A stretch of DNA of 61,513 bases, filler included, from Globobulimina sp. (lineage: Eukaryota): assembly GCA_003354225.1 (NCBI GenBank). It is 23 parts of 23 records of this genome, joined end to end, with 100 filler letters (N's around TTAATTAATTAA, not from the genome) between each part and the next. Parts side by side here need not be neighbours in the genome. Positions count along the whole stretch, not along the records: positions 24,127 to 26,706 come from PIVH01005885.1; 22 more parts are not named here. One strand, written 5' to 3'. The position numbers and the translations under genes are program-made. The notes under the pieces were generated by a model. It did not search any database and had not been told where the DNA came from. It saw only the letters and a program-made list of their open reading frames with translations. Position 1 is the stretch's first letter. Every line of letters starts with the position of its first letter. Below, piece after piece: positions 1 through 61,513 of the stretch.

Positions 1-2
1 CT

Positions 3-407
3 CAGTTCCAAATATATATAATGAATGCGATGAATATGGATTCGAGTGTCAACGCAGAGAGGATTGAAATTATTAAGTTTCCTGAAAATGTGCCCATTTC
101 TGAGATCGTCGAAAGCGATCAGCTGAGTGTTGGTGGAGATGCATTGGATGAATGTAAAAGAAAAGCCAATTTATTGTATCATAAATATATTAAATCGCAG
201 GCTGAGTTTGAAATTAATATATCCGGTCAATTTAGAGAGGAGTTGCATTGGATACTGGATGATAAACCTATGAGTTTAAGAGATTTGTTGTTCATATTTG
301 AAGCTTCAAAACAAGAAATGGAAAAATTAATGACTTATTCACTGGAAAGATGGACACAGGAAACTGAATTCCAGCAAGTTATAAAAAAGATACGCGGAAA
401 AGAGTAA
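3..407 (+). CDS. RGS-domain protein, 3' part (5'-truncated at contig start)
   Basis: Frame open from base 3. KANLLYHKYIKSQAEFEINISG and IFEASKQEMEKLMTYSLERW match the RGS pattern (IY.KYI....EINI / F..A..EI..LM..S..RF). Confidence 0.75.
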   Translation, partial: QFQIYIMNAMNMDSSVNAERIEIIKFPENVPISEIVESDQLSVGGDALDECKRKANLLYHKYIKSQAEFEINISGQFREELHWILDDKPMSLRDLLFIFEASKQEMEKLMTYSLERWTQETEFQQVIKKIRGKE

Positions 408-710
408 GAAATGTAAGATGCACTTATGTGTGCTGTGCATGTCTTAAATGTTGATTTTAATTTAACTCACGTTCCTCTCGCAAACATTTTTATTGACGGT
501 GTTGATTTTTGTTTTGTTTGAATGACCTCAATTAGATCAATAAATATATTGTTAACATTATAATACGTGAATTTGTAATTGTTGTGGCCTGTGAACAGTG
601 CAGTGTTATCCCATGAAAGTCGTTCTTATTTGTTGTTTGTTGCTGAATTTAATTATTTGTTGCTCGGAGTTTTTAATCCTCTGCAGATATGTTGAATTTT
701 TAAGTATATA

Positions 711-809
711 TAACAGCCCCATCATAATATATATCGCGGGGCAGGTACACAGAGAACAAAAAAAAAATACTAACAAACACAAACAACACACTGCAGATCG
801 ACACAAATA
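711..809. repeat. Dispersed ~80-100 bp repeat, copy 1 (GCCCC..GGGGC hairpin plus CA-rich tract)
   Basis: Shares taacagccccatcat..atcgYggg..gtaca..aaacaacaca..gcaga..cacaaata with 1656-1733. Confidence 0.7.
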
Positions 810-957
810 AATGAAAAAGAAAAATGATTTGAATGGGATTGATTCTGTTCAACAGTATTGGTCCACAAATAAATGCGCCATCACACGTAAAGAATCAAAC
901 CAAACAAACCCACAAAAAAATAATTTAATATATAAATACAACAAATAACGTATAATT

Positions 958-1441
958 TCAACAATTCATCCCTTCAGAATTCGTTTCCATATTTGCTCTC
1001 CAAACAAACACATAGCACCCTCCAACACTGCCAGTCTCTGTCTCTTCGCCTTCTGGATTTGTGCTCAAATTTAAAAGATATCGAAACGTTTTGCACGACT
1101 CACCAAATTTTGCATTGTGTCTACGTTTCATTTCCATACAGAATTTCTTTTTATTTGGATTCACATTTTTAAAATATTGCCGAACATCAATTAAATCCAA
1201 CAGTTGCGGTTTGAAATCTTGTTTTGTTTTTGCGTCTGGGGCAATCCTTGAAATATCATCATATGTTTGGAGATTAACAGGTGTATCATTGTATGATGTC
1301 CCTTCATCCCCTGTTTAGATGTCATATATAATGATACAGAATTAACATAAGCATACCATTGGAATAGCTGATCACACATTGAATAACGCCAAAAGGAACA
1401 GCATGGCCACCATGGCCACCATGGCCAAAGAATCCACTCAT
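958..1441 (-). CDS. Hypothetical protein, 145 aa, two exons (1441-1357, 1310-958)
   Basis: ATG at 1441 gives MSGFFGHGGHGGHAVPFGVIQCVISYSN. A 46-nt GTATGC..AACAG intron (1356-1311) joins it in frame to GDEGTSYNDTP..LLDLIDVRQYF of the listed ORF 958-1200. Confidence 0.75.
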
Positions 1442-1655
1442 CAATAACTAATATAGTTCAACACCACAACAAATTAACAATACATAATGTCTGAATTACA
1501 AAAATCAATGGTTTATAGAAGTAACTTCGATTTTCTGTATTGAAATTTGCATATCGACTGCCATTGTCAGGTACTGGAGATTTAATTGAAATACGATTTT
1601 AATTTAAGTTCGTCATTGCAAAAATGTAGCATGAAAAAGTATAAATTGAATTGTT

Positions 1656-1733
1656 TAACAGCCCCATCATATCGTGGGTCACGTACAAACAAACAAAATT
1701 ATACAAACAAACAACACACAGCAGACACAAATA
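1656..1733. repeat. Dispersed repeat, copy 2
   Basis: Diverged copy of 711-809 in the same orientation. Confidence 0.7.
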
Positions 1734-1791
1734 GAACTAAGCACAAAAAAAAAAAAGAAACCTATATATTTTACAAAGATATATATATTGG

Positions 1792-2580
1792 TCAGTATAG
1801 ACTGTATAGTATAGGATATATATATTGCTGATCTGATGAAGATACAGAAGGCGCAGTGGTAGCAGGCGGCGATACATTGTTTGAATAAAATAATACTGAC
1901 GATGCAGTCGATGTTGTTGACCGGTTTGATATTATTTCTTTTGGCGAATCAGCCATTTCACTTTGAAATATTAATTCGTTTGAGTCATTTTCATAATGTT
2001 CCACTTTCTTTTTAAATTTAGCTTCATAATCTTTTACTTTATTCAACCAACAATCGGGATTACTGACATTTATATCATTTATAGTCGATTCAAATTCGTC
2101 CAAACATTTGCAGTCATTCATATGCGGCGGATAGGCCAAATAATGCTGTTGCATCAAATACTCCCTATCCACATAAATCCCATTTATTGTGATATTATCA
2201 GTTCGTTGGTTATATTCTAATGATAATGCAATATAAATATACGAATGAATCTTGATGATCCACGCAAAAACAATCTTTTTTTTGTCGTAGGCAACAATTG
2301 GTACTACGTTCAAATCATTTTGATTGAATTTTGCTGTCTGTTGACATAATTGTTCTTTAGTAATCGAGGCAGTGATCCTAAATCGATCATTTTTTCTATT
2401 AATTATTGGAATGTTCCTCCAATCACAGTTTATCAGTATATTCTCTATACTCTGTGCATTTATTTTACGTTTAATTGTATTGATTTCTTGAGATTGTACC
2501 GGTTTGAATATAAATTGCGACATTACTGGTTGCAAAGCATTATATTTTATTGTTTTTTGCTGTTGCATGGAGCAATACAA
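1792..2580 (-). CDS. Hypothetical protein, 5'-truncated
   Basis: 262-codon open frame running into the linker; globular beta-rich core followed by an S/T-rich tail. No family assigned. Confidence 0.65.
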   Translation of the reverse strand: MYCSMQQQKTIKYNALQPVMSQFIFKPVQSQEINTIKRKINAQSIENILINCDWRNIPIINRKNDRFRITASITKEQLCQQTAKFNQNDLNVVPIVAYDKKKIVFAWIIKIHSYIYIALSLEYNQRTDNITINGIYVDREYLMQQHYLAYPPHMNDCKCLDEFESTINDINVSNPDCWLNKVKDYEAKFKKKVEHYENDSNELIFQSEMADSPKEIISNRSTTSTASSVLFYSNNVSPPATTAPSVSSSDQQYIYPILYSLY

Positions 2581-2581
2581 A

Positions 2582-2681
2582 NNNNNNNNNNNNNNNNNNN
2601 NNNNNNNNNNNNNNNNNNNNNNNNNTTAATTAATTAANNNNNNNNNNNNNNNNNNNNNNNNNNNNNNNNNNNNNNNNNNNN
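2582..2681. other. Artificial contig linker (first of 22)
   Basis: 44N-TTAATTAATTAA-44N, with stops in all six frames. Others start at 5263, 7944, 10625, 13306, 15987, 18667, 21347, 24027, 26707, 29386, 32065, 34744, 37422, 40100, 42778, 45455, 48132, 50809, 53486, 56162 and 58838. Contig lengths fall from 2581 to 2576 bp. Confidence 0.99.
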
Positions 2682-3033
2682 TATGTATCCAATATGAACT
2701 ATATTTTTCTCTTTATTTTTTCATTTTATTATTATTTACTTTTTACATTAAATATATTAATGTTTTCTATATGTTCCGGAGTGATTTATTCAAATCGTTT
2801 TCGGTTTGCTGATATCTATTTTTTTTATATATATATATATTAATTTTGTTATGGTGGCAAATATTTAAAGTAAGAATATGTGTTATGATGTTTTTATTTT
2901 GTTTTCCTTTAATTTTCTCCCTTTAAACTACCTCTTTATATCATCCCCGAAGCTGTATTAAATATTTAGTTATTTATGCATAATCTATGTGTTATTATAT
3001 GTGTATTTTCCATACCATATTTAATAAATCCCC

Positions 3034-3231
3034 TGTGTGATAGTAATAACGTGAATTTTTGTATGTGTATAATTGTAGAGACTTGCTAATCTATTTATTG
3101 TGCGAGGAAGTAATATAAGTTTAGAAAGCAGTATGAAAGTGAAGTAAGCAAAAACTTAGTTAACAAAACACTCTTAGTCTCACACATATAGTCAATGGCA
3201 AAGTAGTCTTAGAAAGGGATAGAAATCCACA
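3034..3231 (-). repeat. Putative 3' LTR (~198 bp)
   Basis: On the minus strand it begins TGTGGAT directly after the PPT, ends ATCACACA, and contains AATAAA (3099-3094). The second LTR is not in the contig, so the distal end is inferred. Confidence 0.6.
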
Positions 3232-3244
3232 TCACCCTCTTCTT
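3232..3244 (-). promoter_or_regulatory. Polypurine tract
   Basis: AAGAAGAGGGTGA lies 12 nt after the integrase stop and abuts TG. Confidence 0.7.
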
Positions 3245-3256
3245 AAAGAAAGCTAG

Positions 3257-5262
3257 TCAGTCCTCAGTCAATCGAATCATATTTAAGAATAAGTCATCCT
3301 TTGGTTTATATTCAATCTGTAATGATGGATGCATGCAATATGCATATATCAACCGATTATAATATCGTAATTTATTTAATTTGCGCAATTCTGCTTTATC
3401 CAATCTATTATGTTTATTATCAATTTCGTTCTCTATATTGTCCATATTGTATATCGTATATATTAATAATGCATCAACTGGACTCGTATGGCCATCATGG
3501 TATGGCTTGCAATGCATTATATCGGTCCAAAATGGATCATAAATTTTATCATAATCCTGGATTTTCAATGTTTTATTACCATTTATTGCCTCCAATACCT
3601 TATACGGGCCCACATAATTTGGTATCAATGACTTCTCGTTTTTTGTCATATTTTGCGAGACGTCATACATTATTAAGTCATTCACTTCAGTCTTTATTTC
3701 ATGTCTATGTTTGTCATAATATCTCTTTCGTATTTTGTCATAATTTATTTGTTTATTTCGAGCCTTATTATGTATCATCTTTACGCGAACAGCCATATGT
3801 TTGCGATAAATATCAGGGCATTTCGGATCGCATTTTATTACATCAATATCTCGTGGATTGGTACCAAATATTATGTCGAATGGCGTGTATGATGTCATTC
3901 GATTTATTGTTGTATTATATTTATATTGGATCACTGGTAAGTAATGGGCCCAGTTATCACATTGGAAAGCTGGCCCAACGACGAATTCCAAGCCTAAATC
4001 GTATGCGAGCACCGCTAAGCGCTCTTTTATCCATCTATGGAGCCGCTCGATCTGTCCATTGCATTCCGGATGATATGCAGTTATGTATTTTACTTTTGTT
4101 TTGTGTGAATCTTGATAGTGTCTATATATATTTTTGATAGGAATTGGGAACCGTTATCGGATAGGATCACTTCCGGCGGTCCAAAGGTTGTATACCACCG
4201 CTCAATGGCTCGTATGACGGTCGGTGTATCCGTATCCTTCACTGGCTGTATCATACAATATCGTGAGAACTTGTCAATGATAGTCACGATGTATTGGAAT
4301 CCATCATCTGTCGTTGGCAGTGCACCAACAATATCTACGCTTATTTGTTCAAAGGGGCGTGTTGCTGGAAACAAGTTAAGTTTCCCACGATTCTGTTTTT
4401 GTGTATGTTTGACTGATTGGCAGCTTATGCAGCTTTTGGCAAACTCGCCAATATCGAGTCGCATTTTGGGCCACCAGTACTCCGTCAATATTAAATCAAT
4501 CATTTTGCCGCTACCATTATGAACTATGTCGTGCGCGTTATTTATTATGGATTTGCGCAATGTATCAGGTACCACAATCTTGTATTCATTCTCTTTATAT
4601 TTATAAAATAGTAAGCCATCATCATTGCACTTATATTTGCCGTTTAACACATATCGGTACAAATATTTTGGCAGAGTGCGTATTAAATGGGTATTGTCAG
4701 TCAAAATGTACTGAGCAATGCCATATATCCATGGATCAGACTGTTGTTTTTGGAGTAATAGATCTGGAGTTATATGCTCTGGATAGTATCTATCAAGAAT
4801 TACTGATGGAATTGGATCAATTGTATCAAGATTATGGATGGGATTATTTGGTTTATATGATAGGATATTTTGATTTAATTCCAAGGCTTCATCCAATCGT
4901 TCATTATAAAGTTTACGTTGCGCCGCATTCACAATATCATCAATATGCGGGATCTCAATCAATTCGGAAGCATTTATATCGGCGTCTTGGTTCTCAGGCA
5001 ATCTGTTTCTGATTCGCGTTGACCTTCGACGCGTTTCTGACTGTTTTTGTTGTTTGTTATGTTTTATTTTTGGTTTCGGTATCTGTGGTTTCGTTGTTTT
5101 ATGTTTTTGTTTCTGTTTATTTTTATTTTTGTCGGCGGCAAAAACTCGCCACTCTTGAAGTTTTCGTAACAAATTATCTAGAAAACAACTCTCTTCTTCT
5201 TCTTCCCTCTCCTCTTTATCATGGCGCCGTGGTGTTGGTGGCCTTAAACTGATCGAATCGTC
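3257..5262 (-). pseudogene. pol C-terminus / integrase, frameshifted near 4095
   Basis: AHDIVHNG..YWWPKM..CISCQ, PFEQISVDIVG and ILSDNGSQF lie in one frame. TAYHPECNGQIERLH (catalytic E) and YVGPYKV lie in another; the shift is at cacacaaaacaaaag. Confidence 0.85.
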
Positions 5263-5688
5263 NNNNNNNNNNNNNNNNNNNNNNNNNNNNNNNNNNNNNN
5301 NNNNNNTTAATTAATTAANNNNNNNNNNNNNNNNNNNNNNNNNNNNNNNNNNNNNNNNNNNNATACAAAACGTACACATAACGGCACAACCGGCTGATAC
5401 CACAAAATAAATACTGCATTTAAAAACAGGGAACAATACAACAACACAATTTCTCTTTAAAAATCAAAGAAAAAACAATAAAACAAAACAAACGGCTGCA
5501 CCAAAATCAAACAAAAAACAAAAAACAACACAATTTCTCTTTAAAAATCAAGGAATTAATTAAGAATTAAAGGGATTTTATACATTTTTAATTAAACAAA
5601 AACAAAATCCGACTCTAAAAAAAAAATCGTTTATAAAATGTTCAAGCAAATTAAAAAAAAAATAGTTTTAAATTTAATATTTGTACAT

Positions 5689-7704
5689 TCAATCGTCTAT
5701 GAAGGAACTCTCCATAATCAGAGAGTATATAAAAACAAAAATGATGACCGAAACTAAGAACGCAGGGCCATATAAATCATGTAAACCATCGGTACCGCCC
5801 GCCAACAATTTAAAATTTCTTTTATAATAAATACAGACCGCCCACAACAACACCAAACCCGCCACGGATATCATCAAATGCCCGGCTGGGTCTTTTTGAT
5901 TCATTGACCGTATGGTTAAGCCAGCAGAGCCAATAAAAACTGCCGCTTGAAACCAGCCAAGAAAGGTCCGTTCATTCGAGAAATATACCTTTGGATTGAC
6001 AGCAGTCCGTTTGTTTTTAGCTTTCTTTTTCCAGTCTTTAATGAAACTTCTCAGCGGCAAACAGCAATTTATCTTCCTTTCATCTTCCTCCTCAACAACA
6101 ACATCGCTCTCACTCTTATAATTAACAAACGCATTGAGATTCTCATCAGGCACTTCATCGTGGTCTTCATTCAATAATCGCCACTTTGGAATAATGCTTA
6201 TTTTATTCTGATAAAATTGATTGACAGACTCGCCATATTTGGAGAATTTATGACATTGAATCAATAAGTTACTGTCCATCAAATCTTCGATCCATTGCGG
6301 CGGATTACTGACATATTGCTGCGAGAGCTTGATTTCTAAGACACAGAGCGGGTAATCCACCACATCGTCGTTACAAATATTGTCCCATTTGGTGTACCAC
6401 TCATTATTTGCTAATAAGTCGCCGTTTTCTTTGACAAATTTCAGATCCAAATCCAATGATATTCGCAACGAGTTTGTATTCTTGAATTGAAAGGCAATCC
6501 GTTTGTAAACAGTACGCGTTTTTGGTGCCAAACACAAAGTTTTAACCATTTCATGTACCTCATGATGCAAATCACTTTTATTAATCAGAGTTTTGTCGGA
6601 TTCAATAAAAGATAAAACGTCCTTACTTTTGAGCTTAAATCGATCCTTTTTCGATGGTTTGCCGCAGCGATGAACTTTTCTTTCAAAAAAGACAGAATCG
6701 GACCGCTTTGGCGCATCTTTGCCATACCATCGAATACGAAGAGATTTGGCGAAGTCTAATTTTTGAATTCGTTCATGATAACATTCAAACGCATCGTTGT
6801 CGAAATAGACAGAGCTAATTTGTTGATTAATGATTTCATTTTTGCTTTTTTTCGATTTATCAGAGAAGACATAAATGGGCAAATGCTGGATAATGACACC
6901 AATCACTTGGCAGATATCGCTTCGCCGCAGCCAGAATTTAATATTTTCGCGCTCAAAGCCAAAATTATCAATATTGTTTTTAGTGTTTTGACTCAAAGCC
7001 GAACGATCGAAATCGTACAAATTTGAGATTTGTTTAATTTTTGGGAATAATGAAGATTGCGGATAATATTTTAATTTCCAATCCCAAATGGAACGTAATT
7101 TGTTACTTTCTGCAGATATTTTGTCATGTTTTTTGATTAAATGGTTTAAATGTTCTTGGTTCACCCAAATGAATTCATTGAATCGTAGAATTTCCATCAT
7201 CAGATTCTTCGAAACGGGCATTTTCGATATGTTTAAGCTTGCGCGCTCTGCAAATTTCTCATATTTTGTCCATTCGCGATCTAAGTTTTCAATAAATGCA
7301 TTGCGTGATTTGGGTTTGTTTTTTTTGATACGAATCAATAAACAATGCAATTTATAAAAATTAATATATCCGCCGCTGTATTCGTCTTTTGTACTTTCGC
7401 GATCCTCGAAATATTTTTTAATCGAAGAAGTGGATTGCTTGTCAAGGTTGAGAGGAGCGGAGGAATTCGAACTAAACAACAATCGGTCCAATTCTACTCC
7501 CATTTCTTCCTCCATTTCTTCCATGCCCTCCATATCTACGATGGCTTTTTCTTCAGCATTGGATAATGACATTATATCAGACATTGAATTTGTTTCTATA
7601 TCTTCATGATCAGTCATTTCCATCAATCCATGCATCTCATTTGTTTCGCGAACAGCTTGGACTGTCTTATATCTCGTGGTAAGTCGAGTATTCTCAGAAA
7701 GCAT
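5689..7704 (-). CDS. VTC4: Vacuolar transporter chaperone 4-like polyphosphate polymerase (SPX-VTC-DUF202)
   Basis: SPX-like YINFYKL..LIKKHDK. VTC motifs FERENIKFW, ISSVYFDN, LRIRWYG, FFERKVH, RIAFQ, LRISLD, VLEIKL and KFSKY. PKVYFSNERTFLGW is followed by 3 TM helices. First ATG is at 7704; no intron. Confidence 0.93.
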   Translation of the reverse strand: MLSENTRLTTRYKTVQAVRETNEMHGLMEMTDHEDIETNSMSDIMSLSNAEEKAIVDMEGMEEMEEEMGVELDRLLFSSNSSAPLNLDKQSTSSIKKYFEDRESTKDEYSGGYINFYKLHCLLIRIKKNKPKSRNAFIENLDREWTKYEKFAERASLNISKMPVSKNLMMEILRFNEFIWVNQEHLNHLIKKHDKISAESNKLRSIWDWKLKYYPQSSLFPKIKQISNLYDFDRSALSQNTKNNIDNFGFERENIKFWLRRSDICQVIGVIIQHLPIYVFSDKSKKSKNEIINQQISSVYFDNDAFECYHERIQKLDFAKSLRIRWYGKDAPKRSDSVFFERKVHRCGKPSKKDRFKLKSKDVLSFIESDKTLINKSDLHHEVHEMVKTLCLAPKTRTVYKRIAFQFKNTNSLRISLDLDLKFVKENGDLLANNEWYTKWDNICNDDVVDYPLCVLEIKLSQQYVSNPPQWIEDLMDSNLLIQCHKFSKYGESVNQFYQNKISIIPKWRLLNEDHDEVPDENLNAFVNYKSESDVVVEEEDERKINCCLPLRSFIKDWKKKAKNKRTAVNPKVYFSNERTFLGWFQAAVFIGSAGLTIRSMNQKDPAGHLMISVAGLVLLWAVCIYYKRNFKLLAGGTDGLHDLYGPAFLVSVIIFVFIYSLIMESSFIDD

Positions 7705-8045
7705 TGTGTAGGAAAAGCTAGGTGTACGTTTAAATTTAATTAAGTAATTAACTAGTAGCAATTAAGTAAAGTAACGTCCGGTTTGTGTTCCAGTGTACAA
7801 ACGTTTGTATAACTAAACTAAATTAATATTAGTTGATATCTTGCGTTTGTATATGGGGCATTCTTGTCAGCAAAATATTTAATACAAAGAACAATCTGAA
7901 AGTTATACAACAAAAAACACGGAAAAGCATTGTGTAGGAAAAGNNNNNNNNNNNNNNNNNNNNNNNNNNNNNNNNNNNNNNNNNNNNTTAATTAATTAAN
8001 NNNNNNNNNNNNNNNNNNNNNNNNNNNNNNNNNNNNNNNNNNNAA

Positions 8046-10624
8046 ACAACTTTAGAATTGGATGAACAAATAAGTCATAGAAACTGCGGCCGTTTATGGG
8101 AAATCGAAGCGGATAAAGACAAAGCAATTTGCGCAATTACTGATTTTAATGCTGATACTATGAAACATACAGTCAAATTTTTTCAAACTGATGAACATCA
8201 ACAAAGAAAACCATTGAAAGTATCCATTCTTCCGCATACAAAGAAGAAAGCTGTATGGAATCTAAATTTATTGGAACTACAAGATCGAGGCCTAATTGAT
8301 TTACAGCAATTTACAATTGAAGCAAACTCGAAATGGCTAAATGAAGCACACAAATCTATGCAATCTTCATTTTGGCGATGTAGTGGTGGTAACTCATCAT
8401 ATTTTATCTGTGCTCATTGCAGGTCATATGTCAAAAGCTCTAAAGTGTCAATAGTTAGATTGCGGAAAGAATTGCATTTAAGTGATATTGAAATGGTCTC
8501 AGTGTACAAACAGATGAAGACACCAATAATCTGCGCGCATTGTTTCCGCGTAAAAAGGGAAATGAACAGAAATCAATTAATTGCAGAAATAATATCATTT
8601 TGGATATTTCGTTTATTGGTTTGGTGGATATTAATTGCTATATTTGGCGCACTTAAACTGATAACAAACCCAAAAACGTTCGTGAGCTGCAAATGTTGCA
8701 CAAAACAGAAATCAAAAACGTATTTCTGCAATAACTATTATGATGACACGTTAATTGCAAATATGTTAACAGATAATATGAAAGATGCACTATTTAATGA
8801 TAATATACACAATAATGTCTGGAATGCATTGCATGAAACACAAAATGGGATCGATCCGTTATCCTTAAAAGACGCCATAAACAAACATGTGATGGAGAAA
8901 AATATTGATGGCGAATTGACACAATTTCAATTTATGGCTGATTTTGTTGGAATACATGATTTTAAACAAGTTTATGGTGCGGAAACATGGAATGATTATT
9001 TTAAACCTTTGAGTATTGCCATATTTAATAAAATTAAAGACAAAGCAACACAGCAAATACCTCTCCATTTACTACTAAAATATCCATTAAATGCCGCAAT
9101 GTGCTTAGATTTGTTGGATGAATTTTGGGCAAAATTACAATACGAATCTAAATCAGAAGAAGAAGATGAAGAAAGTAAACAAGATGAAAAATTGGAGCAA
9201 GAAGAAATAAAAAATAATGGTCAAGAAAAAGAGCAAAATAAACGTTTAATAATAAATTGTACCAAACAAAATATAATCGATGCATTACATGAACTGAAAT
9301 TTTTAAATTGTAAAAACGATGAAGAAAGACGCTATATTTTGAATAAAATCGAGACATCCGATTGTTATGCGGGCGAAAGTAACATTTATTATAAGTTTAT
9401 GAAATATTTGTTTGAGGTTCAATCATTATTTCAAAACAACCACAAAATAAATACATTGTTGAGAGACATTCGGATAGCAATGAATGACTATGGCATCGAT
9501 AAGAAAGTGAACAGAGACGAATTGCAGTTTTTATGTACCGGCATCAATGATGTATTGGTCATTCCATTCATGAATACGATACAAAGAGATGGCAACAAAT
9601 TGTATTTGTGGGATATATGGAATAATTTGTTGTGTCTGGATTACTTGAAAGAATCTGTAAAAATTGCTTTTCAAACTGGTAAACATTGGACCATCAGAAT
9701 GAGCGAAGAGGAGTTAAAACAGTTAGTAATGGAAACGCATCAAAATGATATTATTAGTGACAAAAAACAAAATTCGTGGAGGGATAGAATGGAAAGGAGC
9801 TATTCTGAAAATTCTTCAGTTTATAAACCTAAACAGCAACAAAAACAAACACATTTTGGCGGAAACGAATTGAGAGATATTTTCAAGTTACGTAATACAC
9901 AAAAAATGAGTGCCGAGAGTTTATCTAAAAAAGAATCGAGAATTGCATCGGTTTATAAATCAAAAATTACGAAAACGGAGTTGATGCAAAATATTGAAGG
10001 GATATTTGAAAAAACCAAACAAATTACAAAAATATCTGTAACCACAATAAATACATATTTTATGGAGGAAGTTATTGAAAGCGAAGAAGTTTTAGATTTT
10101 GTATATCAACAATTATCACGATTTGCAGTATTCAATCGGAACAAAATGAAAAATAAATGCAATGAGAATGAATTAATAGACATATTATGCCATTGTAATA
10201 ATTATAGAAACGGATATTACATCGATATAGAAACAATACCGCAACAAATCAAAGATAGTAATTTTTTAATTATAAAGAAATTATATAAACATTTATTAAC
10301 TGTAATAATTGAATCGGGATTATTTTTTATTCAAACAAATGTATCAGAGCATGACTACAAATATGATGAAAAACAAACTGATTCACATTCACATTCACAT
10401 TCTGTGTCCATTACAATTCAGGATATATTAACAATTATTTCGTTATATAAAAAAGTATATATCAAAGTTCAAAGAGAATTGACGAATACCACACAATTAA
10501 ATTGTATTTCGCATGATGTGTTTGTTAAATTTGTGGATCCAGAATTTGAACTAAATTGCAATGAAAATGATGAAATGAAAAATAAACAAAGAACATTGTT
10601 GTCAACAAAAAAAAGCATGCAAGC
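8046..10624 (+). CDS. Large hypothetical protein, internal fragment
   Basis: Frame open across the whole contig; two CAHC (CxxC) motifs followed by one hydrophobic helix. No family recognised. Confidence 0.75.
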
Positions 10625-10724
10625 NNNNNNNNNNNNNNNNNNNNNNNNNNNNNNNNNNNNNNNNNNNNTTAATTAATTAANNNNNNNNNNNNNNNNNNNN
10701 NNNNNNNNNNNNNNNNNNNNNNNN

Positions 10725-12176
10725 TTCTTCGAGGACCAAGTTAGCGGACAAAGAGGGGCATGGATTACAGGAGAAAGCATATCCAAATCGGAGATTATTA
10801 CAATGAAATTATACACAGACCACGATAAGTTACAATTTGCACTCAAAAAATGCTTCAGATTCGAAACCTTTGATGATATTTTTAAAACCGTTCAAGTGGA
10901 CGACGGTGAATCCAAAGAGCAGAAAAACAACGACTATCGGCGCAACAAAGTAGAGCTAAGACGCAGATTGGAAACATTTTATCATTGGAGAGGAGCTTTG
11001 TTAATTGCACTGAATAAATTTGGCAAGAAACTGAATGGCAAAAATAATATGATATTATACCATGGCATCAATGCAAAAATGATAATAAAAGCCTCACAAA
11101 CTTTTGCGTTCAGCGGTCCTCTGTCGACAACATCGTCGTATCACGTGGCCAGAACCTTTGCCACTGCAAAAGGAATGATATTGCAAATAAGTTCGCAATT
11201 TCCGCGCTTAAATTATTGCAATGCCTTCGATGTGAGTCTGATCAGTGACTATCCAGAAGAGCAGGAGTGGTTAGTTGGATTTATGTATGTTCGATTGCTA
11301 AAGATATATACTCGCAAATTGACGGATAATGTTCAGGATTTTGAGGATTTAATGCTGCGAATTCCCACATCGTCCTGGCTGAGACAACAATTTTTTGCCA
11401 TTCATTTGTTGAATGAACAGATATTTTCAATGAGCGAGGAGTTGGAAAGAATATTGGCTCAGTTTTTGAAAGTAAATCGGTTTGAATGTTGTGGTGAGAA
11501 TAAAAGGGAAGTTTACAGTGAACAGCACACTTTTTATCATGACTGGGATCTGAAATATATTTGTAATCAGCTTTGTAAATTTGCGCATCCATTAATGAAT
11601 AGCAATAAATGTGTAATTGGCGCAAAATGCAATGCGATGTCGAGGGAGAAAAGAATTGCGGCAGTTTTATGGAGAAAGTTTGATGAATTTAGAAAATATC
11701 CAAATTTGAAGCAACGTGTTAAGTTTGATAAGATTTCAAATCATTTGAAGAGGTTTTTTATGCAACGAGTGGAAGAAAAGGATATTTTTACAAATACTAA
11801 ATTGTGGACAATATCATTTGAAGAGATTGCCAGCGTTTATCCAAATATTCGAGAAATACATTTTATGAATGAATACAAGTTCGATGACGGCGTTTTACAT
11901 AATTTAATAAAACACATTGGAAAGAACAAAAGAAATGGAATTCAAAAGGTTGTATTTTTATATTTTAATTATGATAAAGTGGTTGAAGGGAATGGTTTTA
12001 ATATGCCAGCAAATCACCGCATATTTAAGGACCCAAATACATTGAACAAGACATTAATGGATAAGCTCGAAGCATTGCAATGGAGAGTGAAACATAAAAA
12101 AAATGGTCAGACTGGATATAAAATAAGAATATATGACACAAATATATACCACAGCACAACACACACATTTAACTAA
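10725..12176 (+). CDS. ADP-ribosyltransferase-fold (R-S-E clade-like) protein, 5'-truncated
   Basis: ILYHGI (His at the usual Arg position), GPLSTTSSYHVARTFA and DVSLISDYPEEQEWL (E-x-E) appear in canonical order. Confidence 0.75.
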   Translation, partial: FFEDQVSGQRGAWITGESISKSEIITMKLYTDHDKLQFALKKCFRFETFDDIFKTVQVDDGESKEQKNNDYRRNKVELRRRLETFYHWRGALLIALNKFGKKLNGKNNMILYHGINAKMIIKASQTFAFSGPLSTTSSYHVARTFATAKGMILQISSQFPRLNYCNAFDVSLISDYPEEQEWLVGFMYVRLLKIYTRKLTDNVQDFEDLMLRIPTSSWLRQQFFAIHLLNEQIFSMSEELERILAQFLKVNRFECCGENKREVYSEQHTFYHDWDLKYICNQLCKFAHPLMNSNKCVIGAKCNAMSREKRIAAVLWRKFDEFRKYPNLKQRVKFDKISNHLKRFFMQRVEEKDIFTNTKLWTISFEEIASVYPNIREIHFMNEYKFDDGVLHNLIKHIGKNKRNGIQKVVFLYFNYDKVVEGNGFNMPANHRIFKDPNTLNKTLMDKLEALQWRVKHKKNGQTGYKIRIYDTNIYHSTTHTFN

Positions 12177-12180
12177 TTAA

Positions 12181-13056
12181 TCATTGTATGCATCCATAGC
12201 TTGTTTCTTGCAATACATAAATCTGTTTGTTTTGGACATGTTGCATATGCAGCAAATAAAACTGATGAAACAGCACACGGAATAATTGCCAGAATCCCCT
12301 ATTGAATTTATCTTCTTTTGCTTGTTTACAATGAGTTTCCTTTCCATATTTACGATAAAACAGTTCTAACATAAATCCAATGCATAGCACAGAGCCAGTA
12401 AACACAATCCGTGACAACAATGTATACATTTTCACCATAGTTTCGACATCGTCTCTGCCCCCAAAGCTGTACAAATAAATATAATGCAACAAATAGAAAT
12501 AACTAAATCTCCGAACAGCTTCATTTGCGCAAAAATACAAAGGCTCCGCTGGATAGCTATCAAAAGGAAGTAATTGTGGGCCTCGTTGATATGACGCAGT
12601 ATGTAATAAAGCAAAGGATAGACTCGTTTCCATTTCAAATAACAAATCATCCGCATCCAAACCCCAATCGACATCGTTTATTTTATTTATCAATTCTTGA
12701 CAATTTAATTTCGATTTAAATGAATTATAAATTATATGTTTGAGCAATTTAAATTTCGCAGTGTTCGTAGTCTTTGTAGTATTGCTTTCCTTTAAAAGTA
12801 TATCATTTATATTGATAGTCCATGATTTGCAAACTAATGATACGTTGCAAACATAATCCACAATGTCTAGAAACGTAAACAAATGCATAACAACATCTGT
12901 TGGTATATTTTGTAAATTGCTTTGTTGTAATCCACATTGCAAAGACGCACAGGACGCTGCAGCTGCGGTTATTGACTTTGTTCTACATTCTCCTCATTCG
13001 AGACACGCCCACATCGCCAGGAGCCATATGTTGCGCTGATCACCTTCAGTTGACAT
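12181..13056 (-). CDS. F-box protein with an in-frame TGA at 12996-12994 (pseudogene or recoded)
   Basis: LQNIPTDVVMHLFTFLDIVDYVCNVSLVCKSW is an F-box. The only in-frame ATGs before it (13056, 13014) lie upstream of the TGA. Confidence 0.65.
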
Positions 13057-13116
13057 TATCTTTCGTTTTCTTAGCTTCAAAATTGTGACATTTTAACTAA
13101 TTCCTAGGAACATTGA

Positions 13117-13305
13117 ATGGCAGCTCAAGCAAAAACATTAATGGAAAGAGAATTATTGTCATTATTAAAAGTCGAGAATAAAGGATGGAATATGGCATTA
13201 TTTAGTGACGCAAATAAAATGTCAGTCTGTTTATGTGCAAGTTGCGGTTTTGTATGTTGTGATGCAGTCGAATTAGATTGTGATCATAAAGAAGATGAAG
13301 ATATA
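13117..13305 (+). CDS. RING/TRAF-type zinc-finger protein, N-terminus (3'-truncated)
   Basis: CLCASCGFVCCDAVELDCDH resembles the first half of a C3HC4 RING. Confidence 0.55.
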
Positions 13306-13405
13306 NNNNNNNNNNNNNNNNNNNNNNNNNNNNNNNNNNNNNNNNNNNNTTAATTAATTAANNNNNNNNNNNNNNNNNNNNNNNNNNNNNNNNNNNNNNN
13401 NNNNN

Positions 13406-14546
13406 TATTTGGGTCTGTTTCAATAACGGCGCCACAGGTGCTTCAGTTGTTGCTTGAGGAACACCCAATTCTTCCAATTCTTTTTTACTACTTTCCACTT
13501 TTTGCAATAACTTATTATTTTGTACTGTCAATATATCGATTTGTTTTTGTGTTCCAGTTTGAATTTGTTTGGATACAATGTCCAATTTTGTTGCTAAAAT
13601 CTTGCCAAATTCATTTGATATATCATCATAAATTTGATCCCATCCATTAAAATTGCAATTATTTTGCAATGCATTCATATCATTTGATGTAAATTTACTG
13701 ATTATCTGTACATATATACAGTGTAATAATTAAATATATGTTATGCTGTGTATGAACCACAGAACTGGCACAGAACAGTTAACATACATTTATTAAACGC
13801 CGTGGAGCCATCAAATATTTACGTTTTTTCAATCTCAATGCATTGTTAATCAATTGCGGTCCATCAGATTTCGCACCATTTTCACCAAAAGAACATGTAA
13901 TCTCTGTAATCAATGCAGGTTTGTTGTGTCTGATGGCAATGAATACATTCCCATCCTTCCAATCAGCGATTCTATCAATATGTTCTTGCTCATTGTCTGG
14001 TATTTTTCCCATAGAATGGCGCTTCTCAGATCCAAGTGTGATATTTCTCACATTAGTCATAATAGGATGCTCTGTGTTATATACTTGACCCAAAGTACTA
14101 TCAATTGTTTGATTGGAAACACGTGTGGTTGCGTTATATTTACCTGACATAAATCTACCTTTTGGATGTTGAAAACTTAAAGTATTGGAAAACAATAAAA
14201 TAACCACATTTTTGCCATTATCAACGGCATTTGCCACCAAATTACCGAGAACCTCCTCGTTAACACTGCTCCAAATTGATAATAATATTGTATCAAATTC
14301 ATTAAATACATCTTTTGAAAGATTTGCACGATCTTTTACAGTGTGTAATGTATAATTTTCATTTGTTATTTGTAATGCTGTGTTCAAGTATTTATCCGTA
14401 GGACTATAGCCATCATGATTACTGACATGTATTATCTTAAAATGTTTCTGCTCCAAATAATAACCATCACCTTTTGTGAATGATACTGCAACAAAATCAT
14501 TATCTGTTGGGACCCCTTTCTCGTCGCCTTTCTCGTCGTCTGCCAT
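13406..14546 (-). CDS. Hypothetical protein (alpha/beta domain plus coiled coil), one intron, 3'-truncated
   Basis: ATG at 14546. An 82-nt GTATGT..TACAG intron (13787-13706) joins the two listed ORFs in frame (RRLIN|IISKFTSNDMNALQ). Confidence 0.75.
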
Positions 14547-14602
14547 GTTTGTATTTGACACTTGTTTTGTAATTTGTATTATTTTTCAATTTTATAGTTA
14601 GA

Positions 14603-15986
14603 ATGGCCACAAGAAACGGGATATTAACATTATGTGTCGGAAATTGTGGCATATTTACCGGAGATCTTAAAAACAGTCAAGATTCATTATTGCTGAATAA
14701 AATCCATACATATTTTGTAAATGATAGTAAAATTAACAGATATATTCCACGTGCAATATTTATTGATATTGATGCGAGCCCAATAAATAAAATCGCCGCA
14801 TCAAGTTTAGGATCGTTGCTATCCACTGACAATATGCTAAGCAGCGGATACAATGAGCCAACGGTGGTATTTCCCAGAGCTTATAACAACGGATCAGATC
14901 TAATGGAGAATATTTTGGATAAAATGAGAAAACAAGTTGAGATTTGCGATTGTTTCCAAGGCATAAATATGATGCACTGCATTGGTGGCGGCACAGGCTC
15001 TGGTTTGGCTGCATTGATATTATCGGAAATAAGCAATAATTATCCCAGAAAATATAGTTTTACCCATACTGTGATGCCGTGCATAGCTCCTTATTGGAGA
15101 ACAGGTGCTGTCCACGGCTCACATAACAATAATATTGAAATATATAACACTGTCTTGGCCCTCAATGAGTTGATAGAGAGCACACAAATGAACTTTGTCA
15201 TCGATAATCCAAAGTTATTATGGGCCGCAACAACAAAATGCAACCAAAAAAATGCAGATTATAATGATATGAATTGGATAATGTCTTTGGCGCTGAGGTA
15301 ATATGGAAACATTATATGTATTAAAATGTGATCATGAAATAATTGTGAATGCAAATAATTTTATGAGAGATATATGAGTTTGTGTCAATTATTTCATATT
15401 TGCATACTGTTTGAAGTGGCGTGACATCCCCGTTTCGACTGAATTGTGAACCGAATTTATGTTCAAATCTCAAGAAAATGGATCAATATTTTCGACTCTT
15501 TCCACGATTACATTTTGTGTCAATATGTCAATCACCTTTCTTTGCAAAAAGAAATTGTAAATATAACGATCATAATATTGAAATTGTGAGTGAATGTTTT
15601 GAGAATCAGTTATCTCGAAATAAAGTGGAGGATGGCAAATTATTTGCAACTGCCACATTTTACAGAAGCAATGATGTGAATGGTTTGGATGAAATGAATA
15701 AATTTATGGCTTTGATTAATAAGCGGTGGGCGGACGATTTCGTGGCTTGGATTCCTCAAAATGTTACATCCGGTTTTGTCAATGATGGAGGATTCGAATG
15801 CTACAAAGATAAAACAACATTGATGGCGACAACCATAATGAATACGACTGCGATGAAAGGAACATTTCAAATCGTGTCTGCTTGTTTTGCCAAAGCATTT
15901 AAACGGAAATCTTATTTCCATTGTTATAAAAGAGAAGGAACAGAACAAGAAGACTTTCAAATTGCTGATAAAAATATACGTGATTT
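14603..15986 (+). CDS. Highly divergent beta-tubulin (foraminiferan beta2-like), 3'-truncated
   Basis: YIPRAIFID, HCIGGGTGSG, FPRLHF, ADDFVAWIP and FKRKSYFHCYKREG..EDFQIADKNIRD. A 119-nt intron (15298-15416) restores LALS|GVTSPFR. Confidence 0.88.
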
Positions 15987-16421
15987 NNNNNNNNNNNNNN
16001 NNNNNNNNNNNNNNNNNNNNNNNNNNNNNNTTAATTAATTAANNNNNNNNNNNNNNNNNNNNNNNNNNNNNNNNNNNNNNNNNNNNCGCAAAGTTCTAAA
16101 ATCCTGGAATTCCTAAAAAACGACAATGATTATGAAAAGAAACTGAGCGACAATGATTTTGACAATTAGTATAATTAACATAAGAAACAAAATATAAACT
16201 TGTGATCGACTTTCCCAAAAAGTGGAAATTTCCCAATTTATAACTTTGTCAATTCGAAGAATTGAAGTCTTTCCTTTTAGGATCTATCTGATTCATACAA
16301 TACGCACACAATGCAACAACACAAAAAGCAAGCAAAATGACGAAAGAGTTAGTGTGGTGATCCCTATTTTCCACCGGTTAAGCGCACTGTTTTAATTGTT
16401 GCACCTGTCATATATATGTAA

Positions 16422-17393
16422 ATGAACAATTCAGAAATCGACATTGCCAACACAGTATTATTAACATTGGGTGCCGTTGTAGAATTAGTTTTTTTTCTCT
16501 GGCTATGTATGGTTTATTGTGGTTGTAGTATACGTAAATATGATGCCAAAGATTCTCCTCAATCTCCTCAATCAGCAACAGAACGAGAAATGCAAAGCAA
16601 AGGAACAGCAATAAGCGACTCCAAAGTTCAGATTGATTCAGCAAGTGATCATGAAGAAGATATTTACAATCATACAAAATCAAATATGCATAAAATTCCG
16701 TTAGCATTCAAAATTTGGACGTTATTATCATTATTTTTCGGATCAGTTACAATACTTTTTGTTTGTTGCAATCATTTACTGCGAATATTGCATATTTATG
16801 AAGGTTCGTGTTTGAGTCACAATGTGCCTGTCATTGCCTTCTTATTTCAAAGACTAACATTGTACACATATTTTATAATTCGAATAGAAATTACCTTTAA
16901 AGGTTCTGCGTACAGTTTAAATAAAAGAAAATTAAATATGTTCAAAATAATAATTTATGTGAATGGCGTATTAATGAATATATTTTATTTTATTTTTATT
17001 AAAATGAATCAATGTACAGCGACTAGTTTGATTATTGGGTTTATCCCGGCCGGCATTAATGATACGTTTGTGTCCATTTCAACTATGATATTATTTACAA
17101 GTCGCTTGAAGAAGTTGATACGAATGAATTCCAACAAAGATGACTCAGTCAGTAATGAAAAATTAAAATATATTGTCACAAAATTAACAATTTTAGTTTT
17201 TGTAAGCGTATTTTCAACTATTTTTTTGATGGCGTTGTTTGTCATTGTACCGGTAACTGGAATTCTGGCGATTGATATTGTTATAAATTCCTTATGTTTA
17301 TTATTGTCTTATGTGTATTTTTCAAAATATTACGACATATTATGCTGTTTTTGCCGTCGAATATGTGGAGATATGCGGGGGACAACGAAATGA
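16422..17393 (+). CDS. Seven-transmembrane (GPCR-like) protein
   Basis: 323 aa with about seven hydrophobic segments, a long first loop and a Cys-rich C-tail (LCCFC); no intron. Confidence 0.7.
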   Translation: MNNSEIDIANTVLLTLGAVVELVFFLWLCMVYCGCSIRKYDAKDSPQSPQSATEREMQSKGTAISDSKVQIDSASDHEEDIYNHTKSNMHKIPLAFKIWTLLSLFFGSVTILFVCCNHLLRILHIYEGSCLSHNVPVIAFLFQRLTLYTYFIIRIEITFKGSAYSLNKRKLNMFKIIIYVNGVLMNIFYFIFIKMNQCTATSLIIGFIPAGINDTFVSISTMILFTSRLKKLIRMNSNKDDSVSNEKLKYIVTKLTILVFVSVFSTIFLMALFVIVPVTGILAIDIVINSLCLLLSYVYFSKYYDILCCFCRRICGDMRGTTK

Positions 17394-17944
17394 ATTATAA
17401 TCCTAAAAATAATATAAATAAATAAATAAATACATTTAATTGTATAAATATGCTTCTTTGTCCTAAGACTGTCATTATGCACTCAATTTGTACATGAAAT
17501 GTTGTAGAATTTTCGATAATAGTTTATTTTTGTTTGTTTTTTTGTGTTTTGTTTCTGCCTTTTTGTCGTTATAATATGTGATTGATACACAAATTTACAC
17601 GGATTTGTATGCGAATATTGCTTTGTGAGAATATTCAAAGAGGGGGAATTTTCCTTTCAATAACAAAATTCGCAAAGAACCTGATCACTTTTTTCACTTT
17701 TTGTGTAGGCTTTTAAATCGCAATTACTACTCCTCTAAAGTCTATGGGTCGATAAACTATACTTGGATATGTCCTATCTTGTGTACAGAGCCATCATCTT
17801 CCATGGTCAATAGTGCTAAATGTTTGAAGAAAATGGTTCATTTCTTTTCTGACATGCGAAACGTTTTTAAATTAAACAATAATCAAACTAAAGTGACTCC
17901 ATAGTATTAATATATGGACATGTTACCAAGTAAGATGAAAGCAG

Positions 17945-18666
17945 TTAATCTGGACATAGTGTAGGAGTTAGTAACTGTGATTCCGTGTCTTTACAATATT
18001 TGCACCATGATGTTGCAACCTGATCTGCAGATATTCTAAAAGTATCCAGATAGATTGTATCATAATCACTATTTAATTCAAATGATATTCTTAAATGTTG
18101 TATGTCATTACATTGTTTCGGTAAACGTAAGAAAATTCTTTCATCAATAAACTCATTCATGCTTTCACCATAAAAAGATTTTAATTTGTTCCATTTTAAT
18201 GTACTATCACATGCATATCGTATATGGAAACTTCCTGTTAACGTTTCTGACATTATTAGATGGCGTAATCCAATTAACTGAAACTGATGAATTCATATAT
18301 CATGAAATGATGGTACATACCGCAATGTTTACACATTTAAATCCAACAAAGATTTTAGTAATCGGTGGTGGCGATGGCGGCGTCATTCGAGAACTATGTA
18401 AACATGAATGTGTTGAATCTATTGATTGGTGCGAGATCGATGAAAAAGTAATTGAATACTCAGCTAAATAAATTACATTCAATATAAATTTGTGAAGAAC
18501 CAGATACATTAAAATCCATTAGAATGAGTAATGCAAAACCATGCAACTTAACACATGATTTGGTACCAACGCAATTAGAGCTATTATCTGTTTCAACATC
18601 ACCATAAGCCGTCCAATAACCAGAAGCAGTGTGGTTAGTTAGAAAATCAGTGTATGGCAATGGTTC
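17945..18666 (-). pseudogene. Hypothetical ORF interrupted by a 212-bp antisense insert
   Basis: Removing 18257-18468 joins YIECNL to [16 protein letters not shown] in frame. Confidence 0.55.
18257..18471 (+). pseudogene. Spermidine synthase internal fragment
   Basis: [52 protein letters not shown] are aminopropyltransferase motifs. The N- and C-terminal parts are absent. Confidence 0.9.
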
Positions 18667-18966
18667 NNNNNNNNNNNNNNNNNNNNNNNNNNNNNNNNNN
18701 NNNNNNNNNNTTAATTAATTAANNNNNNNNNNNNNNNNNNNNNNNNNNNNNNNNNNNNNNNNNNNNATCTCCAATGTGTGATCCCATGAATGCATGTTTG
18801 TGTATGTTGATTTAAATTTGGAATGAGCAACGTTTCTGTTCCTATTTATTTGTTGTCGGAGCGTTTCTGTTCCTATGAGCAACGTTTCTGCAAGCCATGA
18901 ACAAAATCACTTATTTAAGCAGTTTTTAAAAATTTTAAATTTAAATTTTTTTTTATACCAAACATC

Positions 18967-20319
18967 ATGTCAACAGTGTCGTTCTATCTGTTTATAATGG
19001 TCTTATCATGTTGTAATTTGTCCTCTGATGCAGTTTGCTGTTTTGGTAAAAGAAAGAAGAAGAGGAATAAGGTTGCACCATTAGCTGATAGACGACAAAT
19101 AAAAACTCCTTCCTTTATGGATTTATTTTATGATGATCCCCAAATTAACGCAACACAATTGCAAATAAATTATGATTCAATGAATCATCCAATTCCAATC
19201 ACAAATCCACTCCATGCAAAAGCACAAACAAAAGCAATGTTTACTGATTTCAAGGTCAACAGACAAACATTACCATTTCTGATAACTGCCATGGCCTTCG
19301 ACATTTCAACATTACTAAATTTTGTTGGATTTTATTTATCATTGCAAAATTCAAGTATTTTGCATGCATTTCAATTGCAATCCTTAGTCGATTATTTCTG
19401 TCGATTTAAAAATGGCACCAAAGGCGTTGACATGCGATACATAGTAAATAATTATGAAGAGATGCGGCATTATGCAGTTGGTTTATGGCATAATCAAGAT
19501 TTTAATGCTAATTATAAATCGCATGCAATAACCACAAATAAGCCATTTTTGACAAACTATTGGGAAATATCAAATAAGTGGTTATCGCACAATGATACGT
19601 TATTGCAATTTGTAGGCAGTAATGTAAAGAGTCAGACGAATGTAATTAAAACGATGTCATGGCTGGCTTTGCCTATTTTAATGGATAGATTTCAAGAATT
19701 AATAACGTGCAATGATGTGTCTATTGATATGCACGCATTCAATGACATGTTTTTTATTTTAAATTTAAGAAACACACACCGTATTTTGTTGAATTCATAT
19801 TTCCAAAATGATTTTACAAGCATTGAGATTGCGATAAACCCAGAATTTATGTTGAAAATAGTGAGAGGTAGTTATGTTGTGGCAAAAGTAGCAGTTGGAA
19901 ACATAAAGATATTCGCATTCAATGTATTACTATTTTTAAAAAGAGAAAAATTATATTTGATGAATAAGCATTTGGATGTTGAGAATTTTGGTGTTAAATT
20001 TTATTCTCAATCAAAAGATGAAGGATTTAGTATTGAAATACAATTCGATACACAAATGTTTTCAAAAAAACGCTATCAAGCATTGGATACTTTTTTTCGA
20101 GGTTTAGTTGACATGGATAATTTATCAAAACTAAGATTCAAAGATATCGATAGCAGCAAGCATGGGATAACATTGTTATATATTCTATTGAATTTTAGTT
20201 CAGTTGGTGGTCGCTGTGGTTTTAGATTTCAAGAACAAAAAAATATTAATCGATCATTTGTTAGTGCAATATTTTGCCAATGGACTGCATATGAATACGA
20301 TGATGATGACAGCGCATAG
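18967..20319 (+). CDS. Hypothetical protein with N-terminal signal peptide-like segment
   Basis: Complete 450-codon ORF; hydrophobic N-terminus followed by CCFGKRKKKR. Confidence 0.7.
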   Translation: MSTVSFYLFIMVLSCCNLSSDAVCCFGKRKKKRNKVAPLADRRQIKTPSFMDLFYDDPQINATQLQINYDSMNHPIPITNPLHAKAQTKAMFTDFKVNRQTLPFLITAMAFDISTLLNFVGFYLSLQNSSILHAFQLQSLVDYFCRFKNGTKGVDMRYIVNNYEEMRHYAVGLWHNQDFNANYKSHAITTNKPFLTNYWEISNKWLSHNDTLLQFVGSNVKSQTNVIKTMSWLALPILMDRFQELITCNDVSIDMHAFNDMFFILNLRNTHRILLNSYFQNDFTSIEIAINPEFMLKIVRGSYVVAKVAVGNIKIFAFNVLLFLKREKLYLMNKHLDVENFGVKFYSQSKDEGFSIEIQFDTQMFSKKRYQALDTFFRGLVDMDNLSKLRFKDIDSSKHGITLLYILLNFSSVGGRCGFRFQEQKNINRSFVSAIFCQWTAYEYDDDDSA

Positions 20320-20567
20320 ATGATTTTAAAAAACTGTGTTGTGTGATGTTGTGTAAATTATAGACTATGTATCGTCTAATTAGTTTTGTTTTTAATGATT
20401 TGCTATTAATATCTAAATTATGCATTACAACATGAACATCGCGAGCCATATCAACAGATTGTCTTGAGGTTCGTAATGGTGTTGAACACATTTTAAATTG
20501 ATTCTTAAAGTTTTGAAGAAAGCTACAATTAGACACAAAAAATGTAAAGTGAAAACCTTCGTGCATC

Positions 20568-21346
20568 ATGTCAACAATACCGAAAAAAAAGAAAAAAAAG
20601 GTTGTCAAACGTGTCATCAAAAAAAAAAAGGTAATCAAAAAACAACAAATATCAAACGGCTACAGTCCCAAACCCAACTATGGACATACAAAAATAAGCC
20701 CATTTCCAACAACAACACAACAACATCGGACACGTACACCATCGATACAAGATGCTATCACCCGATTTACCCAAATCATTGAAGATCAAACCAAATTCAT
20801 TGAGAAATTAAAACAAGAAAATCAAAAATTAAAAAACGAAGTTGAAGAATTAAAAAATAGACCCCCTGAAAAAATATACATCAGAAAATCCATCACAAAC
20901 AACGACATACAACGAATAAAAACACCTCCTCCACCCCGAGCATTGCCTCATTTCTCCACTGGTATACAATATATATAACCTATTAATAATAACATGCGAT
21001 ATTGCGTCTATATAACCGTTTCTATACAGCAACAGCAACCAAATCCAATCCCAATCCCATCACAATAACACCGCACCACAATACCAATACCAACGGCGGC
21101 ATAGTAACCAATATCACCCAAAATGATGCCAAAAACGCACTGGCCGGTTTATTCGGTGCAGCCAAAGCAAAATCACAGCCAACCGCAGCAGACCAAGGTG
21201 GCGTAGTCACCAACATCACGCAAAAGGACGCCAAGAATGCGCTTGCCGGCTTATTTGCGGCCAAAAGACCCGGACTCACCAAGGCCAAATCCGCCATGAT
21301 TTTGCCCACAGCCAAGGACGATGAAAAGGGCATAAACCTCGACATC
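20568..21346 (+). CDS. Coiled-coil, proline-rich repeat protein (possible actin regulator), 3'-truncated
   Basis: A 68-nt intron (20962-21029) joins the ORFs in frame. Contains a coiled coil, PPPP, and two copies of GG(I/V)VTNITQ.DAKNALAGLF. Confidence 0.65.
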
Positions 21347-21448
21347 NNNNNNNNNNNNNNNNNNNNNNNNNNNNNNNNNNNNNNNNNNNNTTAATTAATT
21401 AANNNNNNNNNNNNNNNNNNNNNNNNNNNNNNNNNNNNNNNNNNNNCA

Positions 21449-24002
21449 ATCATAAAACAAATAGAAAGCAGCAAAATTGATGAAAGAGAAAACGAAGAAT
21501 CGTTAGCATTGTTGTCAAACACTGCAAAATCGCCGCAACTTTTAGAAGTTATGTTAATTTGTTTCCTTTTTAACAATTGACAATGTAAACAATTAAATAT
21601 ATTTCAGTGGCAACACGAATGGGAACAATGTAATGACGAATTATCCGAATGGAGTGATGACGAAAATGCACAAATGAATGTTGACAGTGATGTTGGCAGC
21701 GATGACGATGTAATTACTGATATGAAAAGAGAAACGCCTGGAAATCAGTCAATTTTGCAAATTGAAGCACCGCAAAATGCATTGGAACAAATTAAGAATA
21801 TGGCAAATGACTCAACAAAAGAATGTAAATTATATATTGCTGAAGTGACCAAATTTGAATCATTGATATCTGCCTTGATGGGGGTTGATAGCATCTATTT
21901 TAAATGGAGAAAAGTTACGTACTTACAACAAATAATTCCGATTGTAAATAATGTGTAACACGTTTTAGGATCATTTTGTATGTTTAGGTTCAGGTAATTT
22001 AATGACAGAATTTTGTTCATTGTTGGAATATGGAAATTATTATAGAAATTGCAAAGATATTATTGATTATATTGCAAAGAATAGAAAACAAATCCCACTG
22101 TGTATTAGATCTTTTTTTGAAATAATTTCGGATTTTTTACAAATTTATCAAGAAAAATTACACTGTTTTATATCTTCAGAATATTGTAACACAGAATCAA
22201 TTTTAGAATTATCTCATTTTATGTCGGAATCATTTGTGATTTTGGAATGCATTTACAAAGACATTATATACCATTTTAACAAAAACATAATCGAGAATAC
22301 GTTACAAACACACGATTTAATATCACATTTATATGAATTGCTGCTAGATATGCTTTGCGATGAATACACAGCAAAAACATCCACCGTAATGTCTCTGTTT
22401 ATGGCTGCCATATCCCCTTATTTTGACATTTTAGATGAATGGATGTTTAGTGGCCGCTTAAATGACCCATTTAAAGAGTTTTTTATTCAAACCACGCATG
22501 AAAAAAATATATGGAATAAATATATTTTGTGTAAAGAGAGAATACCACGCTTACTATTTGAAGATGGAATATCTCAATCAATACTGATAAATGGTAAATC
22601 ATTGCAAATATTAACAAATATACAAAGGCAAAACAACAAACAGTCCTCAGCCGCAGCAAAACCATACGATTCATCATTTAAATATTTTACAGATATGTTG
22701 TCAAAATATTATCCAATACAACGTACAAATTGTACATCCCCCAAAATAAATAATAAACGACTCTTAATGTCAGATCCCATCAAAATGATGACTTGGATCC
22801 ATAAAACTGATGAAACATTTGTGCAGCCAACAAAATTCCAACCAATGTCGACAAAAAATAATAAGGAGATGGTTTATATTCCTTTTCAGCATATTATTAA
22901 AGGTAAATTATTGCCAACCATCGCAAGATATTGTTTCAGTGTAACTCAATTATTATTGGATAGTATTGATTTGTTGCCTCATTTGACTGAGTTGAGGTTG
23001 CTTTATTTCATCGAAGCTTCAGATGTTTTGCATACATTTTTGCCGTCGCTTGTGGATATTTTGGAGTCATCCGGCTTATATTATAAATTCAAGCAAATTA
23101 GAATTTGTGATGCGTTACAAACTGGAATACAAGACAGTGTTTATAGGAACAAGTTGCCTGCAAATAATATCAGTGTTGAATGGAATAATATTAATGTCAA
23201 TGTTGAAGATGACGAAAAAAAAGATGAAGTGACGCACTTTGGAGCTGTTATTAAGCAAATAAACAAATTAGATTTTAATTTACATATTGAATGGCCGTTA
23301 AATATTGTGATCAAACCATCTGTCATTAACTCTTATAATCGGATATTTAAGTTTTTATTACAGTTAAAAGCATCAAAATTTATGTTGGAAAGACTTGATA
23401 TTGAATTTAGAGGAAAATATAAAAGATCTGTGTTTGATGGGGATGAGGTCATTCATAAATATGTTGTATTCAGACATAAATTATATTTATTTATTAATAC
23501 TTTCAATAATTACTGCTGTTTACAAATTGACACAACAAAATGGAACGAGTTAATACATGACATACTGCATAATTGTATGGGTTTGGATGAAATCTGCGAA
23601 AAACATAATAAATTTATTCAAAAAATGTTACAAAGTTTGTTTTTGCCGACTCATGGAAGAGAACAAAATATCATTTCCTCGCATATTATAAAGTTGTTGT
23701 TGTGCAGCAATGATTTACAGAAAAGTTGGCGAAAAGAGATTGTGCAATATTTGGAATTTAAACAAGAAATCAGAAATGTTAAAAAAACGTCTTTATTTCA
23801 ACACGAAAAGAATAAATTCTGGAGATTAAAGGACAATGCATTAAAGAAAATATCTTTGATTGATATCCAATTTGACAGATTATACAAGTTCTGTTTGGTG
23901 ACAATTGACAAAATAAAGAATAAATCACTTAGCCACAGTGCAATTAATGTTGTGTTACACTTAGATTTTAATAATTTTTGTTCTCATTTATTTCAAATTT
24001 AA
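21449..24002 (+). CDS. TUBGCP5: Gamma-tubulin complex component (Spc97/Spc98 family), GCP5-like, 5'-truncated
   Basis: DELSEWSDD, LDEWMFSGRLNDPFKEFFI, HLTELRLLYFIE and IEWPLNIVI..YNRIFKFLLQLK. Phase-0 introns at 21548-21607 and 21914-21968. The family is secure; the paralogue is less so. Confidence 0.8.
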
Positions 24003-24211
24003 ATACAAGCTGTGATTTCATATTATNNNNNNNNNNNNNNNNNNNNNNNNNNNNNNNNNNNNNNNNNNNNTTAATTAATTAANNNNNNNNNNNNNNNNNN
24101 NNNNNNNNNNNNNNNNNNNNNNNNNNAGATAAAAATTGTTTTTTGTAAGATGACAATTTTCAAACAAAACAAAACGAAGTCTCTTTCAGTTGTCAATAGC
24201 AATGAACTCAT

Positions 24212-25627
24212 TTATTTTACAACCAATGCTTGTTTGATTGCCATTTCATGCTCCAAAAACTCGACAAACTTCAGACCAAACATTGAATGTAACCGTTTCC
24301 ATTCAAATTCCGTCAGTTTAACGCTTGAATTTTGAATATATGCTTGTGGCAAAACAGAAGGCATTGTGACAAATTCATCAGTCACTTGCTTAAACAATGA
24401 ATTATATGAATATTTAAAATAAAAACCACTCTCTGGATTTGATTGTAACTTTGTAATTAAATCAAATACATTGTCATCATTGACAATGATTAATATTCTC
24501 TTCGAATCCAATTCATTTACACTTCCATACAAACAATGCATCAAATACGCATTCATAATTTGTCCAAATAAATGTAAATGTGGAAAGAAATACGGTTGAA
24601 TCACATATCTCATTTCTGAGGTTAATTTGCTGTCTGCTCTCAATAACTTTGTTGATATTGTTTGAATTTTCTTTGGTAATATTTTATTTTCTAAAACTGG
24701 CGATATCTCAATAGCAGATAAAGAAAATAAATCACATAAAAACGAATAATTATACAATAATTCATGATATTCCTCACATAAATTAGCAGCAATCACATTT
24801 TTTCCCTCTTTATTTGCTATCGATAGCAATGAGTCCATAACAGAGGGAATCGAAGGTGTCACCGATCCAAACATAAAATTCATAATATTGTCCAAAAAAT
24901 ATGTGCGTTTTTTGTGAAATTGTCGGAAATTATGTGCATTGCATTGCAGGATAATCGAATCTGGATCAAAACAATTGATTACTTTTTGCATTCTATTCCT
25001 TGATTTGAGAGATCGATTATATTTAATGTCTCTATACAGCAACACCTGAAGGTTACGCTCATTATTTATAAAATATGGCATGTTCTTTTTATCCGATCCA
25101 TCTTTTAAATGTGATAATGTTTGCGGCACTTCACTCTGCTTCAAAATAAATGGTAATATTCTTTTTTTGGATTGTTTTGTTTTATTTATATTTTTTAATT
25201 GATTGTTAAAACTTATTGGAGTGAATACGTTGACTCCTAATTCAGTTCTGATTGGTTGTGGAATGTCCCATTGTTTTCGGTGCATTCTGCGATGAATTGT
25301 GCCAAATATGTTCGTTAAATTCTGATATGCGATTTGTGGGTATTGTTGATTGTAATTTTCCGAACCAACCACTAATGCGTGGATAGTTGAGGCGTCATTT
25401 ACAGATTTTTCATCGATTTCATATTGATCATCGATTAGATTTTGTTTTGGCTTGATTTCAGATTTCCAGTCAGTTAAAGTTGCCGTATGATTGAAAGTCT
25501 TATCGCAGAATTTCTTTTGACGCTCTATTCGTTTCCATAGTTTTGGTGGGATTTTCTTTTGTTTTATGTGGGATTGAATGCGAATAATTTTGATACTTGT
25601 TGTCTGGCGAGACAGCGAAGACGCCAT
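24212..25627 (-). CDS. Hypothetical protein
   Basis: Long intact ORF, first ATG at 25627 (MASSLSRQ), basic N-terminus. Confidence 0.7.
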   Translation of the reverse strand: MASSLSRQTTSIKIIRIQSHIKQKKIPPKLWKRIERQKKFCDKTFNHTATLTDWKSEIKPKQNLIDDQYEIDEKSVNDASTIHALVVGSENYNQQYPQIAYQNLTNIFGTIHRRMHRKQWDIPQPIRTELGVNVFTPISFNNQLKNINKTKQSKKRILPFILKQSEVPQTLSHLKDGSDKKNMPYFINNERNLQVLLYRDIKYNRSLKSRNRMQKVINCFDPDSIILQCNAHNFRQFHKKRTYFLDNIMNFMFGSVTPSIPSVMDSLLSIANKEGKNVIAANLCEEYHELLYNYSFLCDLFSLSAIEISPVLENKILPKKIQTISTKLLRADSKLTSEMRYVIQPYFFPHLHLFGQIMNAYLMHCLYGSVNELDSKRILIIVNDDNVFDLITKLQSNPESGFYFKYSYNSLFKQVTDEFVTMPSVLPQAYIQNSSVKLTEFEWKRLHSMFGLKFVEFLEHEMAIKQALVVK

Positions 25628-26585
25628 TTGAAGATAGACTAAAGTTTTCGGTGGAAATATTTCCAGGCTGTGGATCAAAACTAAACTTTTTTTTTGGTGG
25701 AAACACACCAAATTAATATGTGTAAAAATATCACAACTCGAAGCACAATAACAAATTAATTAATATTATCAATCGAATAGTTATACAACAAAACACATTG
25801 CGACAAAATTAAAAAAAAAACTTAAATATTATTAATAAAATATATCAAATTATATAAAAAACAAACATAATATACTGTAAAATAAGCATTGTTAAAGAGC
25901 GAGTAATAACGAAAATTTTAAGTTAGACGAGCGACAAAGCTCAAGCCCTCATTGAAATTCTGTGCACTCCGCAACAAAATATTACACTCAGATACACTGT
26001 AAATTAAAAGAGAATGAATGAATGATAGTTATTATAAAAAAATGTGTTGATGAACAAAATGTCCATGTCCCATTTTAATGGTAAAGCAAAGCACCAAATA
26101 GCATGGGCAGCTCATTTGAGCATAAATATATGATATCAATTTGCTAAATAAACAAATTGTATATATATATCAGTTATGTTTAATATGCTTTACTATCATC
26201 AGATGTTGGAGCGAAAGTGTCGTTAAACCAATGTACCAAAGACAGTTGTGTAGGTTTCTGTGTATTGAAATTATTTTGAATATATAATTTGCTGCATAAT
26301 CATTTCTTAACTAATATAATTTGATGATTTGGACCTTGATCTCGATGCCGTAATTGAAATCCAATAATTTCACTATTTCACCAAAAAAATGTACGCTGCG
26401 ACTCTATGCGGCAATTTATTAATATTTATATGGTTAAAATTATAAACCACAGTTGAGTTGTGAGGAAGGATTAGTTTTGAAGTTTTTGTTTTGAAAGTTT
26501 TTTGAGTGGTTATTAATATATTTTAGTTGAATGTCTAATCTAAATTGTGAATACAAAAAATAAAATAAAATTTAAGAGTAAACGC

Positions 26586-26672
26586 CGCGCAGAAGGTGGA
26601 ATCGAACCACTGTGTTGTTATACACCTACAGATTCGAAGTCTGGACACCAGACCAGTCAGGATCATCCGCGC
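26586..26672 (-). tRNA. tRNA-Sec-type tRNA gene with non-canonical anticodon UCG
   Basis: GCGCGGATG AT CCTGACTGGTCTGGTG TCCAGA CTTCGAA TCTGTA G GTGTATAACAACAC A GTGG TTCGATT CCAC CTTCTGCGC G. 87 nt, 9-bp acceptor stem, 4-bp T stem, long variable arm, G73, downstream T-runs. Anticodon TCG at 26637-26635. Confidence 0.9.
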
Positions 26673-26927
26673 ATATTCATTATTGCTATTTCTTTCTTTG
26701 GCTTAGNNNNNNNNNNNNNNNNNNNNNNNNNNNNNNNNNNNNNNNNNNNNTTAATTAATTAANNNNNNNNNNNNNNNNNNNNNNNNNNNNNNNNNNNNNN
26801 NNNNNNAAAAAAAGATTTAGTGATAAAACCCCTTTACAAAAAGCTCACTCAATCACCGCACTCGAAATCATGTCAGCTCATGTGAACGTTGACTAGTTCA
26901 GAGTCAGATAAATGCCAAAGATTTAAT

Positions 26928-27040
26928 GTCAAATGGAAACAGTATTTGTCGACTTGCGAATATGTGCAGTTTATTGTTTCAGTTGTACATACAACCTTGC
27001 TTTAGATTTATTGCATGGCTCTGAAAATTCTTGCCATATA
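26928..27040 (+). repeat. Dispersed repeat resembling a decayed fatty-acid elongase (ELO/GNS1-SUR4) fragment, copy 1
   Basis: Closely similar to the reverse complement of 39713-39824. Translates VKWKQYLSTCEYVQFIVSVVHTTLL*. Confidence 0.7.
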
Positions 27041-27308
27041 TATAATTATTATGCAATATAAATTATGAATTTAGGACCTAGGTAACACTTTAAACACTGC
27101 AAACATGTTTCTTCTTTTTATACAATCTCTTTGCAATTAATTCATTACATGCGTATTACTTCTTACTTCTTACTTCTTACCATACCCTCGTCATATTTAT
27201 TTGAGCACAAACTAGCTCTTCGAGAGTATACGTTACACACTGGCTAAATCCTTTTTTATCACTCAACAAGAGTGTGATCTAAATAAACACACATTAGAAG
27301 CAGAAGCA

Positions 27309-29385
27309 TTGATTAGTAACGCACCAATATATCCAGATATCGCGAAGGAAATAGTTACATATATTCCCTTCATTAACGACGCATCAATCAAACGATCTAT
27401 CGAATCATACGAATTTGTCCGTGCAGCATACGCATCCGACAGTTTACTTAAATCGCAGGAAGTTACCTTTATTAATCAATTCCGCGAAGATTATTTAGAA
27501 GAGGCACATATCGCATGTTCCCCTACAGAATCAGAATTAAAACTATATTGGGACAACGACATAGATTATTTCAATTATCACAAATTACACGAACCAACGT
27601 GCGAAGTTTGCAGACGAATTTTCGACGATTGCAACTGCCTTCAAACCAAATATTTACAATGGTGCCAACGAGAGGAAATTCATCTATACGGCGTATATCC
27701 GACGCTAACAAATTAAATAAACAACAAAACAAAAATCTCAATACGCAAAATCGCGATAATAATAAATTTATAAACAATGCACATTCTAAAAATAAAACAT
27801 ATCAAAAGAAAAATAAATATACGCAAATTCGCAATCCGACATCCAACAATAAACAACAAACACAATAAAAATTACAACAACAACAATAATAATCCTCGTA
27901 AACCGAGCAAACCCCCAATACATAATAATAATTCACATTATAATACCACGGGGCAAGAAAAGGAGGCATTTGTGGCAGTTACAGGGCAAAATGGTGGCAT
28001 TAAGGGCGAGAAAAATAAGAAAAAGAGGCGACGCGACGAGTTACAAGATTCCGATGGCGATAATGTTGACATTATTGACGGCGCAGCACACAAAATCAAC
28101 AATAATCGTAAGAAAGTAAAATTAAATCAAATCACGACACTGGCGATTCCTAATAAAGTACGATGCGATTCCTGTTCGAGGCTATACGGAGAGCCTTTTA
28201 TAAATAAAATTAGCATTGACAACCAAGTAAAAACAATATGTCAATTATGCATCGCACGGCAAAAACCAAGAACAGTTAATAACAATGAACAAACACCAAA
28301 AAGTGGACATGTTATGCAGACCAATGATGATATTAAACCACAACAAACATCCGCACAAACATTCGCACAAATAATATCAAATAATAATCACGACGAAGAG
28401 GACGAAGATTTAATATCATTCGCGCAGTATAAACATAAACACATTCATAAATATAATCATTTTACGGATTTTAGTGCGGTTCCGGAAAAATTCGAGAACA
28501 AACATGAGCGACAATTATGGCATGAATGCAGAAAGCTGTTTGGTGGCATGAACGAGACGCCAAACGTACAAGAATGGCTAACAGAATACCGCGAAAACAA
28601 TAATAATTGTATTCCATTATCGTTGCCGCCTATGATTGATCAAAAAGAAGACACTGTTGTCATTCTATGCGATCATTGTGACAAACAATCAAAAATCAAA
28701 GACATTAAATATAATATCGAACAAATTAAATATCTCAACAAATGGTATTGTAAAAAGTGCATTGCGGACGACATCAAATGTAAAATCAAATGGCGTTGTA
28801 ACAAACCTCAATGCAAAGGTTATAAGAAAGAGTGGATACGGTTTTCATCATTAAAGAAGCACATTATTGCGTTTGTTGATGATGATATACATCTAGGTAC
28901 AAAATTTTTTGACATCTTCAACATAAAAATCTGTAAAACGAACGGATGCAAACAAGAAATTGATGTCGATTCGAATGAATTTGTATGTGTTAAATGTAAA
29001 CACAACACAGTTAAGGACGCATTCTACCAAATAAATAATAACAACACTGATATTGCGATGCTTAACGACAATAACAACGACGAAGAGAAAGCAATACAAG
29101 TACTATCATTGGATCTTAATAATATCGACACATTCGCTACAATCTGGACGTCAAAAATTAGAACAATTGAATCCATTCCACCACGATTCGTTAAAAAGTA
29201 ATAAATGCATACGTTTATTTATTACGACAAGTCCGATTAAATAATTCAATACGTGCATGGCTCGACAAGTCATATTAGCAAAATCTGACAAAAAATGCAA
29301 TACATCGACGTTTGCTGAGAGAATTCAATTAGTTATGGCTGGTAATATCAGCCAAGTCTTTGATGAAATTAATCAAAAATATTTA
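27309..29385 (+). mobile_element. Decayed non-LTR retrotransposon 5' region (CRE-like), several frameshifts
   Basis: Cys clusters and a C2H2-like finger (CNKPQC..FSSLKKH..H), then IRTIESIPPRF / VINAYVYLL..RAWL / ERIQLVMAGNISQVF across shifted frames. This resembles the pre-RT region of CRE-clade elements; RT itself is not in the contig. Confidence 0.55.
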
Positions 29386-29486
29386 NNNNNNNNNNNNNNN
29401 NNNNNNNNNNNNNNNNNNNNNNNNNNNNNTTAATTAATTAANNNNNNNNNNNNNNNNNNNNNNNNNNNNNNNNNNNNNNNNNNNNT

Positions 29487-31409
29487 TTATTTATTTGGTT
29501 ATTGTCCGAAATGAATATTAAATATACGGATTACGGTATGCCAACCTCATGGAATTCAAAATTTTGGTGGGATACCACAGTAAAACAATTTAGTGTCGAT
29601 TTCTTGCGATCAGTGTATTTTGTTGCAAAGAGATCATTTTATAAATATTCAGAGTATAATGAGGCCTCTGACCAATTGCTGATAAACAAAGTTACACAAA
29701 AAGTAAATTGGAATTCATTCATTCAAGAAATAGTAAATATCACCAACAATAATTCATATATAATGGAATTATTCTATGGTACTGGTAATAAAACATTTGA
29801 TATTACAAATATTGCAAATTGGTTGAAAGCTGAGATCGAGATCGTAAATAATAAGGATGATGGCGTTTATTTAGATTTTGGTGATAAAACACCTCAAGCT
29901 GTGGTTGTGGGGCTAGGGTTTGTTGAAAATTTCAATGCATTGTCATGTGCACAAAAGTCGAAATATTTTCAACAAGAACAATCTTTATCATATTTTCTAG
30001 GAATTGCTGATCAAACAATAAAAGTATATGACAGTAAACACACAGATCCGATGTATGATTTTAGAAAATATGATTTATCATACAATGATTACTATCAATC
30101 AGTTATTGCACCAAAATATAACATATCAGCAACACTTAAAAATACATTCCATCGAAATTATTTATCTTTTAATCCAGCGCCAGGCGCTATGCCTTTAATC
30201 AAATGCAAAGAGGCACCATCACACAATTATGTAATATATCAAGCAAAGCATTTTGACGGATATATCTTTTTACCGCCGGGGCATGGTATAGAGGAGACCC
30301 CTTTTTACCTACGTGGTAATGGTATTGCGACCCCGCATCTTTGGACTCGAGCCGCTATTTACAACCGTGACAACGATATTTGTTATCCATGCGCAGAAAA
30401 TATGATAAAAAATATGAATCATATCGGTTGCTGCAAACCGTTACACGATTTTATTAATATTAGCAGTAGAATGTTGGCGGGTGGTTGGATTCCTGGGCGA
30501 AAGGCTCCAGATTGGAATTATCTCATCGAAGTTGCTAAGAAACAAATTTCAGATATTGAGGGGAGCAGAAAGTTGTTTAATTTGCATAAAAGAGCTTGGA
30601 ATGGAATGAGAGAGGTTTGGCAGCAATCAGTGAAAGGCGTAAATGATGAATTTCAAAAAGCAATGAAAAATGTGCAGCAATGCAGGCAGAATGTAGTTTC
30701 TAAGATTGTTGTTTTAGAGCATCAAATATTTAGCAATGAGTACATTGCATATAAATATGATGCGAAAAATTATGAATTTAAAATGATGAACCAATTGCAA
30801 TATAAAAAAGGTGTGGATGGAGCAACATATCAAATTGTACCGGTTCAGGGTGACACGAATTATACCGGTTCGCGATATATGGTAATTCTAAAAGGAACAC
30901 AAATATTATTACATGATTCATTGGCTGTCATTGATAATAAACATAAATTGAGACATTCAAAATATTTGTATGATTATCAAGCAATAAAAGAATATGTACA
31001 GATAATGGAAAAACAAAAGGCGGAAAAAATTAAAAATGAGTTGTCGATGAAAAATAAAATCAAACAAATTGAAACATTGCAAAAAAATGTGTCCCATACT
31101 TATCAACAAAACACATTACAGCAACAATCGTTGTTACAACAACAGTATTTAAAGGAATTAAAGCATAAACAGGAAATATTTAAACTTAAAGCACAATCTT
31201 TGTTACAACAACAATCTGTAAATGATCAACATCAAAAGCATCAAAAGCAACTAATACAATTTGGTGCAATTGTTTTGCTATCTTTATTATTAATCATAAT
31301 CATAATAATGGTTTTCATGATTTATGCTCGGTATCGAAAAAAGAAAGTAATCAAGATATTGTTTGCTGATCCATCTGATCCCAAACATGCTGAATGTAAT
31401 AACGTTTAA
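29487..31409 (+). CDS. Hypothetical single-pass membrane protein, 5'-truncated
   Basis: Open frame of about 640 codons; Q-rich coiled coil, then a TM helix with basic stop-transfer residues near the C-terminus. Confidence 0.75.
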   Translation, partial: LFIWLLSEMNIKYTDYGMPTSWNSKFWWDTTVKQFSVDFLRSVYFVAKRSFYKYSEYNEASDQLLINKVTQKVNWNSFIQEIVNITNNNSYIMELFYGTGNKTFDITNIANWLKAEIEIVNNKDDGVYLDFGDKTPQAVVVGLGFVENFNALSCAQKSKYFQQEQSLSYFLGIADQTIKVYDSKHTDPMYDFRKYDLSYNDYYQSVIAPKYNISATLKNTFHRNYLSFNPAPGAMPLIKCKEAPSHNYVIYQAKHFDGYIFLPPGHGIEETPFYLRGNGIATPHLWTRAAIYNRDNDICYPCAENMIKNMNHIGCCKPLHDFINISSRMLAGGWIPGRKAPDWNYLIEVAKKQISDIEGSRKLFNLHKRAWNGMREVWQQSVKGVNDEFQKAMKNVQQCRQNVVSKIVVLEHQIFSNEYIAYKYDAKNYEFKMMNQLQYKKGVDGATYQIVPVQGDTNYTGSRYMVILKGTQILLHDSLAVIDNKHKLRHSKYLYDYQAIKEYVQIMEKQKAEKIKNELSMKNKIKQIETLQKNVSHTYQQNTLQQQSLLQQQYLKELKHKQEIFKLKAQSLLQQQSVNDQHQKHQKQLIQFGAIVLLSLLLIIIIIMVFMIYARYRKKKVIKILFADPSDPKHAECNNV

Positions 31410-31777
31410 ATTGATTGTTTTGTAGTTTGTACAGTGCACTCATCATTGTTGATTTATTTAATACTTTATTTAATATTATTGATTTAATCAAAGTTTGTAT
31501 TATAAAACCATGAAAGTTTTATGTGGCGCAAAATAGGTGATTGACCATACAAAGTCTTCAATACCATTTGCTTTTGAATGTCTTGTGTCGGAATTTATTG
31601 ATGGTGCTTCCCTAATAATAATAGAGTTATATGCGTGATATACAAAACTTCATATTTCCCTGATCGAGTGTGCAATGTTTCTGTTGTATTTGTTTGTATC
31701 CAGTGAGGACAGTATTAATTATAATGAATAAATAGATATTTCGTATTGAAATATAAAAAATAAAAAATATTTCCCAC

Positions 31778-32064
31778 TCATTCAACACAAAGCATTTCTT
31801 CGTCATCACTCTCTTCCGGTAATAATGGCACTTGTTTTGATTTTGCTTTCTTTTTTGTGGCTTTTTTATTTTTCTTTGTATTAATATTTGTATTCTGTTG
31901 TTTTTTTGGTTTATCCTGTTCTTCCTTAGCATTCTTATTATTATTCTTATTGTTTTCACTTTGATTTTGATCTAATTCCATAGCTTCAAATTCGTTTATT
32001 TCTAAAACTGGTTTAGAAAAATGAACTTTTTTTTGAAACATTTGATCAATTTTATTTTTTTGCA
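31778..32064 (-). CDS. Low-complexity K/N/E-rich protein C-terminus
   Basis: Open frame from the contig edge ending EESDDEEMLCVE. Confidence 0.45.
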
Positions 32065-32166
32065 NNNNNNNNNNNNNNNNNNNNNNNNNNNNNNNNNNNN
32101 NNNNNNNNTTAATTAATTAANNNNNNNNNNNNNNNNNNNNNNNNNNNNNNNNNNNNNNNNNNNNGT

Positions 32167-32448
32167 ACGGATGGTTATGGAGGTCGTTCATATCAATTTT
32201 CATTATGTGGTTTATTGGACATTTTAAGTGAAACAAGAAAAACAAATAAAATCAAGTGTTCATTATATGGGATTTGGAAGGATAGAGAAGAAGAAGAAGG
32301 TGGAGATAGACGAAGTTGGTTATTTTATGTATATTCATCAATTTCAACATCATTAAATATTAAATATCCAAAAATAAAAATATCAATGCAACAAACAAGT
32401 GCTAATAATGGAGATAGGCGAGATTTATTACTTTTTGAATGTATGTGA
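32167..32448 (+). CDS. Hypothetical protein C-terminus (5'-truncated)
   Basis: Open from the contig edge: TDGYGGRSYQFSLCGLLDIL..SWLFYVYSS. Confidence 0.5.
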   Translation, partial: TDGYGGRSYQFSLCGLLDILSETRKTNKIKCSLYGIWKDREEEEGGDRRSWLFYVYSSISTSLNIKYPKIKISMQQTSANNGDRRDLLLFECM

Positions 32449-32499
32449 TTGTTTGTTTGTTTTTAATTTTTGTTGTTGTTTGTTTGTAAGTATTATTAT

Positions 32500-32722
32500 T
32501 GAAAGAAATGCATTAAAGTCAGAGGTTTGAGAGGTTGAGAGGTTCGGAATCGGAGGTTTATGAGTTGAGAAGTTGAGAGGTTCAGAAGTTGAATTATTAA
32601 TGAAACAAGAATCCAATTCTACGATACTTTTATCCACGGACTTCTCAACATCCCAACCTCTCAACGCATAAACTTCTGAACCTCTCAACTTCTCAACCTC
32701 TGATTTAAATGCATTCCTTCCA
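32500..32722. mobile_element. Foldback/MITE-like element
   Basis: Imperfect ~27-bp terminal inverted repeats (gaaagaaatgcattaaagtcagaggtt / aacctctgatttaaatgcattccttcc). Subterminal GAGARGTT octamers on the left are mirrored as AACYTCTC on the right. Confidence 0.75.
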
Positions 32723-32818
32723 TTATAAACCGATTGACTGAGAGAAATATAAAATGTACAACTGAAGCATGCTTTACAGTCATAATATAATATGCTTTAC
32801 AACTGAAGCATTCTGAAA

Positions 32819-34551
32819 CTATATTTCCAGATATTTATATAATTTATCATAGCCTAGTATTTCATCAAAGTCATACAATTTCCGTTTTTGTTGAACTATA
32901 TCATCAATGGTGCAGCCCGGATTATCAATTTGATTCTCAAAACTTGTTTTCCTCATAATACAATGCAACAAAACATCAAACGCGTCGGAAAAGCCAGCTT
33001 CCCCATTGGTATAAAGTATTTTCGGTATCATCCTCAACAAGTTCTTCCTTAACAATTTTATATATTCCCTCGGCAAACTCATTAATTGTTTCAGATAATA
33101 CTCTGGTTGCAACACAATATACCACGGCTCTAAGTTTCCTCCAAAACATTCAAATTCCGCACTCATAACACCCGATAAAAAAACGGGGATACATCCAGCC
33201 ACCATACCATCCCACAAAGCCTTCCTCGTAGTGCTATCAGCTCCATCTTGCAAACAAAACGCTGCCTTGTCGTACAAATCTATGCATTTCTTCCCGTATT
33301 CCAACTCAACCGAACGTTTCCTCGATGACTGATTCGAAATGCCTTTATCCTTCAACCTCTGCTCAAATGCCTCAGAATCTTCAAACCTACACAGTTCCTT
33401 GTATCCAGACACAATCCCCCAGCGATTATATTTTGTTTTTTTGCAATTCTTCATAGCATTTTCCCGCAGCGGCGTCCTCACCGCACCACAAAAAGCAAGC
33501 AAAATGTCCCGTTTCTTAGCCCAAGATTCCCTAATTTTATCTATTCGAGTTTTCAATGACAACACATTTCTGGGATGGAAATTAGAAGGATGTGGCATAG
33601 AAATCCTCTTCAAACACCCTGGAGGATCACCGTGGCAGTTCCTGTCAATTGAAACGTGCCAATAATGAGCCACATCACCTATAAATAGGTAAAATTTATC
33701 AATATTGAATAGCAGAAACTGTATATACTGAAAATACCATCTTTTAAGTCCCAGAATTTTGAGCCCAGTCGCCCCATTCTTGAGGTTTCATACGCGATGC
33801 GTCCATATAACAAAAAGTGTGTTTTCTTTTTGAAATATTTTTTGAATGCAGGAGTGTCAGACAATACATTGTACAGTTCCATGTGTGGCCCAGTTATGCG
33901 GTCCACATCGCTGCGGTGGTAATATCTGAAATGCTGCGCGAATGGGTATGGAATGTGGAATATTTGTGCTTGATCAGGATTGTCTGTCAGGTAATAAGTG
34001 GCTTTCTTGAATCTTTCATTTAGTATGATTTCCAATGAGTGCATATGTGTGGAATGGAAGTCAGCTTCGTTGTCCCTTACGAGGGCATCGCCAAAACCAA
34101 AATTAAATCTTGCGGTGTCGTTATAGTTTGCATGCGATTGTCTGTTAAACATTTCATACCAACGCATACGTGGCAATTCTCGCATTTTCCATGGCAAATC
34201 ATAAACATATACTTTATGCCGCAATGATGTGTTTAGATGACAAACATCACTGTTTGTGTTAGTTGATGGCTCTGTGTTGATGTCTTTTGATTGAATGTTT
34301 CTGTCTGTTGGTTTTGCATCGGTTTGGATGGGTTTTTCAGGTATTATGTCAATTTCAATTTCGTTTTCTTTGTCACATTTTATGATTTGATTTTTTATTA
34401 CATTGCCGATGAGCTTTTCTGGTGCATGCAGGTAGGATGAGAGAAGCATTATATTCATAGATATGGACACGATGAGCAGAATCAAAATGCCAACAGTTAT
34501 GCTCATAGATAACTTGCCCCGTTTAACGCGACTAGTGTGTAAAGTGCGCAT
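32819..34551 (-). CDS. Exostosin-family (GT47) glycosyltransferase, type II membrane protein
   Basis: N-terminal TM; KVYVYDLP, TDNPDQAQIFHIPY and FCLQDGADSTTRKALWDGMVAGCIPVF. A 59-nt intron (33737-33679) joins the two ORFs in frame. Confidence 0.9.
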
Positions 34552-34843
34552 GCTGTGTACTGAAGCATTTCAATCAAAAACTCAAACGGTTCGATCAGAA
34601 TTCAAAGATAAAAAAAAACAGTAAAAATGAAGGGAATAAAACAATAAATTGCCACATGAAATAAAAAATGATTACTCACAATCGATATCAATCAATCAAA
34701 TTTAACAACAAACCAAATCACTGTGTAATCCATGAATTAATCTNNNNNNNNNNNNNNNNNNNNNNNNNNNNNNNNNNNNNNNNNNNNTTAATTAATTAAN
34801 NNNNNNNNNNNNNNNNNNNNNNNNNNNNNNNNNNNNNNNNNNN

Positions 34844-34888
34844 GGTCACAGCGGCTAGCGCGCGTTAGCGCGCGACGTCGCTGTGATT
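34844..34888. repeat. GC-rich stem-loop at contig start
   Basis: ggtcacagcggc pairs with gtcgctgtgatt around an inner gcgcgc-gtta-gcgcgc stem. Confidence 0.7.
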
Positions 34889-36294
34889 TAAATGGTATTG
34901 ACAGATGGTATTTGGGGTAAGAGAGTGTAATTTCACAGATTCAGCATATAATATAGGATAGAAACACACACACAAAAGCTATAATATTTGGACCTAATTT
35001 TACGAGATTGCAAATGCTGTACATACATAAAAATAAATCATTTGCTGCTATACAAATATAGTTATACAATAAATTCGTCCCGTTTTATATTTATTTATCC
35101 AATGTACATTCGATTATAAACAATACGCCTTTGATTGTGGAAATAATGGTTTACTTTGGGACCGATGACCTTATATATTGTGATTAGCAATGGTACATCA
35201 ATATCATCGGGATTGAGGTATGCGAAGATAATGCTTGAAATACATAATGGTTGGGCTTTGCCAATGGCAGATCGGGAGAAATTATCAATCAATCCCGTAA
35301 TTCTTGCATTATTCGCGGCCGTCGTACCTTTAATTCTTACATAATTAAAAAATATTTGCACAAATTCTTGTGTCGATATATTAATAGCGTCGACTTGGTC
35401 GTCCGGGGTTACTCTTGCTTTGAATACATAAATCAATGTTAAGAAGCATTTACTATGTATTTAAAAGGTGAGATATAATTTATACTTTAGAACAGCATTA
35501 TATTTGTAAATTTAATAATTTGTCTCTTTTTCATGAATCAAAAACAGTTTAAGCAAGGAAGTTATGATACTCATACACTTGTGAAAAACCGCATATTTTG
35601 GGATTCATGTTTGAACATAGTAACAAGACGTTCATATGATAAAAAAATCCAGAAATCCAATATTATTTTATGTATTTGTTGAATATAAATATTACAACAA
35701 TTCTGTCATATTTTCGCGGCAGTTGAGAAGGCAGATCATTACTTTTCATTTGTATACGTCTGACTATATTTTGCAAACGTACAAATGGAAAATAATAACA
35801 TACTCAGAACAAAAAATGTTGTGCTCAAATTCACAAAACACAAAATTAACCAATTAACATTTGTTTGATAAATTGAGATATGATTTGGATGTCCAGATAA
35901 TATCAATCTTATCCCGTGACTCCCGTCCAATGTATTCATTCACATATTTTATGATAATATCATTGTTCCAATATTGTTTTATATTATCTCTTCAGTTTTG
36001 TTCATCATAATTGCAATTCATATCATTCGATCTTTTTTGTAGGGAATTCCATATATTCTGTGATCAAATCCGTTCCAAAATTATATTATTTGAAAACATT
36101 TCTGTATCGTTGTATACTCACATGATATTGCTTTGATTCTTTGTAGTTGTCAGCTGCCGCGAAAATCGGTGGAATGGGTTCATATACGAAGGGAGGACTG
36201 GGTTACAGCGTTCGTTGGAGATCGATTGTATCGCATCTCGATTAAAAAAAACAATTGTAAGCTCCGAACATTTCCAAAACTTAACAAGTGTGAT

Positions 36295-37167
36295 ATGAAT
36301 CAGCGTCAGTCACGGTACTTTTGGATACTTGCGCTCGTACTGTGCGATGTATGTATTGTAATTTATTTGAATTTCTCATTATCGATAACTTTTCCTTCAC
36401 AAAATGCTGGAGACTCAAGAATCCAACCTATGCGACGAGCATATGATGCAATTGAATACCAAAATAAAATAATGATTAATATTGCTCACGTGATTAATCC
36501 ATTTGAGTGCGTTAAGAATCATCCAACATATTTGCGCGAAGCACAGTTAATCGCATTTGCATCAATAATCAATGCCAAACGAGAAGCATTAAAACATGAT
36601 ATTAAAGTGCATATTTATACGATTAATTTTCCTGAGGACGATGCATTTATCTCCAAACATATTAAGAAAGAATTTATACCTTTACCATATCTCACACGTT
36701 CACTTAAATCAGCTCATAAGCAGTTATTACAGAAATATGTTTGGGATAACCCTGATAACAAAGATAATTTTACTCTTTCTAACCCGCCGCCGGTGCCTAT
36801 GGTTGGTGATATTATCCAGGCACTTTATAATTATTCCAATCAATTGCAAAATGATCATGGCACAAATATGGAATACTTAATGTTTAGCAATGTCGATATT
36901 GGATTACAAAGAAACTTTTATGTCGATGTATACAACAAACTGAGTCAAAACAATTCAGATAAACGTGAACAGAGAGCCTTAATTATAAATCGAAGAACCA
37001 TTCCAAAAGCGATTAATAATCACTATCTAACTTATAAAGATTTAAATATTATTTATGAGCTCGGCCAAAGTGAAAAATTAAGCGATAGACATCCTGGCTT
37101 TGATTGCTTTATATGGGATAAACGAATTACACCCAACATAAATTTAGCGGATTTATTCTTAGGCTAT
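36295..37167 (+). CDS. Glycosyltransferase-like type II membrane protein, first exon
   Basis: ATG at 36295, N-terminal TM, motifs IAHVINPF, YLMFSNVDI, INRRTIP and HPGFDCFIW. Probable donor GTAATG at 37168; the rest is lost in a foldback. Confidence 0.6.
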
Positions 37168-37421
37168 GTAATGATTCATATTCATACTATTTATTACATT
37201 TTCAGTTTTTATAACAACAAGTTGTACGAAATTTCATATACAATTCTAAATATAACTTTTTTGTTTGAAAAAATAACTTTTCTCAAACAAAAAAGTTATA
37301 TTTGAAATTTCATATACAAAAAAAAACAACTTGTTGTTATAAAAACTGAAAATGTAATAAATAGTATGAATATGAATAATTACATAGCCTAAGAATAAAT
37401 CCGCTAAATTTATTTTGGGTG
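37130..37421. repeat. Long inverted repeat (foldback) at contig end
   Basis: 37130-37225 is the reverse complement of 37326-37421 (96 bp, 2 mismatches). A nested IR spans 37248-37303. Confidence 0.92.
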
Positions 37422-37697
37422 NNNNNNNNNNNNNNNNNNNNNNNNNNNNNNNNNNNNNNNNNNNNTTAATTAATTAANNNNNNNNNNNNNNNNNNNNNNN
37501 NNNNNNNNNNNNNNNNNNNNNATTGTGCACTTACTTATGCACTTGCACTTGTACTGAAAGGGTGATTTTTTTTTTGTAAGTATTAATTATTACTATTAAG
37601 TTTGAAAACTTTTAACTGAAAATAACATGGCACTCTCGCTACAAACGTAAACGGCAATTATCTATTTTATTGGTTTAACTATCGTAGTTAACAAATA

Positions 37698-39314
37698 ATG
37701 GGCAACTCACATGACAAAAGCAAGTAGATACATTTCCCCATCACCTATCAAAACAAACAAATAAAAAATAAATAACACAGCACACGGAGGGCGAGGTCAA
37801 GCTCTTGGCTCTGCCTACGAACCTCCACCAAAAGCCACCAACAAATCTAAAAAGAAGAAAAAATCTAAAAAACAAAAAAAACGGCCACCACCAGCAGCAA
37901 TCTACCATTCCCAGGCCGAGCAACGAGCAGCACGCTCCAAATTAGTTCAAAATAAGCAAATCAACGTCCAATCCGAACTCAACAAAAAAGAAAAAATGCT
38001 CCATATAATGAATGCAGCAGACGCACTCTCGCAAGGTCAACGAGCTCCCGATGCGCCACAATCAATGAAAATGGAATCACAATCAAACCCCAAAACAACT
38101 AAAACCGCCACCAAAGCTGCCAATAACACATCGAATCCAAATCTAACCTCCATATATATGGCGGACCCATCATCCAAACAAGCATTGGCTGCGGAGATGC
38201 GAATACAACAGAAACAGAGCAAAAAAGCAAAGAATTCGGAAGAACGCAAGAACCGAACACGGGATTTATTATTTGGGGATGCACTGAAAATCAGGGATGA
38301 CGATATTGAGGATGCGAATACGAATATAAATAAACATACTAATAAATCTGCACAATTTCCTAAATCAGATCGTGTTGTGCCATTAAGCAGTGTTTCAAAC
38401 ATAGCGAGTCCATCCAGACAAGTATTGGCTGCGGAGAAGAGAATACAACAGAAACAAAGCAAAAAAATAAAGAATTCGGAGCAACGCAAGAATCGAACGC
38501 GTGATTTATTATTTGGCGATGCATTGGAAGTCAGGGATGACGATGTTGAGGATACGGATAAGAATACGAATATAAACACAAATAAAACTACTAATAAATC
38601 TGCGCAGTTTTATAAATCTGATCGTGACGTGCCGTTAAGCAGTGATTCAAAGATAGCGGGTGCAGCGTTAGCAAGGTTGGACAAACAGAAAAATAATAGG
38701 ATTATAAATCAGAAAGATCGTAAACAGAGAACTATGAAATTAATGCATGGCGATTTATTACAAGCTGAGGATGAGGTAAAAGCTGCTCCGAGACAGAGTG
38801 CTTACGACGAGGACATGGTTAAGTTGAAAGTTTTTTAATTTTGAAGTAAACATTTTTAATTTTACCGTTTTTGTAATTTTTGTGTGTTTAGGATCCAGAG
38901 ATAGTGGCTGTGCACCAAAGTGTGTTGAATTTAAATAATTGCAATAAGCATGAAAAAATGCCGGCAACTGCGAAATTATTAAGGAAGGTTATTACAAATT
39001 TATTGGGTGCAGAGACGAGAGCAGATCAGGAGAAATTTGGTAAATTGAGATTGAGCAATAAGAAAATAAAAGCAGCCTTTGTTGACATGGAGTATGGTGT
39101 GGAAACCTTGGAATCGTTGGGGTTTTACCAGAAAAAGATATATAATGATAAGGAGCATAAGATGGATGATTATATGGTCTTTGATTTTGTAAATGTAAAT
39201 CATAAGTTGAGTGGATTTGTTTTTTGTGTGTGAGTATGATGTAATTTTGTGATAATATGTAGGGGGTTAATACATGTGGTCGATTTATTGAATGAGTATT
39301 ATCCAGAACAATGA
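37698..39314 (+). CDS. PUB-domain p97/Cdc48 cofactor-like protein, four exons
   Basis: MGNSHDK start; SHP-like GGRGQALG; two ~80-aa internal repeats; PUB-like LLRKVITNLL..EKFGKLRLSNKKIK..GVETLESLGF. Introns at 37720-37780 (GC-AG), 38818-38891 and 39206-39262 all keep frame. Confidence 0.78.
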
Positions 39315-39712
39315 CAGTGAGTTTATTAACATTTGGTGGGAACTTTTTTAAAATATTTTTTGCTTTGATTGTTCTAATTATTTTTTATTTTCTTTGCCGA
39401 CTTTGCGTCGTAGATTTATTTTTATTTCTTCAGTTTAGACAGCAACAAAACATGGTCAATAAATATACTAAGAATACATTCGAGCCACCATAAATGCCAA
39501 TGAATATCCACTATGAACATATTTATAACTGATATTATGCGCAAATAAATCAATAGTCATCAAAAAACAATATGGACCAAGTGCTGTGATTTGTAAATCA
39601 AGATTAAACCCAAAACATTGTTTCTTGATGGCAGCTGATTTTTGATCATATCCAGCTACCAGCGATATTAAACTTAATTGAATACAAAATGCAATTATTG
39701 TTGATATTACAC

Positions 39713-39824
39713 TATATGGCAAGAAATTTCGGAGCCATGTAATAAATCTAAAACAAGGTTGTATGTACAACTGAAACAATCTACTGTTGTATGTACAAGT
39801 CTGCAAATACTGTTTCCATTTGAC
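39713..39824 (-). repeat. Dispersed ELO-like repeat, copy 2
   Basis: Matches 26928-27040 with one net indel; the TAG is at the same position. Confidence 0.7.
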
Positions 39825-40913
39825 CCTATATTGTTTCTATCTGACAGTATATCATTTAAAAATTGTTGACTGTACATATAATTATATATACAAAAACTAT
39901 ACAAAAACACCGCAAAAAAAAAATATTAATTATTGAAGCACTTCACGTATAAGTACTTCACGTATATATTTAATTAATTATTATTTTTATTGATTGATCA
40001 AAATAGCTTCCACAATGATTTAACGTCTTTGCTCTTTTTAAAGCCCTTATACCATTTACAAAACGGATAACATACCAATAATACCCCAAACCATGATGGN
40101 NNNNNNNNNNNNNNNNNNNNNNNNNNNNNNNNNNNNNNNNNNNTTAATTAATTAANNNNNNNNNNNNNNNNNNNNNNNNNNNNNNNNNNNNNNNNNNNNA
40201 TGACGTCTATTCACTATACAAAAAGGGCAAAAATAATGAGCAAAGTACTGAGAAATACAACAATTAGATACAATTATCACAATTATCGCACTTCCCCGGT
40301 TTTTAGGATAAGAAAGTGTCCTCACTTTCGATAAGTAAGAACAGAGAGGAAACAAAAAAGGAAATTTTAATGTTTTATATAAAGAAAGGGATTGGGTTCG
40401 GTAATGGAGCAATTAGGATTTTGAATTCAGAATCTAGAGTTCAGAAGGTAGAACCTCCATTTGTAACATATCTAGAATACTGCATGTTTTAGCCGAATGA
40501 AAAAGAGAAGGTTTCGAGAAGGAAAACTGTATTTCGATGAAGAAGTCGACGAAATACTTGCCAAGCGAACTATTTATGTTAAGTCTGCTCAACTAAGTGA
40601 TTATTGAATAAAGTATATGAATGTAAAAGATGTATTGTTATCGTAAATAATTACAAGAACCAAGTTTATATGCGGTAATCAATAAGCAAGAAAACAATTA
40701 AAACTAGTATGGCGGCGCGCAGGCCAAAACAAAAAGGACGCCGAAAGAAATTTACGGCTGCGTATAACAATAATTAGGCGCCAAATTCAAAGAGAACTAA
40801 TTAGTATGTACACGAGTAAATTAGAGCATACAATAAAACAAGAAAGAGATGACAATGGTTATATACAATAATTAGTAGTATGACAAATGTGGTATCTCAC
40901 AACTTCCCCGGTT

Positions 40914-42188
40914 TTAAATCGGATCCGTCCCGGAGCCGCTTTGATGTTGGGTGGTGGTTTCGGTGGTTTCGGTGGTTTCGAATTCTTCAGAACCGAGTTC
41001 TTCATCAATGACGATGTATTGGTCATCTCCTGTAATGTTCGGATTTTTCTGAATGGTACGATTGAGCAGTTCTTTATTGATTTTGATGAGTGCTGCTTCG
41101 GCGATTCTATCAAATCGATGTTGACGAGTGACAGTCAAAAATTGACGTTGTTGTATTTGGTCGATTTCATAGTGATCGGGTATTTGTCCATTTGTTGTTT
41201 GATATATGGACTGATACATGGTAGTGGCGTAATGAAAGATGTATTCTCGGGCTCCGTTGATAGCTTCGACGAGTTCGACAAGGTTGAAACGTGGGTAATT
41301 GTGCATAGCCCAGCCAAGGTCTCTGGCAGTTTCTAACAATTCTTGATGAGCGACTTGTTTTTGATGATAACGAACTTTGGTCCGAGCTTTCATACGAGCT
41401 GATTTTGAACGCCGTTTTGGTTGATGAGCAGATGGTCGATGTTGAATAGCTTGTGATGACGACGGTTGTTCAGCTAGACTTTGAAGTATGGCTTTTTCGG
41501 TGTCGTCGTTGTCATCTGAGATTTCTCCTTCTTCCATCTCTGAATCGGTTGATTTTTGTGCCATAGATGGTGAGTCGAAATGTTCGAAAGTTGGCGTAGG
41601 TGTTGGGTCATTGGGTTGAGCGATGTCATCTTTTTGAACGATTTGCATCATTGGTACTTGTGTTGCTGAATGCGTTCTGTTTGAAATCGATGATCCCGAC
41701 GAAGTACTGGGGTCCTGTGGTTTGGTCGGTCGAAAAAGTGGTGCAGGAGCCTCAGTTGGTCGTGGTATGACAGGTAGTGGTTTTTGACGTTTGGCTATGG
41801 TTGATGATGGTGATGAACCTCTTTTTCTTGCCCAGCTTAATGTGCCAGTAGGGCGTAATCGACCTGCGAAGGTCGCGGCACTGCTTTGAATTGCCAAATG
41901 GCTTTTTTCGATCGAAAGAGGCAATAACTGCCGGGGTGAAATCTGGGCTAACGCTCTACCTGTAAAACTGGGAGCTGTGGTTGTAGTAGTGTGTGATTTT
42001 GGTTGATCCGAAGTCGGGGGTAGTCGTCGATGTTCACCGCCGACATGATGGTCCTGTGAACGAAGAGGACTACGACCACGGTTTGTAACAGTATGACTGC
42101 CACTTCGGGAACTCGACCGGCGATTTGAGTCTCGACCTGGGTGGTCCAAACCAGATGGAGATCCAGATCGACGTACAGATGTTCTCAT
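40914..42188 (-). CDS. Hypothetical disordered S/R/P/T-rich protein with helical C-terminal domain, possibly mobile-element encoded
   Basis: Complete 424-codon intronless ORF, visibly more GC-rich than host genes, alone in its contig. Confidence 0.6.
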   Translation of the reverse strand: MRTSVRRSGSPSGLDHPGRDSNRRSSSRSGSHTVTNRGRSPLRSQDHHVGGEHRRLPPTSDQPKSHTTTTTAPSFTGRALAQISPRQLLPLSIEKSHLAIQSSAATFAGRLRPTGTLSWARKRGSSPSSTIAKRQKPLPVIPRPTEAPAPLFRPTKPQDPSTSSGSSISNRTHSATQVPMMQIVQKDDIAQPNDPTPTPTFEHFDSPSMAQKSTDSEMEEGEISDDNDDTEKAILQSLAEQPSSSQAIQHRPSAHQPKRRSKSARMKARTKVRYHQKQVAHQELLETARDLGWAMHNYPRFNLVELVEAINGAREYIFHYATTMYQSIYQTTNGQIPDHYEIDQIQQRQFLTVTRQHRFDRIAEAALIKINKELLNRTIQKNPNITGDDQYIVIDEELGSEEFETTETTETTTQHQSGSGTDPI

Positions 42189-43319
42189 ACTACGTGGGCT
42201 AGATAAACGTAATGATAGTAAAGGTTGTGGGCCAGTAACTGTTTTTGGTTGTGTAGTTGTGCTGACCAGTTTTTACGTGGTTATTTTACGGTCCATGCAT
42301 GTTAGGACTATGTACAACCACTGTTTTTGACTAGACTGAGGAATTACGAGAAGGGAAGAAGTGCCGCAGGCCAAGATCGACGCAAGGGCGCACATTCTTC
42401 GTTTTTCTACCTGAATGAAAACTTTTGACGTTCAAAAACGTTAAGCACTTCAAATACACAAAGCAATATATACACTATAATGACATTTATTACATTATAA
42501 AACGATTTTTTCAGAGGTTATTTTCTTTTTGTGTTTTAGACATAATGACAAACAGTATGTACACGACGAACGGCATCAAAACAAGAGGAGTATATGTACA
42601 AGCATAAAGCTTCTAGTACGACGAAATACACAATTAAAATATCGTATAAATATGTACAATGATTTCTGGAGTGTTTCGGTGATTCTGTTATAAGCTAGAG
42701 AATACTTTCATAAGTACATCTAAGGAGCGTGAATGTCTGAAAGATTATCACGTGATCAGGGCCACTTTTTGGTTATGNNNNNNNNNNNNNNNNNNNNNNN
42801 NNNNNNNNNNNNNNNNNNNNNTTAATTAATTAANNNNNNNNNNNNNNNNNNNNNNNNNNNNNNNNNNNNNNNNNNNNCAATATGACACAACAGAGAGGAG
42901 TTTGGATCTTTCGGTTTGATATATTCTTCACAGCATATTTAATGTTTTCTTTGTGTTTGAGTAATTTTACCGCATTTGTTAAAACCAGATAACTTTCTTC
43001 AAAACTTTAAGAAATCAATTTCCTTACTTCTCTACTAACCCTAAAACCTTGCATTTTTAATACGACTATTCCCTTTTCAAGAATACTAATACGAGATAAA
43101 AACTACAATATAAAAGTTAGTCTGCCATTCCTCGAAATTGCCTTAGCAAAAGAGAATGCATATAGACTGAGAAAAAATGAATTAAATTGTATATATAAAA
43201 AAATTAACAAATTCCCCCCAAATAAAATGCGAATAAACTACCCTGAATTATTGATACAAATCATAAATATTGTATACTATATAGATACGCATTATCGCAT
43301 ATCCAAACTGTATACACAA

Positions 43320-45454
43320 ATGGCACAGAAAAGCTCGCCGCACAAACCATTAGTAAACAGATCGAATACCAATAACAACCAATCAGCCAATAATAACACA
43401 ATGAATAAAATTGAATTAGCATTAAAACCTTCGCAACAACAAAGAAAGAATGTGCCTATCGAATTGCAGAAATTGTTTCACATCAATGATTATTTAGATT
43501 TGCATGGTGATGGCCATATCATTGCCTCGTTCCAAGGCGAATTGTGCCCTGTCAACCAAGATCCGGATTGGACAAAACAAGGCACAGAGTATATTGTAAA
43601 TGCATTCAGAATGGGGGCAGTATTTTACTATGCATCCGATTGGGAAAGACATGATAGTAATCCCCCAAACAACCACAACGACGTACCATATATGAAAAGT
43701 GCAGTCCCCCGTTCCCCATCAAACACATTTACAAAAAGCGATGGCCACTTTCCGCCATTGATACAGAAATATAAATCCACCCTTAAATTATCCCAATACC
43801 CCACTCCCAAACCAATCAATAATCGAAGAAACAATAAAAATAAAATGAAGAAAGATATTGCCGATCAGACGGAGAAAGAAAAGCAATTACAGAATGAGAA
43901 CAGAATAAAGAATATAAAAAGAACCAGAGCCTGCGTCGACTATGAAGTCAAACAAAATGGCGATTTTTGGGATTTTAGATTTAATAAAATTGATTTGAAG
44001 CATGCGGCGGCGGACTTAGAGGATTATAAAATGACGTGGGACGAAGTTAACCTTTGCAAAATGAGCAATGTGGTGGTGACCCCAAACTCGCTGTATATTT
44101 ATTCACCAGTCTCGATTTGGAGGGATTTATTAATTGGAAAATATCCCGATTATGACCGTGCGATAAATTTAATTTATGAGAATGCAGAAATGGACCATCC
44201 GGTTCATCGATTGGCTATACATGAATTGATCCCGTCGACCGAAGTAATATCAAATAAAACAATGTTACATCTCACCCCTTTGACCGGATCGTGCACAGAG
44301 GATATATTAATGGACTTAGATTGGTCTGCGCCGTATCCCCGATTCCAGCATAATAGCATCCAAATTGATTACATTGATAAAAAATTAGAATGGCGTCCAG
44401 TGAATATGGGAATGTTTAATGTGCCTTTGGGCATATTACATAATAATACTTTGCCGCGAATGCTGAATCACAAAATCACAGTTATCATTAACAAACACTT
44501 TTTATTGTATACGATAATTCAAGCAATGATAAATGAGTATGATGTCCGCAAAATTAATTACAAACCATTATTAATGCAATTATTGAAGCCGTATGAGATC
44601 AAAATTGAGCGTAAAAATGCGGTCCATAGAGAATTAAAGAAATGTAAAGCGGATCGATTGCAATCGAATAAAGAAGAAAGCAAAAGTCCGAGCATCTGCA
44701 GTGACCCACAAAGCGATGAAGATCAATGGTACGATGATAAATTGACAGAAATCAACCAAAGATATACGAAAATGATCCAATTAATTGAGAAATCTATGGT
44801 GAAATCCGAAGATATAATCGATGCAAACCGTGTGGCCGCGAGAAGATTCTGCAGAGCGACATTCTATCACTTCCAGAATGCGACTGGCAGCGATTTACCA
44901 ATCCCTACTTGGGTCAAATCCGAGAGCTGGTTCAAAATGATCCGATTGGTTGTCGCCGATAATTGTGTACAAAGCGTGGGTCGGCCACAGAGAACAGAAT
45001 TGATGTATGATGAGAGAAATGTATATATTACGCCGATAACGATCATCGGAGTTAACCCAAAATTATTAGTGGGCGAAGATTCCATTAATTTCCCCGCAAT
45101 GCGCCTACATTTTGGAACCATATCGAAATTCCTGGTATTATACCAAAACGATTTTTTCACCGATTATTTGATAACAGTGGGAAACTGCGCGTGCGGCAAA
45201 AAATTCTCGGGCCACGATAACTGCCCGGAACAGGCGAATTTTATGGCGAAAGAAATAAATAAAATAAAACAAAAATATAACAGAGGCAAAACAACCAAAC
45301 AAAAGATGGAAGCGGATATTAAAGCAATTGTATCAATTAAATGTATTCGATGTACGTATTGGGGGCATTTTGGCGATGACTGTAAATGTAATGACGTGCG
45401 CTGTCTTTGTTGTTATTGTTCGAAACATATTCGGACATTGAACATTAAAATATG
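43320..45454 (+). mobile_element. Non-LTR retrotransposon ORF1 / gag-like protein, 3'-truncated
   Basis: Intronless ORF of more than 700 codons ending in CIRCTYWGHFGDDC (CX2CX4HX4C) plus the start of a second knuckle, RCLCCYCSKH. Confidence 0.6.
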
Positions 45455-45554
45455 NNNNNNNNNNNNNNNNNNNNNNNNNNNNNNNNNNNNNNNNNNNNTT
45501 AATTAATTAANNNNNNNNNNNNNNNNNNNNNNNNNNNNNNNNNNNNNNNNNNNN

Positions 45555-46896
45555 TGTGTCATTTCCTCTTTTAAGTTTGAATAATTTGCTGTAATATATT
45601 GTTGATGATATTTATAAGCGTCCCAATAATAAAAACGTACTCCCAAATCGTACACAGCAACGTCTGTTTTTTTGTCATCGTCAGAAATATCTTTTTTTCA
45701 TCGTCAGAAGTTTTAATTTCTTCTTTTTTTTCGTCAATATTGTCTGGCGATGGTTTGGTTGGAATGGGAGTCCATTTATTAATTTTAACATAAATCTGTG
45801 CGAATGTTTTCTTTTTATATCCGATCATAGATTTAAATAACAGAGCAAATTGAGTGCTTTTCTTAAACTCAGCAGTGCCTTTTAAAAATATTTTGCCGTC
45901 AATCTGTGTCTCTGAGTTTCTTGCAATTTGTTCAAACTCATTAATATTAATATTATCATCATAATGCAAATTATGTATTATTATTTTAGCAATTTTTATA
46001 AAATTTGCATTGTCTAATTCGTGTTTCTGAATGTATTGATATAAAATATGTTGATATAACAAATGTAGAGTCTGACGATTTATTTTATTTAATAATGGGA
46101 ATTGTTGATCATTCGCATGATAATATGCCTCAATTATGTCATTTATAAATTTATTTTTATTGTCATCATTATTATACTCAATAAATGCATTTTCAATTTG
46201 TTTACTTTCTAAATTTATATTATTATTTTTTAGCATATCATATATTGCTTGGCAATTTATACCAGCTTTATCGATAAAATCATCACAGATATTATCATTT
46301 TTTAAAGAATTCAAATGTTTCCGTTTTTTATTAATAATCAAAGTGATCATTTCCATTTTTTTATCCTGCAATATCTCATCGACAAATTCATCTTTATCAT
46401 CATGCGCATTTTGTAGTAATTCCAATTGTTGATTGATAGTTTTTATCTCGTTCATTGTCAGTCGATTTATATCGTACGAATGAATAAAATAAACATGGAC
46501 TCTCGAAATTAAATTAATTATATACTCATTCTCATCATTATACTGATTAAATAATTGAAATCGGGATCGATCTCTATAATGACGCTGAACATGTTTGCAT
46601 TGTTTTAGATGGCACGGTTTATTATTACTATTAATATGATTATACACTTTGGCAAAAATATGATGATCAGAGTCCGCAGCATGATGATATTTTATGTGAT
46701 GGAAATCATTCATTAATTGTGTGTTTGTATAATTATTATCAGCCAATAGTTGCAAGAATTCATCATTTCTGTGACTCTCTTTTGTGTTATTGATAATGGC
46801 ATTGAATTTATTCAATATAATTTTTATCCTGTTCACAGATGCACATTTTAATATGTCTGCTTCCTGACAGTCCTTAATGTTTGCAAATACCTCCAT
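45555..46896 (-). CDS. Hypothetical protein N-terminal part; probable homopolymer frameshift at 45692-45698
   Basis: His/Cys-rich N-terminal domain (FHHIKYHH..CHLKQCKHVQRHYRDR..HVYFIHSY). One extra A in the A7 run would continue DISDDDKK..YDLGVRFYYW..YSNLKEEM to the contig end. Confidence 0.65.
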
Positions 46897-47101
46897 GCCG
46901 TGACTCAGTCAACAGACTGCGACTTAGCTAAAATCAGTTAGAAGGTTATTAAAAATATTCAATGTACTTACAAATTTAAAAGAAATGACAACCAAACAAA
47001 AACAACATTAATTATCAAACACAAAACCGACAAACAAAATGAATAAAAAACAGAAAAATATAATTTATATTATTATATTAATTTTGTTATTTTTTTTACT
47101 T

Positions 47102-47869
47102 TTACATATGATTTAATTTTCCTTTTGATAAATCTTTTTTCAATTTTTTGAATAAAACTTTCCTTCTTTTCTTTGGTAAAAAAGCCATATATTTTTTACA
47201 AAATACATCATTTTTATTTCCAACCATTTTATTTTTAAATATTATTTTTGTGATTCTATTCTCAACGATTACTTTATGCAATTTGCTCAATTCATAATTA
47301 ATAATCCATCTCCGCGCATCTTTCTTATTAAACGAAGTATCAAATCCTAACGACTCCGTAATAATATCTTGATATATTTCATCATAAAATAAGTCCACTT
47401 GAATCTTATAAACTAATTTTGCTTGTTTTACAAAGTATTTCTCTTCTAACTTCCTCTCATGTTTCTCGTCATCGTCATATCTAAAATTCATATGCATCAA
47501 TAAATTGTCAATGCCAACTTTGTTTAATCTCTCATTGATTCTTCGCCAATGTCTCTCGTTCTCTCTTTTATATATTTTATACGAATGATCAGCGAATAAT
47601 GTCTCGGCTCGCATCTGTCGAATACCATTATGCGGATTTACAGAATGCGAAACTGAATATTCGTTTGCTTCCGATGCATCAGACTGTGCGTCATCGTTTA
47701 TTAAGCCCCGAGAATAAAACTCACTGCGTTTAATATTATTATTATTATTATTTGCTGTGTTATAACTTGCCAATTTATCAAATGTTGACCTTTGATTTCC
47801 TGCATTAAGATTAAAATTAAAATTAGTATTATTATAAGAATTTGAATTTGAATTTGTTCTGGATATTTG
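47102..47869 (-). CDS. Hypothetical protein, 5' end unresolved or decayed
   Basis: Frame is open from after the TGA at 47872-47870 to 47102, with no clear start or acceptor. Confidence 0.45.
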   Translation of the reverse strand, partial: QISRTNSNSNSYNNTNFNFNLNAGNQRSTFDKLASYNTANNNNNNIKRSEFYSRGLINDDAQSDASEANEYSVSHSVNPHNGIRQMRAETLFADHSYKIYKRENERHWRRINERLNKVGIDNLLMHMNFRYDDDEKHERKLEEKYFVKQAKLVYKIQVDLFYDEIYQDIITESLGFDTSFNKKDARRWIINYELSKLHKVIVENRITKIIFKNKMVGNKNDVFCKKYMAFLPKKRRKVLFKKLKKDLSKGKLNHM

Positions 47870-48027
47870 TCAATATTTGCAATTAATGGCCGTGCTATTA
47901 AAAGTACCTGCCCTAAAACATATCAATCAACATACCTAACAACATTTTACTATTTTTATCACAATATTCATCGCCATCAATCTTAAGTAATTAAATTAAA
48001 ATGACCTTGCTATGGCCCCCTATAGGC

Positions 48028-48129
48028 TTAGTACATCGAAAAATTAAACATAGCACCAAAATCAAACTCTGTGGCATCCTCCCAACTGTATTCATGTCTG
48101 TTTCCTATGTCATTGAGGCCTATCCAGCA
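48028..48129 (-). pseudogene. C-type lectin domain fragment
   Basis: CWIGLNDIGNRHEYSWEDATEFDFG (WIGL motif), ending in a premature TAA. Not in the ORF track. Confidence 0.65.
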
Positions 48130-48231
48130 ACNNNNNNNNNNNNNNNNNNNNNNNNNNNNNNNNNNNNNNNNNNNNTTAATTAATTAANNNNNNNNNNNNN
48201 NNNNNNNNNNNNNNNNNNNNNNNNNNNNNNN

Positions 48232-48684
48232 TGCCTGTTTTTTGTTGCATGTAATCATAATGAGATTATCTTGTTTGATTTTTGTAATTAAATCAATGTT
48301 TGTGTTGCTGTGGTTATTGCATAATTTTTCTAATTCTGGGCATATAATATGTTTATAAATAGATTTATATCGATAGTCATATTGAGCTGGGATATGTATT
48401 ACGAATTCATCAGATATTGTGGACACTGATATTGATTGGATCAGATCATAAGGGATACGTCGTTGACAGGTGTATGTTTTGCTTGGTTTTATATTATACA
48501 ATGCCTTGTTTGTGAGTAATAATATACGTTTTTGTGATTTTTCTTGTTTGTTTATTTTCAACACCGCTACTGAGAATATCGCACGTTCGTTTTGCGGATG
48601 ATTGTCCCCGAATTTTGATAACATTTTTGTAAACGATGTGTTATGTTTGGTTTGATGTTTTAGGCTAGTTATTGTTGCTGTCAT
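48232..48684 (-). CDS. Protein with N-terminal myosin-I TH1/PH-like domain, 3'-truncated
   Basis: IFSVAVLKINKQEKSQKRILLLTNKALYNI..RRIPYDLIQSISVSTISDEFVIHIPAQYDY. Confidence 0.8.
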
Positions 48685-48727
48685 TGTGTAAAATTAATTT
48701 TAAAATAAGTGTTTTTTATACTGTATC

Positions 48728-50310
48728 ATGTCGCGACAGCTCGATACAAGCGATCGCGAAGGTGTAGGGGAGGCAGAGGATTTAGGTGTGTGGTTAAAGA
48801 AAAATAAATTAATGAAAGCCAGGCCAAAATTGATTGAAAATGATGCTACTTTACAAGAACTAAAGGAATTAGCTGATGAATCCTCAACCAATGAGCTCAA
48901 GTTATAAATTTATATTATTTTAGAGACACTGAACAATATTTATATCAATACATACATAGAATATATGCACAAAATGAATTATGTTTAGACTTATTAACAG
49001 CTAAAAGATTCGCCAAATCCGTGGTTTCATTGACATCGAATCCAAGCCATTCCCCACCAAAACCCACTGATACTGTCATCCGCATTGTGGTGACAGTGGA
49101 AGAAGAGAGAGCCATCAATAAAATGCATAAAAGACAGACAAGCGTCAATGAGAAAATAAATATTGCATCAAATAATATAAATACATTGAACAAATTAGCT
49201 GAAATGAATGAAAATGAAGTGAATGCGTTCAGGAAGCAAGCAATGTTGCGATTGAATCAAAGAATGGACGCAATCATCGTCAAATCAAATGGTGAGATCA
49301 ACAAAAAGAAGGCAGCGCTCTCCAGTCATATTAATACATTAAAAGCGTATCACAAATCATTGACGAATGCACGTTCGCGATCTGATCATTTATTGAATGA
49401 TCCAAATGCGGACAAAACGAAGAGGAAGTTGCAGATTGTGAATATTGCCGAGAATGTGCTCAAGGCAGAAGCGAAGGAATTGAATATCACCGCAAATGTT
49501 AAGGTTGAAATTGATAGGGATGGAGTTTTGCGATATTTTGATGATATTGGAATGGTAAATAATTACAGCTTTCCTGCAAAACCAGATATTTCTGTTTATG
49601 ACATTAAAGAGACATTAGTCACAGTTAAGTGATGCGTGGAGTGGAGTGATGTGATGAGTTATGTGCTGTTTATGTATATTTAGATTCGTTTTAATAATAT
49701 TCAATGCGGTTATGGATGTTTGGTGGAGTTATGTGGGAATTATGAAGGCGATGACGAGAAGAAGATGGATGGACATGAATGGAAACAAGTTTGTTTGCTG
49801 CAAAATGAGAGTGAGTATAAAATGAAAGAGCTGGCGGATAATACAGTGTATGCAGTAAGGGCAAAATATAAAAATAAACATGGATATGGGCAGTTTTGTG
49901 ATGCTGTGACAGTCAAAACAAGTTGAGTTTTGTGGCTGATTTGTATAGATTGATTGTGATGGATGTTGTATAGAAAAGGTGCATTTACAGTCATCGATAT
50001 TGACTGCAGCGGAAATAAAATCTTTTTTAGCATTGTTATCTCAAAATGGTAAGAAATTAGGTAAATCGTGGAATTTGATCTATAGAGCAAAAACGGATGG
50101 ACTGAATATGAGAACATTCGTTGATAAAGTTCATGGCATACCGAATGTTATGTGTTTTATTCATACGCAGGGTAATAATGTTTGTGGTGGATATACATCA
50201 ACAGGATGGCAAAAAGGAAAAACAGCTGGGCATTCTGCTGATGATAAAGCATTTGTATTTGGGATTCGATCATCTAAAAAATATGCGCCTATGATTTCAA
50301 ATGTGAAAGC
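48728..50310 (+). CDS. SAM-like / coiled-coil / FN3 / TLDc protein; TLDc cut by a chimeric junction
   Basis: ATG at 48728. Introns at 48901-48959, 49624-49683 and 49922-49973 keep frame. FN3 LADNTVYAVRAKYKNKHGYG; TLDc WNLIYRAKTDG..GNNVCGGYT..DDKAFVF. Confidence 0.8.
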
Positions 50311-50808
50311 AAATAATGCAAGTAAAGTAACGAATCAAGAGTTAAGGAAAAGAGTACAGGACACTTTTTTGGAAGAAAGACTTAATGGGTTAGATAAAAA
50401 TGGTTGGCTTGCAAAAGTAAAAGAAAATTTTGATATTAAGAATTCTATTCTTAAGTTTTAAAGATTTATCAGAAATTATGAATGCCAACTAAAGAAACAT
50501 TTCCGTTGTTATCCAGAAATTATCTCTTATTCTGATAAGTACTTTTATCAGAATACCCTTCAATGTATGAAGATTAGAGGCAAACAGATTGAAGATGTAA
50601 TTAAGATTGAAATTATAGACCATGACGGAAAATTAGATGAAAATAAAAATACAAATGAACTTGAAGTGAAGCATATCATTAAAAAACTTCAAGAATTTAA
50701 AGAAAAAGAAATTGAACAAAGCCTTGGCATTATTACACCACATAGAGAACAGGTAACACTTCTTTTTGACAAAATCAGTGAATTACCAGAGAGGGATTGG
50801 CTTTTTGG
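50297..50808 (+). pseudogene. Prokaryotic-type SF1 helicase (DNA2/NAM7, AAA_12) fragment with internal TAA
   Basis: LKKHFRCYPEIISYSDKYFY, NELEVKHII and SLGIITPHREQV. Same frame on both sides of TAA 50459-50461. Confidence 0.8.
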
Positions 50809-50908
50809 NNNNNNNNNNNNNNNNNNNNNNNNNNNNNNNNNNNNNNNNNNNNTTAATTAATTAANNNNNNNNNNNNNNNNNNNNNNNNNNNNNNNNNNNN
50901 NNNNNNNN

Positions 50909-52474
50909 AACTTGATTCAATTTATCATTAAATGTTAATTGTGACAATTCACTCAAACCTAATACTTTTTTGTCAAATTGAAAGCGTTGACTGCAACAAA
51001 AACCTGCAATTTCTGCAACAATACAGTTTGTGATATTAAATGATCCATTCTCATCAATACCAATTTGAATAATTGTTTGTAAGTTGATTGTATTTCGTTC
51101 AATTTCATCAAAATATAAAGTAGATAATAGATATAAAATGTGATGATAATCACTATATTCTTGCGGATCAACACATTGATTGTTTTTATATAAATGCGGA
51201 ATTAATTTATAATCAACACATAAAATATCATGCAAAAGAAAATATAAATCTCTCGCACTTGGAACTAACATCAATTTCCAATCGAACCTATCTGTTTTAA
51301 ATCGAATCGATTTACAAAATTCACTCCATCCATTTATATTTTTTGCTGCTATTTTTACGATATAATTGCTTAAAGATTTAAGTGGTTTTATTCTATATTT
51401 GTTTGTATTATTATTAATTGTAACTGATATCCAATCCAATTTATTCTCCTCGCCATTATATTCCGCATATTCCGCATATTGTATGTTATATTGAGTTGTT
51501 TTTAAACTTGTATCATTTTTATTATTTATTGATATTATAATATCTGCAAAGATTGATCCAATTGAAGTAATTTTGCATATTGGTGCAATTGGTACATTGT
51601 CATATGTATTTTCAATATGGCCAATTTTATTTAATATCTTCGATACTGGATCCAAATCAATATTGACTGTAATCTTTCTCATTTCGTTATAGTTAAACTT
51701 TATACATTTACTATCTAATGTTTTATTGGCAACTGATACGATTTTAATTTCTCTTTGGTTCGTATCCAATGCTCTATTTTCTATAAATCCTTGTATTTGT
51801 TTTTTACATTCAATTAATTTTTTGGAGTATTTTTTTAATTCTTGTTGTTGTTTGAATAATTTTTCCTTTTTTATGTTTGTGATTGTATCGATTTCAGTCA
51901 ATAATAAGTTTCTTTTTGTATTTGTTTGTTTTATTATTTCATCAAATCTATCGTTTACATAATGTTTTGTAGTTTGATTATTTTCATCCAATTGCTTTAA
52001 ATAAAACGTTCCGTTGCTTAAAATTCCTAAAACGTTCCGTTGATTATCATCAATATTTGTTCTTGCTTTTTGTTCTTTAGTTGATAATGCAACGACTAAT
52101 ACGTTTGCTTTATTATATTCTTTACAAATCGCAGAATTCTCCGTTTTTTTCATCAGAATTATTAGTCGATTTATATTGGATGCTTTTAAATGATATTCCT
52201 TTAATGCTTCAGTTAAATTTGCCTCACTTGACATCATTAACTCATCCAAATCAACTTTATTACCATGCAACTTATTATAGAAATCGTTAAGAATGCTACT
52301 TCCATCTGCTTTCAATATATGTTTGCTTGATATCAAAAATGCATATAAAGGGTCGTCAATAAATGTATCAATGACTCCTTCCTGTTGTTCCATAGGTGTT
52401 GCATAATGATGTTTTTCATTGAGCATCCTACGATATCTTTTTATCTGAAAAACCTTGACTGAAACAATCATCAA
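50909..52474 (-). CDS. Coiled-coil plus fibronectin type III protein, 3'-truncated
   Basis: Long heptad region, then PIAP..YRIKPLKSLSNYIVKIAAKNINGWSEFC..FKT. Same layout as 48728-50310. The true start may be a downstream ATG. Confidence 0.75.
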
Positions 52475-52604
52475 AAGCTAATAATGATAGAAACATGGTA
52501 TTGAACTAGATTTAGTAATCGCATAAGCATCAAAAATATAATTCAATTTTGATTATCAAATAATAACTACAAAAGTTCAGCAATTTAAATATTAAATCTC
52601 ACTT

Positions 52605-53485
52605 TTATTTTGGAGTAAATACTTGATTTATTCGTTGCATAATATCTTTTAAATCGCTCATTTTAACAAATAATACATTCCACATTTTATCATTCCTCTC
52701 AAACGAAAATTGAAATTCAGCCTTTTTTACAAACAAATCATCCTCCAAATGTTCATAAACAAGCTCCGTTTTATTCCGATTATGCATCAAATGTGGCGAT
52801 GCCTCCTCTTCTTTATGTTTATTATTGTTCCCCTTATCATTGACGATTGGAACCCATCGATGTCGGACAACCATCAAAATATAATCACATTTAAATGATT
52901 CTATCTCGGCATCATCCAAATGTGTTGCTAAGTTTTTATCTGTGGCATATTCAATATCCTTCCACAAAGATTCATAAATATGTGGCACCAATTCCAACGG
53001 CGTATTTATCGGTCTTTCATGCAGTAACAAACCAATATTATATTTACCATCAAAATAGCTTTCAAATTTCTTACTTCTTTGCTTACAGCGGTTTGCAAGG
53101 AATCGCTTAATATGAGCCAACGACAAATGTTCACTGCGCAAAAAGCAAAAACACATATTTTTACCAAAGCAAACATAAAATAGTGGACCAATAAAATAAC
53201 TTACAAATATTTTTTGAAACTCAATAAAGTGATAAATCCCAACACAGACTGTCCAGACATTAATATTCCTCCAATTTCTTGTTGGTTTATAATAGTTTCC
53301 GTTAATTGCACCACATTTAATTTCTTTTGGTCCCATTCTGTGGCAGATACAATGTCTTTAACTTCGTGATAATACATTTCATCCATGTCTTTTAATTCAA
53401 ATTCAACGTTTTGCATTGAGGCTGTCGAGGCGGCGTCGAGTCTGATGCCATCATCCTGTGCTTCCTCAATGTCATCTTCATCAAA
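52605..53485 (-). CDS. BCP1: BCP1/BCCIP family protein, 5'-truncated
   Basis: VEFELKD..YHEVK, VLGFITLL, IGLLLHERPINTPLELVPHIY and YEHLEDDLF. A 71-nt GTAAGT..GCAG intron (53204-53134) joins the frames. Confidence 0.85.
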
Positions 53486-53585
53486 NNNNNNNNNNNNNNN
53501 NNNNNNNNNNNNNNNNNNNNNNNNNNNNNTTAATTAATTAANNNNNNNNNNNNNNNNNNNNNNNNNNNNNNNNNNNNNNNNNNNN

Positions 53586-56161
53586 GTATTTCGGTCTTTA
53601 ACCCAGTTAATGAATGATATTAACATTTCATTCGGCACAGATATGGATAGAAACGATGCCGAACTCAAAAAAACAGCGTCTGATTTTATCACTGTATTAA
53701 TTAAATTGTGTAAACATATATTATTAAACAAGAATGATGCCATTAATCTGCAATCCTCTTTATTTAATATCAATGCATCCATTGATATGTCATCATCATA
53801 TATCACAGAAATTATATTTGGTTTATTATTTTATTTGGCTTCGATTTATCCGCAGCAATACATGAAAATGGTAATGTCCTTTTTCACAGAGTCATTATTA
53901 TCCGATAATAATTTGGTTCGTCTATGTTTTGCAAATAATATATTACGCTCCATCCAAATGAAATCGTTATCAATCAGTATATCTAAATTAATCTCATCGC
54001 GTCTATCCAATAAGAATGCGAACAATACAAATATATCAATTAATGTATCATCAGACACTAACTTTGTACTGCAACCATTATTAATCCCCGATCCTCCATC
54101 GACATCATTGCAGAAAACGGGCCCATACTCAAACAATAACGCCATGGCCAATGCCAACAACATCAATATGTCGACGTCCTCATTAATGCGTTTACCGACA
54201 AGCAAATCCAAAACAAAAAAAACCATTCGAATGAAGCAGCCATCATCACATAGAGACAGAGGCAAACTGCGAAAAGTAGGATTATCGACGCACTCCACCG
54301 GATTATCAGGCACTCGCTCGGCAGCTCACATATTGCCATCATTCAAACCGCAGAAAACCAACCATGCAAAGCATGCAATATCCAATGTAAAGCATGTGAT
54401 ATCAAAATCCAATGCCAGCAAACACAAACAAGCAAATGCTGAGCATGATTTTTTTCATAGTATGTTTTTCAAAAATTTACACAAAAAATACAACGACAAA
54501 CATCCATTATCAATGATATACTACAACGAAGAAATAGGTTCTTCCACATCACCGCCTGCCATTTTAAAGGATGCCATAAATAGAAATAAAAGTAATACTA
54601 AAAATAGTGACAATGACGAGACCATTGTCATTTTATCCGCCCATCCACCAACAAAAGACAACACCGATAAAGAAAGGCGCAGAAAGAGAATGATACAGCT
54701 TCAGCAACATATGCTTCGTAAAGAACATTCAAAGGATAAGCCTTCGAGTCACAGCACGCAGCCACCAGCGCCAATGGGTTGGGGCTCCACTAATTTCTAT
54801 TCGTTTGATAATGGAATGGGTCGTGGCATTTCGCCGCCGGTACCAATACCATTGAATAGCTTTAATTTTGCCGAAAATATGTTGGAAGAGGTTCATAACA
54901 CAGTCACCACCACAACCAATACTACCGCCGTTGCTGCGACCAAAGCCAACGCCAACGCAAAGGCCAAAACACAGACTATCTTGGCCGGCGGAGAGGCGTT
55001 GTTGCAGAAATGGGGCATATCATCGTTTAAGAGAGTGTCCGAAATTCCGTGCAGTAATTGCAATAAAATCGTGAAGGGCGGACATCGCCATATCTGTAAA
55101 CATCCGACCTGTAATAAGTTTGTGCTATGCCCAGAATGCCACGAAGATATGACTGAGAGTGAGCGGCAGCAAATTCATGGCGGTCCCTGGCATCCGCCGC
55201 ATAGACCAATATCGTTGAATATACACCAAAGAGAGAAGAATAAAAATAAAAATAAAAATAAAAGCAATAATAGTACGTGGGGCACAACCTTAACTACACA
55301 GCATATCCCGTCTTATGTTGGTGGCGGTTATCGCCAACCGAAGTTAATCAAGAAAAAAGGCTCAAACATTGTGGTTAAGAAAGTGAAAAGCAATAAACTG
55401 CGGCATGTGAGCTCGGGTGGTCGCGATAATATTGTTATAAATCGAGGATTTCGATTTGCGCCGTTGATTAAAGGGAGTAAAGCAGAAAGAATTGCTATTC
55501 AAACATTGTTAAATTGTATCGTGAATGATGAGGTTTTGAATGCATTTAAATGCCGGGATGGCGCAGACATGTTACCATTGATGACTGTCATTGTGCATTT
55601 GTTATGTAATCAGTTTGCAAATGATCAGATTTTACCCAATTGCAAGTTGGAGAAAGCGATGAAAGAAATGAAAGATGATAAAGAAGAAATGGATGTTGAT
55701 AATGAGGAAGAAAAAAATAATAATGATGTGAGTATGGATGAAAAGGAAGAAAAAGAGGAGAAAGAAGAGAAGGAAGAGAAGGAAGAAAAGGAGGAAAAGG
55801 TGGATGCAAATAAGGAAAGACATAATGTATTGTCGTCCAATCAAATTAAGAAATTAATAAATATAATCGTATCGTGTTTAGAATATCATATTGATATATT
55901 AATAGAAACAGATGTTTTATCGCGAAAAAACAAATCTGTTGAAATGTTTATTGTGTTATTGGATGCTTTATTAGTTATGATATCGCATCAACAGTGGATA
56001 CAGGAAAAGATTGGAGCTTATAAAAAAAATATAAATAATGTGTCTACCGCGGCAGCAAAAAGTAATAAAAATGATAATAAAAATAATAATAAGAAAAAAA
56101 TTGTATATGCGGCACCAAAAGTAGTGGTACAAGAAAAACCGTCGCGTGTTTCATGGAACTT
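53586..56161 (+). CDS. Fragment of a very large helical protein with a ZZ-type zinc finger
   Basis: Open across the contig; CSNCNK..RHICKHPTCNKFVLCPECHE..H..H; EEK repeat at about 55740-55800. Confidence 0.75.
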
Positions 56162-56261
56162 NNNNNNNNNNNNNNNNNNNNNNNNNNNNNNNNNNNNNNN
56201 NNNNNTTAATTAATTAANNNNNNNNNNNNNNNNNNNNNNNNNNNNNNNNNNNNNNNNNNNN

Positions 56262-57939
56262 TTGAAAGCCAGTCCTTACGGAATTGTGATTTGCTGGCAT
56301 GATTATGAATCATCCATGAATTCTCATATAAATGCAGCAATGATATATGTCTCTGGATAACACCGTTATTCTGATAAAAGAAATGCCGGGTGATGTTTGG
56401 ATTGCTGGTATAAAGTTTTTTGTATGTTTTTTTTATTTGCTCGGATTTTCCATAAATATATATATATTTATTCGGATAAATAAATCCTGATTTAAAAAAG
56501 AGATCCCACAGCTTGTCCGGTTCAACACTGTTGCTGATATGTAGATGATCATCATTCAGTTGATTTAAATAAGACAGCAGCCGGGTGTGGTCTTCAACAG
56601 AAATGTCAAGGATTGCCAGACCGCATTTTACCAAATCTGTTTTTGCCCCTTCGGCATATTCATTTCTATAAATAACCTGGGCTTTGCACTGAATCAGGAT
56701 ACTGCCGAAAAGGTATAGTTCTAATGAAGGGATAAGCATTCCCGGCATAAGAACTGAATTGGTTCTTTGTTCTTCTACTGAAAAACCGGTACAGGACAGA
56801 TCCACCGTTTTAAGACGAATATTTCTGTCAGTTATTGGGTGCCTGAAAACAATATCCGGTGATGGTGTCAACTGGTGCCGGATACTTCTGTTTTTTTCCG
56901 GCTTGAATCTATGAATTTGATGGTTTATTGGTGCAAGAACATAATCCCTGTTATTATGATTGCTGGTTTGTCTTAAAATTCTGCATTCACCTGAAAACAG
57001 TGTCTTCCCACCTTCAAGAAAAATAAGAGTCACCGCCGAAAACGGATTAATCCACTGGAATGACTGGGTGGGGGAGGAGTGAACCGTTAATCGAAACGTA
57101 ACAGCATTGAAATCTTTAATTGTGCCGTGAAAAAGAGCGCTGTTTTGTACAAGCCGAACGTGAATATTTTTACATGAATATCTTCTTATTTTTCGAACAT
57201 TGATGTCATAACATGCCTCAGGAAGTTTTAAGGTAATACCATATTTATTTACGCGTAGCACTTCCGGTTTTGACATAAGTAGATGCTGGCTGTCATGAAC
57301 CAGAATTTTATCGATATTGAATGGTTTTAAAGTGGGATGCAGACCGGATGTTTCGGTCCAGAGGCATTTGAGCTGATAATCGTCGCATAATTGAGGTTTC
57401 ACACGTCGGGTAATCGTGCGGCCATGCTTGATGTGCTTGAACTTTATAAGGATGGTTCCACCCACAAAGTTGATATAATTAAGTTTGTTAATTAAATAGG
57501 TTATATTAAATTCTGTGTACTGTGTATTTTTGTCTTCACTGGTATGAGCTTGAATTGACTGCTGTGAAGACTTTTTATGCGCAGTTTTATCTGCCTCACT
57601 GGTAGCCGCAGCACTATCAGATTTTTTAAAATGAATTGAATGAATTTTTCCGGATTTTTTTTCATTTTCCCGAAGGCTGCTTTCTGAATTTATGGCAATT
57701 GATTGAGAGGAATTATCATTTTTGCAATCATTACCCTCATCATGGCGGGTGGGCGGTTTATTATTAAGATTTCTCAACAGGGTCGTCATCTGCTTTTTCT
57801 GTACATTAATTTCTGTGGATGTAGTTGATAGTTGGCCGGAATTTTGAACCCTCCAGGAGATGTCTTCTTCTTTTTCTTCATTATCAATTAATCGCTTAAG
57901 ATAATCCATTATGGGACCTCTTTTTGACGCAACCGACAT
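56262..57939 (-). CDS. Bacterial tandem PilZ-domain protein, 3'-truncated
   Basis: RKIRRY..DFNAVTF and RSIRH..VDLSCTGF (RxxxR / DxSxxG-like), then LWDLFFKSGFIYPNKY. Intronless, higher GC, bacterial-like codons. Resembles a Desulfobacterota family (from memory). Confidence 0.8.
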
Positions 57940-58072
57940 CCGACCTGAAAAAAATTGTTTACGCCTGAGTGTAAATCAACAAAAAAACATGTCAGCTATT
58001 CATTATATTAAGTATGACTTTAAGTTTACATTATTTATTCGTTTATTTTTCTATTGTCAATGAGAAAGAATG

Positions 58073-58093
58073 TTGACTTCAGAGATAAGTCAA
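58073..58093. promoter_or_regulatory. Palindromic candidate regulator site
   Basis: TTGACTT-N7-AAGTCAA in the divergent intergenic region, about 135 bp upstream of the PilZ gene. Confidence 0.35.
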
Positions 58094-58645
58094 TATCCTG
58101 CATAATGCATTTAAATTCGGATTTGTGTACATTATTAATAATATTAGTGACGTTTCATTTATTCAACGATGAACAAAAAACGTCTATGCAATGGTAGATA
58201 CACTATGTTTTATGAAGTTTTCACCATACTTTCTATCCCATCAATGCCATAGTTTGAATTTTTTTCCCTTGACATACCACATTTTCACATATTAGGGAGA
58301 CATCTTTGAATTGGAATTGAAATTATATGGTTGGCAACGGTATTGAATCTATACAACTTAGGTTGTATGAACAACCTGTCTTGTGAATATTGGGTGCCTT
58401 GTTATTGTTGGAGAATATTTAATTATCAATTCAGCCAACAACTTGAGTTGTATTATTGGGATTTAAATTAAAAATTTAGTTTAATGTTTTAAAATGCTGT
58501 TAATTTAAAAAGTTATAATGGAGGAACTCTTTTGGTACGTTCATTGCTTCCTATCAGGGTAACAATGGTCGGATTATTAATTTAATGTCAAAAAAAGGCA
58601 ATTGGGTTTTAATCTCTTTGATTTACATGGGAAATAAATAAAAAA

Positions 58646-58837
58646 ATGGAAATATCTAATTATAAAACAAAAGCACTATCTTCTGACAATATCTGGGTAA
58701 TTTCTGAAGGCAGATATACTGATTATGATTTGAGCTGGGTTTGTGAAGGAAAAATTTCAGGGCCTGTAAAGGAATATAAAATTTCAGAAATAACCAGATA
58801 TATGCTGAATCCGAATCCGGTCCAGATAGAAAAGAAG
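58646..58837 (+). CDS. Bacterial hypothetical protein N-terminus
   Basis: ATG-started frame open to the contig end, divergent from the PilZ gene. Confidence 0.5.
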
Positions 58838-59053
58838 NNNNNNNNNNNNNNNNNNNNNNNNNNNNNNNNNNNNNNNNNNNNTTAATTAATTAANNNNNNN
58901 NNNNNNNNNNNNNNNNNNNNNNNNNNNNNNNNNNNNNGAAACAGACACAAAAACTGAAAACAAACATTGAAATGTTATAAAAGAAAGAATTCGAAAAAAT
59001 AAACAAACAAAACTTATACACCAAACAACAAAAAAAAAGACGGATGTTCTACA

Positions 59054-61512
59054 CTACAAAATGGCACAGCTCATACATTGATTTTTGTTCCCTTTTGGTG
59101 CATCCACATACTCATTCTCATTATTCTCAACATCGACATTTTTATGTATCTCTTCCACTTTCTGTACATGTTTGATTTCATGCACATGAATGTCACTATG
59201 CGACACCGAACTTTCTGTAGCTTCCACATCTTCCTCCTCCTCCTCCTCCTCTTCCTCCTCCTTCTTTTGAAGCAATTTATATTTATCATTATGCGAATCA
59301 TAATGATGTCCAATCGAAGAGCCGCCGGACTCCGAACCCATTGACTTATCCTTCAGTTTCTGTGCAGCACTATTTAGGTTTTTGCAGCTGTAATATTGCG
59401 GAATAAACGCATTCAAGCCATATTTCTCTTTATTATCACGCATAGTTTGCGCAAATTTATTGATCTCATTATCCGATGGAATGGCCGTCAATTTATGGAT
59501 GATATCATTGTGATCATTGTCAGTCTGCTTAGATATAATATTTATAAATTTTTTGAATGAATAATATTGTTTAATTTTCTTCAATACATCGATAATTTCA
59601 TGCTGTTGTTGCTCATTGGATGAAAATGGAAATTTACTCAACGATTTCTGGAAATCTTTTGTGATTTTCACATCTTTGTATTTATCATCGTTGGGTGGCC
59701 GACCAATATGCCGCAAGGAATCCGCATTGATTTCGTCTTGGTTTGGTACAAAACTCGGGATTAAATTGCCAGATTCTAACAGGCCAAAATCAATTTTATT
59801 AGCAAACCAGGGATGGCCTTTGATTTCGTTGATATCCGACAAGCGAAATTTGGGATTTTTGCACATTAATCCTTTCAATAATGACCGCGCCGACGGTGTG
59901 AAATATCGATCTGGATATTCAGGCTCAATTTCGACCACGTTTTTGTCCAATTCATTGCCGGTTCGATGCCCTCCACGGCCATGCTTGCCCTTTGCATCGG
60001 GCTTTTTACGCACATCCTCAGCACCACCAACACCGCCACTCTTCTTGACTTGTTTGTGTTTGGTTTTAATCTGAAACGGTTTCCGCCCACTTAAAAATCT
60101 AACAAGTATAGTGGAATATGTATGGAATTTAAGTGTGTGTGTGCATTATGGCATGGTTGTCATGGTTATTATTAGTTTTCACTCAAACTCTTAAGTAAGT
60201 CACTTAAATAAAACAATGTCAGCTTTGCCAAATGCAAACAAGCACACTTGAAACATCCATACACATTGACATACCTATAAATCATGACCCCAAAGCTAAA
60301 AAAATCAGCTTTCTTATGATAACTTTGTTGCAAACACACTTCCGGCGCAGTGTAGCCAGGCGTACCCGCATAGCCTCGTACTTTCTTCACACTCTTGACG
60401 GCCAGGCCCAAGTCAGATATCTTGCAATGGCCGCCACTGTCCAACAACACATTTTCTAATTTAATGTCCCGATAAATGATCCCTTTGCTGTGTATATGCT
60501 GCAAACCCAACAGCACCGACGCTGCATAAAAGCGTGACTTTTCTATATTAAATCTGCCCTCTTTGTTCAAATGAAACTTCAAATCGCCGCCAACCATCAA
60601 ATCAATCACCAAATACAAAGTATTCGCATCCATCACTGCATATTTCAAGCCTGTGACAAAATTGCTATTCATCAAACTCAAGAAATTCCTTTCACTCATT
60701 ATAGTTTCTACGCTGTCGGTGGCCATGACGCGTTTTTTGTTGATGCACTTCATGGCGTATATATAGCCCGTATTTCTTTTGATCACTGCATTGACAAAAC
60801 CAAAGGCACCGCGGCCTAAAACGCGCAACGTCACAAAGGAGTCGATGGAGAGCTTGGACTGTTGCTGTATGTAACACATACATTGGATATATAACTTATA
60901 CAATGCGTGTTTTATGAATAAAGGGAAGATATTTACTTCCAAATCGCGCAAAACAACGCTTAAAATATCATCGAATATATCGTCTCGAATGCTGTGGTTA
61001 TTTATGCGAATGTGGCAGATATCGATGACATCCCCGTAGACATCGAGCGCGTTTTTGTGTTTATGGTCGCGATCGCAATTACGCTCTCTTTGTTGTGTAT
61101 GCGATTCTGAAGCCAATTGGAAATATTTATTGTATCCTTGCACTTGCAGCGAGCCATCCATATCGATGGATTTGTTGTCTTCAGACTCATAGGAATGATG
61201 GGACTGGCCATGGCTCTGTGGGCCCATATGGCTGGTCCTTTTGCTGTGGTTTGGGTTGGTTTCAAATACGGACACGCCGCGGTAGAAGTTGTTGGGGGTT
61301 GGAAAGGGGTGGCAATATTTCAAATATATCTTTTTCGAGATGTGTATGCGCGCAGAGGGGTCGGTCAATGATTTGTACAGTTTGACATCAGAGACAAACA
61401 CTGCTTTGTCGTCGTTGCAATTCAAAACTAAAAAACATTTAATTAAATAGTAGCCCAATGGTTCGGAGAAGACTTTGGTGAATTCAATGTCGTTTTTGTT
61501 TTGCGATTTTAG
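59054..61512 (-). CDS. GRK: G protein-coupled receptor kinase-like (RGS-homology + AGC kinase + CaaX), 5'-truncated
   Basis: FTKVFSEPLGYYL (RH start), LGRGAFG, YAMK, GGDLKFHL, YRDIKLEN, ISDLGLA (the DLG typical of GRKs) and AGTPGYTAPE. A 176-nt intron (60274-60099) gives YR|FLSGRKPF. Ends CAIL*. Confidence 0.9.
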
Positions 61513-61513
61513 G

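What the first reader, a model, noticed from the sequence alone, without database searches (positions are those of the whole stretch)
26586..26672. tRNA-Sec scaffold carrying a UCG (Arg, reads CGA) anticodon
Seen: an 87-nt gene with a 9-bp acceptor stem, 4-bp T stem, long variable arm and G73, with anticodon loop CUUCGAA rather than CUUCAAA. Established: the 9/4 fold, long variable arm and G73 are the eukaryotic tRNA-Sec determinants used by SerRS, PSTK, SepSecS and eEFSec; non-UCA tRNA-Sec variants are known in some bacteria, and I know of no eukaryotic case. It aligns without gaps to vertebrate tRNA-Sec as I recall it (about 80%), with compensatory pair changes in the acceptor, anticodon and variable stems. 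Inference: it could direct SECIS-dependent Sec (or Ser) insertion at CGA sense codons, or be a regulatory or decoy tRNA. Against function: the D stem pairs poorly in the canonical register (better as CCUGA/UCUGG), and the anticodon stem has a C-U mismatch, so a decaying paralogue or tRNA-derived repeat is a real alternative.
Basis: partly seen in the sequence, partly recalled or inferred. Interest (0 to 1): 0.92.

Follow-up and report, generated by a model that had tools for sequence, protein, structure and literature searches.

The report
Degenerate selenocysteine tRNA copy, UCG anticodon
A selenocysteine-type tRNA gene with an arginine-reading anticodon is really there, but its broken stems and the everyday use of that arginine codon suggest it is most likely a decaying gene copy, not a new way of encoding selenocysteine.

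Summary
On the minus strand at 26586-26672 lies an 87-nt gene that Rfam's tRNA-Sec model matches above its gathering score (54.8 bits against 47). It has the 9/4 acceptor/T architecture, a long variable arm, G73 and the anticodon loop CUUCGAA (UCG).

The functional reading is not supported:
- Against 48 distinct eukaryote-type UCA tRNA-Sec sequences from metagenomes, it alone breaks pairs 15:24, 17:22 and 29:45.
- It forms 24 of 29 cloverleaf pairs, against 26-28 in the others. Its cloverleaf is 15.8 kcal/mol above its minimum free energy, against 0-6.5.
- It scores 14-25 bits below 19 full-length UCA genes.
- The 6-bp D stem, the PSTK determinant, keeps only 3 pairs.
- CGA is the second commonest Arg codon here (120 of 567) and sits at invariant Arg positions.

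The most likely reading is a degenerate tRNA-Sec copy: a paralogous pseudogene or a relic after loss of Sec (confidence about 0.6).

Three things could not be tested. No genome is held. The window is a chain of separate ~2.58-kb contigs, and the gene lies 34 nt from a contig end. The read-laying output listed nothing at base 26635. So a UCA sister gene, the Sec machinery and expression remain open.

The parts
26586..26672 (-). 87-nt tRNA-Sec-type gene (9/4 fold, long variable arm, G73 at 26586)
   Evidence: Rfam RF01852 54.8 bits, E 2.4e-08, full model; sequence read; gap-free alignment with 48 UCA tRNA-Sec sequences
26635..26637 (-). Anticodon UCG (U at 26637, C at 26636, G at 26635); G replaces the A found in every other sequence
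   Evidence: column 38 is A in 48 of 48 other sequences; 117 A, 2 T and 0 G among 119 pattern matches
26646..26661 (-). D arm (linear positions 12-27): only 3 of 6 canonical stem pairs (C.U at 13:26, G.G at 15:24, C.C at 17:22); loop UGGU retains the invariant GG
   Evidence: mismatch list; pairs 15:24 and 17:22 unpaired in 1 of 49 sequences, the window gene; 13:26 unpaired in 6 of 49
26627..26645 (-). Anticodon arm (positions 28-46): 5 of 6 stem pairs; C29.U45 mismatch unique to this gene; loop CUUCGAA
   Evidence: C29 never seen in 48; 29:45 unpaired in 1 of 49
26611..26626 (-). Variable arm (positions 47-62): 4-bp stem GUGU/ACAC, 6-nt loop, flanked by invariant G47 and A62
   Evidence: helix 4, 99.5% of cells paired, all 4 pairs covary
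24127..26706 (.). The 2580-nt contig piece that holds the gene; spacers of N and TTAATTAATTAA on both sides
25712..26551 (.). Non-coding stretch immediately 3' of the tRNA gene, with very high summed contig depth in three runs (a repeat family or highly abundant sequence)
   Evidence: table 2 (up to 534078 in X1, against 20 over the neighbouring ORF); no ATG-started ORF of 30 aa or more lies wholly inside it; no second copy in the window
24215..25759 (-). 515-aa open frame downstream on the same strand, no Pfam family; single-copy depth in the runs

Best explanation
It is a degenerate, probably non-functional copy of the organism's selenocysteine tRNA gene. It is either a paralogous pseudogene beside an intact UCA gene elsewhere in the genome, or the relic of the only tRNA-Sec gene in a lineage that has given up selenocysteine. 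It descends from a normal eukaryotic 9/4 tRNA-Sec, and it keeps every loop residue that is invariant in the family. Since then it has taken about four or five substitutions that a working tRNA-Sec does not tolerate. Three of them open stem pairs that are closed in every other sequence examined. One is an A-to-G transition that turns anticodon UCA into UCG. As a result the cloverleaf is no longer the favoured fold, and the long D stem that PSTK needs is lost. Shown: the sequence, its family resemblance, its outlier status, and the ordinary Arg meaning of CGA. Inferred: loss of function and the order of events.
For: (1) Structural outlier. Among 49 distinct 87-nt eukaryote-type UCA sequences from metagenome contigs, 48 form 26-28 of 29 template pairs, with the cloverleaf 0-6.5 kcal/mol above the minimum free energy. 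The window gene forms 24 of 29 with a gap of 15.8 (cloverleaf -14.7, MFE -30.5). Only L068, a copy lacking its 5' half, is worse.
(2) In the 49-sequence alignment, pairs 15:24, 17:22 and 29:45 each have exactly one unpaired cell, the window gene. All 6 D-stem pairs covary in the family, with 97.3% of cells paired. The alternative D register that fits the window gene is paired in only 54.7% of family cells.
(3) C29 and G38 are seen in 0 of 48 other sequences.
(4) The Rfam score is 54.8, against 68.7-79.4 for 19 full-length UCA genes in the 20 loci scanned (the 20th, L043, is cut by its contig end). ARAGORN calls tRNA-SeC in 12 of 12 such loci but nothing in the window.
(5) The predicted fold is not a cloverleaf: a hairpin GGUCUGG/CCAGACU, plus the anticodon loop paired with the T arm.
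(6) CGA is an ordinary Arg codon: 120 of 567 Arg codons in 27 ORFs. In the VTC protein, 4 of 9 CGA codons lie at columns with 13 of 13 Arg.
(7) Priors from the Secmarker paper (PMC5330540, passages read). The anticodon triplet was 100% conserved in 553 eukaryotic top candidates. Of 252 extra G73 copies, 145 carried structure-disrupting mutations.
(8) Broken or degenerate tRNA-Sec copies turned up even in a scan that demanded intact anticodon and T arms: L068/L094 lack the 5' half, and L111 is a 90-nt copy with a disturbed acceptor.
(9) PSTK recognition depends on the 6-bp D stem and 4-nt loop (review PMC7609411, passages read).
Against: No UCA sister gene, Sec machinery or selenoprotein gene could be looked for, because no genome is held. 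'Paralogue' versus 'relic' is therefore open, and loss of function is inferred, not shown.
- The gene keeps all family-invariant residues outside the anticodon: G1, G9, A10, G19, G20, U35, G47, A62, G63, U68, C74, C77, C78 and G87.
- Most of its differences from its nearest relatives (L015 and L033, 76 of 87 identical) preserve pairing. This is what a gene under selection shows, though it may date from before the copy died.
- Two of the odd bases (G15, C22) pair with each other in an alternative D register. C22 and C29 complete a 7-bp alternative hairpin.
- In a simulation of random pair-breaking changes from a hypothetical parent, an MFE as low as observed arose in only 2.9-4.5% of 3000 draws. 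This is a weak hint that the alternative fold is not accidental.
- ARAGORN's silence may owe something to the non-UCA anticodon alone.
- The comparison set was chosen by a pattern that required intact anticodon and T arms, so it is biased towards well-formed genes.
Confidence: 0.62

Rival explanations
1. A tRNA-Sec-derived RNA that has taken on a non-decoding role (regulatory, decoy or processed small RNA), or that is part of a moderately repeated unit, and that folds in the alternative, non-cloverleaf shape.
For: The minimum-free-energy fold (-30.5 kcal/mol, z = -2.26, 3 of 200 shuffles as good) is a non-cloverleaf. Three of the four unusual bases (C22, C29, G38) close pairs in it. Random pair-breaking changes reach that stability in only 2.9-4.5% of 3000 draws. 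In run X2 the summed contig depth over the tRNA bins is 104 and 55, against about 6.7 over the neighbouring single-copy ORF. One X2 contig joins 26509 to 26562 with 7 other letters, so a second version of the flank exists. The gene abuts a stretch of very high depth.
Against: The test was made after seeing the fold, and p of about 0.03-0.045 is weak. Summed depth is no copy number, as the tool itself warns, and in X1 the tRNA bins are below single-copy depth (13 and 7.9 against 20). There is no second copy in the 59 kb of contigs in the window. No relative with the same changes was found.
Confidence: 0.15
2. A working tRNA-Sec-type tRNA with anticodon UCG. It is serylated by SerRS through its long variable arm and G73, and delivers Sec (through PSTK, SepSecS, eEFSec and SECIS) or Ser to selected CGA codons.
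For: It matches the Rfam tRNA-Sec model above the gathering score. It has the 9/4 fold, G73, the variable arm, the B-box-like T arm and all invariant loop residues. Pairing-preserving differences from relatives occur in the acceptor, anticodon and variable stems. Bacterial tRNA-Sec with sense or other stop anticodons, and matching selenoprotein codons, are on record (Secmarker paper, section on anticodon CUA; review PMC7609411). A run of four T begins about 15 nt after G73.
Against: The D stem keeps 3 of 6 pairs, and the anticodon stem has a mismatch found in 0 of 48 others; the D stem is the PSTK determinant. CGA is frequent (9.5 per 1000 codons) and means Arg at invariant positions. With a 3'-UTR SECIS, every CGA of a selenoprotein mRNA would therefore be exposed, in competition with Arg-tRNA (inference). 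No eukaryotic case turned up in the four literature searches. The window holds no SECIS or selenoprotein family.
Confidence: 0.08
3. Assembly or sequencing artefact: the real gene is a normal UCA tRNA-Sec, and the contig carries errors or is a collapsed mixture of copies.
For: The assembly is highly fragmented (2.58-kb contigs). The matching X2 contigs have low depth, about 3-7. The gene is 34 nt from a contig end. Base 26635 was not confirmed.
Against: Four separate unusual bases within 87 nt would need four errors. Other X2 contigs match the window with 0 differences over 990, 140 and 138 nt (table 8). No difference was listed in the tRNA bins for X1 or X2, though 101 rows were hidden.
Confidence: 0.07

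Closest known systems
Eukaryotic tRNA-Sec (anticodon UCA; Rfam RF01852)
   Same: 87 nt, aligned without gaps to 48 metagenomic eukaryote-type sequences. Shares the 9-bp acceptor with the family-wide U8.U79 non-pair, the 4-bp T stem, the 4-bp variable stem between invariant G47 and A62, the GG in a 4-nt D loop, U33, and G73. Nearest sequences are 76 of 87 identical.
   Different: Anticodon UCG instead of UCA. D stem 3 of 6 pairs. C.U in the anticodon stem. The cloverleaf is not the favoured fold. 14-25 bits lower Rfam score.
tRNA-Sec pseudogenes and extra copies described for animals (human second copy; 252 extra G73 copies in the Secmarker survey, PMC5330540, passages read)
   Same: A recognisable tRNA-Sec with G73 that carries structure-disrupting substitutions. 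The survey judged 145 of 252 extra copies to be of this kind.
   Different: Here the parent UCA gene has not been seen, and the anticodon itself is changed. The organism is a protist of unresolved lineage.
Bacterial tRNA-Sec with non-UCA anticodons (Mukai et al. 2016, as cited in PMC5330540 and PMC7609411; the original was not read)
   Same: A Sec-type scaffold with an anticodon other than UCA.
   Different: Those are bacterial 8/5 tRNAs with intact stems, and they have selenoprotein genes carrying the matching codon beside a SECIS. None of this could be shown here, and the stems are not intact.
Bacterial allo-tRNAs and their degenerate relatives (PMC7609411, passages read)
   Same: Sec-like long-armed tRNAs carrying sense anticodons, Arg among them. 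Some copies have stem-destabilising mutations and are thought not to be used in translation.
   Different: Allo-tRNAs have 8/4 or 9/3 folds with a 12-bp acceptor domain and are bacterial. This gene is a 9/4 eukaryote-type tRNA-Sec derivative.

Membership tests
Eukaryotic tRNA-Sec (RF01852) | Match to the covariance model at or above the gathering score | tested here: met
   54.8 bits against 47, full-length; but 19 full-length UCA genes score 68.7-79.4
Eukaryotic tRNA-Sec (RF01852) | 9-bp acceptor and 4-bp T stem (9/4), discriminator G73 | tested here: met
   8 standard pairs plus the family-wide U8.U79; T stem 4 of 4; G87 (= G73)
Eukaryotic tRNA-Sec (RF01852) | Long variable arm (SerRS determinant) | tested here: met
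   4 of 4 core pairs 48-51/58-61, between invariant G47 and A62
Eukaryotic tRNA-Sec (RF01852) | 6-bp D stem with 4-nt loop (PSTK determinant; PMC7609411) | tested here: not met
   3 of 6 pairs; 15:24 and 17:22 are open only in this gene among 49. The loop UGGU is kept.
Eukaryotic tRNA-Sec (RF01852) | Anticodon UCA | tested here: not met
   UCG; A in 48 of 48 others; triplet 100% conserved in 553 eukaryotic genes (PMC5330540)
Eukaryotic tRNA-Sec (RF01852) | 6-bp anticodon stem | tested here: inconclusive
   5 of 6 pairs; the C29.U45 non-pair is unique among 49
Eukaryotic tRNA-Sec (RF01852) | Residues reported as 100% conserved: G18, G19, U33, U55, C61, C66 (PMC5330540) | tested here: met
   By my mapping to linear numbering these are G19, G20, U35, U68, C74 and C78. 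All are present and invariant in alignment A1.
Eukaryotic tRNA-Sec (RF01852) | Genome encodes PSTK, SepSecS, eEFSec, SBP2 and selenoprotein genes with SECIS | not testable with these tools
   No genome is held. There is no SECIS or selenoprotein family in the window's 23 contigs, which is far too small a sample.
Eukaryotic tRNA-Sec (RF01852) | Transcribed, CCA-tailed, serylated | not testable with these tools
   No RNA holder was listed; the laid runs are contigs only.
Natural non-UCA tRNA-Sec recoding system | Selenoprotein genes with the matching codon (here CGA) at the Sec site, plus SECIS | not testable with these tools
   No genome is held. CGA is an ordinary Arg codon in the ORFs available.
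tRNA-derived repeat (SINE-like) | Many dispersed copies with a tRNA-like head joined to a common body | tested here: inconclusive
   No second copy in the window. The X1 tRNA bins are at or below single-copy depth while the adjoining 25712-26551 is enormously deep. The X2 tRNA bins are about 8-15 times single-copy depth.

The most novel reading that the evidence does not exclude
This is the first eukaryotic selenocysteine-type tRNA retargeted to a sense codon. It would be a transcribed 9/4 tRNA with anticodon UCG and a remodelled D arm (5-bp CCUGA/UCUGG stem). SerRS would charge it, and it would place Sec, or Ser if PSTK no longer accepts it, at particular CGA codons in competition with Arg-tRNA.
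Probability: 0.07. Interest if true: 0.9.

Novelty: new member of a known kind. Interest (0 to 1): 0.3.

Why it matters
If the gene were functional, it would be the first sense-codon selenocysteine tRNA in a eukaryote, and a natural test of whether a 3'-UTR SECIS can redirect a common Arg codon. On the evidence here it is more likely an ordinary by-product of tRNA-Sec gene duplication, or of the loss of selenocysteine. Its main value is then as a marker: finding or failing to find an intact UCA gene and the Sec machinery in this genome would say whether this protist lineage still uses selenocysteine. It also shows that a hit above Rfam's gathering score with every loop residue intact can still be a structural outlier once it is compared with real family members.

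Tried and rejected
- Whole-genome search for other tRNA-Sec genes: not possible, no genome is held.
- Run search: no RNA holder listed, so nothing can be said about expression.
  - The runs are Logan contigs only.
  - X6 and X7 give no cover over the tRNA bins.
  - X1 and X2 give cover there, but no row for 26552-26706 was among those shown (101 difference rows hidden). Base 26635 is therefore neither confirmed nor contradicted.
- Taxonomy:
  - The protein atlas on the GCP protein gave only generic eukaryote clusters.
  - Homologue searches with the VTC protein and a divergent tubulin gave best hits of 48% and 52% identity to unnamed EukProt entries.
  - The 'foraminiferan' label stays untested.
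  - Papers on Reticulomyxa plus selenocysteine, and on Rhizaria plus selenoprotein (listings only), gave nothing that bears on this.
- Literature precedent for a eukaryotic UCG tRNA-Sec: none in the searches. PMC7678280 (passages) speaks of an 'anticodon switch' of plant tRNA-Sec, but it concerns tRNAscan calls averaging 73 nt, not 9/4 tRNA-Sec, so I set it aside. Supplementary files were not consulted.
A G-only rescan of metagenomes was not available under the cap.
- The G-only pattern in prokaryotic genomes: 0.
- Viral scan: I wrote B where V was meant. It returned one phage tRNA with anticodon UCC, which is irrelevant.
- SINE-head idea: not supported by X1 depth, left open by X2 depth.
- Inverted or direct repeats around the gene: nothing convincing.
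- Promoter: only 34 nt upstream are available, with no clear TATA box. The T run downstream is uninformative at 31% G+C.

Full report
WHAT IS THERE. The feature is real and lies on the minus strand. The RNA-sense sequence runs from window 26672 to 26586 and is 87 nt long. Rfam's tRNA-Sec model (RF01852) matches 26587-26672(-) over its full length at 54.8 bits, against a gathering score of 47, with E = 2.4e-08. It remains the only Rfam match in the window at E <= 5. ARAGORN reports no tRNA at all in the window. In linear numbering (position p = 26672-(p-1)) the gene has:
- a 9-position acceptor helix 1-9/78-86 with one U.U;
- the linker AU;
- a D arm at 12-27 with loop UGGU;
- a 6-position anticodon stem 28-33/41-46;
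- the loop CUUCGAA with anticodon U36 C37 G38 (window 26637-26635);
- a variable arm at 47-62;
- a 4-bp T stem 63-66/74-77 with loop UUCGAUU;
- the discriminator G.

CONTEXT. The window is not one locus. Forty-four runs of exactly 44 N, in pairs around TTAATTAATTAA, cut it into 23 pieces. Their lengths fall from 2581 to 2576 nt, which is the signature of length-sorted contigs from a fragmented assembly. The gene sits in piece 24127-26706, 34 nt from the piece's end, so the upstream promoter region is not available. The other pieces say nothing about its neighbourhood. On the same strand, downstream of the gene, lie about 840 nt of non-coding DNA (25712-26551) and then a 515-aa open frame without a Pfam family. 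The contigs are eukaryotic, with about 28-40% G+C and long open frames. Pfam families found include gamma-tubulin complex protein, VTC, tubulin, protein kinase, F-box, exostosin and a retroviral-type integrase. The lineage could not be placed: the best relatives of two proteins are unnamed EukProt entries at 48% and 52% identity. No whole genome is held.

A COMPARISON SET FROM A TOOL. I scanned the metagenome contigs for the anticodon arm plus the T arm, leaving anticodon position 36 free. Position 36 was A in 117, T in 2 and G in 0. Ninety-three matches have eukaryote-type spacing (20-23 nt), and all 93 have A. Twenty-four with A have bacterial-type spacing (25-28 nt). The two with T are not tRNA-Sec-like.

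After dropping three matches cut by contig ends (one copy in L012, L043 and L114), the eukaryote-type matches gave 51 distinct sequences, 49 of them exactly 87 nt. I also set aside L068, which lacks the 5' half. That left 48 distinct UCA genes, which align with the window gene without a single gap (alignment A1). The nearest, L015 and L033, are 76 of 87 identical; the range over the 48 is 51-76.

The set is biased. The pattern demanded intact anticodon and T arms, and it fixed or restricted positions 30-44 and 65-75.

WHAT THE COMPARISON SHOWS. Some features are in the gene's favour:
- It keeps every residue that is invariant in the set and was not fixed by the pattern: G1, G9, A10, G19, G20, G47, A62, G63, C77, C78 and G87.
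- It keeps the positions the Secmarker paper reports as 100% conserved in 553 eukaryotic genes: G18, G19, U33, U55, C61 and C66 (PMC5330540, passages; the mapping to linear numbers is mine).
- The U8.U79 non-pair is a family trait, unpaired in 49 of 49.
- Its differences from relatives in the acceptor (3:84), anticodon stem (33:41) and variable stem (49:60, 51:58) all keep pairing.

Other features count against it:
- The canonical cloverleaf is very well supported by covariation in the family: 95.4% of cells are paired, no shuffle in 500 reaches any measure, and all six D-stem pairs covary.
- Within it, pairs 15:24, 17:22 and 29:45 each have exactly one unpaired cell among 49 sequences. That cell is the window gene (G.G, C.C and C.U).
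- A fourth non-pair, 13:26, it shares with five others.
- C29 and G38 occur in none of the 48.
- It forms 24 of 29 template pairs, against 26-28 in the 48.
- Its cloverleaf (-14.7 kcal/mol) lies 15.8 above its minimum free energy (-30.5). For the 48, the gap is 0-6.5.
- Its predicted fold is not a cloverleaf. The 3' strand of the D arm pairs with the 5' strand of the anticodon stem (GGUCUGG/CCAGACU), and the anticodon loop, G36 included, pairs with the T arm.
- Rfam scores of 19 full-length UCA genes from 20 loci are 68.7-79.4 bits. The 20th, L043, is cut by its contig end and scores 57.1. The window gene is 14-25 bits lower.
- ARAGORN calls tRNA-SeC in 12 of 12 loci tested, though its silence on the window may partly reflect the anticodon.
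But that register is paired in only 54.7% of family cells, so it is not an ancestral feature.

DOES THE CODON MAKE SENSE? In 27 non-overlapping open frames of at least 240 aa (12,622 codons), CGA occurs 120 times. That is 9.5 per 1000 codons and 120 of 567 Arg codons, second only to AGA. In the VTC protein aligned with 13 homologues, 4 of its 9 CGA codons fall on columns with 13 of 13 Arg, and a fifth on a column with 9 of 13. CGA is therefore an ordinary, frequent Arg codon, and genome-wide reassignment is excluded. A SECIS-dependent use would face two problems: it must compete with Arg-tRNA, and with the eukaryotic SECIS in the 3' UTR it would expose every CGA in the message. This last point is inference from the known mechanism, as summarised in PMC7609411. 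The same review states that PSTK distinguishes tRNA-Sec by its 6-bp D stem and 4-nt loop. That is the element this gene has lost.

READS. X2 matches the window exactly over three listed pieces and may be its source. X1 differs by 22 letters over 1554, and X6 by 36 over 950. X1 and X2 give depth in the two bins that hold the gene, while X6 and X7 give none. No difference within 26552-26706 was among the rows shown, but 101 rows were hidden, so base 26635 is neither confirmed nor contradicted. In X2 the summed depth in the tRNA bins (104 and 55) is well above that of the single-copy ORF (about 6.7). One X2 contig replaces 26510-26561 with 7 letters. This may mean further copies, or merely other contigs that align in part, and the tool warns that summed depth is no copy number. 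In X1 the same bins are at or below single-copy depth.

INTERPRETATION. The simplest account is a tRNA-Sec gene that has stopped being maintained. Four or five substitutions have hit constrained positions, including an A-to-G transition in the anticodon. A-to-G is among the commonest changes seen between the strains. They sit on a background that still carries the marks of its functional ancestry. This fits the published picture: the anticodon of eukaryotic tRNA-Sec is invariant, and many extra G73 copies carry structure-breaking mutations (145 of 252 in PMC5330540). Degenerate copies also appeared in my own scan (L068/L094 and L111). Whether it is a paralogue beside a working UCA gene, or the last remnant in a lineage that has lost selenocysteine, cannot be told without the genome. 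I give this reading about 0.62.

WHAT KEEPS THE OTHER READINGS ALIVE. Three of the four odd bases (C22, C29, G38) each complete a helix of the alternative fold, and G15 and C22 pair in the alternative D register. I simulated random pair-breaking substitutions from a hypothetical parent, the window gene with those four positions set as in its nearest relatives. An MFE of -30.5 or lower arose in 4.5% of 3000 draws with G38 fixed, and in 2.9% of 3000 without. A cloverleaf gap of 15.8 or more arose in 4.9% and 12.5%. That is a weak, post-hoc hint of a selected alternative structure, and I give a non-decoding or repeat-associated role about 0.15. A working UCG decoder (Sec or Ser at CGA) gets about 0.08. 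An assembly artefact gets about 0.07, because four independent errors in 87 nt are unlikely where neighbouring contigs agree exactly.

COMPARISON WITH WHAT IS KNOWN. By descent the gene belongs with eukaryotic tRNA-Sec, but it fails two defining features that were tested: the UCA anticodon and the 6-bp D stem. I therefore file it as a tRNA-Sec-derived, probably dead copy, not as a functional member. The bacterial non-UCA tRNA-Sec and the allo-tRNAs, known to me here only through passages of PMC5330540 and PMC7609411, show that Sec-like scaffolds with sense anticodons exist. But they have intact stems and, for tRNA-Sec, matching selenoprotein codons. Four literature searches gave no eukaryotic 9/4 tRNA-Sec with a sense anticodon. 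The one paper that speaks of an anticodon switch (PMC7678280) concerns short plant tRNA calls, not this fold. The UCG form of the search pattern occurs in none of 185,579 prokaryotic species genomes.

VERDICT. Interest is 0.3. The novelty class is a new member of a known kind (a degenerate tRNA-Sec copy). There is a 7% chance of something remarkable, which one genome-wide tRNA-Sec and Sec-machinery search plus a tRNA-seq experiment would settle.

Noticed in passing
window 1-61513 (spacers at e.g. 26707-26806): The window is a chain of 23 separate contigs of 2581-2576 nt, in falling order of length, joined by N44-TTAATTAATTAA-N44 spacers. Open frames or 'neighbours' that cross a spacer are artefacts, and findings elsewhere in this window should be read contig by contig.
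   Followed up: yes
window 25712-26551: The non-coding stretch just 3' of the tRNA gene has enormous summed contig depth in runs X1, X6 and X7 (up to about 5e5, 5e4 and 7e4, against 20, 6 and 7 over the adjacent ORF), with hundreds of variant contigs. In X2 it is only 18-130. It is either a very abundant repeat family or a very abundant transcript. There is no second copy in the window, no ATG-started ORF of 30 aa or more within it, and there are no clear terminal repeats.
   Followed up: partly
L033:313-484 and L015:521-694: In the metagenomic contigs with the tRNA-Sec genes most like the window's, the UCA tRNA-Sec lies 12-13 nt downstream of a tRNA-Arg(CCG) on the same strand. L015 also has a U2 snRNA about 130 nt further on. 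This is a compact small-RNA gene cluster of an unidentified marine or freshwater eukaryote.
   Followed up: no
L068:6847-6933 (same sequence in L094); L111:2023-2112: Degenerate tRNA-Sec copies in metagenome contigs. L068/L094 keep the anticodon arm, variable arm, T arm and 3' acceptor strand, but unrelated sequence stands where the 5' half should be. L111 is a 90-nt copy with an insertion in the variable arm and a disturbed acceptor. Both still have UCA.
   Followed up: partly
L012:168-254 and the contig end near L012:5169-5238: Two tRNA-Sec (UCA) genes about 5 kb apart on one 5.2-kb metagenome contig. They differ in the variable stem, and one has a G.A non-pair. This is an example of tRNA-Sec duplication with divergence.
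   Followed up: no
L119:184-265: A viral (IMG/VR) contig carries an 82-nt tRNA with a long variable arm and anticodon UCC, which ARAGORN calls tRNA-Gly. A long-armed tRNA with a Gly anticodon is unusual and may be an allo-tRNA-like phage tRNA.
   Followed up: no
window 4093-5262 (-): An open frame with integrase zinc-binding and rve core domains, a retrotransposon or retrovirus-like integrase fragment, on a separate contig of the same assembly.
   Followed up: no
window 56263-57975 (-): A 571-aa eukaryotic open frame with a marginal PilZ-domain match (E 9.2e-05, 23.2 bits against a cutoff of 22.5). PilZ is a bacterial c-di-GMP-binding domain and would be unusual in a eukaryote, if the match is real and the contig is not bacterial contamination.
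   Followed up: no
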